Below are positions 1 through 64,000 of a stretch of DNA of 64,000 bases, one piece after another. Below the pieces are notes generated by a model. The model had not been told where the DNA came from, did not search any database, and was given only the letters and a program-made list of their open reading frames with translations. The translations under genes were made by a program, and so were the position numbers. The stretch is taken from contig CAVUWV010000011.1 in the NCBI GenBank assembly GCA_963745075.1, positions 64,001 through 128,000 on the forward strand, given 5' to 3'. The stretch comes from Candidatus Hydrogenedentota bacterium (GTDB lineage: Bacteria > Hydrogenedentota > Hydrogenedentia > Hydrogenedentales > SLHB01). Within the stretch, counting starts at the first letter, position 1. Every line of letters starts with the position of its first letter.

Positions 1-915
1 CGCGCGCAAGGCTTGGTCGTCGCTTAAGAACAGTGTCAGCACCCGAAAGATCGGCGCGCAGACCAGGTAGAAGAGCGGTGCCTGGAACATGGTCCACCCA
101 TCGCTCGCCAGCGGGACGCGCCAATGCTTGGCTACGTACTTGATGTAGGCCATGTGCCCCTCGATATCGAATCCGATACTTTGGGGAAGTTTGAACAGGT
201 TGTTTACCCCAAGCACCAAGAACGCCGCGACGAGAACCCAGCGGATCGTCGCGGGCGTAATCGTTTTTGTGAGCGTGCGCCGGCGTTCTTCCCCGAAATA
301 CCCTCCGATGCTCACCAGCAGGAACAACGGAACGAACAGGTACCACAGCGACAGCAGCGCCTCGTCGGCGCGGGGGAAGCGTTGCGAAACGGCGTAGGCG
401 TGGGGTGCGTCGACGGCGATGGCTGGCGTCCAGACTTTGGGATCCCGGCTGGCCTCCCAACCGGCGCCCGTGGCGATGGGTAGTTCGTCGCTGTACGCGA
501 GCAGGCACTGGGGACCGTTACGATTTGAGACGATGAAGAGAAGTTCGTAATCGCCGGCCGGAAGCCCCTGGTCGAACGCGATCGTTTCAGGCATTTTCCA
601 AGAGGCGCGTTGCGGATCGGTCCGGTAAATGGGTTGACCGTTCAGGTAGACGTCCGCGTTCTTCATCGTGCGAAAGGTCAGTGTGGCATGCGGAATATCT
701 TCCGCCAGCGGAAACCTTTTGCGAAATGCCGTGGCCAGTGTTACGTCGCCAATGTAGACTTCGATCTCGGGATTCTTGAAATGAATCCACTCAGCGCCGT
801 GCTCGGGAAAAAGATAAGGCATCTTGCTGGATCGCAGGCGCGCCAGCGCAAGCCCCGCACAAAAGACAATCGCAAGCGCTCCTACTATGACGATCCACGC
901 CGAACGGCGTTGCAT
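1..915 (-). CDS. Membrane glycosyltransferase-like protein (GT-C, ArnT/PMT-like), partial, runs off the left edge
   Basis: Translated by hand, not in the ORF track. ATG at 915 reads MQRRSAWIVIVGALAIVF (signal anchor), followed by a soluble domain and TM segments with GFDIEGHMAYIKY...GWTMFQAPLFY, typical of GT-C loop 1. Frame stays open to base 1. Confidence 0.65.
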   Translation of the reverse strand, partial: MQRRSAWIVIVGALAIVFCAGLALARLRSSKMPYLFPEHGAEWIHFKNPEIEVYIGDVTLATAFRKRFPLAEDIPHATLTFRTMKNADVYLNGQPIYRTDPQRASWKMPETIAFDQGLPAGDYELLFIVSNRNGPQCLLAYSDELPIATGAGWEASRDPKVWTPAIAVDAPHAYAVSQRFPRADEALLSLWYLFVPLFLLVSIGGYFGEERRRTLTKTITPATIRWVLVAAFLVLGVNNLFKLPQSIGFDIEGHMAYIKYVAKHWRVPLASDGWTMFQAPLFYLVCAPIFRVLTLFLSDDQALRA

Positions 916-920
916 GACGG

Positions 921-1655
921 TTAACGGCCTTCCAAAACGCCGCGCGAGGGGTAGAACCTGCACAACCAGACCGCCGTCTCTTCGAGCGGAATCTGTCCGG
1001 CGGCGGTACCTTCCCCGAAGGCGGCGAAAGTGAAGAGTGAGCCCAATGCAGGGAAGAACACCCGGCTCAACAGGCCCGTGTCGCCCATGCCGATGGTGAC
1101 GAGCCCCTTGTCGCGGTGCCGCAAGGTGTATTCGGCCAGCACATGCAGATCCTCGATGTTTCGGCACGTGGCCGCAACCTTCACGATGTCCGCCCCGGCG
1201 GAACTGGCGCGGTTCGCGATGTCATCGAGTGTGGCCGCTGGAGGCGTGCGCGCAAAATCGTGAAACGACACGATGGCGCACTTCTTCTGCGCGCGGGCAG
1301 CGGCAATGACCGATGCCACTATCGCGGCCGACGACAGCTCAACATCGACGGCGGCCACGCCGGGGAGGAGTGCCTTGTAGAGTGCGAGGCGCTCGTCGTC
1401 CGGCCCGTCCCATGCGCCGCCCTCGGCGGCGGAGCGAATCGTCGCGAGCACCGGGACGCCGCGAAACCGGTCGACTTCCTCACGCACACGCTCGGCTTCC
1501 CGGTTACTAAAGAAATCCACGCGCAACTCGGCGATATCCATGCCGAGTCGTTTCGCTTCCGCAATGCGTTCGGGCGGCGTGCCGTCGCGGAATGGCACGG
1601 CGATACGTGGAGTGACCCCGTCGAGTCGGAGGTCGCCCAGTTGAATGGTATTCAC
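921..1655 (-). CDS. aroD: Type I 3-dehydroquinate dehydratase
   Basis: Motifs DIAELRVD, ATIRSAAEGG, VSFHDF, DIVKVA, IGMG..G.LSR, AAGQIP. Confidence 0.92.
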   Translation of the reverse strand: MNTIQLGDLRLDGVTPRIAVPFRDGTPPERIAEAKRLGMDIAELRVDFFSNREAERVREEVDRFRGVPVLATIRSAAEGGAWDGPDDERLALYKALLPGVAAVDVELSSAAIVASVIAAARAQKKCAIVSFHDFARTPPAATLDDIANRASSAGADIVKVAATCRNIEDLHVLAEYTLRHRDKGLVTIGMGDTGLLSRVFFPALGSLFTFAAFGEGTAAGQIPLEETAVWLCRFYPSRGVLEGR

Positions 1656-1829
1656 GTTTCACGATCCTTTCCTCGCCGGATTGTAGCCGTTGAACGGTCA
1701 AGGCGCCAATTCTTGGGAGGCCAAAGTGGTTTTCATTGAATGCCAGGCGGTACCCGCATATACTGCCTTGCGGGCTAGCACAAACCGACGCAATAGTGGG
1801 TACATTAGTTGTAAGCCTTGGCGTGAGAC

Positions 1830-1987
1830 AACATCCCCCTTGATCCCCCTTCAAAGGGGGAAAAAGGGCGCAACGCTTTGCGTAGCGTTGGGTCTGCCAC
1901 GAACCTTATATCGAGGCATAGACCATAACTGCACCCGAATCCCGATGTGGGCGATTCCCCCTTTGAAGGGGGATCAAGGGGGATGTT
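1830..1987. repeat. Perfect 33-bp inverted repeat pair (REP/MITE-like)
   Basis: AACATCCCCCTTGATCCCCCTTCAAAGGGGGAA at 1830-1862 and its exact reverse complement at 1955-1987. Confidence 0.9.
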
Positions 1988-2065
1988 CTTCGGGTTGAGG
2001 AGCGTTCCGGACGTGTGCCCAAATTGCGAGGCGTGGTACCACGGAAATCAACGTAGGAGTCATCT

Positions 2066-3034
2066 ATGCGCGCACTGGTCACCGGCGGCGCCGGGTTTAT
2101 CGGATCCCATTTGTGCGAAGCCCTCGTGGCGCGCGGGGATGAAGTCTTCGTGCTCGACGACCTCAGCACGGGGCGATTCGAGAACATCGAACATCTCGAC
2201 GCGGTGACCTGTGTCGTGGATTCGACCTTAAATCAGGAAATCGTGCGCGATCTCATTCGCGAAGTCGACGTCGTATACCACCTCGCGGCGACCTTAGGCG
2301 TGCAGCTCGTCGTCGACGAACCCATCCGGACCATCGTCAACAACATCCAAGGCACGGAAACGATCCTCGAAGAGGCGTGCCGGTACCGACGTCGGTTGTT
2401 GCTGGCCTCCACCAGCGAGGTGTACGGCAAGAGCGACCGCGAAGTGTTCAGGGAAGACGACGACCGGATCATGGGCTCGACCCACCTGAGCCGGTGGAGC
2501 TATGCCGAATCAAAAGCTATCGACGAGTTCCTGGCGCTGGCCTATTGGCGCAGCAAGCGCTTGTCATGCGTCGTGGTGCGTTTGTTCAATACCGTGGGGC
2601 CGCGTCAAACCGGCCGCTACGGCATGGTCATCCCGCGCTTCGTCCGCGCTGCGCTGCGCAACGAACCGTTGACGGTGTATGGCGACGGCAAGCAGACGCG
2701 GTGTTTCGCCTTTGTGGGCGACGTGGTACCCGCGTTGATGCAACTCATGGATCGCAGCGATTTGAACGGTGAGATTTACAATGTCGGCAACACCGAACGG
2801 ATCACCATCATGGAACTTGCCGAGCGGGTTATCGCACGGTCGAAGAGTCGCTCAGAGATTACGTTTGTGCCCTACGATAAGGCCTATGGGGCGGGTTACG
2901 AAGATATGCGCCACCGGGCGCCCTGCCTCGAAAAGATCGGCGCGGCCATCGGCTATGAACCCAAAACGGGTTTGGATGCGATCCTGGATGCCGTCGTCGC
3001 GGAGATGCGGGGACGGCCCATCACTTCTTCCTGA
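2066..3034 (+). CDS. NAD-dependent nucleotide-sugar epimerase/dehydratase (extended SDR)
   Basis: TGGAGFIG, ASTSEVYG, YAESK, RLFNTVGPRQ, GDGKQTRCF. Confidence 0.92.
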   Translation: MRALVTGGAGFIGSHLCEALVARGDEVFVLDDLSTGRFENIEHLDAVTCVVDSTLNQEIVRDLIREVDVVYHLAATLGVQLVVDEPIRTIVNNIQGTETILEEACRYRRRLLLASTSEVYGKSDREVFREDDDRIMGSTHLSRWSYAESKAIDEFLALAYWRSKRLSCVVVRLFNTVGPRQTGRYGMVIPRFVRAALRNEPLTVYGDGKQTRCFAFVGDVVPALMQLMDRSDLNGEIYNVGNTERITIMELAERVIARSKSRSEITFVPYDKAYGAGYEDMRHRAPCLEKIGAAIGYEPKTGLDAILDAVVAEMRGRPITSS

Positions 3035-3185
3035 GCGGAAATCCATCTTCGTCTCCGGAAGTTCATCACCTATTATCAGTTAGACCCCGCCGCATGTGAG
3101 GCCGTGGAGAATCTAGCGTTGTCGGATTAGGAGAATCCGCAGAACGCACCCTTACGGTCATGGAATCGAAAACTGTCGAAGCGGT

Positions 3186-3399
3186 GTAGTCCGCATTTCT
3201 CACCGCCCGAAAGTCTTCGTATTGAGGAGCATTACCTTAGGCGCGGCGAGAAATGCTTTCGAGAAAGACCGTAGGCTCACTGTTGAGGAATTCTCACACG
3301 CACTCACTGAACCCCAAAAGCTCGGGCCAGCATGTGAAGCCCCAGAGCGAATTGGGGTTACAGACCCGACGATTGGAGCGTGTGAGAATTCCGGTGTAG
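3186..3399. mobile_element. MITE-like dispersed repeat, copy 1
   Basis: GTAGTCCGCATTTCTCAC...GAGAAATGCTTTCGAG...TTGGGGTTAC...GTGTGAGAATTCCGGTGTAG. Collinear similarity to 8787-8955 and imperfect terminal inverted repeats. Confidence 0.6.
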
Positions 3400-3405
3400 C
3401 GAGAA

Positions 3406-5259
3406 TCACCGAAACGGTTTCGCGTCCAGCGTTTGAACCTTCGCGTCCGGTGGGAGCTGGAATTCTTCCTCTTTGAACGGTTGAACGGGTCCGCCCTGCG
3501 TCCGCACCCACTTCTTTCCGTTCTCTTCCATGGTCGCGGTGACGGGGACTGGTTCGAGGTTCTTATTGTCGATCTTAACCCAGATGTTGAAGGGGTCTTC
3601 GTCGTCCGCGAATATCGGAACGATGTTTTGCGCGTAGATGGGTCCTGTCATCGCGACGACATCCAGCGCGCCGTATCCTTTCTCCTCAGGGGTGCGCACC
3701 ACGCGTGCGCGATACACGGAATAGGATGGCGGGTTGTCGGTCATCTTGAAGAGTTCAACCTTGTCCGAATTGATCTTTTTCGATAATATCGGCCAGCCAT
3801 TTCGGAGGATCTCCAGTTTCATCCCCTTCGCATTGCTGACCTTGACGACGAGGTCAGCCGGCAATCCAAGCGGTATCACGCCGCCGATCCCGACATCGGC
3901 CGGACCCAGTGTCGCCTTCGTCTTTTTCTCGTTCATGAGATTCTTGCCTTCGAGATCCTGCGCGTCGATGACGACGCGATCCTTCTTCGGCTTTACGTCG
4001 GCCGTGAAAATCATGAACGGACCGTCCGGGCTGGACGACACGACGGTGCGTCCCAGGCGCAGTCCGTTGAGAATCCCTCGAACCGACTTCTCCGGTGCAT
4101 AGACCCAAGTTACAGGCGAACCCATGGGCACGCCCGGGCTGGACGAAAGACTGCCCGCGATGGGTGCAGCCTTCAGGCCGCGAACCAATTCGTAATCCCA
4201 AAACATGCAGGCTTGCCCGTTGGCGGAAAGCTGGGTCTCGGACGCCGCACGCGAGATGGAATAGATTAGATCTTTGCCATCCTTACGGCGGCGGTATTCC
4301 GGTACGAAGGCGCTCAACGACACGGGAGGGACGGCCCGGTAGTCCCGGCACCACACCTCGACGGCGTTCACGTAGCTGAGTCCACGCTGCCAGGGCGCGT
4401 TGGGAAAGCATGGGTGGGCGATGGCGAAAATCCCTCCTTGCGCCTGAACGCGCCGGCACACTCCCTGATCGTCGCGAATGTCACTGGTCAATTCGGGGTA
4501 GGTGTGGGGACCATAAATCAGCGCCACGCCCCGGTCGTCGGTGCCCCACTCCATGGCGGGAATCAAGACGACCTTCTTGGACTGGAACTCAGGATCAAAA
4601 CATGCATCCATCGTGTTTCGATCGGTGATGGCGATGAAATCGAGGCCGCGTTTCTCGGCCCGATCCACCAGTTCTTTGACGGATTCCTTGCCACCACCGT
4701 GGATCGATCGAACGTGCAAATCACCCTTGTACCAGCCCGCTTCTTTCGACAAGACCGGCGAATCGAAGGGAATGAGTTCCGCGTGCGGGAAGCTGTCCGG
4801 ATCCGACGGGTCCGTCTTTGCGTCCAGCTCCACCCGGTCCAGCACGAGATCGCCGTCGTGGTCGAAGGCGCGAAGGGGCAAGTCGCTTCCCACGCCCAAG
4901 GTCAGTTGCGACGTGACAGTGGCGACCGCGTCTTTCTTGATCGACACCCGTTGTATATCCGTCATAATGGGGATATCCCAGTCGTACACGTATACATACA
5001 CGACGTATTCACCGACCGGAAAGGGCGTCATCAGTTTGCCTTCCTTGAGCCGGCGCGTGGAGACGTCTCCCCCGTCGAGGGGGTAGATTTCGATCTTGCC
5101 GGGAAGCTCCCGCTCGAGGATGTCCGTAACTTCCACAAACAGCGAGCCTTGCGTAGTCGTTGGCGGTGGCGCTTCGGCCCCCTGGCTTGGGACCCCGAGG
5201 ACAATGGTGGCCCAAAGCACCAGCACGGGAAAACCCCGTAGACTCATTGTTCTGCTCAT
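3406..5259 (-). CDS. Exported CehA/McbA-like PHP-domain protein with degenerate metal ligands
   Basis: Signal peptide. GWYKGDLHVRS, GLDFIAITDRN, FAIAHP, NAVEVW and GLRLGRTVVS match the PHP/CehA layout. Confidence 0.75.
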   Translation of the reverse strand: MSRTMSLRGFPVLVLWATIVLGVPSQGAEAPPPTTTQGSLFVEVTDILERELPGKIEIYPLDGGDVSTRRLKEGKLMTPFPVGEYVVYVYVYDWDIPIMTDIQRVSIKKDAVATVTSQLTLGVGSDLPLRAFDHDGDLVLDRVELDAKTDPSDPDSFPHAELIPFDSPVLSKEAGWYKGDLHVRSIHGGGKESVKELVDRAEKRGLDFIAITDRNTMDACFDPEFQSKKVVLIPAMEWGTDDRGVALIYGPHTYPELTSDIRDDQGVCRRVQAQGGIFAIAHPCFPNAPWQRGLSYVNAVEVWCRDYRAVPPVSLSAFVPEYRRRKDGKDLIYSISRAASETQLSANGQACMFWDYELVRGLKAAPIAGSLSSSPGVPMGSPVTWVYAPEKSVRGILNGLRLGRTVVSSSPDGPFMIFTADVKPKKDRVVIDAQDLEGKNLMNEKKTKATLGPADVGIGGVIPLGLPADLVVKVSNAKGMKLEILRNGWPILSKKINSDKVELFKMTDNPPSYSVYRARVVRTPEEKGYGALDVVAMTGPIYAQNIVPIFADDEDPFNIWVKIDNKNLEPVPVTATMEENGKKWVRTQGGPVQPFKEEEFQLPPDAKVQTLDAKPFR

Positions 5260-5452
5260 CGCACTACTCCCGTAACCCGCAGCTACATTTATGTTGCGTT
5301 CTGCTTATATACTAGTTACAATAGGACTAGCATGAACTAGACAGTAGCTCATGTAATCACGTGAACTCACGACCGGTTTTGGCGGTTCCAAACCCGTCTG
5401 AGGATTGGGCAACGCATCGATTACGATGCGGTAATGAGAGGAGGAAGTCAAG

Positions 5453-5893
5453 ATGCTATCGAGTATCGACATCAACAGTAGTGTGGCGGTGTACGTACAG
5501 ATCGAAAACCACGTGCAGTTTGCCATCGCGTCCAGCCGGTTGAAGGCCGGTGACCAGCTTCCGTCGGTGCGCGAACTTTCCGAACGCCTCGGCGTGAACC
5601 CGAACACCGTGGCCAAAGCCTACCGGGACCTGGAGGTCATGGGGCTGCTGTATACGCGCCGTGGTATGGGCGTGTTTGTGAACAAGGGGATCGAGGCCAA
5701 GTGCCGCGAAGATTGCCGTAAGCGCATTATTGGCCGTATGCATGAGGTCGTTGCCGAGGCCAAGGCGGCCGGCATGACCAAATCGGAGGTCGGCGAAGTC
5801 GCAGATAAGAGCTACGCGTCCGACGCGGGCCCGTACAGCGCGACCCCTAATTCGCTTACCGCGCTCGCGAAGAGCAAGAAGAAGGCGAAATAA
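5453..5893 (+). CDS. GntR family transcriptional regulator (YtrA/YhcF subfamily)
   Basis: LPSVRELSERLGVNPNTVAKAYRDLE...RRGMGVFV with a short C-terminus. GAGGAGG RBS upstream. Confidence 0.92.
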   Translation: MLSSIDINSSVAVYVQIENHVQFAIASSRLKAGDQLPSVRELSERLGVNPNTVAKAYRDLEVMGLLYTRRGMGVFVNKGIEAKCREDCRKRIIGRMHEVVAEAKAAGMTKSEVGEVADKSYASDAGPYSATPNSLTALAKSKKKAK

Positions 5894-5926
5894 ATTAGAT
5901 TACTTGCGCGATACTTGTAAAACGTG

Positions 5927-5970
5927 AACTGGGTTGTCTGTGAAGCGGGCAACCCAGTTTGTGTTTTTAT
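5927..5970 (+). terminator. Rho-independent terminator after the GntR gene
   Basis: AACTGGGTTGTCTG-TGAAG-CGGGCAACCCAGTT stem followed by TGTGTTTTTAT. Confidence 0.75.
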
Positions 5971-6096
5971 CTAAAGTGCTGTAAATAAATAATTTATGTG
6001 ATTATCTTTGTAGTCGGTTCGAGTCATTGACTGACAGATTGACCGAGACAGTGTGAAAAGCGCTTCGCTTCTCGGGTGGAATTGTGCAGAAAATAA

Positions 6097-6125
6097 TTGA
6101 CATTGTGCGACCCTTGGTCTAGACT
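6097..6125 (+). promoter_or_regulatory. Sigma70-type promoter for the recombinase-domain gene
   Basis: TTGACA-N17-TAGACT with AT-rich sequence upstream. Confidence 0.7.
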
Positions 6126-6252
6126 TAGTTCAGAACACTTGGGACTGGGAATTTCACCGGTATGCCCCTTGAGACTGCCTTGGGGGGATAGAATGGTGCC
6201 TTACCGGTTGGAAATTCAGGCTGTGGCGATAGCAGACTGGCAGATAGGCGCA

Positions 6253-6813
6253 ATGGAATCGATCGAACATTCGACGAGCCCTGAACCCGCCATCGGGCAG
6301 GATGAACACCATTCTCCGGGGGCGGCCGGGGAAATGGGTGCGGTTTCACGCACCATATCCAGCGAACCGATGGACCAAACCGGGCGGTTAAGTCACGGGG
6401 CGAAGGTCAAACGGGGACAACTCAGTGCGGTGCAACAAGGCCGCTACGGCACTGGTCCGGCGCCCTACGGGTACCGGCGTGGCGAAGAGGGCGAGAAACC
6501 GCTGGTCGTTGACGACCGGGAGGCGGAAGTCGTCCGCACCATTTTCCGCGAATACCTGAACACGCGGAGTACCGGGAAGGTCGTCTCCTACCTCCATTCC
6601 CGGGGAATCTTCACGCGCAAAGGTAACAAGTGGTCTCGTCAGGCCATCGCTATCATCCTTTCCAACCGGACGTACCGCGGCCGCGTCAGCTATGGGGACG
6701 TAGAAACCCAAGGGATCCATGAGCCGATCATCGATCCGGCGTTGTTTTACAAGGCGAACGCCTTGCGGGAACGGCGCCGGCGCGGCAAGGATGCCGGCGC
6801 GAATCTGGACTGA
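6253..6813 (+). CDS. Stand-alone 'Recombinase' DNA-binding-domain protein (large serine recombinase-like, no catalytic domain)
   Basis: APYGY...LVVDDREAEVVRTIF...LHSRGIFTRKGNKWSRQAIAIILSNRTYRG...HEPIID. Start ATG at 6253 is uncertain. The ORF-track TTG at 6097 is the -35 box. Confidence 0.8.
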   Translation: MESIEHSTSPEPAIGQDEHHSPGAAGEMGAVSRTISSEPMDQTGRLSHGAKVKRGQLSAVQQGRYGTGPAPYGYRRGEEGEKPLVVDDREAEVVRTIFREYLNTRSTGKVVSYLHSRGIFTRKGNKWSRQAIAIILSNRTYRGRVSYGDVETQGIHEPIIDPALFYKANALRERRRRGKDAGANLD

Positions 6814-6843
6814 CGCCCGTCACATGAATCTTCCGTCGTGTCG

Positions 6844-6872
6844 TTGACGCCCTTTTCATGCCCCGCTATAAT
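6844..6872 (+). promoter_or_regulatory. Sigma70-type promoter
   Basis: TTGACG-N17-TATAAT upstream of the isochorismatase gene. Confidence 0.7.
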
Positions 6873-6945
6873 CGCGTTTTGACCAAGACCCACGGCAATT
6901 CTCAACCGGTTTCTCCGGCCTTCCGGAAGATAAGGGTTCGTCTGC

Positions 6946-7485
6946 ATGCTCGATCGTAATTCTGTGGCGCTCCTCGTAATCGACTTCCAAGAGAAGCTGT
7001 TGCCCAAGATTCTGAACGGTGACTGCGTCGTCCGGCAGGCCGTCAAATTGATTCAGTTCGCGCGGACGCTGGCCCTTCCCGTCCTGGTTACGGAGCAATA
7101 TCCGAAGGGGCTGGGCCGCACCGTCGAGCCGGTCGCGAAGGAACTCGGAGCCATCGAACCCATGGAAAAGACGGCGTTCGGCTGCCTGGGGGACGCGGCC
7201 ATCGCGGCGGCTGTGGCCAATACGGGCAGGAAGCAACTCCTGCTGACGGGCATCGAGACGCACGTTTGTGTCATGCAGACCGCGCTGTCAGCCCTCGAAA
7301 AAGACTATGAAGTTTTCGTGCCCCGTGACGCGGTGGGATCCCGTCTGGAAGCGGAGTACGACGCGGGGCTTCATCGCCTTGAACGTGCCGGTGTCGAACT
7401 CGTTACCACCGAAATGGCGCTTTTTGAAATCCTGCGGGAAGCGGGAACGGCGGAATTCAAGCAAACCCTGCCCCTCATCAAGTAG
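6946..7485 (+). CDS. Isochorismatase family cysteine hydrolase (YcaC-like)
   Basis: LLVIDFQEKL, TEQYPKGLG, EKTAF, GIETHVCV.QT. Confidence 0.9.
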   Translation: MLDRNSVALLVIDFQEKLLPKILNGDCVVRQAVKLIQFARTLALPVLVTEQYPKGLGRTVEPVAKELGAIEPMEKTAFGCLGDAAIAAAVANTGRKQLLLTGIETHVCVMQTALSALEKDYEVFVPRDAVGSRLEAEYDAGLHRLERAGVELVTTEMALFEILREAGTAEFKQTLPLIK

Positions 7486-7524
7486 GACCATCGGCCGAAT
7501 CGAGGCTGCCATTGGGGGAGAATC

Positions 7525-8790
7525 ATGATAGGAGATCTAGTGATGGCACACGACATTTCACTCGCGGCTACCGCTTCCATCCTCGTACTTGCGGCGCTGT
7601 GTACCGCAGCCGTGGCTTCGGCGGACCCCATCGTCACCGCTTACGACGATGATGGCATGGTGACCGTAAACGGCCAACGCACACTGATTATCGGCACCTA
7701 CTACGCCGGCAACAAGTACACCGCGCCCAAACCCACCCCGGAACTTTATGAGGAACTTGCGGCCGCGGGCTTCAACCTCGTGCACGGCAGTGCCGATACC
7801 CTCGACATGATTCAGGCGGCGGGGCTCATGGCCTGGACAAACGCCGGAACGCTCGATCTCGACAACCGGGAAGCGAGCCAACAGAAGATCCTCGATGCCG
7901 TCAACGCCGTTAAAGACCATCCAGCGCTGGCCTTTCTGGAGACGGTCGATGAACCCGCATGGACCTGGATGAAAGCCGAGGCGCGCGTCCCGGCACAAGC
8001 GCTTATAGACGCCTACCCCATCATCAAGGGCGCCGACCCGAATCACCTGCTGTACACGAATCAGGCGCCAACCAATCTGGTCAAAACGCTTCGCGCCTAC
8101 AACGACGGAACAGACATTGTCGCCGTGGATATCTATCCGGTGAATCCGGGCGGGTTGAAATATTCCTACGCGCTGTTTGCGGACGGATTCCAGGGCGATC
8201 TGAATAACATTTACATCAGCCAGGTTGGCGAGTACGTGGACAAGATGCGCCGGGTCGCCGGGACGAATCGACCCGTGTTTATGGTGTTGCAGGGATTTGC
8301 ATGGGAGATGCTGACGGACGAGGCAGAACGCCGGGAAGAGAAGATTCTGTACCCTACCTATGAGGAGAGCCGGTTCATGGCCTTCCAATCGCTGATCAAG
8401 GGCGCGAACGGCATTTTGTACTGGGGCACGTACTACACGCCGCAGCCGTCGGACAGTTGGACCGGCCTGAAACGAGTCGTCCGCGAAGTCGCCGACCTCG
8501 CAGCACCCTTGGCTGAACGGGCGAAAGAGTTGCCCCTGACTGCGGAGTATCACGAAGTGGGACACTCCGTGGACGTGGGCGTCCAATGGTTGGCGAAGGA
8601 GCACGACGGAAAGCTCTATCTCTTCACGTGCAACGCCGATAAGAACCCCTGCCGCGCGACGCTATCCGGGTTGAACGGATGGACCGGTTGCCGGGCGATC
8701 GATGAAGATCGCGATTTGACGGTCGACAACGGGAGCATCACGGACGATTGGAAGCGGTTCGACGTGCACATCTACGAGTTGACGAAGTAG
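7525..8790 (+). CDS. Secreted protein, probable glycoside-hydrolase-like TIM barrel
   Basis: Signal peptide. AGFNLV, HPAL...VDEP, DIVAVDIYP, PVFMVLQGF, GANGILYW resemble clan GH-A barrels. Confidence 0.55.
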   Translation: MIGDLVMAHDISLAATASILVLAALCTAAVASADPIVTAYDDDGMVTVNGQRTLIIGTYYAGNKYTAPKPTPELYEELAAAGFNLVHGSADTLDMIQAAGLMAWTNAGTLDLDNREASQQKILDAVNAVKDHPALAFLETVDEPAWTWMKAEARVPAQALIDAYPIIKGADPNHLLYTNQAPTNLVKTLRAYNDGTDIVAVDIYPVNPGGLKYSYALFADGFQGDLNNIYISQVGEYVDKMRRVAGTNRPVFMVLQGFAWEMLTDEAERREEKILYPTYEESRFMAFQSLIKGANGILYWGTYYTPQPSDSWTGLKRVVREVADLAAPLAERAKELPLTAEYHEVGHSVDVGVQWLAKEHDGKLYLFTCNADKNPCRATLSGLNGWTGCRAIDEDRDLTVDNGSITDDWKRFDVHIYELTK

Positions 8791-8955
8791 TCTGCATTTC
8801 TCACTGCCCCGAAAGACATCGTCTTGCCCGCCGGTACCTTGGGCGCGGTGAGAAATGCTTTCGAGCAAATTGAAAGCCCGGACCGACACGCAAAGCTCCA
8901 AGGCGATTTGGGGTTACCGATTCGACGTTTGGTGGGTGTGAGAATTCCAGGCTAG
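8787..8955. mobile_element. MITE-like dispersed repeat, copy 2
   Basis: GTAGTCTGCATTTCTCAC...GTGAGAAATGCTTTCGAG...TTGGGGTTAC...GTGTGAGAATTCCAGGCTAG. Its left end overlaps the TAG stop of the upstream gene. Confidence 0.6.
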
Positions 8956-9053
8956 GGGGGACCGAGGCATACCGACGCTAACGGACCCGCATGGACACTG
9001 GTGTTGCATTTGTGCACCACCAAATTGAGCGCCCCTTACAACGGACCAACAAC

Positions 9054-9080
9054 GTAGACGCGGCTTCCAGCCGCGTCTAC
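9054..9080. repeat. GTAG-type REP-like palindrome
   Basis: GTAGACGCGGCT-TCC-AGCCGCGTCTAC, a perfect 12-bp stem between convergent genes. Confidence 0.7.
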
Positions 9081-9181
9081 TTCGACCGTCGTGATTCATA
9101 ACCCCACCCTTGGATTCGTCAATTGGAACGAACCACGAGAAGACGGTCAAACTCTTTCGGGCGCTCGCCAGGGCCGCGAGG

Positions 9182-9655
9182 TCAATCAGGAAATCGTTCC
9201 GAGTCGTCCGCGTAGTCTTTGTCGGGGGCGTAGGGTGTGGTCCCCGCCACGCCCGCGTCGTCGGCCGGCTCGACGGGTGCCGATTCATCCTCAGTCTTGT
9301 CCTGGGGCTCCTCAGCTTTATTCTCCGTAGTTTCCGCCGGTCCTTCGGATTTGCTTTCCTTCGAGTTCTCGCCGTAGGGGTAGCCTTGCCCGTCGTAATT
9401 CGTGTCTTCGGATGAGTCCGCCGTCATCGACTCGAGGTAGTCTTCGGGCTTGTACTTTTCGAGTTCTTTGATCTCTTTCTTGACGGGTTTCAGTTCTTCG
9501 GTGAGATCGCGTTTTGCCTCATCCCAATAGCCGCGGATATCCCGGATAAATCGCATGGCGATTTTCGCGTGACCGGGAAACTTCTCCGGTCCCAGAATCA
9601 CCAAGGCGACTGCCGCGATGAGGAGAATCTCCGTGAATCCAATGGTTCCAAACAT
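9182..9655 (-). CDS. tatB: Twin-arginine translocase TatB/TatA-family subunit
   Basis: MFGTIGFTEILLIAAVALVILGPEKFP, amphipathic helix and acidic tail. Adjacent to tatC. Confidence 0.8.
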   Translation of the reverse strand: MFGTIGFTEILLIAAVALVILGPEKFPGHAKIAMRFIRDIRGYWDEAKRDLTEELKPVKKEIKELEKYKPEDYLESMTADSSEDTNYDGQGYPYGENSKESKSEGPAETTENKAEEPQDKTEDESAPVEPADDAGVAGTTPYAPDKDYADDSERFPD

Positions 9656-9747
9656 AGTTTCAATCCGCGGGAATGCGGTGCGAGGACTACCGGCCGCGCA
9701 ACGCAAACCCGAATTGGTTTCTATCCCTAATTGTACCCCAAGCGGCG

Positions 9748-10587
9748 CTACGTACCCGCCTGGGCCTCGGCTTTCTTCCGCTTACGGCGTACCACCAAAT
9801 AGGATAACCATATGCTTGCCTCGTACAAAACCAGCAGCGGCGTCATCATGAACATCATGCTGATGGGGTCGGGCGGTGTCAGGACCGCAGAAAGTACGGC
9901 GAGCCCCACGATGGCTTGCTTCCGGTGTTGCTTGAGCGCGGCCGGGGTCAATAAGTCCATGTAGACCAGGATCAAGACGACCATCGGAAACTGAAACACT
10001 ACGGCAAACCCCAGTAGTCCCAAGAGGATCAAGGAGATGGTTTCGGTGATGCTCAGCATGGTCGTGACGCCCTCGGGCGTCCATTGGAGGATATAGGGCA
10101 GCACCAGCGGGAATACCCCAAAATACGCCACCATAAGCCCTATCAGGGACAAGGCGCTGCACCCGATCAGCAACATCAGGACGACCCGCTTCTCGCTGGA
10201 CTTGAGCCCGGGAAAAATGAATGCGCCAACCTGATACAGGAGGTACGGCATATTGAGAAGCAAACTGCCATAGGCCGCCAGCTTCAACGATAGGAGGAAC
10301 CACTCCAACGGGTTCTTTTGAAGCCATTGGACGGCCTCGTTCATATTCCCCCCCGCTTCTGCGTCGGCGGTTTGTGCCGGACCGGTAAACCACGCCAATT
10401 CAGGCGTATTCAGGGGGTGTTCCAGGGGGCGACGGACGATGTCGAAGATCTGTCCGGAAAAGATGTAGCAAATGACGAATCCGATGATGAATGCAATACC
10501 CGCCCGAATGATTCGGGTGCGCAATTCACCGAGGTGCTCGGTAAAGGTCATGCGGGCTTCCGGGTCTCGCTCAGCTTTATTTTCCAT
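9748..10587 (-). CDS. tatC: Twin-arginine translocase subunit TatC
   Basis: MTFTEHLGELRTR, FIFPGL, FQFP, LTPPDPISM, LYEASI. Confidence 0.95.
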   Translation of the reverse strand: MENKAERDPEARMTFTEHLGELRTRIIRAGIAFIIGFVICYIFSGQIFDIVRRPLEHPLNTPELAWFTGPAQTADAEAGGNMNEAVQWLQKNPLEWFLLSLKLAAYGSLLLNMPYLLYQVGAFIFPGLKSSEKRVVLMLLIGCSALSLIGLMVAYFGVFPLVLPYILQWTPEGVTTMLSITETISLILLGLLGFAVVFQFPMVVLILVYMDLLTPAALKQHRKQAIVGLAVLSAVLTPPDPISMMFMMTPLLVLYEASIWLSYLVVRRKRKKAEAQAGT

Positions 10588-10751
10588 ATTCCGATACGCT
10601 TGCGCGGGCTAAAGATCGTTTATGCCAGGAACCGAAAGGTGATCGTACTGTGTTCCTGCGGGAGGTGCAACTATCCTTCGGAAGGAACTTCACCAAGGAC
10701 AACGCGCGGCACGACACCCTCGCGTCCGTCAACTGAAAACTGCATGCCGAT

Positions 10752-11135
10752 CTACACGTGACCGGCGGAACTTTGCGACTCTCCGCTGAGTCCCCCCGGA
10801 CTCGCCATCGGTCCGGATAGTTCCTGGGAACCGGCTCCGGGCGCTGCCGCCGAACGGTTCTGCGCCATTTCTTTCAATGCTTTTCCCGGCTTGAAGGTCC
10901 CGACCCGTTTGGCCGGAATCGGTACTTCCTCACCAGTTCGCGGGTTGCGTCCGATTCGGGCGTCGCGCGTTTTGACTTCGAACACGCCGAAGTTGCGGAT
11001 CTCGAGCCGATTTCCTTCGGACAACAACTGCACGACGCAATCCAACGTTGCCTGGACCACATCGGAGACTTCATTCTGCGTGTAGCCGAGCCGTTCGGCC
11101 ACGTCCACGACCAGTTCCCGTTTTGTCACACTCAT
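10752..11135 (-). CDS. Integration host factor / HU family DNA-binding protein
   Basis: TKRELV, EIRNFGVFEVKTRDARIGRNPRTGEEV, FKPGK. Confidence 0.92.
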   Translation of the reverse strand: MSVTKRELVVDVAERLGYTQNEVSDVVQATLDCVVQLLSEGNRLEIRNFGVFEVKTRDARIGRNPRTGEEVPIPAKRVGTFKPGKALKEMAQNRSAAAPGAGSQELSGPMASPGGLSGESQSSAGHV

Positions 11136-11784
11136 GATTCTCCCGACTCCACCATTGGCGACACCATACCACGGCCGCCGCGTTGTTGCGCGGCCGGTTC
11201 ACCCCCGTCGACATTAGCCCATCAAATCGTGCCAAGCCTTGCAGTACATCTCGCTGATTGGATTGTCCGTCAACATCAAGCACCGCAACGATGATTGCGA
11301 TCACGATGACGATGATCAGATTCCTGGTTCCTTTGGACATCCCGGCGGACTTGATTTCAGGTTGTGCGCTGCCGACATATACTTTTTCGCCGGCTTCGGC
11401 GCGGGTCTTCTTGTCTTCGATTCCGCCGAGGGTTTCGTTGATCGAGATGAACGCCCGGTGCCATTCATTCTGGAGCTTCTTGATAGCGACCTCTGATTGG
11501 GAATAGATCGCTTCGAGGTTGGTGGCTCCCGAGATGATATTCATGGTGTTCGAGTCAAACTTATAATCGGAGCCCAAACCCTCCTTGAGCACCTGATGCT
11601 CGCGCGCCAGTTTGCTCTTAATCTTGAGAAACTGGTTCTCGAGCTGCGCCTTGTTCACCCCCGGGCTCGGATAGGCGCTCAGAATCTGGTTGAACAACAG
11701 CCAGTCGTTCATGAACTCCTGGCACATCTGAATGTTGCGGTTGAGGGCTTCGATCGTCTTGAGTTGCTTCTTATTTTGGGCCAT
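11071..11784 (-). CDS. Hypothetical helical protein with C-terminal membrane anchor (3' end possibly frameshifted)
   Basis: Long ORF with coiled-coil character and IIVIVIAIIVAV TM segment. As read it overlaps the IHF gene start by 65 bp. Confidence 0.65.
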   Translation of the reverse strand: MAQNKKQLKTIEALNRNIQMCQEFMNDWLLFNQILSAYPSPGVNKAQLENQFLKIKSKLAREHQVLKEGLGSDYKFDSNTMNIISGATNLEAIYSQSEVAIKKLQNEWHRAFISINETLGGIEDKKTRAEAGEKVYVGSAQPEIKSAGMSKGTRNLIIVIVIAIIVAVLDVDGQSNQRDVLQGLARFDGLMSTGVNRPRNNAAAVVWCRQWWSRENHECDKTGTGRGRGRTARLHAE

Positions 11785-11833
11785 GGACCGCAGCCTTTCC
11801 TAGGTTTGGAAAACTCCCCTCCAAAACCAGCCG

Positions 11834-11862
11834 ACTGTAGCACACGGTGGGGGGGAAGTCAA
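11834..11862 (-). promoter_or_regulatory. Sigma70-type promoter
   Basis: Minus strand TTGACT-N17-TACAGT with TG at the extended -10 position. Confidence 0.55.
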
Positions 11863-11938
11863 ACCTAAGTAACCGACTTGGAATCGGTTAGCCTGGATTC
11901 GGCCGCCTTGGCGCCCCCCGGCGAGCGGTTCGCCGCAT

Positions 11939-12504
<566 letters not shown>

Positions 12505-12508
<4 letters not shown>

Positions 12509-13986
12509 GATTCCAGCCCTTTCTCTGCAAACTCGACCGCTCGGAACAACGCCTTGGCCTTGTTGACGGTTTCCTCGAATTCCCGCTCGGGCACGCTGTC
12601 GTAGACGATGCCGGCCCCGGCCTGCACATATGCGATATGGTCTTTCAGGATCATCGTGCGGATGATGATGCAGGTGTCCATGTCCCCGCTGAAACTGATG
12701 TACCCGCACCCGCCGGAATAAGGGCCGCGCCGGAGCGGTTCCAGTTCGTCAATGATTTCCATGGCCCGAATTTTCGGCGCGCCGCTTACCGTACCCATGG
12801 GGAAAGTCGCGCGCAGGGCCTCGTAAGCGTCCGCGTCGTCCTTCAACGTCCCCTCGACCTCGCTCACAATATGCATGACGTGCGAATAGCGCTCGATGGT
12901 CATCATCCGGCTGGGGTGTACCGTGCCGGGCGTGCTGACCCGGCCCACGTCGTTGCGTCCGAGATCGACCAGCATGACGTGCTCCGCGACCTCCTTTTCG
13001 TCCGCCAGGAGATCCTTTTCCAGAGCTAGGTCCTCCTCGACCGTCGTGCCGCGGGGACGCGTCCCCGCGATGGGGCGGACCATGCAGCGGCGGCCGGTGA
13101 CCTGGGTCATGACTTCGGGGCTCGACCCGACAAGCGTGAAATCCGGGTAGCGCACCAAGGTCATATACGGGGAAGGATTGATGCACCGCAGGGAGCGGTA
13201 CAGATTGATGGGGCTGGCGTAGACCTTCCGTTCAAATCGCTGCGACAGGACCACCTGGAAGACGTCCCCGGCGCAGATGTACTCTTTGGCTTTCTTCACC
13301 GCATCGCAGAAACCCTCGCGCGTAAAACTGGACTTCACTTCCGTGTCCGGTTCCCCTGAATGGATACGTTCCGTGCTGACGATCAGGGGCTGCTTCAGCG
13401 TGTCGTTGAGTTCGTGAATCTTCCGGACCGCGTCGTTATACGCCGCGACGGCGTCGTCTTGAACGTGGGCGTTGGACACGATCTTCAACCGGTTATTGAC
13501 ATGGTCGAAGATGAGGATGGTATCCGTGATCATGAAGTACAGGTCGGGGAGGTTCAGCGTGTCGGGATTCTCGTCGGGGAGCTTTTCGAAGAAACGGACC
13601 TGATCGTAGGACATGTAGCCCACGGCGCCGCCGTGAAACTTCGGCACGCCCTCCACCGCGACGGGCGTGTATTGGGCCATGAGTTTCCGCAGTTCGTCGA
13701 GGGGTTGCTCCGATTCCATCGATTTGTCCTGGCCGTCGCGCACGATCGTGACAGCTTTCCCCTTGGAGCGGAACACGATGGACGGGTTCGCGCCCAGAAA
13801 CGAGTAGCGGCCGATGGAGTCGGCCCGCTCCACGCTTTCCAGTAGAAAGGAGTAGGGTTGGTCTTTTGAAATCTTCATGTATGCCGTAACGGGAGTTTCG
13901 AGGTCCGCGACCACATCGCGGTACACCGGGACCAGGGAGCCCGGTTTCGCGATGCGCTGAAACTCCTCCAGTGTCGGGTGAATCAT
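12505..13986 (-). CDS. trpE: Anthranilate synthase component I
   Basis: [55 protein letters not shown]. Confidence 0.93.
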
Positions 13987-14016
13987 CGGTCGTATCCTTT
14001 TGTTGGTTCGCTCAAA

Positions 14017-14400
14017 TCACGAAGTGGCCACGCCGTCGCCGTCCAACGTGACCGAACCGTCAAAGTCCACCTTGCGGTAGAAACAACTCGTCTCGTTGGT
14101 GTGGCAGGTCGGCCCCACGGGGTCGCATTTCAGCAGTAGCGCGTCGGCGTCGCAGTCCGTGCGGATTTCGAGGACGTGCAACACGTTGCCGGAAGTTTCT
14201 CCCTTGCGCCACAGCTTCTGGCGCGAACGAGACCAAAAACAGGCCTGCTTTTCACGCAAGGTGACCTCCAACGCTTCAAGGTTCATGTAGCCGACCATCA
14301 ATACCTGCCCGGATTCGTAATGCTGGACCACGGCGACAACAAGCCCCTTATCGTCCAGCTTGATCGTATCGGTCAGGGTTCTCGAATTCTCGGCGTTCAT
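14017..14400 (-). CDS. hisI: Phosphoribosyl-AMP cyclohydrolase
   Basis: VLMVGYMN, WSRSRQKLWRKGETSGN, DCDADALL, GPTCHTNETSCFY. GAGAGG RBS before ATG 14400. Confidence 0.93.
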   Translation of the reverse strand: MNAENSRTLTDTIKLDDKGLVVAVVQHYESGQVLMVGYMNLEALEVTLREKQACFWSRSRQKLWRKGETSGNVLHVLEIRTDCDADALLLKCDPVGPTCHTNETSCFYRKVDFDGSVTLDGDGVATS

Positions 14401-14548
14401 GACATTCCTCTCCACGTGCGTTGCGGGCTCGGAAGACCCTTCTATTTCCCTCTCGCGAAACCGGTTGCAGCAGCGATCGCGGAAGGCGAACGAGGCCGTA
14501 TCGCGATTTCGAAAGTCGGGCAAACAAGAATACGAAACAGGAATAGAT

Positions 14549-14602
14549 TCAGGAATGGGTATAGTGACGCCATCGGTGGTGGGAAAGCGAATGTGCCGGC
14601 AT
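14549..14602 (-). CDS. Putative His/Trp leader (attenuator) peptide MPAHSLSHHRWRHYTHS
   Basis: Minus strand GGAGGACTCGTG ATG CCG GCA CAT TCG CTT TCC CAC CAC CGA TGG CGT CAC TAT ACC CAT TCC TGA, about 150 nt upstream of hisI. Confidence 0.75.
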   Translation of the reverse strand: MPAHSLSHHRWRHYTHS

Positions 14603-14742
14603 CACGAGTCCTCCAAGGGCGCGGTGCACACTGACACCGCAATCAACGTCTAATGCACTATCGCACAGAGTATGCGCACGTTTCAAGTAGTGGGCTGAGC
14701 TGAATTTGCTCGCCCCTCGGTCGATGTGGACGTGATGGACGA

Positions 14743-15645
14743 TTATGGGCCGGATGCGGGCTTCTCGTTGTCCTCGGCGGGGGATTCCTGGTCCGCCAGG
14801 GAGTCGAAAGACGTGTCTTCGTCGGAGGAAGGTTCCGAATCCAGTTCGATGGGTTCCGATTCCGCTTTGGGCAGGGCGTCGTCCGCGTCCCAGGCCACGG
14901 CCAGTTCCGGTTCGTCATCGACATGGCCGGTGAGGGATTGCTCCTCTTCTTCGGCGGCTTTGACGGACTCCTCGTAGGTCACGAGATCTTCGGAATCAGG
15001 ACGTGGGGCCGGTTCCGGAACAAGCGCCTCATCGGCCGTCATGGGTTCGTGGACGGATTGCCGTGCGGGCGCCGCAATCTCGGCCGCAACAGGCGGACTC
15101 TGCATTTCCGCCGCCGGCTGCGCCGCGCTTTCCGTATTGACAATATTTACCGACACCTCGCCAATTTCTTCGGCCCCGATTACGCGCCGGGCCAACTCGT
15201 CCAGGTAGGTTTTCAACTGTGTGGAAGTCTCGCGGACACTCGCGTCCGCGGGATTCAAGAGATGCACGTCGGCATGGACGTTGGCTTTGTCAGCCGCCTT
15301 GGTTGGAGTGAGGTGAACCGTCCCTTTCTTTACGACGGGAATCTTGGTGAATGTCTTGTTCAGCGTGGTCGCGATGGGATCAAGCTGGATCGTCACGGGC
15401 CCGGTATCGTCGTTAAATCGTAGTTCCCGTGACCGCCGCCGCCGGTTTCCCAAAGGTAACAGGGCGAAGATGGCCAGTGCGGCGGCGACACATCCGATGG
15501 CGATTCGAAGCATGGGATTGGGTTGCGGAAGCTGAGCGACGATTGTCTGGTAAAGGCCGCTCAAGGAAAACACGGCGATCGCCGCACCGCCCGCGAGGAG
15601 CGCAATGCACGCCAGCTTCTGAATAATCGTCTGGAGGATTCGCAT
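14743..15645 (-). CDS. Membrane protein, AmaP/Asp23-like domain with acidic disordered tail
   Basis: Two N-terminal TM helices, then GPVTIQLDPI... alpha/beta domain and a D/E-rich C-terminus. Lies downstream of accC. Confidence 0.55.
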   Translation of the reverse strand: MRILQTIIQKLACIALLAGGAAIAVFSLSGLYQTIVAQLPQPNPMLRIAIGCVAAALAIFALLPLGNRRRRSRELRFNDDTGPVTIQLDPIATTLNKTFTKIPVVKKGTVHLTPTKAADKANVHADVHLLNPADASVRETSTQLKTYLDELARRVIGAEEIGEVSVNIVNTESAAQPAAEMQSPPVAAEIAAPARQSVHEPMTADEALVPEPAPRPDSEDLVTYEESVKAAEEEEQSLTGHVDDEPELAVAWDADDALPKAESEPIELDSEPSSDEDTSFDSLADQESPAEDNEKPASGP

Positions 15646-15773
15646 GAGTGTCTTTCCTTTTCCCGGGATGTTGGCCGTTCCCCGGCACGTTGCGGTGGAT
15701 TCGCGCGGGCCGTCCCGAATTATACCCCATGGAAAGGAACGGCGTGAACGGGGTGCCCGCAGACATACCTCTA

Positions 15774-17117
15774 CTATCGCCCTTTGACGATGAATTGATC
15801 AACCATGTCCGAGGAAAGTTCCCCGCGCCGGAACCGGTCGCTCTGCAGGATTCGCGCGCAAAGGGTTGCGGAGGTCTTGACGCCGACCGTCGTAAACTCA
15901 TTCAGGGCGCCCGCCAGCCGGTTGATCGCTTCGTCGCGGTCCGTGCCCCACGAAATGACCTTGGCAAGGAGCGAATCGTAGTAGCGCGGCACGGTGTAGC
16001 CCGGGAATAAGTGGCTGTCGATACGAATGCCGGGGCCGCCGGGAATATGGCAACGCGTGATCGTACCGGGGCAGGGCGCAAAGTTGTTGTCCGGGTCTTC
16101 GGCATAGACACGGGCCTCGATGGAAAAGCCTTGGGGCCGCACCGTGGTCGTCTTAAGTGGTTCCCCGGCGGCAATCCGGATCTGTTCCTTGACAAGATCC
16201 ATACCCGTGACTTCCTCGGTTACGGGATGCTCGACCTGGATGCGCGCATTAAATTCGATAAAATAGAACTGTCCATCGGGCGCAACCAGAAATTCCGCCG
16301 TGCCCGCATTGGAGTAGCCGATGGCCTTGGCCGCGCGGTAGGCCGCTTTCGCCATCTTGGACCGAAGGGAACTGGTCAGTCGCGGCGAGGGCGTTTCCTC
16401 GATCAGTTTCTGGTGGCGACGCTGAATCGTGCATTCGCGCTCGCCGAGTGTGATGATCCGGCCGTGCTCGTCACCCAGCACCTGAAACTCGACGTGGCGC
16501 GCGTCCTCAACGAACTTTTCGAGATACACGCCGCCGTCACCGAAGGCCGCCTGAGCCTCGATTGTGGCCATGCTGACGGCTTTCTGGAGCGCGGCGTCGT
16601 TGTGGGCGATGCGCATGCCTTTGCCGCCTCCGCCGGCCGAGGCCTTTACGAGGACCGGGAACCCGATTTCCCGCGCGATGGAAAGGGCTTCGGCGGGCTC
16701 CTTGACGAGACCCTCGCTGCCCGGGACGACCGGCACGCCGGCCGATTTCACCTTCTCGCGGCAAGCGGACTTATCGCCGCTCAGGGAGATGGCTTCCGGC
16801 GTAGGGCCGATAAAACCGATGTTGCAGTCGCGGCACATGGCGGCGAACTTGGCGTTTTCCGATAAGAAACCATAACCGGGGTGAATGGCGTGGGCGTCGC
16901 AAATCTCCGCCGCCGTGATGATGCTTGGAATGTGGAGATAACTTTCGGTCGCACTGGGGGGGCCGATGCAGATGCTCTCATCGGCCAGCGAGGCGTGAAG
17001 GCAATCCTGGTCCGCTGCGGAATATACCGCGATAGACGTGATGCCGGTATCGCGGCACGCCCGAATAATCCGCACGGCGATCTCGCCGCGATTGGCTATG
17101 AGGATTCGACGAAACAT
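15774..17117 (-). CDS. accC: Acetyl-CoA carboxylase biotin carboxylase subunit
   Basis: ILIANRGEIA, HPGYGFLSEN, KASAGGGGKGM, QRRHQK, RIQVEHPVTE. Confidence 0.95.
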   Translation of the reverse strand: MFRRILIANRGEIAVRIIRACRDTGITSIAVYSAADQDCLHASLADESICIGPPSATESYLHIPSIITAAEICDAHAIHPGYGFLSENAKFAAMCRDCNIGFIGPTPEAISLSGDKSACREKVKSAGVPVVPGSEGLVKEPAEALSIAREIGFPVLVKASAGGGGKGMRIAHNDAALQKAVSMATIEAQAAFGDGGVYLEKFVEDARHVEFQVLGDEHGRIITLGERECTIQRRHQKLIEETPSPRLTSSLRSKMAKAAYRAAKAIGYSNAGTAEFLVAPDGQFYFIEFNARIQVEHPVTEEVTGMDLVKEQIRIAAGEPLKTTTVRPQGFSIEARVYAEDPDNNFAPCPGTITRCHIPGGPGIRIDSHLFPGYTVPRYYDSLLAKVISWGTDRDEAINRLAGALNEFTTVGVKTSATLCARILQSDRFRRGELSSDMVDQFIVKGR

Positions 17118-17129
17118 GGTGATTGCCGC

Positions 17130-17621
17130 CTACTCGGCCGGACGCACAGCGAAAAGAGGCTGGTTGTATTCGACCGGCTCACCGTTCTCGACCAGTATGC
17201 TGACGATGGTTCCGTGCACTTTCGCAGCGACTTCGTTCATGAGCTTCATGGCTTCGACGATACACACGGTCTGCCCCTCTTCGACGACGTCGCCGGGGCT
17301 TACAAAGGGCGCTTCACCCGGTGCCGGCGCGGCGTAAAACACACCAACCATGGGTGAATCGATCGTGACCAGCCCCTCTTCCATTTCCTCGATCGGGGGT
17401 TCGTCGTGTTTCGACGCCGGACCCGGCGCAGGATGGGGAGCGGGCGGTTCCACCGCGATATGGGTTGGCGGAGGCATATGGGTCAACACCGGCTGGGGGT
17501 GTGCGACCTGCGGTTGCGGCTTGCAGAGGCGGATGCGCCGCCCCTCTTCCTCTATCTCGATTTCGGCCAGCTCAGAGGTTTGAAAAATCCCAATCAGCTC
17601 CCGAAGCTTATCCAGGTCCAA
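17130..17621 (-). CDS. accB: Biotin carboxyl carrier protein
   Basis: SPMVGVFY and EAMKLMNE biotinylation motif, Pro-rich linker. Confidence 0.95.
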   Translation of the reverse strand: MDLDKLRELIGIFQTSELAEIEIEEEGRRIRLCKPQPQVAHPQPVLTHMPPPTHIAVEPPAPHPAPGPASKHDEPPIEEMEEGLVTIDSPMVGVFYAAPAPGEAPFVSPGDVVEEGQTVCIVEAMKLMNEVAAKVHGTIVSILVENGEPVEYNQPLFAVRPAE

Positions 17622-17687
17622 TGACCAACCCTCCGTTCTTTCGCAGACTCGTTCGCAGCGCTGCGGTTGCCGCGACGCAGGTCGGCG

Positions 17688-18245
17688 TCAGGCGCGTTCG
17701 ATGTACTCGCCCGTCCGGGTGTCGACCTTAATCGATTCCCCTTCGTTGACAAACAAGGGCACTTGTACCGTGGCGCCCGTTTCGAGTGTGGCGGGTTTTG
17801 TGCCGCCCGTGGCCCGGTCTCCCTGGACTCCGGGATCGCATTGCGTGATCTCCAGTGTAACCGTGATGGGGAGACTGAGCTTGAGGACTTTGCCGTCGTG
17901 GAAAAGCAGATTCACGTTGTTGTTTTCTTTCAGCCAGAATTTGTTGTCGCCGACGGTGTCCGCGCTGACTGCAATCTGCTCGAAGGAGTCCGGATCCATG
18001 AAATGGTACAAGTCGCCGTCGTTATACAAATATTGCCAAGTCCGCTCTTCCAGCCGGACATCTTCCAATTTCTCGCCCGACCGGAACGTCTTCTCCAACA
18101 CCCGGCCGGACATAACGTTCTTGAATTTCGTGCGCACGAATGCGCCGCCCTTTCCGGGTTTAACGTGCTGAAAATCCACTATTTCCATGAGATCGCCGTC
18201 TATGAGAACAACGAGCCCGTTGCGAAAATCCGCTGTCGAAATCAT
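17688..18245 (-). CDS. efp: Elongation factor P
   Basis: HVKPGKGGAFVRTK, KPATLETG, VPLFV, VDTRTGEY. Confidence 0.96.
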   Translation of the reverse strand: MISTADFRNGLVVLIDGDLMEIVDFQHVKPGKGGAFVRTKFKNVMSGRVLEKTFRSGEKLEDVRLEERTWQYLYNDGDLYHFMDPDSFEQIAVSADTVGDNKFWLKENNNVNLLFHDGKVLKLSLPITVTLEITQCDPGVQGDRATGGTKPATLETGATVQVPLFVNEGESIKVDTRTGEYIERA

Positions 18246-19315
18246 GCTCCGAGAATCCTTAATTCCTTGGGTGACACGCTCAGGTTTTCGCATCCGTCCT
18301 TCGTGACGACCACGAGGTCTTCGATGCGGACCCCTCCGCGTTCCGGCAGATAGATGCCGGGTTCGATGGTTACCATCATGCCCGGTTCGAGAGTCGTCTG
18401 GGACTCAGGGTTCAACCGGGGTGCTTCGTGTATTTCGATTCCAACCCCGTGACCGAGCCCATGCCCAAAATGAGTTCCGTGCCCCGCATCGGCAATAATG
18501 GAGCGCGCCACCGCGTCCAAGTCCTTGCACAGCATGCCCGGTCGAATCGCTTCAAGCGCCATCCGCTGAGCCGTAAGCGTCAGTTCATAGATCTCCTCGA
18601 ACCAAGCGCCGGGAATCCTACCGAACGCGTAAGTGCGAGTCAAGTCAGAGCAGTACCCGTCGCGTCGACAGCCAAAGTCCAGCAACACAATATCGCCGGA
18701 CGCCAGCGCGCGATCTCCCGGTTGCCCATGGGGCAGGGAACTGCGTGCGCCGAACAGGGCGATAGTGTCGAATGAGGCCCCGCGAGCCCCCCGGGCCTTG
18801 AATTCATACTCGAATCGCGCCGCCAAGTCCCGTTCCGTCGTTCCCGGTTCGAGCGCTTCCACCAAGTCCAGCAGCACGCCCTCGGCCAGTTCGCCCGCCG
18901 CGCGAATCCGCGCGATCTCGTCCTCACTTTTGCGGATGCGCAGTGCCGAGACGATGTCCGAAACCGCTTCGAGGTTGCCGGAGTATGCGGACCGGACCGT
19001 GTCGAATTCGCTCACCGTAACGTAGCCGGGCTCGAACGCCACGTTTTCTGCCCCGAGCGCAGCCAATCGTTCCGCGGCGCGGGTATGAAGGTTTCCCTTC
19101 ATTTCCTCGATAGCGTAGCCCTGGACCTCGATGGCCGCCTGCTCCGTATACCGGAAGTCACAGAGGAACTGCGCCTCGTTGGCTGTAATGATGATCGCCG
19201 AGGTCGTTCCGGTGAAGCCCGCCAGATACTGGTTGGTGGGCGGAGCGAAACTGAGAAACGCGTCGCAACCGGCCGCATCGAGCCGACCTCGCAACGCTTT
19301 GATACGTTTCGTCAT
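18242..19315 (-). CDS. Xaa-Pro aminopeptidase / M24 family peptidase
   Basis: DFRY, SSLPHG, DFG...YCSDLTRT, HGLGHGVGIEIHE, EPGIY, GVRIED. Confidence 0.92.
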   Translation of the reverse strand: MTKRIKALRGRLDAAGCDAFLSFAPPTNQYLAGFTGTTSAIIITANEAQFLCDFRYTEQAAIEVQGYAIEEMKGNLHTRAAERLAALGAENVAFEPGYVTVSEFDTVRSAYSGNLEAVSDIVSALRIRKSEDEIARIRAAGELAEGVLLDLVEALEPGTTERDLAARFEYEFKARGARGASFDTIALFGARSSLPHGQPGDRALASGDIVLLDFGCRRDGYCSDLTRTYAFGRIPGAWFEEIYELTLTAQRMALEAIRPGMLCKDLDAVARSIIADAGHGTHFGHGLGHGVGIEIHEAPRLNPESQTTLEPGMMVTIEPGIYLPERGGVRIEDLVVVTKDGCENLSVSPKELRILGA

Positions 19316-19401
19316 GGTAACCCCTTACGTGTCTCACATTTTATCGATTACGACTACGGCCACGAAGAGCACAGTGCCGCGCAGGCGCGCGTGGCATTGC
19401 C

Positions 19402-21981
19402 CTACGTTGAGGCTTGCTTCTGGCGCGCATTTTGCAAGCGTTCGCCCGCGGCCTGCATGGCCTGGCCTTCTTCGATCAAGGCCTCACCGCCCTTTACATC
19501 GCCCGAATTCTTACGTTCGTTGCCGTAGGATATGGCGATTTTGGCGAAATCAAAGTAGACGTCCGGCCGGCTGGGGTACAGCTCGATGCACTTGCGGTAC
19601 TGCTTTATCGCTTCGTCGTAGTACCTGAGCTGGTCGACGGACTTGTCGACCTCGCCGCGGCGCCACAGGGCACGCGCCAGCAGGTTGCGATAGGCCACTT
19701 GTTCCGGGCTGCGCTCCACGCATTTTCGGGCCCATTCAACACATTGGGTTGCGTATTCGATCTTTTTCTCGTCGGTCGTTGCGAAACGAAACAACATTTC
19801 ATACCAAAGACAAAGGTGCGCCGACACATCGGGATCGTAGGGGTAGCGCATATCAGCATCCGTGAATCGCGCCAACCACAGGGGAATTCGTTCCATGGCG
19901 CGGGCCTTGGCCTCCTGTGGCCTTACGATCAACAGTATGGCGTCCGGGGGGATCGACTCGTTTTCGTTAACAGGACGGGCGGAAGGACTTCCGGGCTGCA
20001 ACCGGGTGTAGAGTTTGCCAAACGTTTCTTGCGCCGCGCGGCTTGGAATCAGCAACGATACCACCCGCTCGGACATCTGGGGGAACTTCGGATTCGCTGC
20101 TTGCGCCCCCGAGGTGGTGTCGTCCACACCCAGAATGTCAACGGCTGCTTCAAGGCGCAGCTTTTGTTCCAGTTTGCTGCCCATGGTACGGTCTAACTGA
20201 TAGACCCGCCATCCGCACGCGACCACGATGGCCGCTGCCAATAAGCCTGGCGCACCGATGAAGTAGGCTTGTCCGCGTGTAAGCCGGGGTACCGAGGAAT
20301 CGGCCGCCAGGGACAGGAATAAGCCGGCCAGCAGAAATACCAGCGTTGCAAGCGCAGGGTTGGAGAAATTGAAGTCGACGAAAGCATGGAGCACGAATCC
20401 GAGAGTGCCGCAGAATACGCCGGTCAACAGCCAGCGGTATGCGGTATCGGCTTCGCGCAGAACACGCCGTACACCCCACAGTGCGAAATACCCCCAGAAG
20501 GCGATGAACGCGATGCCGCCGAAAACGCCGGTCTCACAAAATGCCTGTAAGAAGTCATTGTGCGCCTGTTTCACGTCGGCCGAATTGGGCAACTGGTATT
20601 TGGGATAAACCGTACCGAAATTGCCGAGCCCTACGCCGGTAATCGGATTGGCCAGGGCCATTTTGAGCGCCGACCGCCAGTACGACAATCGCAAGAACGC
20701 GGTTGCGGGGTTCATCATGGCATCAAACGAAGGATTGATTCCTTTGAGATCCAGGTTGGATTCGGCGGGTTGCTGGCTCTCGGGTTGGGGTTGGCCCTCG
20801 ACCGCCCACGCAGGCGCATCGAGCAATCGCGCGCCCGTCGCCGCCGCAAATAAAATTAACGCGGCGATCGCAGCACCGCGGGCACCCGCCATCTTCCGTC
20901 CCTTCCAGAGGAGAAACCCGCCGAGCGAGAGTGCCGCGGCGGTAGCAAGCATCCCACCGCGGGAATAGGTGTGGGCGAGGCCGATGCACTGGAGCAGTGC
21001 CAGCGCCGCCAGCGCTCCACATTGAATCCAGAGGAGCACGGTTCGTGTGCCTTTCTTGACAATGGCGAGGTAGGTTCCCGCGCCAATCCCGGCGGGAAGA
21101 ATTGCGCAGTACAAGCTCCAGCGGATGGGGTGGTTGGTCCAGTCGTCCCCCGGGTACGCAAAGGCAAAGTAGAAGGAGTAATAGGTGGCCATCGCCACAA
21201 AGGCGCCGAAGCCGATTGACAGTCCCAGGATGAGCGCCTTCAGGTTGAGCCGGGGTTCGCTGGCGACGGAGGCCGGGCTTCCCGCGCGAAGTTTCAAGAG
21301 GGCCTGAACCGAGCCGCCGATGGCGAAGGGAATCGAGACCAGTACCCAGCATGCCAACGCATTGGCGAACAACAGAGACCCCATGGCGCGGTTGCTCTCG
21401 ATCCGGCTGCGGATGGCTTCCGTCATTTCGGTGGTGCCGAAATACCGTTCCATCAGCGCGGGGTCCTTTACGGCCTCCCGCGTCATCGGCATGAGGTACT
21501 TGATGTGGAGAATGCTCCAGATGGTTTCTGCGAATGAGGTGAGCACGAAAAATCCGAGCACGATTGCGACCGCGCTACGCGACCGTAAGCCGCTCGCGGC
21601 CATCATGAAGATCATGAGGTACGCGGCCCAATTCAAAAGGGATCGATAGGTCGCGTCATACTGAACCGAGAAGAGTCCCGTTATGAATGCAACCGCGAAA
21701 AACACCGCCAACAACCCGATATGAACGGGGTAGCGGAGTTCCTCTTTCCGGAACAACATCCGCGCGGACCACAATGCGAAAAGCACGGTCACGACCCCCA
21801 CAAAGTACGTATTCTTTTCAGGATAGGTCAGGCCATCTACCCACGGCCGGACGAAGATGAGTCCCCCCAGGCCCAGCGCCAAAACGATCTCGTGAACGGG
21901 TGCGCCGAACGGGGCCCAAGTCTCTTCCGCCGGGGCACCGGTTTGCGACGGTTTAGGTATGCAAGTGGACTTGCTGCTCAT
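19402..21981 (-). CDS. O-antigen ligase-like (Wzy_C) membrane protein with C-terminal TPR-like region
   Basis: TYSRGG, RLSYW, GVGLGNF, AHNDFLQ, HAFVDF and many TM helices. Start taken at the ATGA overlap with the wecA-like stop. Confidence 0.8.
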   Translation of the reverse strand: MSSKSTCIPKPSQTGAPAEETWAPFGAPVHEIVLALGLGGLIFVRPWVDGLTYPEKNTYFVGVVTVLFALWSARMLFRKEELRYPVHIGLLAVFFAVAFITGLFSVQYDATYRSLLNWAAYLMIFMMAASGLRSRSAVAIVLGFFVLTSFAETIWSILHIKYLMPMTREAVKDPALMERYFGTTEMTEAIRSRIESNRAMGSLLFANALACWVLVSIPFAIGGSVQALLKLRAGSPASVASEPRLNLKALILGLSIGFGAFVAMATYYSFYFAFAYPGDDWTNHPIRWSLYCAILPAGIGAGTYLAIVKKGTRTVLLWIQCGALAALALLQCIGLAHTYSRGGMLATAAALSLGGFLLWKGRKMAGARGAAIAALILFAAATGARLLDAPAWAVEGQPQPESQQPAESNLDLKGINPSFDAMMNPATAFLRLSYWRSALKMALANPITGVGLGNFGTVYPKYQLPNSADVKQAHNDFLQAFCETGVFGGIAFIAFWGYFALWGVRRVLREADTAYRWLLTGVFCGTLGFVLHAFVDFNFSNPALATLVFLLAGLFLSLAADSSVPRLTRGQAYFIGAPGLLAAAIVVACGWRVYQLDRTMGSKLEQKLRLEAAVDILGVDDTTSGAQAANPKFPQMSERVVSLLIPSRAAQETFGKLYTRLQPGSPSARPVNENESIPPDAILLIVRPQEAKARAMERIPLWLARFTDADMRYPYDPDVSAHLCLWYEMLFRFATTDEKKIEYATQCVEWARKCVERSPEQVAYRNLLARALWRRGEVDKSVDQLRYYDEAIKQYRKCIELYPSRPDVYFDFAKIAISYGNERKNSGDVKGGEALIEEGQAMQAAGERLQNARQKQAST

Positions 21982-23111
21982 GGTGTCTTGCGTCTTCCGT
22001 TTGCGGAAATCATTAGTAGAACGATAAGGCAATACACGCCCACCGTCTGCGCTACCACCACGATGGTACCGGTTGTGGTGACGTGGGGCAAAAGCACGGC
22101 GCCGAGGCCGCACACGAAGCCCACGAGGTAGATGAATTCCACCGCTTGACTCGGCGACATGCCGATCTCGACCAGCCGGTGTGAAAAATGACGCTTGTCG
22201 CCCTTCATGATGGATTCCCCCCGGCGCCAGCGGATAAAGACGACGCTCATGGTGTCGAAGATGGGTACGCTCAGCGCCAGTAACGGTGCGGCCAACGCAA
22301 TGCGCGATGGGGTTCGCTCCGCGGTGTAGAAAGTGCCGAGGAGCGCGACGGTCGCAAGCAGGTAGCCGCAAAACATCGCGCCGGCGTCACCCATGAAGAT
22401 GCGCGCAGGGTTGAAGTTGTGAAAGAGGAAGCCGGCCACCGATCCCGCAAAAACCATGAGCAAAACACATACAAACGTCTGCCCGCTCGGAAGGAAACAT
22501 GCGAAGAGCGCCAATGCCGCGATGACGGCAACTCCGGCGCAGAGCCCGTCCATGTTGTCCAAGAAATTCATGGCGTTAATCATCATAATCACCCAGAACA
22601 TGGCCGCGAGGGATCCCGCGATTGCCGCCAGTGGATCGGGCAGGATGTCGTTGAAGAAGTCGAACCGCACGCCGGATACGACGAGCACCAGTGTTGCCAC
22701 GATCTGGCCGGCCAATTTCTTCTCCGGCCGAAGCGCATGCAAATCGTCCACCACGCCCAAGGCAAAAACGATAAGACCCCCGGCGATGACACCGGCGAGT
22801 TTCCACTGCGCGTCCTGTCCCCGGCCAAGAAAGTGGAGCACGTGATCTTCAATCCACGCGTAGCCCAATTGGGTTGCAGGAATTAGAAGGAGTAGATTTA
22901 CCGCGATCACAAGATGGAAGGCAACGCAGATCGCGACGCCACCAAGTAAAGGCACCGGTTCGGTCTGCATTTTGCGGTCGCCAGGATGATCGAAGACCCC
23001 CCAACGGATTGCCAATAAACGCATAAAATGCGTGAGGATTGCCGACGCCACAAAGGAAACCCCTAACGCATACGCGAAAATCGAGTACCAATTCACTTGC
23101 CAGTCAGTCAT
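21978..23111 (-). CDS. Undecaprenyl-phosphate GlcNAc-1-P transferase (WecA/TagO, MraY family)
   Basis: PLLGGVA, GVVDD, NAMNFLDNMDGL, NFNPARIFMGDAG, DKRHFSHRL. Confidence 0.9.
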   Translation of the reverse strand: MTDWQVNWYSIFAYALGVSFVASAILTHFMRLLAIRWGVFDHPGDRKMQTEPVPLLGGVAICVAFHLVIAVNLLLLIPATQLGYAWIEDHVLHFLGRGQDAQWKLAGVIAGGLIVFALGVVDDLHALRPEKKLAGQIVATLVLVVSGVRFDFFNDILPDPLAAIAGSLAAMFWVIMMINAMNFLDNMDGLCAGVAVIAALALFACFLPSGQTFVCVLLMVFAGSVAGFLFHNFNPARIFMGDAGAMFCGYLLATVALLGTFYTAERTPSRIALAAPLLALSVPIFDTMSVVFIRWRRGESIMKGDKRHFSHRLVEIGMSPSQAVEFIYLVGFVCGLGAVLLPHVTTTGTIVVVAQTVGVYCLIVLLMISANGRRKTP

Positions 23112-23264
23112 GCCTTTCCCACGCGATTCATGTTCCCCACGGACGGAAGCCCTTATTGTTAACCAAGACGGGGCCGGAAATCTATCGGTGCTTGGCTGCG
23201 CCGGGCAAGCGTGGGGCAGATACGGATACTTGGCGTAAACCCCGCTGAGAACTGCGACTCGATC

Positions 23265-24365
23265 TCAGCGTGTGAGAACCTCCTCGTACACGTCGAATTC
23301 GCGACGGGCGATATGTTCGGCGTGGAGGTCGGTTTGGACTCGTTGGCGGGCGAATTCGCCCATGGCCCGGCGTTGCGCGGGATTCTCGAGGAGTATGTTG
23401 ATGGCTTCGGCCAAGGCCACCGGGTCGCGGGGCGGTACATTAAGACCGGTCTGTGTGTGAATGTTGACGAATTCGACGCCGGTTCCGAGCGTGGTGGCAA
23501 CGACGGGTTTGCCGCACGCGTGCGCCTCAAGCATGGAGATTCCGTACGCTTCGCTCCGTGCGACAGATGGAAAAGCGAATACGTCACAGCCGTGGAGGTG
23601 GGCGATGAGGTCCTCGCGCGTCAGGCGCCCCGGAAAATGCACCGGCGCGTCGAGTTCTTTTGCCAGCGCTTCGCAGGCCGCGCGCTCCGGGCCATCCCCC
23701 GCGATAACCACCGGCGCTTGAATGCGTTTCGATGCGCGCACCAGGTTCTCGAGACCCTTGTAGTACCGGTGCCGGCCGCTGAAGAGCACGTACCCACCGC
23801 CGTACCGGTCGTGCAAGGCGCGCACGGTTTCCTCGCCGGGGTGGACGAATTCTTCGGGCAGGATTCCCAGCGGAATGATACGGCACATATCCTTGAACGG
23901 TTCAAGCGTGGTCGAAGTCTCCAGGTATTGTTGCGACGTAGTGATGATAACGTCGGCCGCTTCGAGGAACCGGCGCTGCACGGGCGCGTAAATCCGCATG
24001 GCCTTCGCCTGGCGCACCACGTCGCTCTGATACCGCACCACGAGACGCGCCTTCGGTCTAGCCACGAGCCACGAAACTTCGGCCGTCGGATTCGGTACGT
24101 GAACGACGACGACATCCGCGTCTATCTTGCGCACGTGCCAGGGGAAGGTGGGAGCGATCGGCGCACTTTGGAAGCGTCCCCATTCGCCGACTTCCGTAAC
24201 GCGGGTGCCGTCCCGATCGACGACGCGGGTGCGCCGGGATCGACTGCATGTGAGGGCCTCGACCTCCGCCCATTGCCGCTGAAACCGGCACATGAGCGCC
24301 ATGTGATGTTCCATGCCTCCGTGAACCGGCGGGTCGAAGTCTTTGTATATGTGGACAATCTTCAA
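23265..24365 (-). CDS. Glycosyltransferase family 4
   Basis: GGME, YYKG, FPSVARSEAYGISMLEA. Confidence 0.9.
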   Translation of the reverse strand: MKIVHIYKDFDPPVHGGMEHHMALMCRFQRQWAEVEALTCSRSRRTRVVDRDGTRVTEVGEWGRFQSAPIAPTFPWHVRKIDADVVVVHVPNPTAEVSWLVARPKARLVVRYQSDVVRQAKAMRIYAPVQRRFLEAADVIITTSQQYLETSTTLEPFKDMCRIIPLGILPEEFVHPGEETVRALHDRYGGGYVLFSGRHRYYKGLENLVRASKRIQAPVVIAGDGPERAACEALAKELDAPVHFPGRLTREDLIAHLHGCDVFAFPSVARSEAYGISMLEAHACGKPVVATTLGTGVEFVNIHTQTGLNVPPRDPVALAEAINILLENPAQRRAMGEFARQRVQTDLHAEHIARREFDVYEEVLTR

Positions 24366-24390
24366 CGTCCCGTACTAGCCTCCGTCTCGT

Positions 24391-25503
24391 TCATGTTCCC
24401 ATCGCGCGCCGGTACGTCTCCAACGTCTGCTCGGCTGCGTTGGTCCAACTGTACCGTTTGGATCGCTTCAATCCTTTTTCCGACAACTCGTTTCGCAGCG
24501 CTTCGTCGGTTGCCAGCATACGCATACTGTCGGCAAGGGCGCCCACATTGGTGGGATCTTCCGTCAGGGCCGCGTCGCCGGCGATTTCCGGCAGACTCGA
24601 GACATTGGAGGTGAGGACCGGTACGCCGCACGCCATCGCTTCCACCACGGGAATGCCGAACCCCTCATACAGGCTGGGGTATACCAATGCGGTAGCGCCG
24701 CTCATCACCGCGGGCAAATCGTCATCCTCGATGAATCCAGGAAAGTGAATGCGCCGGACGTGGTCCGTCAGATCCGCTTCCTGACGGATCGGTGCGACCT
24801 TCCAGCCGTCGCGCCCCGCAATGACAAGGTCCTCTTGAATATCTTCGGCAATTCGAGCCCAAGCCTGGATGATACGCGCCACATTCTTGCGGGGTTCGAT
24901 GGTCCCAACAAAGAGAACGTAACGATCCGGCAAGCGGTATTTCCCCTTCGCAGCCAGTTGCTCGCCTTCATTGCGCGGCGTGTACCGTTCGTCTACCCCG
25001 TTGTGCACCACGTCGATGCGGTCCGCCGGAATGTTCAATACTCTGCATATCTCGTTCGCGGTCGCGGTTGATACGGCGATGATCCGGCTGGCGTGCCGGG
25101 CGGATCGGGCGACGGCCCAGCAGTAGTATCGGGCGCGTTCCGCTCGATACCACGAGGGATTATGGAAGAAGGTTAGATCGTGAATTGTGAGGACCATGTT
25201 GCGCAGGGAGAATACACTTCCCACGTTCGCGGGATAATGGACGATGTCTGCACGGGCCGCGCGAATGTCGCGCCGGATGCCGAATTGGTCGTAGCGAATG
25301 CGGGCGCTCGCGGAGCGAATGGCCCGCTTTTGAACGTTCGCGGGGGAGTCCTCAAACTGCTTGGGCCAGCTTACGTGAGCCGGCCAGATCACGGTCACCG
25401 CGCCCTCTTTCATGAGGCGGGGCGTTCTCGCGGCAAGTTGCGTGGTGTACACACCCGTTCCGCTGCGGTTGCCCGCTTGCAGTGCGTTGAGCAACACCTT
25501 CAT
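24391..25503 (-). CDS. Glycosyltransferase family 4 (mannosyltransferase-like)
   Basis: TIHDL, VGTIEPRKN, YPSLYEGFGIPVVEAMACG. Confidence 0.9.
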   Translation of the reverse strand: MKVLLNALQAGNRSGTGVYTTQLAARTPRLMKEGAVTVIWPAHVSWPKQFEDSPANVQKRAIRSASARIRYDQFGIRRDIRAARADIVHYPANVGSVFSLRNMVLTIHDLTFFHNPSWYRAERARYYCWAVARSARHASRIIAVSTATANEICRVLNIPADRIDVVHNGVDERYTPRNEGEQLAAKGKYRLPDRYVLFVGTIEPRKNVARIIQAWARIAEDIQEDLVIAGRDGWKVAPIRQEADLTDHVRRIHFPGFIEDDDLPAVMSGATALVYPSLYEGFGIPVVEAMACGVPVLTSNVSSLPEIAGDAALTEDPTNVGALADSMRMLATDEALRNELSEKGLKRSKRYSWTNAAEQTLETYRRAMGT

Positions 25504-26618
25504 GAGGCGATCTCCCTATAGGCTGACAGCGTTGCTTCGGCACAGGATCGCCAGGAAAACTGCCGCGCCCGATCGTGTCCCTCCGCTATCATTCGTGATC
25601 GCAGCTCCGTGTCGTTTATCACGTGTTCGATGGCGTTGGAGATCCCTTCCTCGTCTTCAGGATCGCAGTAGACGGCCGCGCCACCGCCGACTTCGGGCAA
25701 GCACGATACGTTCGAGGCAACGACCGGGCAACCGCACGTCATCGCTTCAAGCACCGGGAGCCCGAATCCTTCGTAAAACGACGGGAAGACAAACACGTCT
25801 GCCGCTGAATACAGCGCGGACAGTTCATCGTACGTTACGAAGCCCGTGTGGGTGACTTTGTCTGCGAGGCCGGGCTTTCCGAACTCGTCCAGCGTATTCC
25901 CAGAATTCCAGCCGATGGACCCCGCGAGCACCAGCCGGTGCGGCAGCGATTTGGCGAGCAACCGAAACGCGCGGATCAGTCCTCGCACGTTCTTTCGTGG
26001 TTCAATCGTGCCGGCAAAAAGCAGATACGGATCGCGAATCCCGAACCACTCGGCCACGCACTGCTGGGCTTCGTCTCGTGGGACCGGTTGCAGGGAAACG
26101 TTTGCCGCGCCGTAGGTGACGCGGACCTTCTCCTCCGGAACCTCCAGGAGGTTCACGATGTCGTGCATGGTCGATTCAGACGACGCCAGCAACAGGTCGG
26201 CGTCATGTGCGAAGCGCCGAATATTCTTCGAGAAAGGGCCGACCACTTTCGGGCTGCACCATTCCGGGCGTACCAGAAAGGCCAGGTCAAAAATGGATAA
26301 GACACGTCGCCCTCGGCGGGAAGGAGGTAGAAAGTAGTTGGTCGCGTGATACACGTCCAAGCTGCCGATGAGGCTTTCCACTGCGGGAAACCGGAAGGCG
26401 TTCCACATCGCATACATCGCCCGTGTGGGAATCGGCACATGCCGGCAGGTCACGCGATCCGCCAAGGCGTCCAGGCTCGGGGCGCCCAGCCCCGTTGCGA
26501 GCCCCTTGATGGCGGGAGCGTCGGGCAGATTCAGGAGGGCTTCGAGCAAGGAATAGCAGAAGTTGCCGACACCGGTCCGGCTATTGGTAATGGGACCCAT
26601 GTCATACCCAACCTGCAT
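25500..26618 (-). CDS. Glycosyltransferase family 4 (mannosyltransferase-like)
   Basis: TGVG, GTIEPRKN, FPSFYEGFGLPVLEAM. Confidence 0.9.
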   Translation of the reverse strand: MQVGYDMGPITNSRTGVGNFCYSLLEALLNLPDAPAIKGLATGLGAPSLDALADRVTCRHVPIPTRAMYAMWNAFRFPAVESLIGSLDVYHATNYFLPPSRRGRRVLSIFDLAFLVRPEWCSPKVVGPFSKNIRRFAHDADLLLASSESTMHDIVNLLEVPEEKVRVTYGAANVSLQPVPRDEAQQCVAEWFGIRDPYLLFAGTIEPRKNVRGLIRAFRLLAKSLPHRLVLAGSIGWNSGNTLDEFGKPGLADKVTHTGFVTYDELSALYSAADVFVFPSFYEGFGLPVLEAMTCGCPVVASNVSCLPEVGGGAAVYCDPEDEEGISNAIEHVINDTELRSRMIAEGHDRARQFSWRSCAEATLSAYREIAS

Positions 26619-26791
26619 ATAAAGCTCGGAACCTCCATAGGTACGCTCTAACTGGTTAAATACTAGCAGCTTATGACGTAAGTTGTCAAGTGATAATGTG
26701 TCCGGCGTTGCGGCGAGGGAATCGGCTTAACTTATTTTTCATTAATGAGTTAAGTGACGAACACGAAAGGGATGTCGAAACAGGTCGAGTC

Positions 26792-26820
26792 TTGACAGAG
26801 GTAGGCGAGTATGTTACACT
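26792..26820 (+). promoter_or_regulatory. Sigma70 promoter of the hrcA operon
   Basis: TTGACA-N17-TACACT with extended -10 TG. Confidence 0.8.
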
Positions 26821-26830
26821 CGCGCGATTA

Positions 26831-26857
26831 TTAGCACTCCATAGAGTTGAGTGCCAA
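26831..26857 (+). promoter_or_regulatory. CIRCE element (HrcA operator)
   Basis: TTAGCACTC-N9-GAGTGCCAA, one mismatch to TTAGCACTC-N9-GAGTGCTAA, between the promoter and hrcA. Confidence 0.93.
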
Positions 26858-26872
26858 ATCGGGGTTTCGACC

Positions 26873-27934
26873 ATGCGACCCGAGGCTGAACTCTCAGAAC
26901 GCGAAAAACTTATCTTGCAGGCCGTCGTGCACAGTTATATCACGACGGCCGAGCCGGTGGGGTCGCGGTCTATTGTGAGGCGTTTCGATTTGGGCGTGAG
27001 CGCCGCCACGGTGCGCAACGTGATGTCGGACCTGGAAGAGCACGGGTACCTGCAGCAGTTGCACACCAGTTCGGGCCGGGTGCCGACCGATGAGGGCTAC
27101 CGGTACTACGTCGACTACCTGATGCGAGTCCAGGATCTGACCTTGCAGGAGCGGGCCCGGATTGAGAGGGAGTTAACCGCGAAGCGGGACGATGCCGATG
27201 AGGTGATGCGGCAGACCAGTCATTTGCTTGCGTTGATGGCCCATCAAACCGGTATCGTAGAGGTTCCGGGCGAAGGACGGGCACAGGTCAATCGCATCGA
27301 GCTGGTGCCCGTGTCGCAGACCCGTACGGCAATTCTGATCGCCGACAGCCTCGGGCGCGTCCGAACGCAGATCGTTTCGTACGAACGGCCTATGAATTCC
27401 GTTCAAGTGCAGCGACTGAGCGCGTTCTTGAATGACAATCTGCGCGGCGTTCCCGTGGAGAATCTGGCCCAATCGCTGCAAACGCGGTTACGTGTGTACC
27501 TCGACGAGCAGCGAGGGTTGGCGGAAGAAGCGATGCGGCTGCTGCAGCTCTTGCCGGCTCATCGGCCGGGGCAGTTGTTTTTGGAAGGCGCGACGCAGTT
27601 GTTCGAACAGCCTGAATTTCGGGATGTCGAACGGGCGCGCGAAGTGTTCAGTCTACTGGAAGAACGCGATCGTTTGGTGGACTTGCTCCGCGTGGGCGTT
27701 ATGAACGAGGAGCAAGCCGGCACCTACGTCATTATTGGTAAAGAGGCCATTGGCAAGGGAATCGACGGTATCAGCATCGTGGCGTCGCCGTACTCGGTCG
27801 GGTCCAGGAACGTCGGCATGATTGGCGTTCTGGGACCGAGACGCATGCCCTATTCGCGGATTACCGCTGTCGTGGACTTTACGGCTGGCATGTTGAGCCG
27901 GCTGTTGACCAAGCTCGCCGGAGCCGGTAGTTGA
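26873..27934 (+). CDS. hrcA: Heat-inducible transcription repressor
   Basis: YITTAEPVGS, SAATVRNVMSDLE, HTSSGRVPTDEGYR, GVLGPRRMPY. Confidence 0.95.
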   Translation: MRPEAELSEREKLILQAVVHSYITTAEPVGSRSIVRRFDLGVSAATVRNVMSDLEEHGYLQQLHTSSGRVPTDEGYRYYVDYLMRVQDLTLQERARIERELTAKRDDADEVMRQTSHLLALMAHQTGIVEVPGEGRAQVNRIELVPVSQTRTAILIADSLGRVRTQIVSYERPMNSVQVQRLSAFLNDNLRGVPVENLAQSLQTRLRVYLDEQRGLAEEAMRLLQLLPAHRPGQLFLEGATQLFEQPEFRDVERAREVFSLLEERDRLVDLLRVGVMNEEQAGTYVIIGKEAIGKGIDGISIVASPYSVGSRNVGMIGVLGPRRMPYSRITAVVDFTAGMLSRLLTKLAGAGS

Positions 27935-27968
27935 CGGGTTTTCCGGCGCACAAGGTAATTGGGTACGA

Positions 27969-28652
27969 ATGAGTAAAACGGAAACAAAGAAGACGGAATT
28001 GGAAAGACGGCTGGAAGAAGAAGCAGAAGCGGATCGGAAGGCTCGAAACGAATCAACTTCGGAGCCGGAGGGCGCGGAGCATCCGGAAGGCATCGGCCCG
28101 GCGGATACGGCATCGCCGGGCGCTCACGAGTCGGAGTCGTTTAAGGCCGAGCGGGACGCATTGGCCGACCAGTTGTTGCGTGCCCGGGCCGAGTTCGACA
28201 ACTACCGGAAACGGATGGCACGGGAAGCCGAGCGTACCCGCCAGATGGCGGCTGAGTCGTTGATTCGGGACATTCTGCCAGTTGTTGACCACCTCGAACT
28301 CGCGCTGAAACACGCCGACGATCACCCGGGCGCGCTGGGTGAAGGCGTGGCATTGGTTTTGCGCCAATTCCACGAGGTGCTGGGCAAGCACGGCGTGCAA
28401 CCCATCCCGGCCGAAGGCGAGCCCTTCGATCCGAACGTGCACGAGGCCGTGATGCAGCGCGAAACGGACGGTGTGCCGCCGGAATCCGTTGTCGAAGAAT
28501 TTCAAAAGGGATACCGCTTGGGTTCCATCGTGCTTCGGCCATCAAAAGTGGTCGTATCCATGGGGAGTCCGCAGGCGGCGTCTGCCGCAGACGAACTCGG
28601 TGAAGGTGAACCGCCGCCGGAGCCGTCCACGGAAGACGGCGATCCGGCGTAG
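27969..28652 (+). CDS. grpE: Nucleotide exchange factor GrpE
   Basis: RARAEFDNYRKR, FDPNVHEAV, QKGYRL...LRPSKVVV. Confidence 0.95.
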   Translation: MSKTETKKTELERRLEEEAEADRKARNESTSEPEGAEHPEGIGPADTASPGAHESESFKAERDALADQLLRARAEFDNYRKRMAREAERTRQMAAESLIRDILPVVDHLELALKHADDHPGALGEGVALVLRQFHEVLGKHGVQPIPAEGEPFDPNVHEAVMQRETDGVPPESVVEEFQKGYRLGSIVLRPSKVVVSMGSPQAASAADELGEGEPPPEPSTEDGDPA

Positions 28653-28706
28653 CGTATCCCAAACATTAGTTTACGAACCGATTGTCGGAATGGAGGCTTG
28701 AACGTA

Positions 28707-30635
<1,929 letters not shown>

Positions 30636-30675
30636 GAACCGCGGGAAGAACTCACAAAGGTCCAAGTGTTAGACT

Positions 30676-31822
30676 ATGGCTATGCCCCAACAAAAAGACT
30701 ACTACGAGCTTCTTGGTGTTTCCCGCGACGCGAGTACGGAGGAAATCCGGAAAGCGTATCTGAAGCTGGCCCATAAGTATCATCCCGACAAGACCGGCGG
30801 GGATAAGGTCGCTGAAGACAAGCTCAAGGAGATCAACCAAGCCTACGACACCCTGAAGAATCCGGACAAGCGTTCCAAGTATGACCAGTTCGGTCACATG
30901 GGTGATCAGTTTGCCGGGGCGGGGGGGGCCGGTGGTTTCGGCGGATTCGGTTTCGGCGGCGGGCGGCGGGTTCGAAGCGCCGTTCGATGATTTCTTCGAT
31001 GTTTTGTTCGGTCAGAGTCGCGGAGGGCGCCGTCGTGCGGCGGCGCGGCCCGGTAACGATCTCGAGTACCGGCTTTCCATCACGTTGCGCGAGGCGGCTT
31101 CAGGCTGCAAACGCACCTTTCGATTTGCACGACGGGAAGTATGCAACGAGTGCAAAGGATCTGGCGCCATGCCCGGTACCCAACCGCAGGCCTGCGCCGA
31201 CTGCTCGGGGACGGGCCAAGTCCGTCGAGCCCAAGGTTTTTTCAGTATTTCGCAGACCTGCCCGCGGTGTCGCGGAACGGGACGCATCATTCAAAAACCC
31301 TGTTCGCGCTGTTCCGGTTCGGGGCGTTATCGCGCCGAACGGGAATTGTCAGTCGACCTGCCCGCGGGGATAGACACCGGTTCCCGTTTGCGCCTTTCCG
31401 GCGAAGGTGAGCCAGGAGACAGCGGCGGTCCCCGGGGTGACCTCTACATCTTCGTGGAAGTGGAACCCGACGAAATCTTCGAACGCGAAGGGAACGATGT
31501 CATCTGCGATTTGCCGGTCAGCTTCCCGCAAGCGATTCTCGGCGATAAGATTCGCGTTCCCACTCTGAACGGCGAGGCCGATTTGAAGATTCCACCGGGA
31601 ACCCAGTCCGGAACCCAATTCCGTCTGCGGGGAATGGGTATCAAGGATCTGCGCGGGTATCATAAAGGCGATCAGCTCGTTCGCATCCAGGTCGAGACCC
31701 CGACGAAGCTGTCTCGGGAACAGCGCGAGTTGATTGAGCGGTTCCGGGAAATCAGCAACGAGAAATCGTACCCGCTCTACCATCGCTTCATCGAGAAGGT
31801 GAAGAAATCGCTGGGCGGATAA
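30676..31822 (+). pseudogene. dnaJ: Chaperone DnaJ, split by a frameshift near 30961 (possibly a sequencing error)
   Basis: J-domain with HPD in 30676-30990. Four CxxCxGxG repeats and the C-terminal domain lie in the next frame ending at 31822. Confidence 0.85.
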
Positions 31823-31853
31823 TCCGCGCTCCTCAAATCTCCCCCCGGCAGTC

Positions 31854-33263
31854 TCAGCTCTCCTTGAACTCCGCCAGCAAGGCTTGAATCGTTGCCTTCG
31901 CGTCGCCGAAGACCATGCGGGTGTTCTCGTTGAAGAACAACGGATTGGCGATGCCTGCGAACCCGGAGGCCATGGAGCGTTTGAGCACGAAGACCGTGTG
32001 CGCTTTGTCCACGTTGATGATGGGCATACCGTAGATGGGGCTCGATTCGTCCTCGCGCGCGGCCGGGTTCACAACGTCGTTTGCCCCGATGACGATGGCC
32101 ACGTCGACGGTGTCCATCGTGGGATTGATGTCTTCCATCTCGACGAGTTGCTCATAGGGCACATTGGCTTCGGCGAGCAACACGTTCATGTGCCCCGGCA
32201 TGCGGCCGGCCACGGGATGGATAGCGTAGCTGACTTCCGCGCCGTTCTTCTGGAGCACTTCACCGAGTTCCCGCACCACGTGCTGCGCCTGCGCGACCGC
32301 CATGCCGTATCCCGGCACGAACACCACGGATTGCGCGGCTTCCAACACGTAATAAGCGTCTTCAGGCGTGAGCGATTTCGCTTCGCCCTGCGCGCCCTTG
32401 CCGCCTGTCGCCGCAGTGGCCGAACCGAACCCGCTGAACAATACGTTTGCCAGGGAACGATTCATGGCTTTGCACATGATGATCGTGAGGATAATCCCGC
32501 TGGCGCCGACGAGCGACCCCGACACGATCAGCACGGTGTTCAATATGATGAATCCCGCCGCGCAAGCCGCGAGACCCGAATAGCTGTTCAGCAGCGAGAT
32601 TACGACCGGCATGTCCGCGCCGCCGATAGGGATCGTGGCCATCACGCCGAGGATGAACGACAAGACCACCGCCACGATGAAGGCCGGATACATGCCCACC
32701 GGATCGATAACGTACGCTACACCGCACCCCACCGCCGCCAGCACGAGTAGACCGTTCACGATCTGCTGTCCGGCGAACAGGACGGGTTTGCCGCTGATGC
32801 GTTCGGAAAGTTTGAGGTAGGCCACCATGCTGCCGGTGAACGTCACGCCGCCGATAAGGACGGCAAGGTAGGTGGCGCCTGCGGTGAACGCGATCGGCGC
32901 CCCCTCGCTGGTGGCGACCCCGTTCGTCCATTCGGGGATGGCGCGTTGATACTCGGCCCAGCCCACAAGCAGGCTCGCGATGCCGCCGAACCCGTTGAAC
33001 AGCGCCACGAATTCCGGCATGGATGTCATTGGTACGCGCACGGCGGCGATTGTGCCGATGATGCTGCCGATGAGCACGCCGAGAATGATCCACTGGTATC
33101 CGATGATCTCTTTGTTCAATAGCGTCACGACGACGGCGATCAACATACCGAGCGCGGAAATTGTGTTGCCGCGTCGCGCGGTAGCCGGCGAACTCAGCAT
33201 CTTCAGGCCATAAATGAAGAGCACCGAGGCAACGATATAACTTAGATCGATAAGGGTGCTCAT
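31854..33263 (-). CDS. pntB: NAD(P) transhydrogenase subunit beta
   Basis: GGADMPVVISLLNSYSG, PGYGMAVAQAQH, HPVAGRMPGHMNVLLAEA. Confidence 0.96.
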   Translation of the reverse strand: MSTLIDLSYIVASVLFIYGLKMLSSPATARRGNTISALGMLIAVVVTLLNKEIIGYQWIILGVLIGSIIGTIAAVRVPMTSMPEFVALFNGFGGIASLLVGWAEYQRAIPEWTNGVATSEGAPIAFTAGATYLAVLIGGVTFTGSMVAYLKLSERISGKPVLFAGQQIVNGLLVLAAVGCGVAYVIDPVGMYPAFIVAVVLSFILGVMATIPIGGADMPVVISLLNSYSGLAACAAGFIILNTVLIVSGSLVGASGIILTIIMCKAMNRSLANVLFSGFGSATAATGGKGAQGEAKSLTPEDAYYVLEAAQSVVFVPGYGMAVAQAQHVVRELGEVLQKNGAEVSYAIHPVAGRMPGHMNVLLAEANVPYEQLVEMEDINPTMDTVDVAIVIGANDVVNPAAREDESSPIYGMPIINVDKAHTVFVLKRSMASGFAGIANPLFFNENTRMVFGDAKATIQALLAEFKES

Positions 33264-33550
33264 GCCTTGCCTCCCCTATCCTTGCTCTTGAACATGGCCA
33301 GCATGCGGTCCGTGACGAGGTAGCCGCCGACCACGTTTATGGTCGCGAAGGCCACGGCTGCCGTGCCGAGGGTAAGGCTGAGCCAGCCGCTACCGGTTTC
33401 CCCAGCGGCAATCAGCGCGCCGACGATGGTAATGCCGGAGATGGCATTTGACCCCGACATGAGCGGGGTATGCAGCGTTGCGGGGACCTTCGAGATCAAC
33501 TCGAACCCCAGGAAAATAGCGAGGACAAAGGTGAAGAGCAGTAATATCAT
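33260..33550 (-). CDS. pntA: NAD(P) transhydrogenase subunit alpha, part 2 (membrane)
   Basis: KVPATLHTPLMSGSNAISG, NVVGGYLVTDRML. Confidence 0.93.
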   Translation of the reverse strand: MILLLFTFVLAIFLGFELISKVPATLHTPLMSGSNAISGITIVGALIAAGETGSGWLSLTLGTAAVAFATINVVGGYLVTDRMLAMFKSKDRGGKA

Positions 33551-33568
33551 CGACAGTATCCTTCCGGG

Positions 33569-34708
33569 CTATTGGCCGGCCATTACGCTTTTGAGCATTT
33601 CGCTGACGATGGCGCCGTCGTGCGTGACGAGGCATCCCTGGATGATTTCATCGTCGAGGTTCAGGTTGAACTGCTTCGCCTCCGCGTCCCAGAACTCTTC
33701 GACCAGATTACCGAGGTTCGAGGAGTACATCTGACTAGCATGAACCGGAACGCGGCCTTCCAGATTGGCCAGACCGATGATACGGACACCGTCCACGTCG
33801 ACTTCCTGGTCTACCTGCACGCCCTCGACGTTGCCGCCCGATTCCGCGGCGAGATCGACAATCACGCTGCCGGGTTTCATCGAAGCCACCATCTCTTTCG
33901 TGACAATGACGGGCGCCTTGCGACCGAATAGTTTGGCCGTGGTGATCACCACGTCGGACTGGGCGCAGACTTTCGCCATGGCTTCACGCTGTTTCTGTTG
34001 TTGCTCCGGCGTGAGTTCTTTGGCGTACCCGTCTTTCGTCTGGCCGGTTTCGCCGAGGTCGACTTTGACAAACTTGGCGCCGAGCGACACGACCTGCTCT
34101 TCGACGACCGGGCGCGTATCGAATGCGTCCACCCGCGCGCCGAGCCGTTTCGCCGTGGCGATGGCCTGGAGCCCCGCAACACCCGCGCCGATGATGAAGA
34201 CGCGCGATGGCTTAATCGTGCCGGCGGGGGTCATCATCATGGGGAAAATCTGATTGAGGCGGTCCGCCGCCAGGATGACGGCTACGTATCCCGCGAGGCT
34301 GGCCTGGGAGCTCAACGCGTCCATCTTCTGGGCGCGCGTTGTGCGTGGAATCATTTCCATACTGATGGCGCTGACGCCGGCGTTCACCAGGGCGTCGATG
34401 AGTTCACGCTCGTTGAACGGGTCGAGAAAGCTCACATGGATGCATCCGCGCTTCAACTTGCCAATCTCGTCCATCGGCGGTTTACGAAGACGGAGCACCA
34501 TGTCCGCCGCGCCCAGCATGGCGTCACGGTCGGCACCGATCTTCGCCCCGGCTTCTTCGTAGGCGCTGTCGGCAAAGCCGGACGGCATTCCCATGCCCAC
34601 TTCGACGGTGAATTCCGCGCCTTTTCCGACCAAGCGCTTCACCGTGTCAGGGATCAAGGGGACGCGGAGTTCTCCGGGATGTGTCTCGCGAGGAACGAAT
34701 ATATGCAT
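33569..34708 (-). CDS. pntA: NAD(P) transhydrogenase subunit alpha, part 1 (dI)
   Basis: PRTTRAQKMDALSSQ, GAGVAGLQAIATAKRLGA, VDLAAESGGN. Confidence 0.94.
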   Translation of the reverse strand: MHIFVPRETHPGELRVPLIPDTVKRLVGKGAEFTVEVGMGMPSGFADSAYEEAGAKIGADRDAMLGAADMVLRLRKPPMDEIGKLKRGCIHVSFLDPFNERELIDALVNAGVSAISMEMIPRTTRAQKMDALSSQASLAGYVAVILAADRLNQIFPMMMTPAGTIKPSRVFIIGAGVAGLQAIATAKRLGARVDAFDTRPVVEEQVVSLGAKFVKVDLGETGQTKDGYAKELTPEQQQKQREAMAKVCAQSDVVITTAKLFGRKAPVIVTKEMVASMKPGSVIVDLAAESGGNVEGVQVDQEVDVDGVRIIGLANLEGRVPVHASQMYSSNLGNLVEEFWDAEAKQFNLNLDDEIIQGCLVTHDGAIVSEMLKSVMAGQ

Positions 34709-34929
34709 GGAATACCCCTGAGTCGATTTCCACGTGGAGTGGACGAAATTAACGAGTCCCCATTATAAGTGCCGCTGTTGAGCTTCGCAAACGCGGCGAA
34801 GAAAATACCTGATAAGTATACGTGCGGCGCGTGGGCGTCGCAAACGCAATGTAAAGATTTACGTGCTAGGTCGCGCGGTTTGCGCGAGCGTTTGAGACTT
34901 CCAGGCCCCGCTGGTTGATAGGCTTTCGG

Positions 34930-37152
34930 TCAGAATCCCGCTGATGTCGTGCCCGCGAGCACCACGACCGGGTCGGCCATGCCAGGACGGACCGACGCGG
35001 CCCAGGCGCCGTCGCCGGAAAGGGCGCAGGCGCGGCCGGTGCCGCCGTCCAGATAGGTGAGTTGGACCCGGCGGTAAGGCGCGTTCGCCTCGAATGCCCA
35101 GACTTGCGTGAGATTTTTCCGGTCGGGGGCTGTGCCGACCAGCATGGTGCCGGAGGGATGCCAGGCGACGCTCCATCCCGCGCCGAGGTCTCGATCGACT
35201 TGTCTATCCCCCGTGCGGATGAGTCGCACGGCCGTACGACCGTCCGCGCCGGACACGGACACGGCGAGCAGGGTTCCGTCCGGGCTGAACGCACGGGCAC
35301 TCAGGTTGATTGTGCCCTGGGCCACAGGTTCACCCGTACGCGGCGTGCCGTCGGTGGGAAACAGCCACAGCGACTGGGTCTCCTCGGAATCTCCGCGGAG
35401 GAACGCCAGGAACGTTCCGGTAGCCGAGTACTGTAAAGCGTCAATCGCCGGCCCGGGGGGCGCCAATGTCCGACCTCGTTCAAAATCGCCGTCCGGGTTA
35501 CGGGTCCATTCGACAATGCTGGTGCGATCCTGCGCATCGATTATAGCGGTGGCCAGGTGAGCACCGTCCGGGTGCATCGCAACCGTGGCGATGGTTTCGG
35601 ACGCCGCGGCCTGCAGCCGCGCCAACACGATAGGTTCGCCGGTTTGGAACGGCCCCTCGACGAGCGCCGGTGTGTGCGTCATTGGCAGGATCGTGGCCAT
35701 CACCGGCCTCGATGAGAGCGGCGAACCACCGTGATACGTATTGGCAAAGGCGAAGGCGGCGGTCTGTGGCGCACCCGCGGTACGGCTTGGAGACAGACCA
35801 AATGGAACAACGATGCTGGCGTACCGTCGGACCGGGTCGATTCCACAGACCACACGCCGGCCTTCATGATGGGCTTTGCTGGTTTCGGAAAGTTGAATCA
35901 AAAAGGTGCCGGGGTGGCCGGCCCACGTCACGTCGTCAATTGCGAACGCCGGGAGATTCAGCGGCGCCAGGACCACTCCCGGAGCTTCGTCTTGAAAACG
36001 CGCCACTGTTGCGTCCGCGAACCATCGCTGCGGATTGGCGAGGTCCGGATCCCAGATTCCGGTTGCTCCGTCGTTGCCGCCGCCGATCCATAGGAACCCC
36101 ATAATCGCGAATGCGATTGCGGCCGTCAGAATAGCGCCGCGCACGATCGGTTTTCGCCATGACTCCGGCAGCACTTCGGTAATCGGCGTCAAACCCGACG
36201 CCAGTTTGTGTGGTGTGTCCAATGGCGTCTCGGCAGCCGGCCGTTTACCGAAGGAACGGCGAAAGTCGGCCAATACGGTGGACATCGCGCCGTTTCCCGT
36301 GTCCAGCGCTTCCCCTTGACGCACGCGTTGGATCGCTTCGACGACCATATGACCGTCGGCAGGTCTATGTTTGGGTTGCTTCTCGATGATCCACGCCACG
36401 AGCCGCTCCACCTCTTCGAGAAGATCGCCCCGATGCCGGCGGAGCCGCGTCGGGGGATCGGAAACGATCTTGCGGATCAATTCGACGCTGGAACCGGCCT
36501 CGTACGGCAACCGCCCGGACAGCATCTGAAACAACAGCACGCCCAACGAATACAGATCGCTCGATCCGGTGAGTTCGCCGTTCTTGCACCGTTCCGGTGA
36601 CATGTAGTGGGGGGTGCCCAATCGCGACCCGTCTACGGTCAGGTTGTCATCCATCGTGAGAATCTTGGCAATCCCAAAGTCGGTGACATAGGCCTTGCCG
36701 GCATCGGTAATCAGAATGTTGGGAGGCTTTATATCACGGTGGATCACGTGCGCTTCATGGGCGCAAGCGAGCGCCGACGCTACCTGCGAAGCAATGTCCA
36801 GCGCCTGATCGCACGAGAGGCACGATTCGCGTTGCATCAGGGTGCTGAGGGGTACCGCATCGATAAACTCCATGGCGATAAACGGTGTGTCGTCTTCATT
36901 GCCCACGGAATAGATTTGCACAATATTGGGGTGATCCAGGCACGCGGCGGCTTTGGCTTCGCGGCTGAACCGGGACACAATCTGCGGCTGAGCGCGCAAG
37001 TCGTCTCGCAGTACCTTTACGGCTACGATGCGATCCAATGACAGGTCCAGTGCGCGGTAGACGATTCCCATACCGCCGCGGCCCACCTCCTCGAATAGCT
37101 CGTAGTTGCCGAGGATGTGCCGGGCCGGTACGGCGCCGCCATAGTCAAACAT
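34930..37152 (-). CDS. Hanks-type Ser/Thr kinase with TM helix and C-terminal TolB/WD40-like beta-propeller
   Basis: GRGGMG, VAVK, HRDIKPPN, DFG, GTPHYMSPE. Propeller repeats HPDG, FSPDG, WHPSG, LSGDG. Confidence 0.9.
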   Translation of the reverse strand: MFDYGGAVPARHILGNYELFEEVGRGGMGIVYRALDLSLDRIVAVKVLRDDLRAQPQIVSRFSREAKAAACLDHPNIVQIYSVGNEDDTPFIAMEFIDAVPLSTLMQRESCLSCDQALDIASQVASALACAHEAHVIHRDIKPPNILITDAGKAYVTDFGIAKILTMDDNLTVDGSRLGTPHYMSPERCKNGELTGSSDLYSLGVLLFQMLSGRLPYEAGSSVELIRKIVSDPPTRLRRHRGDLLEEVERLVAWIIEKQPKHRPADGHMVVEAIQRVRQGEALDTGNGAMSTVLADFRRSFGKRPAAETPLDTPHKLASGLTPITEVLPESWRKPIVRGAILTAAIAFAIMGFLWIGGGNDGATGIWDPDLANPQRWFADATVARFQDEAPGVVLAPLNLPAFAIDDVTWAGHPGTFLIQLSETSKAHHEGRRVVCGIDPVRRYASIVVPFGLSPSRTAGAPQTAAFAFANTYHGGSPLSSRPVMATILPMTHTPALVEGPFQTGEPIVLARLQAAASETIATVAMHPDGAHLATAIIDAQDRTSIVEWTRNPDGDFERGRTLAPPGPAIDALQYSATGTFLAFLRGDSEETQSLWLFPTDGTPRTGEPVAQGTINLSARAFSPDGTLLAVSVSGADGRTAVRLIRTGDRQVDRDLGAGWSVAWHPSGTMLVGTAPDRKNLTQVWAFEANAPYRRVQLTYLDGGTGRACALSGDGAWAASVRPGMADPVVVLAGTTSAGF

Positions 37153-37176
37153 GGCAAATCTCCTCCGCGCGGACCG

Positions 37177-39444
37177 TCAAAGCGAAACCTCCATGTTTTG
37201 TGACCGATCGGCTTGGGCGAGTGTCGTTGCGCGAACGCCGATGGGGACAAACAGGACCGACTGATCGGAGTGGCGGTTGGCGATGATCGCAATCCAGCGT
37301 CCGTCCGGAGACACGGCTGCATTGCCCCGGATGCCATTCTCGCACTGCGTAAGTTGTCTCGCTTCGGGTGCGGTCGCAGGGGAGACGAGCCAGGCCTGAG
37401 CCGGCGCTCCGCGAGTGATGACGAACGCGTCTCCTGTGGGCAGCCATCCCTCGGAACCGATCGTTCCGTGTCCTATCCGCGCTACGATGTTTCCCGAGGC
37501 CGTATCAACGACGTGGAGTTCCGGTTGCGATGGGTCCGGTTCGCGAACGGCCACGACGGCGCGCGTTCCGTCCGGACTGAGGGCATAGGACGTGTCGACA
37601 TGCCCCATGGACAGCAGGGCACCGACATCTTGCGCATTATGCGACGATATCCAGAGCTCGCGTCCGCCGCTTGCCTTTTGCCGCATGTACGCAATGCTGT
37701 TTCCGTCGGCGGTATATTGAATACTGCCCGATACGATGTGTTGTCCCGCGCCGGTAATCGGCACGCCCTTTGGCTCGGCGTCTCCGTGTCCGGAGGATGC
37801 GTACTCCATCAGACGTTCGCCGCCCTCTGCAGTGCGTTCCGCTACGCAGAAGTGACGACCATCCGGGTGAAGCGCAATCGCGGCGGACTGGCCCACGTCT
37901 ACGAGCGTTTCGCGATGGAGCGGAGTCACCTGCGGGAACGCAGACGTGATGGGTTGCGGTAGAACTTCGGCATAGGCCGGTGCGGACGTATCACCCGGGA
38001 GATACCGTGTCATGAGCACCGTCGATCCAAGCGTCCCCGCGTTCTCCGGTGGAATTCGATACATTAACGGCACCGGAACAAGTAACTTCCCTTCCGCCGC
38101 GAAAGGTGCGCTCGGCGCGTGGAGGCTGCGGCACTCCCGCACGTTGGGGTCCATGGCAAGCAACCCCGTTGCACCGTCGAGCAGGGAACCGTTGCGGCCT
38201 TGCGCTTCCACCACGAGCGTGTCGCCGGCCCAATGAAGTTCATGAAATACAAAACCATCCAATACCGTGGATGCACGCAATGTTCCATCCGCTTCATCTT
38301 GAAACCGGCACGCTGACAGGACTGGCGCGGGAATCGGTGCATTGCTGGTATGGCCGATCGCCGTGATGGCCGCTGCAATAACGGACACGATGAAAATGCA
38401 CGTCACGCCTACGAGTGGCGTGCGGAACCGTTGCATGCGCGAAAGACGTTTGGAATCGGATGACGCATTCGACTTACGGCTTTGCCGTTGGGGTGGGGGA
38501 GTCATCAGTCGCAAGTTGGATTCGACGGCCTGTTCGCGCACGAACGCCGCCAGTGCTTCGGGGATTACGGACTTTCCGCCGTCCTCCGCGCGCAGACGCT
38601 CGATGGTCTTCACCACGTCCGTGGCGCTGCGGGGGCGCGCATCCGGTTCCTTTTGCAGCAAGTGTGCCACGAGCCGGGCGACATCGTCCGGGATTTCGGG
38701 AAGCAGTTTGTTCAATCGCGGCGCGTCGTCCGTCAGGATTTGTTTGACCAGGGCGTGCGACGACTCCGCGCGGAACGGCGCATGTCCGGCCATCATCTGA
38801 AACAGTACTACGCCAAGCGAATACAAATCGGTGGCCGGACGCAAGTCGGCGCCCTCGCATTGTTCCGGAGACATGTAGGTCGGTGTACCGATAACGCCGT
38901 TCGTTCCGTTCGCCTGCGTATCGAGCGTGGCTACACGGGCGATGCCGAAATCGGTCAATCGAACCCGCCCCTGGCGGTCCAACAGGATATTGGCAGGTTT
39001 CACGTCGCGGTGGATGACGCCCGCCCCATGGGCACATTCCAAAGCCCGGGCGAGTTGCGCGCCCACGTAGAGCGCGGTCTGCCAGTTCACCGTTCCCTTG
39101 CGCCGGAGAAACCGGTCCAGCGGTTCCCCCGCGACATATTCCATGGCGATGTAGGGAGTTCCAGCTTCGACACCAGCGGAATAAATCCGAACCACGCACG
39201 GATGGCGTAAGGGAGCCGCCGCCTGCGCTTCCCGGTAGAAACTGCGAACCATGGAAGGGTTCCGTGCGAGGCTACCCAGCAATACTTTGAGGGCCACCGG
39301 CCGGTTCAGTGCGGTATCGCGCGCCAGGTAGACGGTACCCATGGCGCCACGGCCGATGAGGGCCTGGACCTTGTAGCCACCCAAGGCGGAACCGATGAGG
39401 GAAGCGTGGCCGCCGTTCGCTACCAGATGTGGTACAGTGTCCAT
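37177..39444 (-). CDS. Hanks-type Ser/Thr kinase with TM helix and C-terminal TolB/WD40-like beta-propeller
   Basis: GRGAMG, VALK, HRDVKPAN, DFG, GTPTYMSPE. Repeats HPDG, YTADG, LSPDG, VSPDG. Confidence 0.9.
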   Translation of the reverse strand: MDTVPHLVANGGHASLIGSALGGYKVQALIGRGAMGTVYLARDTALNRPVALKVLLGSLARNPSMVRSFYREAQAAAPLRHPCVVRIYSAGVEAGTPYIAMEYVAGEPLDRFLRRKGTVNWQTALYVGAQLARALECAHGAGVIHRDVKPANILLDRQGRVRLTDFGIARVATLDTQANGTNGVIGTPTYMSPEQCEGADLRPATDLYSLGVVLFQMMAGHAPFRAESSHALVKQILTDDAPRLNKLLPEIPDDVARLVAHLLQKEPDARPRSATDVVKTIERLRAEDGGKSVIPEALAAFVREQAVESNLRLMTPPPQRQSRKSNASSDSKRLSRMQRFRTPLVGVTCIFIVSVIAAAITAIGHTSNAPIPAPVLSACRFQDEADGTLRASTVLDGFVFHELHWAGDTLVVEAQGRNGSLLDGATGLLAMDPNVRECRSLHAPSAPFAAEGKLLVPVPLMYRIPPENAGTLGSTVLMTRYLPGDTSAPAYAEVLPQPITSAFPQVTPLHRETLVDVGQSAAIALHPDGRHFCVAERTAEGGERLMEYASSGHGDAEPKGVPITGAGQHIVSGSIQYTADGNSIAYMRQKASGGRELWISSHNAQDVGALLSMGHVDTSYALSPDGTRAVVAVREPDPSQPELHVVDTASGNIVARIGHGTIGSEGWLPTGDAFVITRGAPAQAWLVSPATAPEARQLTQCENGIRGNAAVSPDGRWIAIIANRHSDQSVLFVPIGVRATTLAQADRSQNMEVSL

Positions 39445-39485
39445 CTTACGATCCGCATGATGTTGTGTTTTTTGGCATCATGGGC

Positions 39486-39521
39486 AATTTAGCAATAAAT
39501 ACTAATTTTGTCAAGTATTTA
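39486..39521 (-). promoter_or_regulatory. Sigma70 promoter of the kinase pair with overlapping palindromic operator
   Basis: Minus strand TTGACA (39514-39509)-N17-TAAATT with extended TG. TAAATACT-N10-AGTATTTA spans the -35 box. Confidence 0.7.
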
Positions 39522-39630
39522 CTAAAATGAAAAAAGCGGGACGCAAGATTATACGTGCGAGAAGTGGTGTTTTATAGGCAAGTTATTTATTTGGAATGAG
39601 TTAGGTCGAAATTCAGTGCAAAAGACTGGA

Positions 39631-40122
39631 CTACTTGTTTCGGCCCAGCTTTTCCATGAGCCGTTCCTCGATTTCTTCGGGCACGAAATCCTTGAGGCTG
39701 CCGCCGAACATGGCGATTTCACGCACAATCCGGGAACTGAGGAGGAGGTAGTTTTCGCTGGGCATCAGGCAGACGGTGTCGATGGTAGGATTGAGTTTCT
39801 GATTGGCGATGGCCATGGTGATTTCGTATTCGAAGTCAGACACGACGCGCAGGCCCCGCACGAGGGCGATGGCGTTGCGTTGGCGGGCAAACTCAGCGGT
39901 GAGTCCCTGGAAGGAGGTGACCTCGACGTTGGGGCGCTCGTTCACGATTTTGGTCAACATTTCGATCCGTTCATCCACAGAGAACAATCCGGCCTTGTCC
40001 GAGTTACGCGCGACCGCCACGATCAGGGAGTCAAAAATCTTGGCCGCACGATCGATGAGATCGATATGCCCAAAGGTCGGTGGGTCGAAACTCCCGGGGT
40101 ACACGGCAATACGGTCGGCCAT
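39631..40122 (-). CDS. coaD: Phosphopantetheine adenylyltransferase
   Basis: YPGSFDPPTFGH, VRGLRVVSDFEYE, LSSRIVREIA. Confidence 0.96.
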   Translation of the reverse strand: MADRIAVYPGSFDPPTFGHIDLIDRAAKIFDSLIVAVARNSDKAGLFSVDERIEMLTKIVNERPNVEVTSFQGLTAEFARQRNAIALVRGLRVVSDFEYEITMAIANQKLNPTIDTVCLMPSENYLLLSSRIVREIAMFGGSLKDFVPEEIEERLMEKLGRNK

Positions 40123-40241
40123 AATCGAAAAAAACTCCCTCTCCCGCGAGACACGCGCGCGGAACTGGTTGGTAGCTCGCCTCCGAACACGGGTAGCCTA
40201 CCCCCTGGCATATGCCCGGTGCAATGCGCCGGAAGTTTTCA

Positions 40242-40270
40242 ATCGGACCGATCGGACGGATCCGTCCGAT
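40242..40270. repeat. ATCGGAC tandem unit plus perfect 20-bp palindrome
   Basis: ATCGGACCG followed by ATCGGACGGATCCGTCCGAT (40251-40270), just downstream of larC. Confidence 0.6.
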
Positions 40271-40285
40271 CCCGATTCTGGGAAT

Positions 40286-41482
40286 TCACGCGTCGCCCAA
40301 ATCGTCCGCCAGGGCCTTCGCCAACGCGGCCTGATAGATTGTAGCGGTGGCAACGCCATTCTCGTCAGCCAACCTCCGGCAGTCTTCAAACTCGGGCGCC
40401 GCAACGGTGCGTTCTCCCTGAAAGCGGCCAATCTTGACGCGCACATTGCCCCACTCCGTGACTGCAACTTTCCATTCACGTGCCAGGCAAATCCGCCGTT
40501 CCTGCCGGATGCGCACGCCCAGCGTGGTCGAAGTCCGAAACAGGATACCGGCCATCTCTTGCGTTTTGTTGTCCTCGCACAAAACGGAAACGAGATACGC
40601 GGGCCGTCCCTTTTTCGCGACGATAGGCGTGAGAAACGCGTCACGCGCGCCGGCTGCAAGGAGATCGCCGAGAAGTTCAGGCAGCAATTCGGGATTCATA
40701 TCGTCTACGTTGGTTTCCAGCACCGCGATGGTCTCGGTCGTCTCCGCGCCCGACTGGCTTTCACCCATGACCACCCGCAATACATTGGCCCGGTCCTCGA
40801 GATCGCGGGTACCACTGCCGTAACCGATGGATTCGATCTGAATGACCGGCATGGAGCCGAACGACGCCACGATCTGGCCGAGGAGCGCCGCGCCGGTTGG
40901 CGTGACCAGTTCGTACGGTATCTCGCCGCCGTATGAAGGAATGCCTTTCAGCAACAGCGCGGTCGCGGGCGCTGGCACGGGCATGATTCCGTGCGCGCAC
41001 TTCACCGTTCCCGCGCCGACGTGCAGCGGCGACGCGGCGATGTGCGTGTAGCCCAATTCGTGCAGACAGAAGTGCGTGCCAACCACGTCGACGATAGAAT
41101 CGATGGCGCCGACCTCGTGGAAGTGGACTTTCTCGATCGTGGTACCGTGGACTGAGGCCTCCGCCTCGGCGATGCGGCGGAAGGTTTCCGCGCTCGCCTG
41201 TTTGACCTGGTCCGGCAGGTCGCCCTTGTCGATGATTTCGAGCACGTGACGCAAATGGCGGTGGGGCTGTTTCTCGTTGAGATCGCGATCGACGACGAAC
41301 TGCGTGGCCATGACGCCTTTCTTCTTGACCTTCTCCGCGGCGATGCGATAGCCGGAAACGTCGAGCGAATCGAGGGCCTGCTTGAGTCTGTCGAAGTTCA
41401 TACCGAGGTCAAGCAGCGCGCCGACGATCATGTCGCCTGCGGCCCCGCTGAAACAGTCAAAGTAAAGCGTCTTCATCGTCAC
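40286..41482 (-). CDS. larC: Nickel pincer cofactor biosynthesis protein LarC
   Basis: YFDCFSGAAGDM, VHFHEVGAIDSIVDV, CAHG.MPVPAPAT, TPTGAA, ETNVDD, KKGRP, PEFEDC. Confidence 0.92.
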   Translation of the reverse strand: MTMKTLYFDCFSGAAGDMIVGALLDLGMNFDRLKQALDSLDVSGYRIAAEKVKKKGVMATQFVVDRDLNEKQPHRHLRHVLEIIDKGDLPDQVKQASAETFRRIAEAEASVHGTTIEKVHFHEVGAIDSIVDVVGTHFCLHELGYTHIAASPLHVGAGTVKCAHGIMPVPAPATALLLKGIPSYGGEIPYELVTPTGAALLGQIVASFGSMPVIQIESIGYGSGTRDLEDRANVLRVVMGESQSGAETTETIAVLETNVDDMNPELLPELLGDLLAAGARDAFLTPIVAKKGRPAYLVSVLCEDNKTQEMAGILFRTSTTLGVRIRQERRICLAREWKVAVTEWGNVRVKIGRFQGERTVAAPEFEDCRRLADENGVATATIYQAALAKALADDLGDA

Positions 41483-42237
41483 TTCCCATTTGCGATACGG
41501 TTAATCATCGAAGCGAGCATCCCGGCGCCGAATCCGTTGTCGATATTGACCACCGACACGCCCGAGGCGCAGGAATTGAGCATGGCCAGCAAGGCCGCGA
41601 TGCCGCCGAAGTTCGCCCCGTACCCCACGCTGGTCGGCACGGCAATCACCGGCACGTCCACCAGCCCTGCGACGACGCTGGGCAACGCGCCCTCCATCCC
41701 CGCGCACACGACGATGGCGTTGGCGCTCTGTAAAACTTCGTGCTGTCCCAACAACCGGTGGATACCGGCAACCCCCACGTCGTAGACCCGTTTCACCGGG
41801 CAACCGTACGACTCGCACGTCACGACAGCCTCTTCGGCGACGGGCATGTCGGATGTTCCCGCGCAGGCTATGGCGACAAAGCCGGTCTGCGGTTCCGGCG
41901 GGGTCACGGTGACCGTGATCGCCCGCGCGGCTTCGTGATGGACGGCGTCGGGGTTTTCTGCGAGGACCGCCGTCACGATCTCGGGCGAACACCGCGTCGC
42001 GAGCACGTTGCTGCCGTGCGCGCGAATCCGCGAGATAATCTCAGCGACCTGCTTCGGCGTCTTGCCGGCGGCGAAGATGGCTTCGGGATAGCCCTGCCGA
42101 ATCCCGCGATGGTGGTCCACTTTTGCGAACCCCAAATCTTCGAAGGGCAATCCGCGCAAACGTTCGAGCGCTGCGGCCGGGGGCACGGAGCCCGACGCTA
42201 CATCTTCCAATAAAGCCAGGAGTTTTGTGCGATCCAT
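41479..42237 (-). CDS. larB: Nickel pincer cofactor biosynthesis protein LarB
   Basis: FAKVDHHR, AGTSDMPVAEEA, DVGVAGIHRL, AGMEGALPSV, PTSVGYG, VNIDNGFGA. Confidence 0.94.
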   Translation of the reverse strand: MDRTKLLALLEDVASGSVPPAAALERLRGLPFEDLGFAKVDHHRGIRQGYPEAIFAAGKTPKQVAEIISRIRAHGSNVLATRCSPEIVTAVLAENPDAVHHEAARAITVTVTPPEPQTGFVAIACAGTSDMPVAEEAVVTCESYGCPVKRVYDVGVAGIHRLLGQHEVLQSANAIVVCAGMEGALPSVVAGLVDVPVIAVPTSVGYGANFGGIAALLAMLNSCASGVSVVNIDNGFGAGMLASMINRIANGK

Positions 42238-42341
42238 ATCCTATCCAAACATCTTGGTATGAGGGGGGTGGAATTACCCCAAGTGCGTAATCCTAATCGA
42301 ATTGGCGATTGATTCAAAGTCCGGCGCGGAATCAGAGCGTG

Positions 42342-45300
42342 TCACTGAGGGCGTTGCGACGCCGGACTTGACATTGGACCAGGTGATTTCAGGCGCTGGG
42401 CCTGCGGACCGAGCACGGCGTAGATTCGGGGCATCGAATCTTTCGCGGTGAATTGCCGCTTGGCCGCATCACATTTCTGATCCGCCAGTGGTTCCCATTG
42501 GCGGTGGTCATTCAAGGCATAGAGGGACAAGTTCTCGACCGTTTCCGGTGCACACACGTCCTGCTGCACACGCAGATGAACCGTCAAATCCACGGGTTTG
42601 CTCGGCGATTGGCAGTCGGCCGCAACGAACTCGGTAAACGCCGCCATGCCGCCCGGCAACGGCGCGGGTGGTTCCTCAAAGGCAATCAACCGTGCGCCAA
42701 ACGGCGCTTCGGAACGCATTTCGACAAGGCCATCCACCTGCGGCGGTTGAAGGCGGAGGTTGGAGCCCCAGGTGATTGCCCCTTGCCGCGTCTTGGTGTC
42801 CGCCTGTGCGGCCGCAGCGATCAGGGGCGGGGGAGATTGCACCGGGACGGGTTCGCGCGACGGCTCCATGACGGCCGGCGAACGGGACGGCACCAACGGC
42901 GCGAAGGGAAGCTGCGGTTCGGGGTCCACTGCCTTCGGGACGGCGGGCATCAACGGCTCCGCCGGTTCATCCGGAATGGTCTCCGCAACGCGAACCCGCT
43001 TGGCCACATCCGGCGCGCGCCGGTAATCGGCGGGCCCGAGCACGGCGTACGTTCGCAACTCCCGGTCGCGACAGGTGAAGGTCTGGGCCTGCGCGTTCAC
43101 TTCCTGGGCTTGAAGGGGCGTCCAGCCGTTCGTCGAATCGTACGCGTAAACGGCGAGGTAGGGTAGGTGTTCCGGTGCGCAGAGTTCCGGTCCCACATGG
43201 ATCGTCATGTCAACCGAAGACGGGACCGTCACCGGATCTTGCGCGAGTCGTGCATACACGGTGAACGTTGCCAGGTCGGGGGGCAATGGGGCGGGGGATT
43301 CGGAAAACATTTTGGTGGTAACCTTGACCGGATCCCGTGCCGTGATCGTGCATTCGGCCTCCATTCCCGGCGGTGAAACGCGGACCTGCGAACCAAAACC
43401 GCTCTCGGCGAGACGGCGCACTTCCGAGGGATCGAAGTGCGTGAATTTCAACCTCCGGTCCCGGAGCAACTGCATCTGATCCGCGAAGTGGGGAGACTCC
43501 GGATCTTCCGACGCACCGAAGGGCACCATGCTTACCGCGCGCGTGCGTTCCGGGCCGAAGGCGACGACCATGCCGAATCCGTACCCATAGCCAACCTGCC
43601 ATGTGTGGTCGGTGTATACGTCGTCCGACGCCACAAACAACGGTTGTCCCGACATACCGCCCGGAGCGGGCATGGTCGTTTCGCCGCGCACGAAGGTATG
43701 CACGTCGCCCCAAGGCACGTTCAGCGTCTGAAACTCGCCGCGCAGCAGCATGGCGGCTTCTTCCGCGGCGCGCAATCCCGTCTTCTGGATTTCGTCGGAG
43801 TTCGCACCCAGCGTTTTGACCAATTCCACATCGTTGTAGATCCCGGTCATTTGGTGCAGCGTGGTCCACCACACGTGAAAGTACGTCATGCCGGGGCTGT
43901 CCGGTTCGGCCACGTAGTTCCAACCGTGGATGCCGTCAATGCACGGCGCCAGATCGGGATGGGCGTTCAAGACCCAGTCGCGGTGGGTGTCCGCAGTTTG
44001 CTTGAGCCACGGCACCGCGTACATGGCCGCCGGCACGAGCACGTCGTACAGCATCGCCTGCACGTCGTTGAAGGATCGCTGGCCTAGCGCAAGCAGCCGG
44101 CGCGCCCGTTGCGCGCGAAACGAGTCCACGTCGCGTGCGAACCACCCCGGCCAATCGGCAGCCTTGAGATCGGTGCGTTCCGATGCATCCCACGGGGGGG
44201 TACCGCAGGCCTGGATGTAGCCTGCGGCCGGATTGGTCAGCGACGGCAGCGCTGAAGGTGGAATGATTGGCCCCCATTCAAACGTGGAACTGCCACCGGG
44301 GACCGGCAAAGACCAATCGACGGTGCGCGGCGACGTGTTCGGTTCGGCATCCTTCTCACCGGAATTCGCCGGTACCGCCAGATCTGCGGGGCCGGGCCAA
44401 TATTTGTTCCCCACCTTCGTGTTGTAGAGGTAGAAGATGTTGCCCTCGCGGTCCGCGTAGACGATGTGAAAACAGGGTAACTGGTGCAAGTCGAGAGCGT
44501 TTTGAAACTGTTTGAGATTCTGCGCGGCCGCCATGAGATGAAACTGGCGCAAGGCCCCGAAATCCCGGTATCCCCCGATGTGGTACGACGCGAAGCGGCC
44601 TTTTTCCTTGCCGACGATCGGTCCGCGCTTAGTGTCGAGGTAGGGTACCTGCCGCTCTTCCATGCCGCCCGGCTGGCGGACATAATAGGTGCGTGAGTTC
44701 GCGACCATTTGGAGGTAGCGCATTGAATCGCGGTTGGCAAAGACCGAGGCGGGATTCTTTGGATCGACGTCGCCCGACGAGCCGGGCTCCAGGTACACGT
44801 CGGCGAAATCGTTGAAATTCGGGGTCAACGCCCAGCCCAATACGCCATTGTGGCCCATCATGATTGTCGGAATCCCGAACAGCGTGGCACCCGCCATGTT
44901 GAAGTCGCCCACCGTGAGCTGCGCTTCGTACCACTGGAAAGGACCACCGTAGTCCGTGTGTGGATTGATGGCGATCATCGTCTCGCCCGTGGTGGTTCGC
45001 GACGGCGCCAGGGCCCAGGCATTGCCGGTGGTGGCCGCAGGTGCACGGCCCCAGACGTTGGGCAGGTCAAAGGGCGCAAAACTCATCAGGTAGCAGTGAA
45101 TGAGGGCGAGGATTTCTTCTGGTCGCACGCCGTCCGCCCATTCCGGCGCGTCGCCGGGGTGATCGACGAGCCACGTGTTCACACCCAGCGCAAACCCCGA
45201 GCACAGGTCGGCCGTGATGGGATCGGCATACGGAAAGGACGCGCGCGCCGCTTCCAAATGCCCGAGCTTCAGTGCGAATTCGTCGGAATCGGCATACGCT

Positions 45301-45590
45301 TCGCCGTAGACTTCCGCCGCACGGCCGGAGGCGACGCGGTAGGCTTTGAGCATTGCTTCGATGTGATCGTCCGCCTGGGCATAGCCGAAGGCGAAAGCCA
45401 TCGCGTAGAAATTGTCCGCCTGGATATGGGGGACGCCCCACTCGTCCCGGTAAATCGTGGCCTGTTCCCACAGCGCCCGCGGGTCTTGAATGGGCTGGGC
45501 AACGGCACGGACGGTTCCCAGGCAGAGGAGAGTCGCACAAAGCGTCCTCAAGAATCTGACGCATAAGGACTGGAACGAAGACCTGAACAT
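42342..45590 (-). CDS. Penicillin-acylase-family (Ntn) exported protein with duplicated C-terminal domain, probably non-catalytic
   Basis: IYRDEWGVPHI, FGYAQADD, NAWALAPSRT..G...INPH, WYEAQL, YADREGNI, SPHFADQ. Confidence 0.85.
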   Translation of the reverse strand: MFRSSFQSLCVRFLRTLCATLLCLGTVRAVAQPIQDPRALWEQATIYRDEWGVPHIQADNFYAMAFAFGYAQADDHIEAMLKAYRVASGRAAEVYGEAYADSDEFALKLGHLEAARASFPYADPITADLCSGFALGVNTWLVDHPGDAPEWADGVRPEEILALIHCYLMSFAPFDLPNVWGRAPAATTGNAWALAPSRTTTGETMIAINPHTDYGGPFQWYEAQLTVGDFNMAGATLFGIPTIMMGHNGVLGWALTPNFNDFADVYLEPGSSGDVDPKNPASVFANRDSMRYLQMVANSRTYYVRQPGGMEERQVPYLDTKRGPIVGKEKGRFASYHIGGYRDFGALRQFHLMAAAQNLKQFQNALDLHQLPCFHIVYADREGNIFYLYNTKVGNKYWPGPADLAVPANSGEKDAEPNTSPRTVDWSLPVPGGSSTFEWGPIIPPSALPSLTNPAAGYIQACGTPPWDASERTDLKAADWPGWFARDVDSFRAQRARRLLALGQRSFNDVQAMLYDVLVPAAMYAVPWLKQTADTHRDWVLNAHPDLAPCIDGIHGWNYVAEPDSPGMTYFHVWWTTLHQMTGIYNDVELVKTLGANSDEIQKTGLRAAEEAAMLLRGEFQTLNVPWGDVHTFVRGETTMPAPGGMSGQPLFVASDDVYTDHTWQVGYGYGFGMVVAFGPERTRAVSMVPFGASEDPESPHFADQMQLLRDRRLKFTHFDPSEVRRLAESGFGSQVRVSPPGMEAECTITARDPVKVTTKMFSESPAPLPPDLATFTVYARLAQDPVTVPSSVDMTIHVGPELCAPEHLPYLAVYAYDSTNGWTPLQAQEVNAQAQTFTCRDRELRTYAVLGPADYRRAPDVAKRVRVAETIPDEPAEPLMPAVPKAVDPEPQLPFAPLVPSRSPAVMEPSREPVPVQSPPPLIAAAAQADTKTRQGAITWGSNLRLQPPQVDGLVEMRSEAPFGARLIAFEEPPAPLPGGMAAFTEFVAADCQSPSKPVDLTVHLRVQQDVCAPETVENLSLYALNDHRQWEPLADQKCDAAKRQFTAKDSMPRIYAVLGPQAQRLKSPGPMSSPASQRPQ

Positions 45591-45683
45591 TAGCCCAATA
45601 CTTTTTCCGGGATGAGAATCTTGGCGTACAAGGAATCGTCGCCTTTAGGACGGGCTTTTGTCAATTAAATACGTCGTTCGCGA

Positions 45684-46517
45684 TCAGACGAAGGCCACTG
45701 CATTCCCTTCCCCGCCAATGGCCGCACCGACCATATGTGGCGTGTTGTGGGCATATCCAATCTGGCCCTTCGTATCGAGACAAATGAGACCGCCGTGACC
45801 CCGAATCTCATCCAAGAGCGCGATGCCGGCCTCCGCCGCCAATTGCGGTAACTTCAAGTGTGTCAATAACTCAGCCGCGCTCCGAGAGATCATCACCCGC
45901 ATCAAGTCCTCGCCCATGCCCGTCGCCGACACGCCGCACCGGGCGTCCGCGTAGGCACCGCATCCGAGCAGGGGAGAGTCGCCCACGCGTCCCGGCATCT
46001 TGTCCCGCGTGCCGCCTGTGGACGTGGCCGCGGCGATCCGGCCGTCCGCATCCAATGCAACGGCGCCGACCGTATCCTGTGCGGGGTTGGCGACGGCCGG
46101 CACAACGAGGCGTTCGGTTGGATAGTCGTCGAAACCGTTCGCATGGGCGAACCGCGTCGCTCCCTCCGCTACCAAGAATCGATGAGGGGTCGATTCCATG
46201 ATCTTGCGTGCGACGGATATCGGGTGTTGAACGTTGCGGATTCCCGCCACCGCGCCGAAGTCGCGCGCCGCGCCATCCACGATCAGCGCATCCATCTCCA
46301 CTTCCCCGGCGGTGGTCGCATGCGATCCGGTTCCCGCATTGAAGAGCGGGTGGTCTTCGAGTAATCGCACCGCATATTCGACGGCATCGAATGCTGACGC
46401 GCCGTCTTTCAACAACCGGTGTGCCGCATCACGCGCGGCTTCGCATCCGGCCCTCGCGACGGAATGTTTGTCCTCCGGCCATGTTCCGGCTCCTCCGTGT
46501 ACGATGATCGCTATCAA
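45684..46517 (-). CDS. Isoaspartyl peptidase / L-asparaginase (Ntn type 2)
   Basis: IIVHGGAG, LEDHPLFNAG, DTVGAVALD, TSTGG, GRVGDSP. TTG start with AGGGAG RBS. Confidence 0.9.
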   Translation of the reverse strand: MIAIIVHGGAGTWPEDKHSVARAGCEAARDAAHRLLKDGASAFDAVEYAVRLLEDHPLFNAGTGSHATTAGEVEMDALIVDGAARDFGAVAGIRNVQHPISVARKIMESTPHRFLVAEGATRFAHANGFDDYPTERLVVPAVANPAQDTVGAVALDADGRIAAATSTGGTRDKMPGRVGDSPLLGCGAYADARCGVSATGMGEDLMRVMISRSAAELLTHLKLPQLAAEAGIALLDEIRGHGGLICLDTKGQIGYAHNTPHMVGAAIGGEGNAVAFV

Positions 46518-46637
46518 GAAGTGGCTCCCTGCTGGTTGCACACATCGTAACAGAGCGAACGCCGTTTTCTCTGCAATCGTGCACTCCACAACCGAGGAAA
46601 GTGGTGCTAGCCCTCCCGGATTTCGTAACCTGCTGGC

Positions 46638-47729
46638 ATGCACAGCACCAGCGCACCTCCCGATCTCACACGACGTGCATTCCTGGGCGCCGCTATCTCC
46701 GGCGTAGCCGCCGCAGGATTCCTGACCGCGCAGTCGCAAGACGTTCCGCCCAGCGCCGCGAAACTCCCTCGATGGCGAGGGTTCAATTTGCAGGAGAAGT
46801 TTATCGCGGAGCGAAAGGGCCCGTTTAACGAAAGCGACTTCGAATGGATCGCGGGTTGGGGCTTCGATTTTGTGCGGCTGCCGATGGATTACCGGTGTTG
46901 GTCAAAACAGGATGACTGGTTCACCCTCGATGACGCGGAGCTGAAACAGGTCGATCGGGCGGTTGAATTCGGCCGGCAACACGGCGTGCACGTATGCCTC
47001 GACTTTCATCGCGCGCCCGGCTACTCAGTCAACCCCAATCCGCCCGAGCCGATATCGCTATGGGATGATGCCAAGGCACAGGAAGCATTCGCGTTTCAGT
47101 GGGCTCATTTCGCGGAGCGATACAAAGGCATTCCAAATTCAGCGATCAGTTTCGATCTCCTCAACGAACCGGCCAAGGTGCCTACGGACAAATATGTCGC
47201 CGTCGCACGAAAGGCGATTGACGCGATTCGTGCCGTGGACCCGAACCGGCTCATCATCTCTGATGGTCTGCAATGGGGGCGCGTGCCCATACAGGACCTT
47301 GCCGACGCGGGCATCGCCCAGAGCACGCGCGGCTACGATCCCATGCGCCTGACTCATTACAAGGCGTCCTGGGTTAACGGTGCCGATACGTGGAATGAAC
47401 CGACGTGGCCTCTCACGTTTGGCGACACGGTATGGGATAAAGAGCGTCTTTACAAGACTACCATTGCTCCCTGGAAAGCGCTCGAAGCGGAAGGCGTCGG
47501 CGTCCATGTGGGCGAGTGGGGCGCGTTCAACCAAACACCCCATGAGGTCACCCTCGCCTGGATGCGCGATTTCCTGGAACTCTGGCAGGACGCAGGCTGG
47601 GGTTGGGCGTTGTGGAATCTCCGTGGCGGTTTCGGACCCCTCGATTCTCAACGGGCCGATGTCACCTACGAAGACTTCCACGGTCACGCGTTGGACCGTG
47701 AGATGCTGGAACTGCTCCGTGCGCATTGA
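46638..47729 (+). CDS. Glycoside hydrolase family 5 protein with Tat signal
   Basis: TRRAFL signal, RGFNL, FVRLPMDY, DFH, LLNEP acid/base, VGEWG nucleophile. Confidence 0.88.
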   Translation: MHSTSAPPDLTRRAFLGAAISGVAAAGFLTAQSQDVPPSAAKLPRWRGFNLQEKFIAERKGPFNESDFEWIAGWGFDFVRLPMDYRCWSKQDDWFTLDDAELKQVDRAVEFGRQHGVHVCLDFHRAPGYSVNPNPPEPISLWDDAKAQEAFAFQWAHFAERYKGIPNSAISFDLLNEPAKVPTDKYVAVARKAIDAIRAVDPNRLIISDGLQWGRVPIQDLADAGIAQSTRGYDPMRLTHYKASWVNGADTWNEPTWPLTFGDTVWDKERLYKTTIAPWKALEAEGVGVHVGEWGAFNQTPHEVTLAWMRDFLELWQDAGWGWALWNLRGGFGPLDSQRADVTYEDFHGHALDREMLELLRAH

Positions 47730-47757
47730 ATAGGGTAACGCGTGAAGGGAGCCGCAC

Positions 47758-48540
47758 GTGAGCGAACAATCCAAATCCTGGGACGCGGAACTCTACGACG
47801 GCAAGCACGCCTACGTTTACGCCTATGGCGCGGAAGTTGTGAACCTGCTTGCGCCCCAATCCGGGGAGCGCATTCTCGATCTCGGTTGCGGCACGGGGCA
47901 TTTGACCAACGCCATTGCCCAGTCCGGCGCCGATGCGTTTGGCCTGGATAGCTCCGCCAACATGATTGCCAAGGCCCGCGTCGCCTACCCGAACCTGCAC
48001 TTCGACGTCGCGGACGCCCGTGATTTCAAAGTCGAGCCGCAGGTCGACGCCGTGTTCTCGAACGCCGTCCTGCACTGGGTGCTGGAGCCGGAACGCGCGG
48101 TCACCGGTATTGCCGACGCGCTGAAACCGGGCGGACGGTTCGTGGCCGAGTTCGGCGGGCGGGGGAATGTGGATCGAATTGTCTCGGCCGTTCGCGCCGT
48201 TCTCGACGAAATGGGTACTCCGCCGTCAGTCGGGCGAGGCTGGTGGTTCTTTCCAGGCATCGCGGAGTATTCCCATTTGCTGGAGAAGGCCGGTCTCGAA
48301 GTCGTGTACGCGGCCTTGATCGATCGTCCTACTTTGTTGGAAGATGGGGAGGACGGTTTTCGTAACTGGTTGAAAATGTTCGCTGAACACGCGATTTCCG
48401 AAGTTCCGGAAGACTTGCGGGAGGACTTTTATTCCCGCATAGAATCGCGCTTGCGGGTACAATTACATCATGATGGCGCGTGGCACGCCGACTACCGTCG
48501 GATTCGCGTCAAGGCCGTCAAGCAGGGCAGTATCGAATAA
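47758..48540 (+). CDS. Class I SAM-dependent methyltransferase (Tam-like)
   Basis: ILDLGCGTG, DAVFSNAVLHWV, LKPGGRF. Confidence 0.88.
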   Translation: MSEQSKSWDAELYDGKHAYVYAYGAEVVNLLAPQSGERILDLGCGTGHLTNAIAQSGADAFGLDSSANMIAKARVAYPNLHFDVADARDFKVEPQVDAVFSNAVLHWVLEPERAVTGIADALKPGGRFVAEFGGRGNVDRIVSAVRAVLDEMGTPPSVGRGWWFFPGIAEYSHLLEKAGLEVVYAALIDRPTLLEDGEDGFRNWLKMFAEHAISEVPEDLREDFYSRIESRLRVQLHHDGAWHADYRRIRVKAVKQGSIE

Positions 48541-48587
48541 AGTTCTCACCGCCGCGTCCGATATACCAAGTAAGGTAGAAACGCTCG

Positions 48588-50189
48588 ATGACGCTCCGGA
48601 TACTGGCAATTGGTCTCATCATCAGCGGAATGGTGGGGTTCGCCGCGCACGCGGATGGACCGCGTCCGCACGCGGGGCCCGTGTATATCGTCGAAGTCAC
48701 GCTAGCCAATCCGGGCACGGACGTTGATCGGTTGTCCGATGCCGGATTCTCGGTTAGCAGCTTGAACGGAAACGTGGCGACCGTCTACGCCACGGTCGAT
48801 GAATTGCTGTGGCTAAAGGCCCAGGGGTTCTCTTACACCGTCGCCAAACAGCAACCCCGCACCGCTGCTCCGAAAGGCGGCGCCAAAGCGCTCGGTGAAT
48901 ATCATTCCTACGCGGACATGACGACGCTGCTCCAGTCCTACGCGTCCGCTTACGGCGCCAATCAAGCAATCCATCCGGACATCTGCCGGCTGTTTTCCCT
49001 GGGGCAGTCCGTGGAAGGGCGCGAACTGTGGGCCATGCTTATTACGGACCATCCCGACGTTGAGGAGTTCGAGCCCGAATTCAAATACGTGTCGACCATT
49101 CACGGCGACGAGACCGTCGGCACCGAGATGTGTCTGTACTTTGTCGACTACCTGTTGAATCAGTACGGCGTGACCGATCGCATTACGCGGCTCGTGAATC
49201 GTACGGCCATTTGGGTCGTGCCCCTGATGAACCCCGACGGGCAGGTTGCCGTCACGCGGTACAACGCAAACGGATACGACCTGAACCGATCGTTCCCGGC
49301 CTGGCCCGCCGATTTTTCCGGTACCCAATTTGACGGGGCCTCCCCGGATCTGTTTGGACGGCAGCCGGAAGTGCAGCACGTCATGGAATGGACGGCGGAC
49401 AACAGCTTCACCCTGTCCGCTAATCTTCACACGGGCGCGCTTCTGGTGAATTACCCCTACGACGACGACGGAATGGGATCGGGCCACGACGCCCCGACGC
49501 CGGACGACGCGCTGTTCGAGTACGTGTCGGAAACGTATTCCATGTTCAATACGCCCATGTATACCAATTCGGTGCCGTCGTTCCCGAAAGGCATCACGAA
49601 CGGTTCGGCGTGGTACCAAATCGACGGCGGCATGCAGGACTGGAACTATCGCTACGTCGGCTGCAATGAAGTGACCATCGAGTTGTCGCCAATCAAAATT
49701 CCCGATGCAAACACGCTTTCGACCTTGTGGGACAACAATCGCGATTCCATGATCGCCTACGCGGAGATGGCCGACATCGGCATTCGCGGCCGGGTACGGG
49801 ATAAGGTTACGGGGGAACCCATCTACGCCAAGGTCGAGGTCGTCGGCAACGACCAGCCGGTGTTCACCGATCCCGACGTGGGCGATTACCACCGTATGCT
49901 GTTGCCCGGCGCCTACACGCTCAAGTACTCCGCCCCGGGGTATAAGAGCAAGCGGCGGCGGGATATCGTCGTGACGGACGGCCGCGCGGTGCGCGTCAAC
50001 GTGAAACTGAAACCCCTCGTCGTTAATACCGACATCAATGGCGACGGCGAGACGAATGCCTCTGACGTGCAACTCGTCGTCCTTGCCGTTCTCGGCAAGT
50101 CTATCGCCTACGATCCCGACGCCAACGGCGACGGCTCCGTCGACACCGTTGACCTGCAACTCGTCGTCAACGGCGTCAGCCAAGGCTGA
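48588..50189 (+). CDS. Secreted M14 zinc carboxypeptidase with beta-sandwich domain and C-terminal dockerin
   Basis: HGDE, MNPDG, DLNRSFP, NLHTG, GGMQDWNY, EVTIEL. Dockerin repeats DINGDGETNASD and DANGDGSVDTVD. Confidence 0.9.
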   Translation: MTLRILAIGLIISGMVGFAAHADGPRPHAGPVYIVEVTLANPGTDVDRLSDAGFSVSSLNGNVATVYATVDELLWLKAQGFSYTVAKQQPRTAAPKGGAKALGEYHSYADMTTLLQSYASAYGANQAIHPDICRLFSLGQSVEGRELWAMLITDHPDVEEFEPEFKYVSTIHGDETVGTEMCLYFVDYLLNQYGVTDRITRLVNRTAIWVVPLMNPDGQVAVTRYNANGYDLNRSFPAWPADFSGTQFDGASPDLFGRQPEVQHVMEWTADNSFTLSANLHTGALLVNYPYDDDGMGSGHDAPTPDDALFEYVSETYSMFNTPMYTNSVPSFPKGITNGSAWYQIDGGMQDWNYRYVGCNEVTIELSPIKIPDANTLSTLWDNNRDSMIAYAEMADIGIRGRVRDKVTGEPIYAKVEVVGNDQPVFTDPDVGDYHRMLLPGAYTLKYSAPGYKSKRRRDIVVTDGRAVRVNVKLKPLVVNTDINGDGETNASDVQLVVLAVLGKSIAYDPDANGDGSVDTVDLQLVVNGVSQG

Positions 50190-50233
50190 CGGATTAACCG
50201 AAAGCGATCCGCAAATCGTCCCACGGCCCATCG

Positions 50234-50314
50234 CGTCATTCTGAACGAAGTGAAGAATCGTGCTTTCCCGTGGATTGCGGCGGAACGAGATTCTCTACTT
50301 CGTTCAGAATGATG
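50234..50314. repeat. CGTC-type REP-like inverted pair
   Basis: CGTCATTCTGAACGAAGTGAAGAATC ... GATTCTCTACTTCGTTCAGAATGATG, imperfect inverted repeat. Confidence 0.75.
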
Positions 50315-50420
50315 GTACGCGCGGTATCTTCAGCCATTCGTTTTCAAACCCAACCCCGCGTCGCTATAATCGTCTGAAACCCATCGAACGATCTGCGCAC
50401 CACGACGGGAGAAAGACACC

Positions 50421-51191
50421 ATGGCTGACGTAATTGATTACCAAATCCACGGCGACGATATGCAGCTTGTGGAGGTTGAATTGGACCCGGGTGAAGGCGT
50501 GCGCGCGGAAGCCGGCGCCATGACCTTCATGGAAGACGGCATCCAGATGGAGACGTCCACGGGCGGCGGCCTTTTCAAAGGGTTCAAACGCATGGTCACC
50601 GGGGAGAGTTTCTTCATTACGACCTTCCTCAATACCGAAAACGGCAAGCGCAAAGTTGGCTTTGCCGCCCCTTATCCCGGAAAGATCATTCCCCTGGAAC
50701 TCGGGCAGCTCGGCGGGACCTTCCTTTGTCAGAAGGACTCGTTCTTGTGCGCCGAGAAGAGCACGGAGATCAACGTCGCCTTTACGAAGAAACTCGGCGC
50801 GGGGCTGTTCGGCGGGGAGGGTTTCATCCTCCAGAAATTGGAGGGTGACGGCATGACGTTCGTCCATGCAGGCGGTACCGTCATCCGCCGCGACCTCGGT
50901 CCGGGAGAGCGGCTGCGTGTCGATACCGGATGTCTTGTGGCGTTTCCGCCGCAGGTGCGCTACGACATCGAAGCCGTCGGCGGGTTTAAGAACATGTTGT
51001 TCGGCGGGGAAGGTTTGTTCCTGGCGACGTTGACAGGACCCGGACCGGTCCTGCTGCAAAGCCTGCCCTTCTCGCGTCTGGCCGACCGGATGATGGCGGC
51101 AGCGGGCGGTCACCGTGGCGAACAAAAAGGCGTCGCCGGGCTTGGCGGCAACATTCTCGGCGGCTTGCTCGGGGGCGACACGAACTTCTAG
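50421..51191 (+). CDS. AIM24 family (TIGR00266) protein
   Basis: [54 protein letters not shown]. Confidence 0.9.
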
Positions 51192-52717
51192 TGGAAGAAC
51201 CGTCACGAGAGGATTTCCTATTTCCGCGAGCGTACCGGCGCATGGCCTTGGCGCTCCCGTGGGTGCTGCTTTTCATCGGCTTCACGCTCCGCACCGTCGA
51301 ATACATCCACGACAAAGCGATTTGGCTCGACGAAGCCCACGTCGCCCTTAACGTGCTCGAACGCGGGTACGCGGATCTCCTGAAGCCGCTGGATTACAAC
51401 CAGGCTGCTCCGTACGGCTTTCTGGTCGCCGAGCGGGCCATGGTCGACACGTTTGGCCCCAGTGAATACTCCTTGCGATACATCCCGTGGCTGGGCTCCA
51501 TTCTTGCCTTGCCGTTGTTTTGGATGTTTGCGAAACGGTTTCTGCGGTTCGAGGCAGCGCTGGTTGCGCTGGGCATATTCGCGCTGTCGCCCGGTGTCAT
51601 TCGCTATGCGTCCGAAGTGAAACCTTACGCGACGGACGTTGTCGCCACGCTGGTCCTCCTGTTGTTGGCGATGCGATGTCTTTCTCCAAAGGATGGAGTC
51701 AAATGGCTTCCCGCGCTCGCCGTTGCCGGCGCGGCTGCGCTGTGGTGTTCCTTCGCCAGCATTTTTGTGCTTGGGGGCGTGGGCATAACATTGGTCGCCG
51801 CCGCGCTTTCGGATCGTCGAGGATTGCGCTTCGCCGGAGTCGTACTTACCGGCCTCGCGTGGATTCTTAGCTTCGGCGTGTACTATCAGCTTTCCATCCG
51901 GTATACGGGCGGAAACGAAGTGCTCAAAGGCTGGTGGCGCGACACCTTCATGCCCCTTCCGCCAAATTCACTGGCCGATCTCAACTGGTTTGTCCGCACC
52001 TTCTTCGGCCTGTTCGACAATCCCGCGGGGATCCCCACGGTGGGAATCGGCGCGGTGCTGTATATCCTCGGCGCGCGGTCCCTGTTGTTTCGAGATAGGC
52101 TCATGTTGTTGCTGCTGCTGGCGCCGATTCTTGTGGCATTGCTCGCCAGCGGTCTGGAACGTTATCCGTTTACAGAACGCTTCTTGCTCTTCGCGGTTCC
52201 CCTGATTCTACCGGTAGTGGGGGAGGGTTTTGGCGTTCTGCGCAAACGTTCGCGCACTGCGCTGGTCCCAGTGGTCGTGCTCCTGGTGATGTTCGCTCAA
52301 CCTGCGATTGCAGGTTCGCGCACGCTGGTGAAGTCCGGCGTACCGCAGGGAATGCGTCCGGCGTATACGTTCCTGTTGAATCACTACCAAAAAGGCGACA
52401 CCGTTTATCTCTATTACTGGACGCTCGCGCCCCTACGTTACTGCATGCTACGCGACGGCGTCGACATTCCGTATCGCGCCGGGGTTACATCCCGTGCTGA
52501 CTGGAGCTACTACATCGCGGACATGGAACAACTGCTTGGCAACGAGCGCGTGTGGCTTGTCTTCACGAATACGCCGAAACCGCTCGTAGGAGAAGAGGAG
52601 AAGTTCTTCCTTACGTGGCTTGACCAACGCGGCACCCAGATCGACTCGATTCGCGCGCGCGAATCGAGCATCTATCTGTACGATCTGTCCGGTGTAGAAA
52701 GTGAATCGGGGCATTAG
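51191..52717 (+). CDS. GT-C membrane glycosyltransferase (family 39/ArnT-like)
   Basis: IWLDEA, QAAPYGF, RYASEVKPY and about 11 TM helices. Confidence 0.75.
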   Translation: MEEPSREDFLFPRAYRRMALALPWVLLFIGFTLRTVEYIHDKAIWLDEAHVALNVLERGYADLLKPLDYNQAAPYGFLVAERAMVDTFGPSEYSLRYIPWLGSILALPLFWMFAKRFLRFEAALVALGIFALSPGVIRYASEVKPYATDVVATLVLLLLAMRCLSPKDGVKWLPALAVAGAAALWCSFASIFVLGGVGITLVAAALSDRRGLRFAGVVLTGLAWILSFGVYYQLSIRYTGGNEVLKGWWRDTFMPLPPNSLADLNWFVRTFFGLFDNPAGIPTVGIGAVLYILGARSLLFRDRLMLLLLLAPILVALLASGLERYPFTERFLLFAVPLILPVVGEGFGVLRKRSRTALVPVVVLLVMFAQPAIAGSRTLVKSGVPQGMRPAYTFLLNHYQKGDTVYLYYWTLAPLRYCMLRDGVDIPYRAGVTSRADWSYYIADMEQLLGNERVWLVFTNTPKPLVGEEEKFFLTWLDQRGTQIDSIRARESSIYLYDLSGVESESGH

Positions 52718-52899
52718 TCGGGCGCTTTACACATTCTTAACCGGCTTTCTTGTACTCGTACTCGATATTGTTGCCTCAAATTGGGCAACGTCGGTTAGGT
52801 TTTTCGCGGGACCAATCCTATCGGTGCGCATCAAATCAGGATCGTCGAGCACGAGCGCGGATTCAACGACATCGCAGCTTTTGCGAACCACGGAGGCGC

Positions 52900-53616
52900 C
52901 TACTTCACCTTCGGTCGATAGGCTTTCACAAGTTCCGGGTAATCCCGCAGGGCTTGGCGCCCGGTAGCGGTAATGCCATACACGCCCCGCTCGACGCGCT
53001 CGAACCAGCCATAGACGTTGTCGTACATAATCGACGTGGTCTTCGGACCAGTTCCTTCGGCGCGCAGTTCCCGCGGGGACATGGGGCCGCGCAGGTCCAG
53101 CAGGCACGCGATGTGGATGGCGCTTTCCCGGTAGGCCGTAACGAGCTTTCGTTGCGTGCTACCGCCCGTATTGAAATCGCCGGAACGCCCTTCCATTTCC
53201 TGCAACACCGCCCGTCGCGCGCGCTTCTGCTTCTTGCGGTCGAACGGCACCGGATGGAACACGATTTCGACCCGGGGCACGCGCGACCGGACCGTCACAA
53301 GAATCAACCCCAGTTCCAGCCGTCGCAGCACGTGGCGGATGCCTTTCCATTGTTTCGTCCATATTCCGCCGGGCGGCGCCGGCACGGCCACATACACGGA
53401 ATCGGTGATGCGCTGGCGCCGCGTGGCCTGCACCAATAGCGTCAGATTCACGGACCGCTTCAATTCGATGACGATCAGATCGTCGCCCTTCGCTGCGGTC
53501 ACGTCGCAGCCATTTACTTCCGCGCGCACGGTGTATCCCTGCTCGGTCAGATACTTTTGTAACGGCGGGTATAAATCCGTTTCCCGAATCGGCTTTAGTT
53601 TCGATACACCCAACAC
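52900..53616 (-). CDS. DUF2161 family putative PD-(D/E)XK protein
   Basis: ETDLYPP, GYTVRAEVNGCDV, VIELK, QATRRQ, TAYRE, NVYGWFERV.RGVY. Confidence 0.75.
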   Translation of the reverse strand: MLGVSKLKPIRETDLYPPLQKYLTEQGYTVRAEVNGCDVTAAKGDDLIVIELKRSVNLTLLVQATRRQRITDSVYVAVPAPPGGIWTKQWKGIRHVLRRLELGLILVTVRSRVPRVEIVFHPVPFDRKKQKRARRAVLQEMEGRSGDFNTGGSTQRKLVTAYRESAIHIACLLDLRGPMSPRELRAEGTGPKTTSIMYDNVYGWFERVERGVYGITATGRQALRDYPELVKAYRPKVK

Positions 53617-53642
53617 TGTCTCCGACGCCTGAAACGATCCTC

Positions 53643-55724
53643 TTACTCCGCCGCACGGCGCGCGTACATTTCTCCAAATACCGTCTTCGCCGCGTCCACC
53701 ATCTCGGGATACGGCGTGTCGACGACGTTTACGAATCCGATGTTGTAGTTCTCACCATCGTACCAACGGCCGGTCGTGGGCTCGTCCACGTACTGAAACC
53801 AATGGCACCCCACGAAGGCCGGATGATCGACCACGCTGCGCACGTATGTTTCAAAACTCTGCGCGCGGTCTTCCTGGTCTGCGGTGCCGACGAGTCCCGG
53901 ATGAAACATGCCACGATCCACCGCGCCGAAATGAAATTCGCCGATAAGGATGGGTTTTCCCAAGGCTTGGTCGCCGGCGTGAAAATCCGGCTTGATGCTG
54001 CGGTAATAGAGATTGAAACTCACCACGTCCGCCACATCGGCACAGGCGCGCACGACCGCATCCGGCGCCGACGCAAACCGGCACCCGAGATAAAGCAGGT
54101 GTGGCGATTCCCGCTTGATGGTGTCGTTTACCAGCGTGAAGTAGCGACGCGCAAAGGCGTAGACAAACGCCTCGAGATCGGCGTTGCACGCCGCGTTGGG
54201 CCGGTAGGGCACGCGTAACCCATCCCAATCGGGCGCGTTGGTGCCCCAGGCCGCGTTCAACGCGTCGAGCGATTCGTATTTCTGCTTCAGCATGTCCACT
54301 TGCGCCGCGCGACAAGGCTGGTCCGGTGGGCTGGCCAAGGTGCCCACGCGGATGGCCTCCCACGCCATCTCGTTGTCCGCGAACAAACCGATGCATCGCG
54401 GGTTATCCCCGTGACTCTTCGCGACCGGCCCGATTCCGGCTTCTACCGCTTTCGCAAAATCGCGATCGTACACATCCGGCATCTTGGCCCAGTAGCCGCC
54501 GCCTCCTTCGATACGCCGGAACGAACCGCGCACACCCGAATTCGCGACATAGGGCATGTTGCAGTGTTCGATCACGTCACCCTGCGACCAATTGCCGATC
54601 GTATTAAAACCCCAGGACCGCAATCGGCGGCAGGTTGTCTTGCGCCACTCCTCCGGCCAGTTTTCACCATACTTGCGCGCGAGATTCGCTGCATAGAATC
54701 CAAAGGTGCGCCCCTTGCCGCCGATGACGTCCGCCATGCTGTGCGCGCCGGATACGTTGCCGTACATGCGGCCGAAGACCGGGTCCTCGGGATCGGGCAG
54801 CCACTCGAACCACGAATCCCGCTTTTCGACAAAGGTCTGCGCCCATGTGCCGACGCAGTCCATTCCCATTGAAAGAAACAGATGTCCTTCCGGCGTGACG
54901 AACCACCACTTGCCGTCAATCTGCTCCGCGCGGAACCAACCGGTGGCGTCCCTTTGCGGTCCGTCCGCCCAACCACCGTAGGCATCGCGGCCGGGCAATG
55001 ACGGATTGGCGGTCAGCGCGTTATCTTCCTCACGGATGCGGTCCGCGAACTGCGCCTCGTTTGCGAGCTTACCCGGCCAAGTATCGTGTTTGTATTGGCC
55101 GAACCGGTCGATGAAGGGAAACGATACGCGGTCTGTGATTGATACGCGGCTTCCGTACAAGCGGAAATTGTCGAGTATGAGCGTGGCGGGTTCGTTCGGA
55201 CGTGGCAGGAAAACCTGGAACGCAGAAATCGTTGCGGGTTCGATGCTGTTCCCGCTGCCGACGGGTCCCACGATTGGTATCCCGCGCATACCCCAAAAGG
55301 GGCCGGCGGCTTTCGGCCCGAAATTGGTGCGTAATACGGTCGTCTTTCCCGGAAGCGCGGTTGCCTGTCCCGTGACGCTATGACTGGCGCCGTCGGTGCC
55401 CGGATTGTCCACGCGCATCGCCACGTTCACCGACTGGTCAGAAGGGTTGAACACGTCCACTTCAAGTCCTTCCGCGTTGCTCCAATCCCACATCCCGTCA
55501 GGTGCCGTGAAGAAGACGTTCGGCCAATCGACCACGTGGAATTCGACTTCGAGTGCTTCTCCACCCTCATGCTCGACAATCTTCGCGGCCGTGTCGTGCA
55601 TGACAAGGTTTTGAGGCAGATCCGGTCCATCGAACGTTTCGACAATCGTTTCATCCGCCGCAAACGCGACAAGTGCAGACAGCGGTAAACACAAAAGTGC
55701 GATGACTCGATAACTGCAAATCAC
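53643..55724 (-). CDS. GH50-like (beta-agarase family) glycoside hydrolase with N-terminal CBM-like domain
   Basis: FIDRFGQY, ATGWFR..QIDGKWW.VTPEG, WGFNTIGNWS, DNE, GEFHFGAVDRG, GCHWFQY.DEP, GENYNIG. Confidence 0.85.
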   Translation of the reverse strand: MICSYRVIALLCLPLSALVAFAADETIVETFDGPDLPQNLVMHDTAAKIVEHEGGEALEVEFHVVDWPNVFFTAPDGMWDWSNAEGLEVDVFNPSDQSVNVAMRVDNPGTDGASHSVTGQATALPGKTTVLRTNFGPKAAGPFWGMRGIPIVGPVGSGNSIEPATISAFQVFLPRPNEPATLILDNFRLYGSRVSITDRVSFPFIDRFGQYKHDTWPGKLANEAQFADRIREEDNALTANPSLPGRDAYGGWADGPQRDATGWFRAEQIDGKWWFVTPEGHLFLSMGMDCVGTWAQTFVEKRDSWFEWLPDPEDPVFGRMYGNVSGAHSMADVIGGKGRTFGFYAANLARKYGENWPEEWRKTTCRRLRSWGFNTIGNWSQGDVIEHCNMPYVANSGVRGSFRRIEGGGGYWAKMPDVYDRDFAKAVEAGIGPVAKSHGDNPRCIGLFADNEMAWEAIRVGTLASPPDQPCRAAQVDMLKQKYESLDALNAAWGTNAPDWDGLRVPYRPNAACNADLEAFVYAFARRYFTLVNDTIKRESPHLLYLGCRFASAPDAVVRACADVADVVSFNLYYRSIKPDFHAGDQALGKPILIGEFHFGAVDRGMFHPGLVGTADQEDRAQSFETYVRSVVDHPAFVGCHWFQYVDEPTTGRWYDGENYNIGFVNVVDTPYPEMVDAAKTVFGEMYARRAAE

Positions 55725-55769
55725 AAAGTTACCCCGTGTTATGACCTTGGAAACAAGGTGCTATTCCTT

Positions 55770-57494
55770 CTACAAGAACGGCGTCGTGGGTTTTCCAAAG
55801 ACCTTCAGAAAGCGCACGATAAACTTCGCGCCGGACGGACCTTCTCCGCCGGGGAAGTTTCCCACGTTGCGATAGTGCTGGTAAAACGCCGGGTCCTTTG
55901 ATGAAATCGGCTCTTCGCCCGGACGCAATTCAAAGGCGCTGGTGCTCCGAATTGGCCAGAAATCCACCGGCGCGCGCGCCGACAATCGTTCGATCAACCG
56001 ATTGAGGTGGAAAAGCGGTAATCGGTTTTTTGCGATGGTCCAACTGTTGTCCGGCACCATGTCGCGCAACACGTTCATCTTGATTTCGGAGGCGATCTTT
56101 TCGTCCTGGATAATGAATCCGCCTTCGCTGTTTAGATAGAAAGAGCGAGGATCCAGGTTGAAGGTGCCTACGAAAACCGTGTCGTCGTCGAACACAAAGG
56201 TCTTGCTATGGATGCTCAGATACGGTTGACGCTTCTTCCCTTCGGCCTTTGCCCGCGCCGCGAGATCGGCCGCGTTCGGCAGGTATTCAAACAAGTCCCG
56301 CGGATAGGGTTTGTATTCGAAGACTTCCATCCCATGGTTCAACACCACGCGCGGTCGCAACCGGTAGTTCGTCGCGTAGGTGATGAGATGGTCCGCCGCA
56401 CCGTAACTGTTCGTCGATATGCGGACTCGCAAATCGGGGCTTGCCGCATTCACCTTCCGAAGGAATTTCGCGAGCCGGCGATTCACGATGACGTATGGGC
56501 TCTGGATGATGACTGATTCGTCGGCTTCGCAAAACAGCCGCATCATTTCATTGGTGACGCGACCGTTGTTCCATCGCTTGCTGAAAAACCGGCGGTTCTT
56601 GCGTCCTGGTGCGTCAGCCACGTAGGTCACACTGTCGGCCTCCGACAGCCGGTCGATAAACATGTCCCGGACCAGCTTCGGATTATTCGCGTCCGCGTCG
56701 AACCGGCGAAAATAGTCGTTGAAATAGATTTCGCGATGCGCCGGGATGTCTCGGTCCACCCCCTGGTCGAGATGCTTGGCGATATCCTTGAGGTCGTGGG
56801 TCCAGACCGAAAGCGGCGATTCCCAATACGCGTTGAACGAATCCGTCATTTCCTCGATTGCGGGCCCGATGACGTACACATCGCGGTCTTTGAAGTTGTA
56901 CCCGAGGGAATAATTGTAGTAGTTATTGCCGATGTTCCGGCCGCCGGAAATTCCCAGTGCGCCGTCGACGATGAATGTCTTGACGTGCATGCGCTGGTTG
57001 CTGCCCGACGGGAGGATGAGATCCAACAGCGCGTGGGGCAGCGGGGGGTTACCCATACCGCCGATAGGGCGATACAGCTTGATCTCGATGTTGGAGTTTA
57101 GCGAAGAGACAAAGGCCAACTCTTTCGGGTTCTTGTGCGCGCCGACGTGGTCCACAAGTATGCGGACCTTGACGCCACGCTCCGCGGCCTTGAGCAACTC
57201 GTACAACATAATCCGGGCGCACTCGTCGTTGGTCCAGATGTAGGTTTGAATATCGATGCTATGACGCGCGTTGCGGATGAGATGCAAGCGCAGGATCAGC
57301 GATTCGTCGCCCCGCTCGACGACGCCGGCGTAGTTTCCAGCGGAAGGATCGCCGCCGGAATCGGGCCAATGGTCGGCAACGAAGGTATGAAATGGAGATT
57401 CCTCGAGAAACGCGTTCGCGCCGGGGTCTGCTGCGGCAGGCAAGCACGCCACCAGGATTAGTACGAGACACGCGATGCGGATCGTATCTTGCAT
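55770..57494 (-). CDS. Exported phospholipase D family protein (ClsC-like)
   Basis: Two HKD motifs, HVKTFIVD...GGRNIG and HSKTFVFD...GTFNLDPRS. Signal peptide from ATG 57494. Confidence 0.85.
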   Translation of the reverse strand: MQDTIRIACLVLILVACLPAAADPGANAFLEESPFHTFVADHWPDSGGDPSAGNYAGVVERGDESLILRLHLIRNARHSIDIQTYIWTNDECARIMLYELLKAAERGVKVRILVDHVGAHKNPKELAFVSSLNSNIEIKLYRPIGGMGNPPLPHALLDLILPSGSNQRMHVKTFIVDGALGISGGRNIGNNYYNYSLGYNFKDRDVYVIGPAIEEMTDSFNAYWESPLSVWTHDLKDIAKHLDQGVDRDIPAHREIYFNDYFRRFDADANNPKLVRDMFIDRLSEADSVTYVADAPGRKNRRFFSKRWNNGRVTNEMMRLFCEADESVIIQSPYVIVNRRLAKFLRKVNAASPDLRVRISTNSYGAADHLITYATNYRLRPRVVLNHGMEVFEYKPYPRDLFEYLPNAADLAARAKAEGKKRQPYLSIHSKTFVFDDDTVFVGTFNLDPRSFYLNSEGGFIIQDEKIASEIKMNVLRDMVPDNSWTIAKNRLPLFHLNRLIERLSARAPVDFWPIRSTSAFELRPGEEPISSKDPAFYQHYRNVGNFPGGEGPSGAKFIVRFLKVFGKPTTPFL

Positions 57495-57631
57495 CAGGCG
57501 GGCGCGCAGGTTGCATCTCATCGCCGGCGCGCCGGGTACACGCAAAGAGGGTGCGGATGATTCGGTTGCCCCTGTGCTGCCATGAATCGCTCCAACTTCT
57601 CACCTTCGGCACGCCCAGTTCTTGAGCGTAC

Positions 57632-58513
57632 CTACTTCTTTAACATGCGCCCCGCCACGGCGTCCAATTGCTTCACCGTTTCCGGGTCCCGCGCGTCCGG
57701 CGCCGTAATCAACGCGTATTCCAACGCGGTCTGGCACCTTTGACCGCACGATGTCTTACCTTGCCGCAATTCAGACACCAGGCCCTTAATCAACGACCGG
57801 GCGTGTTCCGCATTGGATTGCAGCACGCCGATGATCTGCTCCACGGTCACATGATCGTGGTCTGGATGCCAGCAGTCGTAGTCGGTCACCATCGCCACCG
57901 TGGCGTAACAGATTTCGGCCTCGCGGGCCAGCTTGGCCTCGGGCATATTCGTCATTCCGATCACATCGCAGTTCCACTGGCGATACAGGTGCGACTCCGC
58001 CATGGACGAGAACTGCGGGCCCTCCATCACGAGATACGTCCCACCGCGTTCGGTTTTTACAGGCAAATCCTGCGCGGCCGCGTCGATACAGTCTCCGAGG
58101 TAGGAGCACACCGGATGCGCCATGGACACGTGGGCGACCATCCCCGTTCCGAAGAAACTTTTGTTACGCGCAAAGGTTCGATCGATGAATTGATCGACGA
58201 TGACGAAATCGCCGGGATGCAGGTTCTCTTTCAGCGAACCCACTGCGCTTACGGAGAGGATTTGCGTGACCCCGGCCCGCTTCATGGCGTCGATGTTCGC
58301 GCGGAAATTGATTTCGGACGGCGGGATCCGGTGGCCGCGTCCGTGGCGCGGAAGAAAGACGAGCAGCTCGCCCTCAAACTCGCCGAACAGCAGGTCGTCC
58401 GAGGGTTCGCCGAAGGGCGATTCGACCCGCTCCCACCGCCTATTCTCCAGTTCCGCAATATCGTAAACGCCGCTGCCGCCAATCACGCCAAGTAACGGTT
58501 TCTTCTCTGCCAC
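57632..58513 (-). CDS. mtnP: S-methyl-5'-thioadenosine phosphorylase
   Basis: GVIGGSG, LPRHG, SAVGSL, EGPQFSS.AES, GMTNMPEAKLARE, VTDYDCW. Confidence 0.93.
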   Translation of the reverse strand: MAEKKPLLGVIGGSGVYDIAELENRRWERVESPFGEPSDDLLFGEFEGELLVFLPRHGRGHRIPPSEINFRANIDAMKRAGVTQILSVSAVGSLKENLHPGDFVIVDQFIDRTFARNKSFFGTGMVAHVSMAHPVCSYLGDCIDAAAQDLPVKTERGGTYLVMEGPQFSSMAESHLYRQWNCDVIGMTNMPEAKLAREAEICYATVAMVTDYDCWHPDHDHVTVEQIIGVLQSNAEHARSLIKGLVSELRQGKTSCGQRCQTALEYALITAPDARDPETVKQLDAVAGRMLKK

Positions 58514-58527
58514 TGAATCTTCCTTTT

Positions 58528-59187
58528 CTAATCAGTTTTGTGTGTGTCAGGCCCAATCAATGCCCCGACCACATCCGACACCCGCTCCAGCACCTCGACC
58601 GCACCGGAAAAATCACATCCACGCGTGAGCGCCGTCGGAACAATGTAACAGTCGATCCCTGCGCCGCGGGCCGCGGTCAATCCGCGCATCGAGTCTTCCA
58701 CCACCACACAGGCTTCGGGAGGAAGGCCCAGCCGATCAAGGGCCACCTGATACGGTTCCGGGTCCGGTTTCGAACGACTATAGTCGCCGTTGGCCACAGT
58801 GAATTCAACCAACGGCAACATTCCCGTGCGCTGGTGAATGATGTCGAAGTGCTGTTTCTGCGAACTGGTGACGATCCCCATGCGGAACCTTCCGTGAAGA
58901 CGTTTCAAGGTATCGTACGAATCCGGCAGCAAGATGGGTTCCGTGGCTATCAACTCGGAGTAGCGCGCGTCCCGCGCCTTCTTGAGCGTAGCGACCTCGG
59001 TCTCGCTAACGCCTTGCTCGACGGCGAGGTGCCACGCCCCTTTTGCCTGGACGAGCAATAGCTCGCGGTACAGTTCTTCCGTGAGGTTCACCCCGACGGG
59101 GGCAAGGACTTCGCGTGTCGCCTGAAAGTACAAATGTTCGGTGTCCACCAGGATACCGTCATTATCCCAAAGTATCGCTTGCTTCAT
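58528..59187 (-). CDS. HAD family phosphatase (subfamily IA)
   Basis: WDNDGILVDTE, VTSS, SKPDPEPY, VEDS. Confidence 0.88.
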   Translation of the reverse strand: MKQAILWDNDGILVDTEHLYFQATREVLAPVGVNLTEELYRELLLVQAKGAWHLAVEQGVSETEVATLKKARDARYSELIATEPILLPDSYDTLKRLHGRFRMGIVTSSQKQHFDIIHQRTGMLPLVEFTVANGDYSRSKPDPEPYQVALDRLGLPPEACVVVEDSMRGLTAARGAGIDCYIVPTALTRGCDFSGAVEVLERVSDVVGALIGPDTHKTD

Positions 59188-59209
59188 GTCTTCCCAGACT
59201 TGATAGGAC

Positions 59210-60301
59210 TTATCCCAGCGTTTCTTCCGCTAACCGGGCGAACTCGACCACGCGTTCATCCGGCGTGCCCGCATCGATATCCGCCATGACGATATCGCAG
59301 GGGCTCAAGTCCCGCCGGATGAGCGCGAGATCTTTGCGAAGTTCCTCCGTTGGCTTGTTTACGAGATCCGTCGGCGTGTACATGATCGCGCGCCGCGCAT
59401 TGGGACAGAGCCGCTTTGCCTTCGCCAGGTCCGACATGATTCCCATGTCTACATAGCCCAGCTTTTCAATTCGCGCATAGTCTTCGATATAGGGATCCAC
59501 GTTCCATGCGCAGTTATGGATGCCGAAGAACTCGAACGATTCCGATATTTTGCGGTCCCAGGGGAACACATGTTCACGGTACAACTCCGGCGATACCATA
59601 TTGACCACACAGTTGCTCAACGTGGCGTGCCGTACGACGAAGCCGGTTTCGGCCTGTCGCTCGTAAACCAACCGCATACCCGCGATCATGGTCTGCGTAA
59701 TCAGATCGAACAGGTGATTCGCCAGTTCGGGATTCATCATCAGATCCGAAAAGATCTCGGGTCCGCGAATGCGGAAGGCATTGTTCAAAACGCCCTGCCA
59801 GTTCAGATAGCCTTCAATCCGGCCAAACTCGCGTTCGATGACCTCCATCTGTTCGAGAATGTGACTCATCACGGGAACGCTCGGCAAATCCGGCACTTTC
59901 AGCGCCATGATGGCCTGTTCGCTCAAGTAGTCGTGTCGTGCCGCGGGCCAGTTGTCGGCGTAGTAGTCCGCGCCGATGCCGAAGATGAGCGCCATCGTCA
60001 GTGCACCATGAATGCCGTCGATCGTGGCCGGAGCGTTTTCCGGATCCGGGCCTCCCAACTGCAACGATGGAAACCGCCGGTTCAATTCCTTCCGCATTCT
60101 GACTACCGAAGCACGCCGCGCCATCGGGTCCAGATGCCATGGTTCCGAGAAGTCGATTTCGCAGGCTTCCCGGTACCATCGTGGCGTGAATCCGAACTCG
60201 ATACGCATGTCCGATTCCGTGCCGTCGCACGGAGCCCGCGTCGCAGGACATGCCGGCGCGATGTAGCTGCGGAGTTGGTGAGCGGTGGCTTTACTAATCA
60301 T
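59210..60301 (-). CDS. Uroporphyrinogen decarboxylase/MtaA-like family protein
   Basis: QGVLNNAFRIRG..IF.D, MVSPELYREHVFP, GIHNC (HxC motif), DAGTP.E. Confidence 0.6.
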   Translation of the reverse strand: MISKATAHQLRSYIAPACPATRAPCDGTESDMRIEFGFTPRWYREACEIDFSEPWHLDPMARRASVVRMRKELNRRFPSLQLGGPDPENAPATIDGIHGALTMALIFGIGADYYADNWPAARHDYLSEQAIMALKVPDLPSVPVMSHILEQMEVIEREFGRIEGYLNWQGVLNNAFRIRGPEIFSDLMMNPELANHLFDLITQTMIAGMRLVYERQAETGFVVRHATLSNCVVNMVSPELYREHVFPWDRKISESFEFFGIHNCAWNVDPYIEDYARIEKLGYVDMGIMSDLAKAKRLCPNARRAIMYTPTDLVNKPTEELRKDLALIRRDLSPCDIVMADIDAGTPDERVVEFARLAEETLG

Positions 60302-60539
60302 TGCGTTCCGTGGGGTGTTCTTGAGACTCAGCGTGTGTGCGCCATAACTTACCCTCGCGCGTCACTTCGCAATGCATGCACCCGCTGGTCTTCCCATCGA
60401 TGTTGTACCACTGGTGGGTTCCTCCAGCCGCTTCACCATCTTGACCTTTCCGGGCAACACCGAGGTCAATCATCCACCATGGAATGCGCATTCGGATCCA
60501 TGTTCTCCAACGGTACGGTCCTGTGGAGTCGGTTTGCAC
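60294..60539 (-). CDS. Small Trp/Cys/His-rich hypothetical protein (about 81 aa)
   Basis: GTG start with GGAG upstream. YRWRTWIRMRIPWWMIDLG...HQWYN...SGCMHC...KLW. The stop overlaps the next gene's ATG. Confidence 0.5.
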   Translation of the reverse strand: MQTDSTGPYRWRTWIRMRIPWWMIDLGVARKGQDGEAAGGTHQWYNIDGKTSGCMHCEVTREGKLWRTHAESQEHPTERND

Positions 60540-60613
60540 TATGGAATATGCTCCGTTCTTCTCTCGGTTCGTCCATGCCCGTCCGTGCGAGTCCGTGCTT
60601 GTCCCCAGCCGGC

Positions 60614-61702
60614 CTACTGCTGAATATGCGCGAGCGCGTAGATGATCCCCGCCACGATCGGCGTCGCGACGATGATCGCCAGCGCGATCTTGACCCAACT
60701 CCACGGCCGTTCGCCCTGGACTTCTCCCGTGCGCGCGTTGACCAGGAACCGAAATGCCTTGCCCCGGTACCGGTACGCGCTGATCCAGACCGGCAACAGG
60801 ATGTGTTTGAACGTAATGTTGTCGTACCGGCACCGCATGGTGCTGATGCGCTGGTGGTCGCCGCCAATATCCCGGCAGATCGTTCCGCGGATGGTGGGTT
60901 CCATCAATTGCTTCGCCCGCACGAACCCTTCCGGCAAATCCACCTGGTAACTCTCCGCGCGAAAACCGCTGAGGAATTCGTCCTTGTATGGAACGAGATT
61001 GTTCAAGTCCCACGGTTCCAGTTTCTCCGCGTACTTCCGGGGCAGCGACTGACTCGCCACCACCAGCACGTCATCAAAGCTGTTCTGCACCACGCCGCTG
61101 ACTGAACGCCAGCGCGTTCGCCGTACCTGCCGCGTTCGCTGTACGGAGCGCCCGTTCACGGTCGTTGTGTAGTGCTCCGTGGTCCAGTAATCGTCGCCGC
61201 GCTGTCCGTGGTATTGGGTGGTCACGAAACAGTCGTAAGTCCAGTACGGCGTGTACATGCCGTTGATGGGGCTGTCCTGCCGGGCGAGACGTTTCAGCGC
61301 GTTCGGTGCGAACCAGAGGCTGCGAATCCACTTCTTGAATAAGTCGCGTGCCTGTGCCGTCGTCACGTGGAAGGAGAGCAGCGCTTTGGGCTTCAGCAGC
61401 TTGCGCGAACTCTCCGTCGCAACGATGTTGGCGCCACAGAACGGGCATTCGGCCGAGGTGACGTTGGGTTGCCGTGTGGATTCCGCGCCGCAGGACGTGC
61501 ACTTAATTGTGATGCGTTCCTGGACTTCCTCATGCCCCATCGCATCGCGCAGAAAGGAGTCATAGTCCAACTCTTCGATGGGCGTCGAGTCGACGTGAAT
61601 GGGATTCTCGTGCCCGCAATACGGGCACACTTGGGCGTCTGCCCCCGGCTGAAATTCCAGGTTCGCCCCGCACTGTGCACATGGAAAAGTGGCCTGCGTC
61701 AC
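60614..61702 (-). CDS. Double zinc-ribbon membrane protein (YdjG-like)
   Basis: CAQCG, CPYCG, CTSCG, CPFCG, LLPVW, VNARTGEVQGERP and a C-terminal TM. Confidence 0.75.
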   Translation of the reverse strand: MTQATFPCAQCGANLEFQPGADAQVCPYCGHENPIHVDSTPIEELDYDSFLRDAMGHEEVQERITIKCTSCGAESTRQPNVTSAECPFCGANIVATESSRKLLKPKALLSFHVTTAQARDLFKKWIRSLWFAPNALKRLARQDSPINGMYTPYWTYDCFVTTQYHGQRGDDYWTTEHYTTTVNGRSVQRTRQVRRTRWRSVSGVVQNSFDDVLVVASQSLPRKYAEKLEPWDLNNLVPYKDEFLSGFRAESYQVDLPEGFVRAKQLMEPTIRGTICRDIGGDHQRISTMRCRYDNITFKHILLPVWISAYRYRGKAFRFLVNARTGEVQGERPWSWVKIALAIIVATPIVAGIIYALAHIQQ

Positions 61703-61797
61703 ACCCTGCCCCTATGAATGCTGGTGTTTCCCTTACTAAAAGGATCTCAAGGACGAAAGGGACTTAAACGACTTTACGAGGTCTCCGGTCTTCAGTC

Positions 61798-62886
61798 TCA
61801 AGTCGGTGGCACCGGCGGCGGCGTAGCCCCGAACAGCTTGGCCAAGTCCGGCACGTCCGACGCCGTGGTCCACTGGGCCATGCCTTCGGTCCATACCAGT
61901 GATTGCCGCGTAAGGCGTCCATTTTGGACTTGCTGTTTCAGCGTCATCGTGTCGAACGGACCCGTCTGCTGCCCATCCACCGCCACGTAAAAATTGGCCG
62001 TCTGCGGTACCGGCGGGGGCGCTTGCGAAGCGCTAGCGGCCGCTTGCCCCATCTGCCCGGCCATGGCGAACCCCATGCCCAGACCCATGCCCCCCGACGC
62101 CGTGCCGCCCGGGTTTTCCGCGGCCTTCTCGAGGGCGTTCGCGGTCTGGTATTGGGTATAAGCCTGCAGATTGCCAATTACGCCCATGCTCGTTCGTTTG
62201 TCGAGGGCCTCCTCGACTTCCGGCGGCAAGGAGATGTTCTCGACCAGCAGCTTGGTGATCTGCAGCCCGTAGGAGTCGAAATCGTCCGAGATCTTATCCG
62301 TGATGAATTTCCCGAGCTCATCATAGTTTGCCGCCAAATCGAGCACGGGGATCTTGCTTTCACCCAAAATATCCGCGAAACGCGCAACGATAAGGTTGCG
62401 CAGTTGATCCGTGATCTCGTCCGTCGTGAATAGCCCGTCCGTCCCCACGATTTCCTTGATGAACGTTGGGGCGAACATAACGCGCACGCAATAGGTCCCG
62501 AAGGCCCGTAACCGGACCGGACCAAACTCCGGGTCGCGCAGCATGATGGGATTCTTCGTGCCCCACTTCAGGTCTGTGAACTGCCGCGTGCTGACGAAAT
62601 ACACCTCGGCCTTGAACGGACTCTGAAACCCGTGCGCCCAGCCCAGCAGCGTCGCCAGGATCGGCAAATTCCGCGTCTCGAGGGTGTACGTGCCGGGTTC
62701 AAACACGTCGGCGAGCTTGCCCTCATTGATGAACACGGCCACCTGGGATTCGCGCACGACCAGTTTGGCCCCGTATTTGATTTCGTTGTTGTACCGCTCG
62801 AACCGGTGGACCATGGTGTCATTCGTGGGATCGGTCCACTCGACAATGTCGATCAGTTCTCCACGGAGCTTGTCAAAGAGTCCCAT
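61798..62886 (-). CDS. SPFH (band 7) domain protein, YdjI-like, with C-terminal GYF_2/DUF4339 domain
   Basis: LVVRESQVAVF, PGTYTL.T.NLP, SPFKAEVYF, KWGT.NP, RAFGTY. C-terminal GQQTGPF...LVWTEGMAQW. Confidence 0.85.
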   Translation of the reverse strand: MGLFDKLRGELIDIVEWTDPTNDTMVHRFERYNNEIKYGAKLVVRESQVAVFINEGKLADVFEPGTYTLETRNLPILATLLGWAHGFQSPFKAEVYFVSTRQFTDLKWGTKNPIMLRDPEFGPVRLRAFGTYCVRVMFAPTFIKEIVGTDGLFTTDEITDQLRNLIVARFADILGESKIPVLDLAANYDELGKFITDKISDDFDSYGLQITKLLVENISLPPEVEEALDKRTSMGVIGNLQAYTQYQTANALEKAAENPGGTASGGMGLGMGFAMAGQMGQAAASASQAPPPVPQTANFYVAVDGQQTGPFDTMTLKQQVQNGRLTRQSLVWTEGMAQWTTASDVPDLAKLFGATPPPVPPT

Positions 62887-63117
62887 GGTTCAACCCTCCT
62901 GTTCGTAAGAACTTCCGATTCGCGCCGATGTTCCCAGCCGAAAGCGGCCGACGCACACGGCTGCTGTAAACTATACGACTATAGAATCGATCCGCCATCG
63001 CGTCAACTTCTGCACGCGAGCCTTGATTGCACTCGCACGCGGCGGCCCGACTATGGCAAAATGCGCTCTCAACGAAGCCGGCGGTCGCGGCAAGCGGACC
63101 GCAGTTCGGAGGATCTC

Positions 63118-64000
63118 GTGAAAAAGCTCGCTTTGGTGTCGACATTTCTGTTTGTTTTCACCGCATACGCCCAGGATACGCCCTGGAAGGCCATCACACC
63201 GGGACCGAACCTCGCTGGATGGACGGTCGTTAGCGGCGACTGGTCCGTGGAAGGCGGCGTTCTCACGGGAAAAGCCGCCGACGATGCTCCGGCCGTGCTC
63301 GTCTCGGATGCAACGTACATCGATTTCGCATTGGAGGCCGAGTTTGAAACGCCCAGCCCCGGCGACGGTGGAATCTACCTTCGCGCTCACCAGTTGCCCA
63401 AACTTCCCATTCCGGAAGGGACGGATCCCATGACCGTGCCACGGATTCTGTATGGCTACCGGGTCGGCGTGGACACCATGGGCGCTGGCGCCACGGGCAG
63501 TCTGAGCGACCCCAACGGATGCGGCGCCGTTTTCTCCTCCCGGTCCGCCGCGACCGCCACAGTGATCACCGACGATTGGAACGACCTCTCCGTGACCATG
63601 CTCGAGAGCGATCTCGCGGTAACGGTCAATGGCGAGATTGCCGTAACCGGATCCGACACGGGATACACGAAGGGCCTCGTCGCCTTTGAAGTCGTCCCCG
63701 GTTCCGAAATCCACTTCCGCAACGTTCGCATCCAGGATCGCGGCCGTTCCGGTACGTGGCGCTCCCTGTTCAACGGCAAAAACTTTGACGGTTGGATCGA
63801 GTGGGGTGAAGAAGACTGGATGGTGGAAGACGGCGTCATCGTGGGCCACAGCGGGCCGAAAAAGTCGGAAGGGTACATGGCCACCGCGGACACGTGGAAG
63901 GACTTTCACGTGCGCGGCGTGTATAAGATGCTTGGCGAAGGCAACTACGGCCTTTTTTACCACTCCACCATCGCCTACAATGAGAAACACTATCCCGTCA
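63118..64000 (+). CDS. Secreted tandem DUF1080 (3-keto-disaccharide hydrolase-like) protein, partial
   Basis: Translated by hand. GGAGGA RBS, GTG start, signal MKKLALVSTFLFVFTAYA, then LAGW...WSVEGG...FRNVRI and WRSLFNGKNFDGW. Open to the window end. Confidence 0.8.
   Translation, partial: MKKLALVSTFLFVFTAYAQDTPWKAITPGPNLAGWTVVSGDWSVEGGVLTGKAADDAPAVLVSDATYIDFALEAEFETPSPGDGGIYLRAHQLPKLPIPEGTDPMTVPRILYGYRVGVDTMGAGATGSLSDPNGCGAVFSSRSAATATVITDDWNDLSVTMLESDLAVTVNGEIAVTGSDTGYTKGLVAFEVVPGSEIHFRNVRIQDRGRSGTWRSLFNGKNFDGWIEWGEEDWMVEDGVIVGHSGPKKSEGYMATADTWKDFHVRGVYKMLGEGNYGLFYHSTIAYNEKHYPV

Follow-up and report, generated by a model that had tools for sequence, protein, structure and literature searches.

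Sequence analysis of the window, i.e. the whole 64,000-nt stretch of Candidatus Hydrogenedentota DNA considered here, revealed a minus-strand operon in which the histidine biosynthesis gene hisI is followed by trpE and trpG and preceded by a short leader open reading frame (ORF). The features distinguished at this locus, in order of transcription, are:

14686-14657, minus strand: sigma-70-type promoter TTGAAA-N18-GATAGT with an extended TG (sequence match)
14614-14610, minus strand: Shine-Dalgarno (SD) sequence GGAGG of the leader, 7 nt before the ATG at 14602
14597-14605, minus strand: 5′ arm GUG AUG CCG of a predicted helix, including the leader start codon (averaged pairing and covariation)
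14602-14549, minus strand: leader ORF of 17 codons, MPAHSLSHHRWRHYTHS followed by a stop (translation; homologs in 105/115 loci)
14570-14575, minus strand: putative control core CGA-UGG, Arg10-Trp11 (conservation across upstream windows)
14564-14572, minus strand: 3′ arm UGG CGU CAC of the predicted helix, Trp-Arg-His (averaged pairing and covariation)
14509-14548, minus strand: C/U-rich, G-poor tract after the leader stop, a candidate rut site (pyrimidine fraction 0.725)
14017-14400, minus strand: hisI, phosphoribosyl-AMP cyclohydrolase (NCBIfam NF000768, above cut-off)
12505-13986, minus strand: trpE, anthranilate synthase component I (NCBIfam TIGR00564, above cut-off)
11939-12508, minus strand: trpG/pabA, glutamine amidotransferase (NCBIfam TIGR00566, above cut-off)

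The mixed hisI-trpE-trpG gene order described in the first-pass annotation of this region was confirmed, all three genes being identified by NCBIfam models. There is one hisI match in the whole genome, i.e. the gene is single-copy, and its closest relatives are mostly labelled Candidatus Hydrogenedentota. The same annotation had pointed to a GGAGG ribosome-binding site and a 17-codon ORF with five His codons (one tandem pair) and a Trp codon, ending about 150 nt before hisI. These elements are read in the sequence as claimed, with His at codons 4, 8, 9, 13 and 16, Trp at codon 11, and 148 nt between the leader stop and the hisI ATG (14400). Among 3011 ATG ORFs of 10-30 codons led by a ribosome-binding site in this genome, the leader ORF is alone in containing at least five His codons. 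The proposed promoter likewise holds up: it is the single instance of such a site in 14350-14800, where 0.1 is expected from shuffles, and the TTGAAA-18-GATAGT site is kept in 6/6 genomes of the genus. No leader family of Rfam matched the window leader up to E = 10, and the predicted fold of the whole 261-nt leader is no better than that of shuffled sequences (z -0.32).

Upstream of the promoter, on the same strand, lies a gene (14743-15645) for a membrane-anchor protein that resembles AmaP (match below cut-off) and carries a long acidic tail. This amaP-like gene ends an efp-accB-accC cluster, which is situated upstream of the leader in many relatives. Directly after trpG there is a 237-aa minus-strand ORF (11071-11784) with no NCBIfam or Pfam match, and beyond it an IHF/HU-like gene and tatC-like and tatB-like ORFs, the last two recognized by inspection.

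Genes encoding TrpE were found in 130 of the 135 Ca. Hydrogenedentota genomes, and the upstream DNA was examined for 124 trpE loci, six other matches having no gene start. A script picked the leader in 107 loci; a further leader, in which WW replaces RW, was recognized by eye. A homologous leader precedes trpE in 105 of the 115 loci with at least 300 nt upstream and is absent from the remaining 10; it was found in 13 families, and none was found in families f6, f14 and f15. The first-pass annotation had tied its reading to conservation of the ribosome-binding site and of the His and Trp codons in related genomes. In the upstream regions compared, a homologous leader stands at these 105 of 115 loci and the Trp codon is invariant, while the His part did not fare as well, the number of His codons varying from 0 to 5 even though they are enriched in frame.

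Across the leader homologs a G/A peak stands at the same distance from the start, matching the SD. The ATG lies ten codons before Trp in 64/107 leaders and the stops are in frame. Codons 2-9 vary freely, and Trp is followed by 0 to 9 further codons, namely six in 61/107 leaders and none, with an immediate stop, in 11/107. By these signals the leader is a conserved, translated-looking gene that is real across this uncultured phylum.

A few homologs depart from this form. At loci L020, L021 and L028 and in family f13 the leaders end in RW-stop and are without a clear ATG or SD. In L020 the leader frame starts with an ATG that shares bases with the stop codon of hisF, which suggests translational coupling from hisF into the leader.

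The commonest gene order is hisF-leader-hisI-trpE, with hisF upstream in 73/114 loci. Leaders preceded by hisF usually stand mid-operon, and only 9/55 have a promoter-like site of their own. Such sites were found for 13/15 leaders preceded by amaP and 15/24 preceded by other genes (28/39 together), where about 5 in total are expected from shuffles. In the window genome hisF has moved away and the promoter stands before the leader. In 22 of the picked loci (20 in family f11, plus genomes G019 and G030) the operon has no hisI and trpE directly follows the leader; none of the four relocated hisI copies that were fetched is preceded by a leader ORF with an SD. Since the leader stays with trpE where hisI has relocated, it appears to be first of all a trpE (Trp) leader. 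In six hisI loci from outside the Hydrogenedentota, no trpE match occurs within 3 kb. A metagenome scan for a candidate Poribacteria leader motif returned 36 loci, none of which adjoins hisI or trpE.

The relocated hisI of G019 (locus L126) is a diverged copy. The end of the gene before it seems to resemble TrpA, so this hisI may again follow a trp gene. Loss of the leader between hisF and hisI was seen in several lineages, i.e. at loci L012, L023, L033, L035 and L036 (G010, G028, G126, G124 and G125), and in two of the leader-loss lineages the hisF-hisI gap holds inverted-repeat-like DNA.

The script used to pick leaders favoured CGATGG, and the hexamers were therefore also counted without selection. 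In this count CGATGG occurs in 101/118 upstream windows, compared with 25 for CGCTGG, 12 for CGTTGG and 11 for CGGTGG. Trp is codon 11 in 69/107 leaders. TGG is found 133 times in the leader frame against 6 and 5 times in the other two, one in-frame TGG per leader being due to selection, and additional Trp codons are enriched as well (2.6% vs 0.9% expected), with WW or WWW variants in family f11. Most peptides (73 of 99 distinct ones) contain a single Trp codon, for which the model in PMC1183508 would predict low sensitivity. The preceding codon, CGA, makes up 11.7% of Arg codons. No tRNA-Arg(UCG) was found in the genome, so CGA would be read by wobble, and the three CGA bases show no covariation with any partner, for which reason CGA looks like a constraint at the codon level.

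TrpR, TRAP and T-box elements were not found in the genome (89.7% complete), nor was a Trp leader found for trpDCFB, which leaves the hisI-trpE leader as the only Trp-responsive element found. Given the invariant Arg-Trp core, and a leader that follows trpE rather than hisI, the Trp sensing claimed in the first-pass annotation is well sustained: the leader very probably senses tryptophan.

Averaged pairing over the 107 leaders gave one conserved helix, which joins the start region GUG AUG CC with UGG CGU CAC. Covariation was scored in 32 of the 42 leaders with Trp11 and a six-codon tail: 80% of the cells pair, and changes on both sides number 21, compared with 9.2 ± 2.9 in shuffles, of which 0/500 reach 21, a control that ignores relatedness; a slide of the register by +3 scores similar covariation with only 56% of cells paired. 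RNAalifold returned the same register, at a consensus energy of only -0.39 kcal/mol. The second codon past Trp changes together with the triplet that precedes the AUG, in the combinations GUG/CAC, GCG/CGC and GGU/ACC. The two arms form a more stable duplex within their own locus than across families (-12.0 vs -9.4 kcal/mol), with 38/96 in the top decile, and AUG and SD are both buried in 57/97 native leaders, compared with 27-43 in chimeras and 29-34 in shuffles. The helix is strong in family f1 (mean duplex -16.8 kcal/mol) and weak or absent in f10, f11 and f13 (about -6.5 kcal/mol). These predictions support a covarying helix that pairs the Trp segment with the leader's own start codon, often reaching the SD.

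An intrinsic terminator is the defining feature of trpL and hisL attenuators. By likening the leader to these, the first-pass annotation implied a terminator/antiterminator output, and this is the part that has to be given up. No GC hairpin with a U-run was found in the window, terminator-like hairpins are not enriched in the homologs (29/107 vs 23.5 expected), and the Rfam search gave no match. A Leu leader of the same genome, described below, does possess a perfect terminator, so the missing one here is not a failure of detection. As for an antiterminator, averaged pairing yielded only the one conserved helix, and a 2:3-like duplex is weak (15/96 in the top decile).

Several other outputs were considered and rejected. 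A long hairpin with its base abutting a U-run gave 2.99 vs 2.75 U per 8 nt and 15/91 cases. A translational switch at the hisI or trpE SD found no favour in the predicted accessibility, which in the stalled state, relative to the free one, rises in 11 of 96 loci and falls in 10. The out-of-frame AUG within CGAUGG does not behave as the start of a coupling ORF, its frames being distributed 36/38/28 with 5/102 fused, and 16/102 stopping near the next start, compared with 40/107 for the control frame. The downstream SD does not covary with the post-stop tract, and no conserved pairing of this SD was seen, either with the tract (9/87 and 10/96 in the top decile) or with the Trp segment (15/96). 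In the window itself, the leader end and the hisI SD are complementary over 7 bp.

The window genome also contains a long G+C-rich hairpin in the distal spacer (14504-14431, minus strand). In the full-length fold, 12 bp can form between the flank of this hairpin and the leader SD; no such pairing emerged as conserved in the homologs.

What is conserved behind the leader is base composition. The window tract ranks in the top 0.7% of 1552 same-strand gaps of the genome by pyrimidine fraction, and the post-stop tract has a pyrimidine fraction of at least 0.65 in 80% of the 107 homologs, compared with 5% of the background (the 1552 gaps). On average the tract has a pyrimidine fraction of 0.70, a C-over-G skew of 0.35 and 0.23 YC dimers per nt (vs 0.14). 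The spacer is weakly structured (z about -0.4), and a rho gene is present in the genome (above cut-off). The predicted openness of the tract is alike in the free and stalled states (0.50 vs 0.51). The geometry for Rho is imperfect, since in leaders with the common six-codon tail the post-stop tract would lie beyond the reach of a ribosome stalled at Trp11. As no terminator and no SD switch were found, and as the C/U-rich tract is conserved and rho present, Rho-dependent attenuation would by exclusion be the most likely output step, and we favour it with moderate confidence. Translational or polarity control is an unlikely output, and RNA decay and weak hairpin-assisted termination are each slightly less likely than that.

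Leader-peptide control of trpE is textbook biology. We propose, at about an even level of confidence, that a trpL-like ribosome-sensing leader attenuates hisI-trpE-trpG mainly according to Trp supply and does so without an intrinsic terminator. A ribosome initiating at the leader AUG would meet CGA-UGG at codons 10-11, as the conservation of these codons suggests. When Trp-tRNA is scarce it would stall at UGG, possibly aided by the preceding wobble-read CGA, by analogy with known trpL leaders. Once a ribosome has translated the leader to its end and left, the Trp segment would pair with the leader start codon, often as far as the SD, in the helix indicated by covariation. This helix would block re-initiation and leave the transcript ribosome-free; Rho, the output favoured by exclusion, would then load on the C/U-rich tract behind the stop and terminate transcription before or within hisI. 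A stalled ribosome would keep the helix open and shorten the free RNA, allowing read-through. The His codons would be partly structural and at most modulate the response. The apparent classical Leu attenuator of the same genome would place ribosome-mediated attenuation within its repertoire.

The His codons give rise to a competing explanation, already put forward in the first-pass annotation, i.e. that the peptide is a true dual His/Trp sensor. A stall at a His codon in or just after the helix region would then keep the leader occupied as a stall at Trp does, and the genome's only hisI would be protected from shut-off when Trp is plentiful and His is short. Over the 99 distinct peptides, His codons number 198 in the leader frame, compared with 23 and 36 in the two alternative frames. 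His accounts for 15.3% of leader codons, whereas base composition predicts 4.1% and the proteome has 2.5%. When the count was restricted to the unpaired loop and to a single leader for each genus, 38 His codons were found where 12.7 are expected (0/1000 shuffles), with both CAU and CAC in use, and the loop counts by frame, again with one leader per genus, are 36, 2.5 and 8.5. His codons are spread over many leader positions, and the Leu leader of the same genome has only one in 28 codons. Judging from these frame counts, the in-frame His enrichment goes beyond structural needs and is selected across the phylum; its loop component is left unexplained by a reading based on Trp only.

The evidence on an association with hisI is mixed. 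Leaders linked to hisI contain on average 2.2 His codons (n = 79) and those without it 1.15 (n = 20), or 2.0 vs 1.4 per genus; however, this difference represents only three independent lineages (counted on a quick tree of 88 rows), and one of them, G019, has three His codons. The difference sits after Trp, at paired or pairing-adjacent positions, where base pairing with the triplet before the AUG accounts for the His at the second codon past Trp, and the loop has an equal share of His in the two groups (11.8% with hisI vs 12.3% without). Furthermore, 22 of the 79 hisI-linked leaders have no His codon or one, and only 14 have a tandem HH. PMC8079986 describes three His in the 18 residues of Streptomyces lividans TrpL1, before a monocistronic trpE. 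In the genome studied here hisG, hisA, hisB, hisD and hisF lie elsewhere without a His-rich leader, so that there would be little gain in bringing only hisI under His control. No recognizable leader precedes trpD, hisD, hisB, hisF, hisA, hisG, aroF, ilvB or the full-length leuA.

The His count per leader ranges from 0 to 5, and the five of the window genome are the top of this range; the earlier reader thus saw the most favourable case. What stands of the His-sensing claim is that in-frame His codons are selected; the variable count, the structural role of one His and the equal loop His in leaders without hisI tell against the rest. A dual sensor is a tentative explanation that we consider less likely than not. 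The fuller proposal, in which His or Trp stalling holds open a start-burying hairpin and so gates Rho termination of a hybrid operon, phylum-wide and often mid-operon, is rather doubtful.

Concerning the histidine pathway as a whole, the genome carries hisG, hisI, a hisA-like gene, hisF, hisB, hisC and hisD, which are distributed among several contigs. HisE (PF01503) had no match in it (89.7% complete), and a non-orthologous HisE is possible.

Another explanation holds that the leader responds to its peptide sequence or to elongation speed, and not to Trp-tRNA charging, either as an arrest peptide with R-W-R at a fixed tunnel depth or as a sensor of Arg supply or translation stress through slow CGA in an Arg-rich context. 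The prevalent position of Trp at codon 11, the invariance of CGA whose bases covary with no partner, and the enrichment of Arg in leaders (16% vs 9.5%) would fit, and TnaC and SpeFL are described in PMC12360218 as using ligand-induced arrest that shields a rut site. On the other hand, codons 2-9 are free, the tail is anything from 0 to 9 codons long, and RW is replaced by WW in some genomes; an arrest induced by Trp would switch a biosynthetic operon the wrong way, and the helix offers an RNA reason for the spacing. The trpL of Pseudomonas is also Arg-rich with Trp near codons 10-12, and substitutions of its Trp codons abolished miaA-dependent derepression, according to PMC13434334. This explanation is very unlikely. 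It is less likely still that the conserved segment is non-regulatory, i.e. a chance ORF or a protein-binding DNA or RNA site (the partly palindromic CGATGG) readable as Arg-Trp: this would suit the lack of an Rfam match, the unremarkable fold of the 261-nt leader and a core hexamer conserved at the nucleotide level, but not the SD and ATG in frame at a fixed codon distance (64/107) with stops in frame, nor the in-frame excess of TGG, nor the 12-mer core, which has one other copy in the genome, outside short leader ORFs.

In trpL and hisL, departure of the ribosome allows a helix containing the control codons to form, and the proposed Trp-sensing leader resembles them in this respect. The leaders of Escherichia coli and Salmonella likewise comprise an ORF with cognate codons before a biosynthetic operon (PMC1183508). 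The leader described here differs in having no terminator/antiterminator pair and no Rfam match, in a conserved helix that joins the control codons to the leader's own start codon, and in a single Trp with scattered His codons instead of the tandem Trp or His run of trpL and hisL.

The closest leaders in sequence are the RWRWRA leaders of P. aeruginosa and trpL2 of S. lividans. P. aeruginosa trpL1 and trpL2 are short leaders before trpE with Trp near codons 10-12 in an Arg-rich RWR context, and their Trp codons were shown to be regulatory; they have two Trp codons, CGU or CGC before Trp and no hisI, whereas the leaders described here have mostly one Trp, preceded by CGA (PMC13434334). In S. 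lividans, the one Trp of trpL2 stands before an Arg, and this leader likewise has no terminator with a U-tract, while trpL1 has three His beside its Trp codons. Unlike the present leaders, the transcripts are leaderless, trpL2 controls trpS, and trpL1 has an intrinsic terminator before its monocistronic trpE (PMC8079986).

Regulatory uORFs that act through Rho, i.e. tnaC, speFL, cruR, mgtL and corL, share with this locus a pyrimidine-rich tract, the lack of an intrinsic terminator and, in the mechanism proposed here, ribosome occupancy as the switch (PMC12360218). They answer to free ligand, metal or Mg2+, whereas the signal here would be starvation at a sense codon, with Rho as the presumed output. 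The table of that Rho review, as available to us, lists no Trp-starvation uORF acting via Rho. Mycobacterial polycysteine sORFs are also amino-acid-sensing uORFs without a terminator, and Rho dependence was initially predicted for these Cys leaders on account of their polyY tracts (PMC1262725). One of them, Ms5788A, was later shown to work by pairing of its control codons with the downstream SD (10.1101/834739), which demonstrates that a Rho prediction can be wrong; conserved pairing of that kind was not found in the leaders studied here. In the open-access literature we found no description of this leader.

The leader is best filed as a mostly single-Trp, start-sequestering, terminator-less form of trpL. 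It departs from textbook control of trpE in its usually single Trp after an invariant CGA, in the predicted helix that sequesters its own start and in having no intrinsic terminator. The homologs add about 100 natural variants of an unannotated regulatory gene from an uncultured phylum, and the loci include cases in which hisI or the leader was naturally gained or lost. Terminator-less leaders of this kind escape both terminator-based searches and Rfam. If His sensing were true, a single-copy gene residing in the attenuated operon of another pathway would be protected by the addition of its own control codons, and if the dual reading were true, two biosynthetic families would be joined under one terminator-less attenuator that senses starvation for two amino acids.

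Outside the window, the same genome contains an unannotated Leu-rich leader (locus L273; G000:C21:97868-97782, minus strand) of 28 codons, including the stretch LLLPLLLL. It is followed by a 12-bp GC hairpin with U7 and precedes a short LeuA-like gene, for which a match of about 375 aa was found (best hits 2-isopropylmalate synthase, below cut-off). By its sequence, the L273 leader looks like a classical leucine attenuator.
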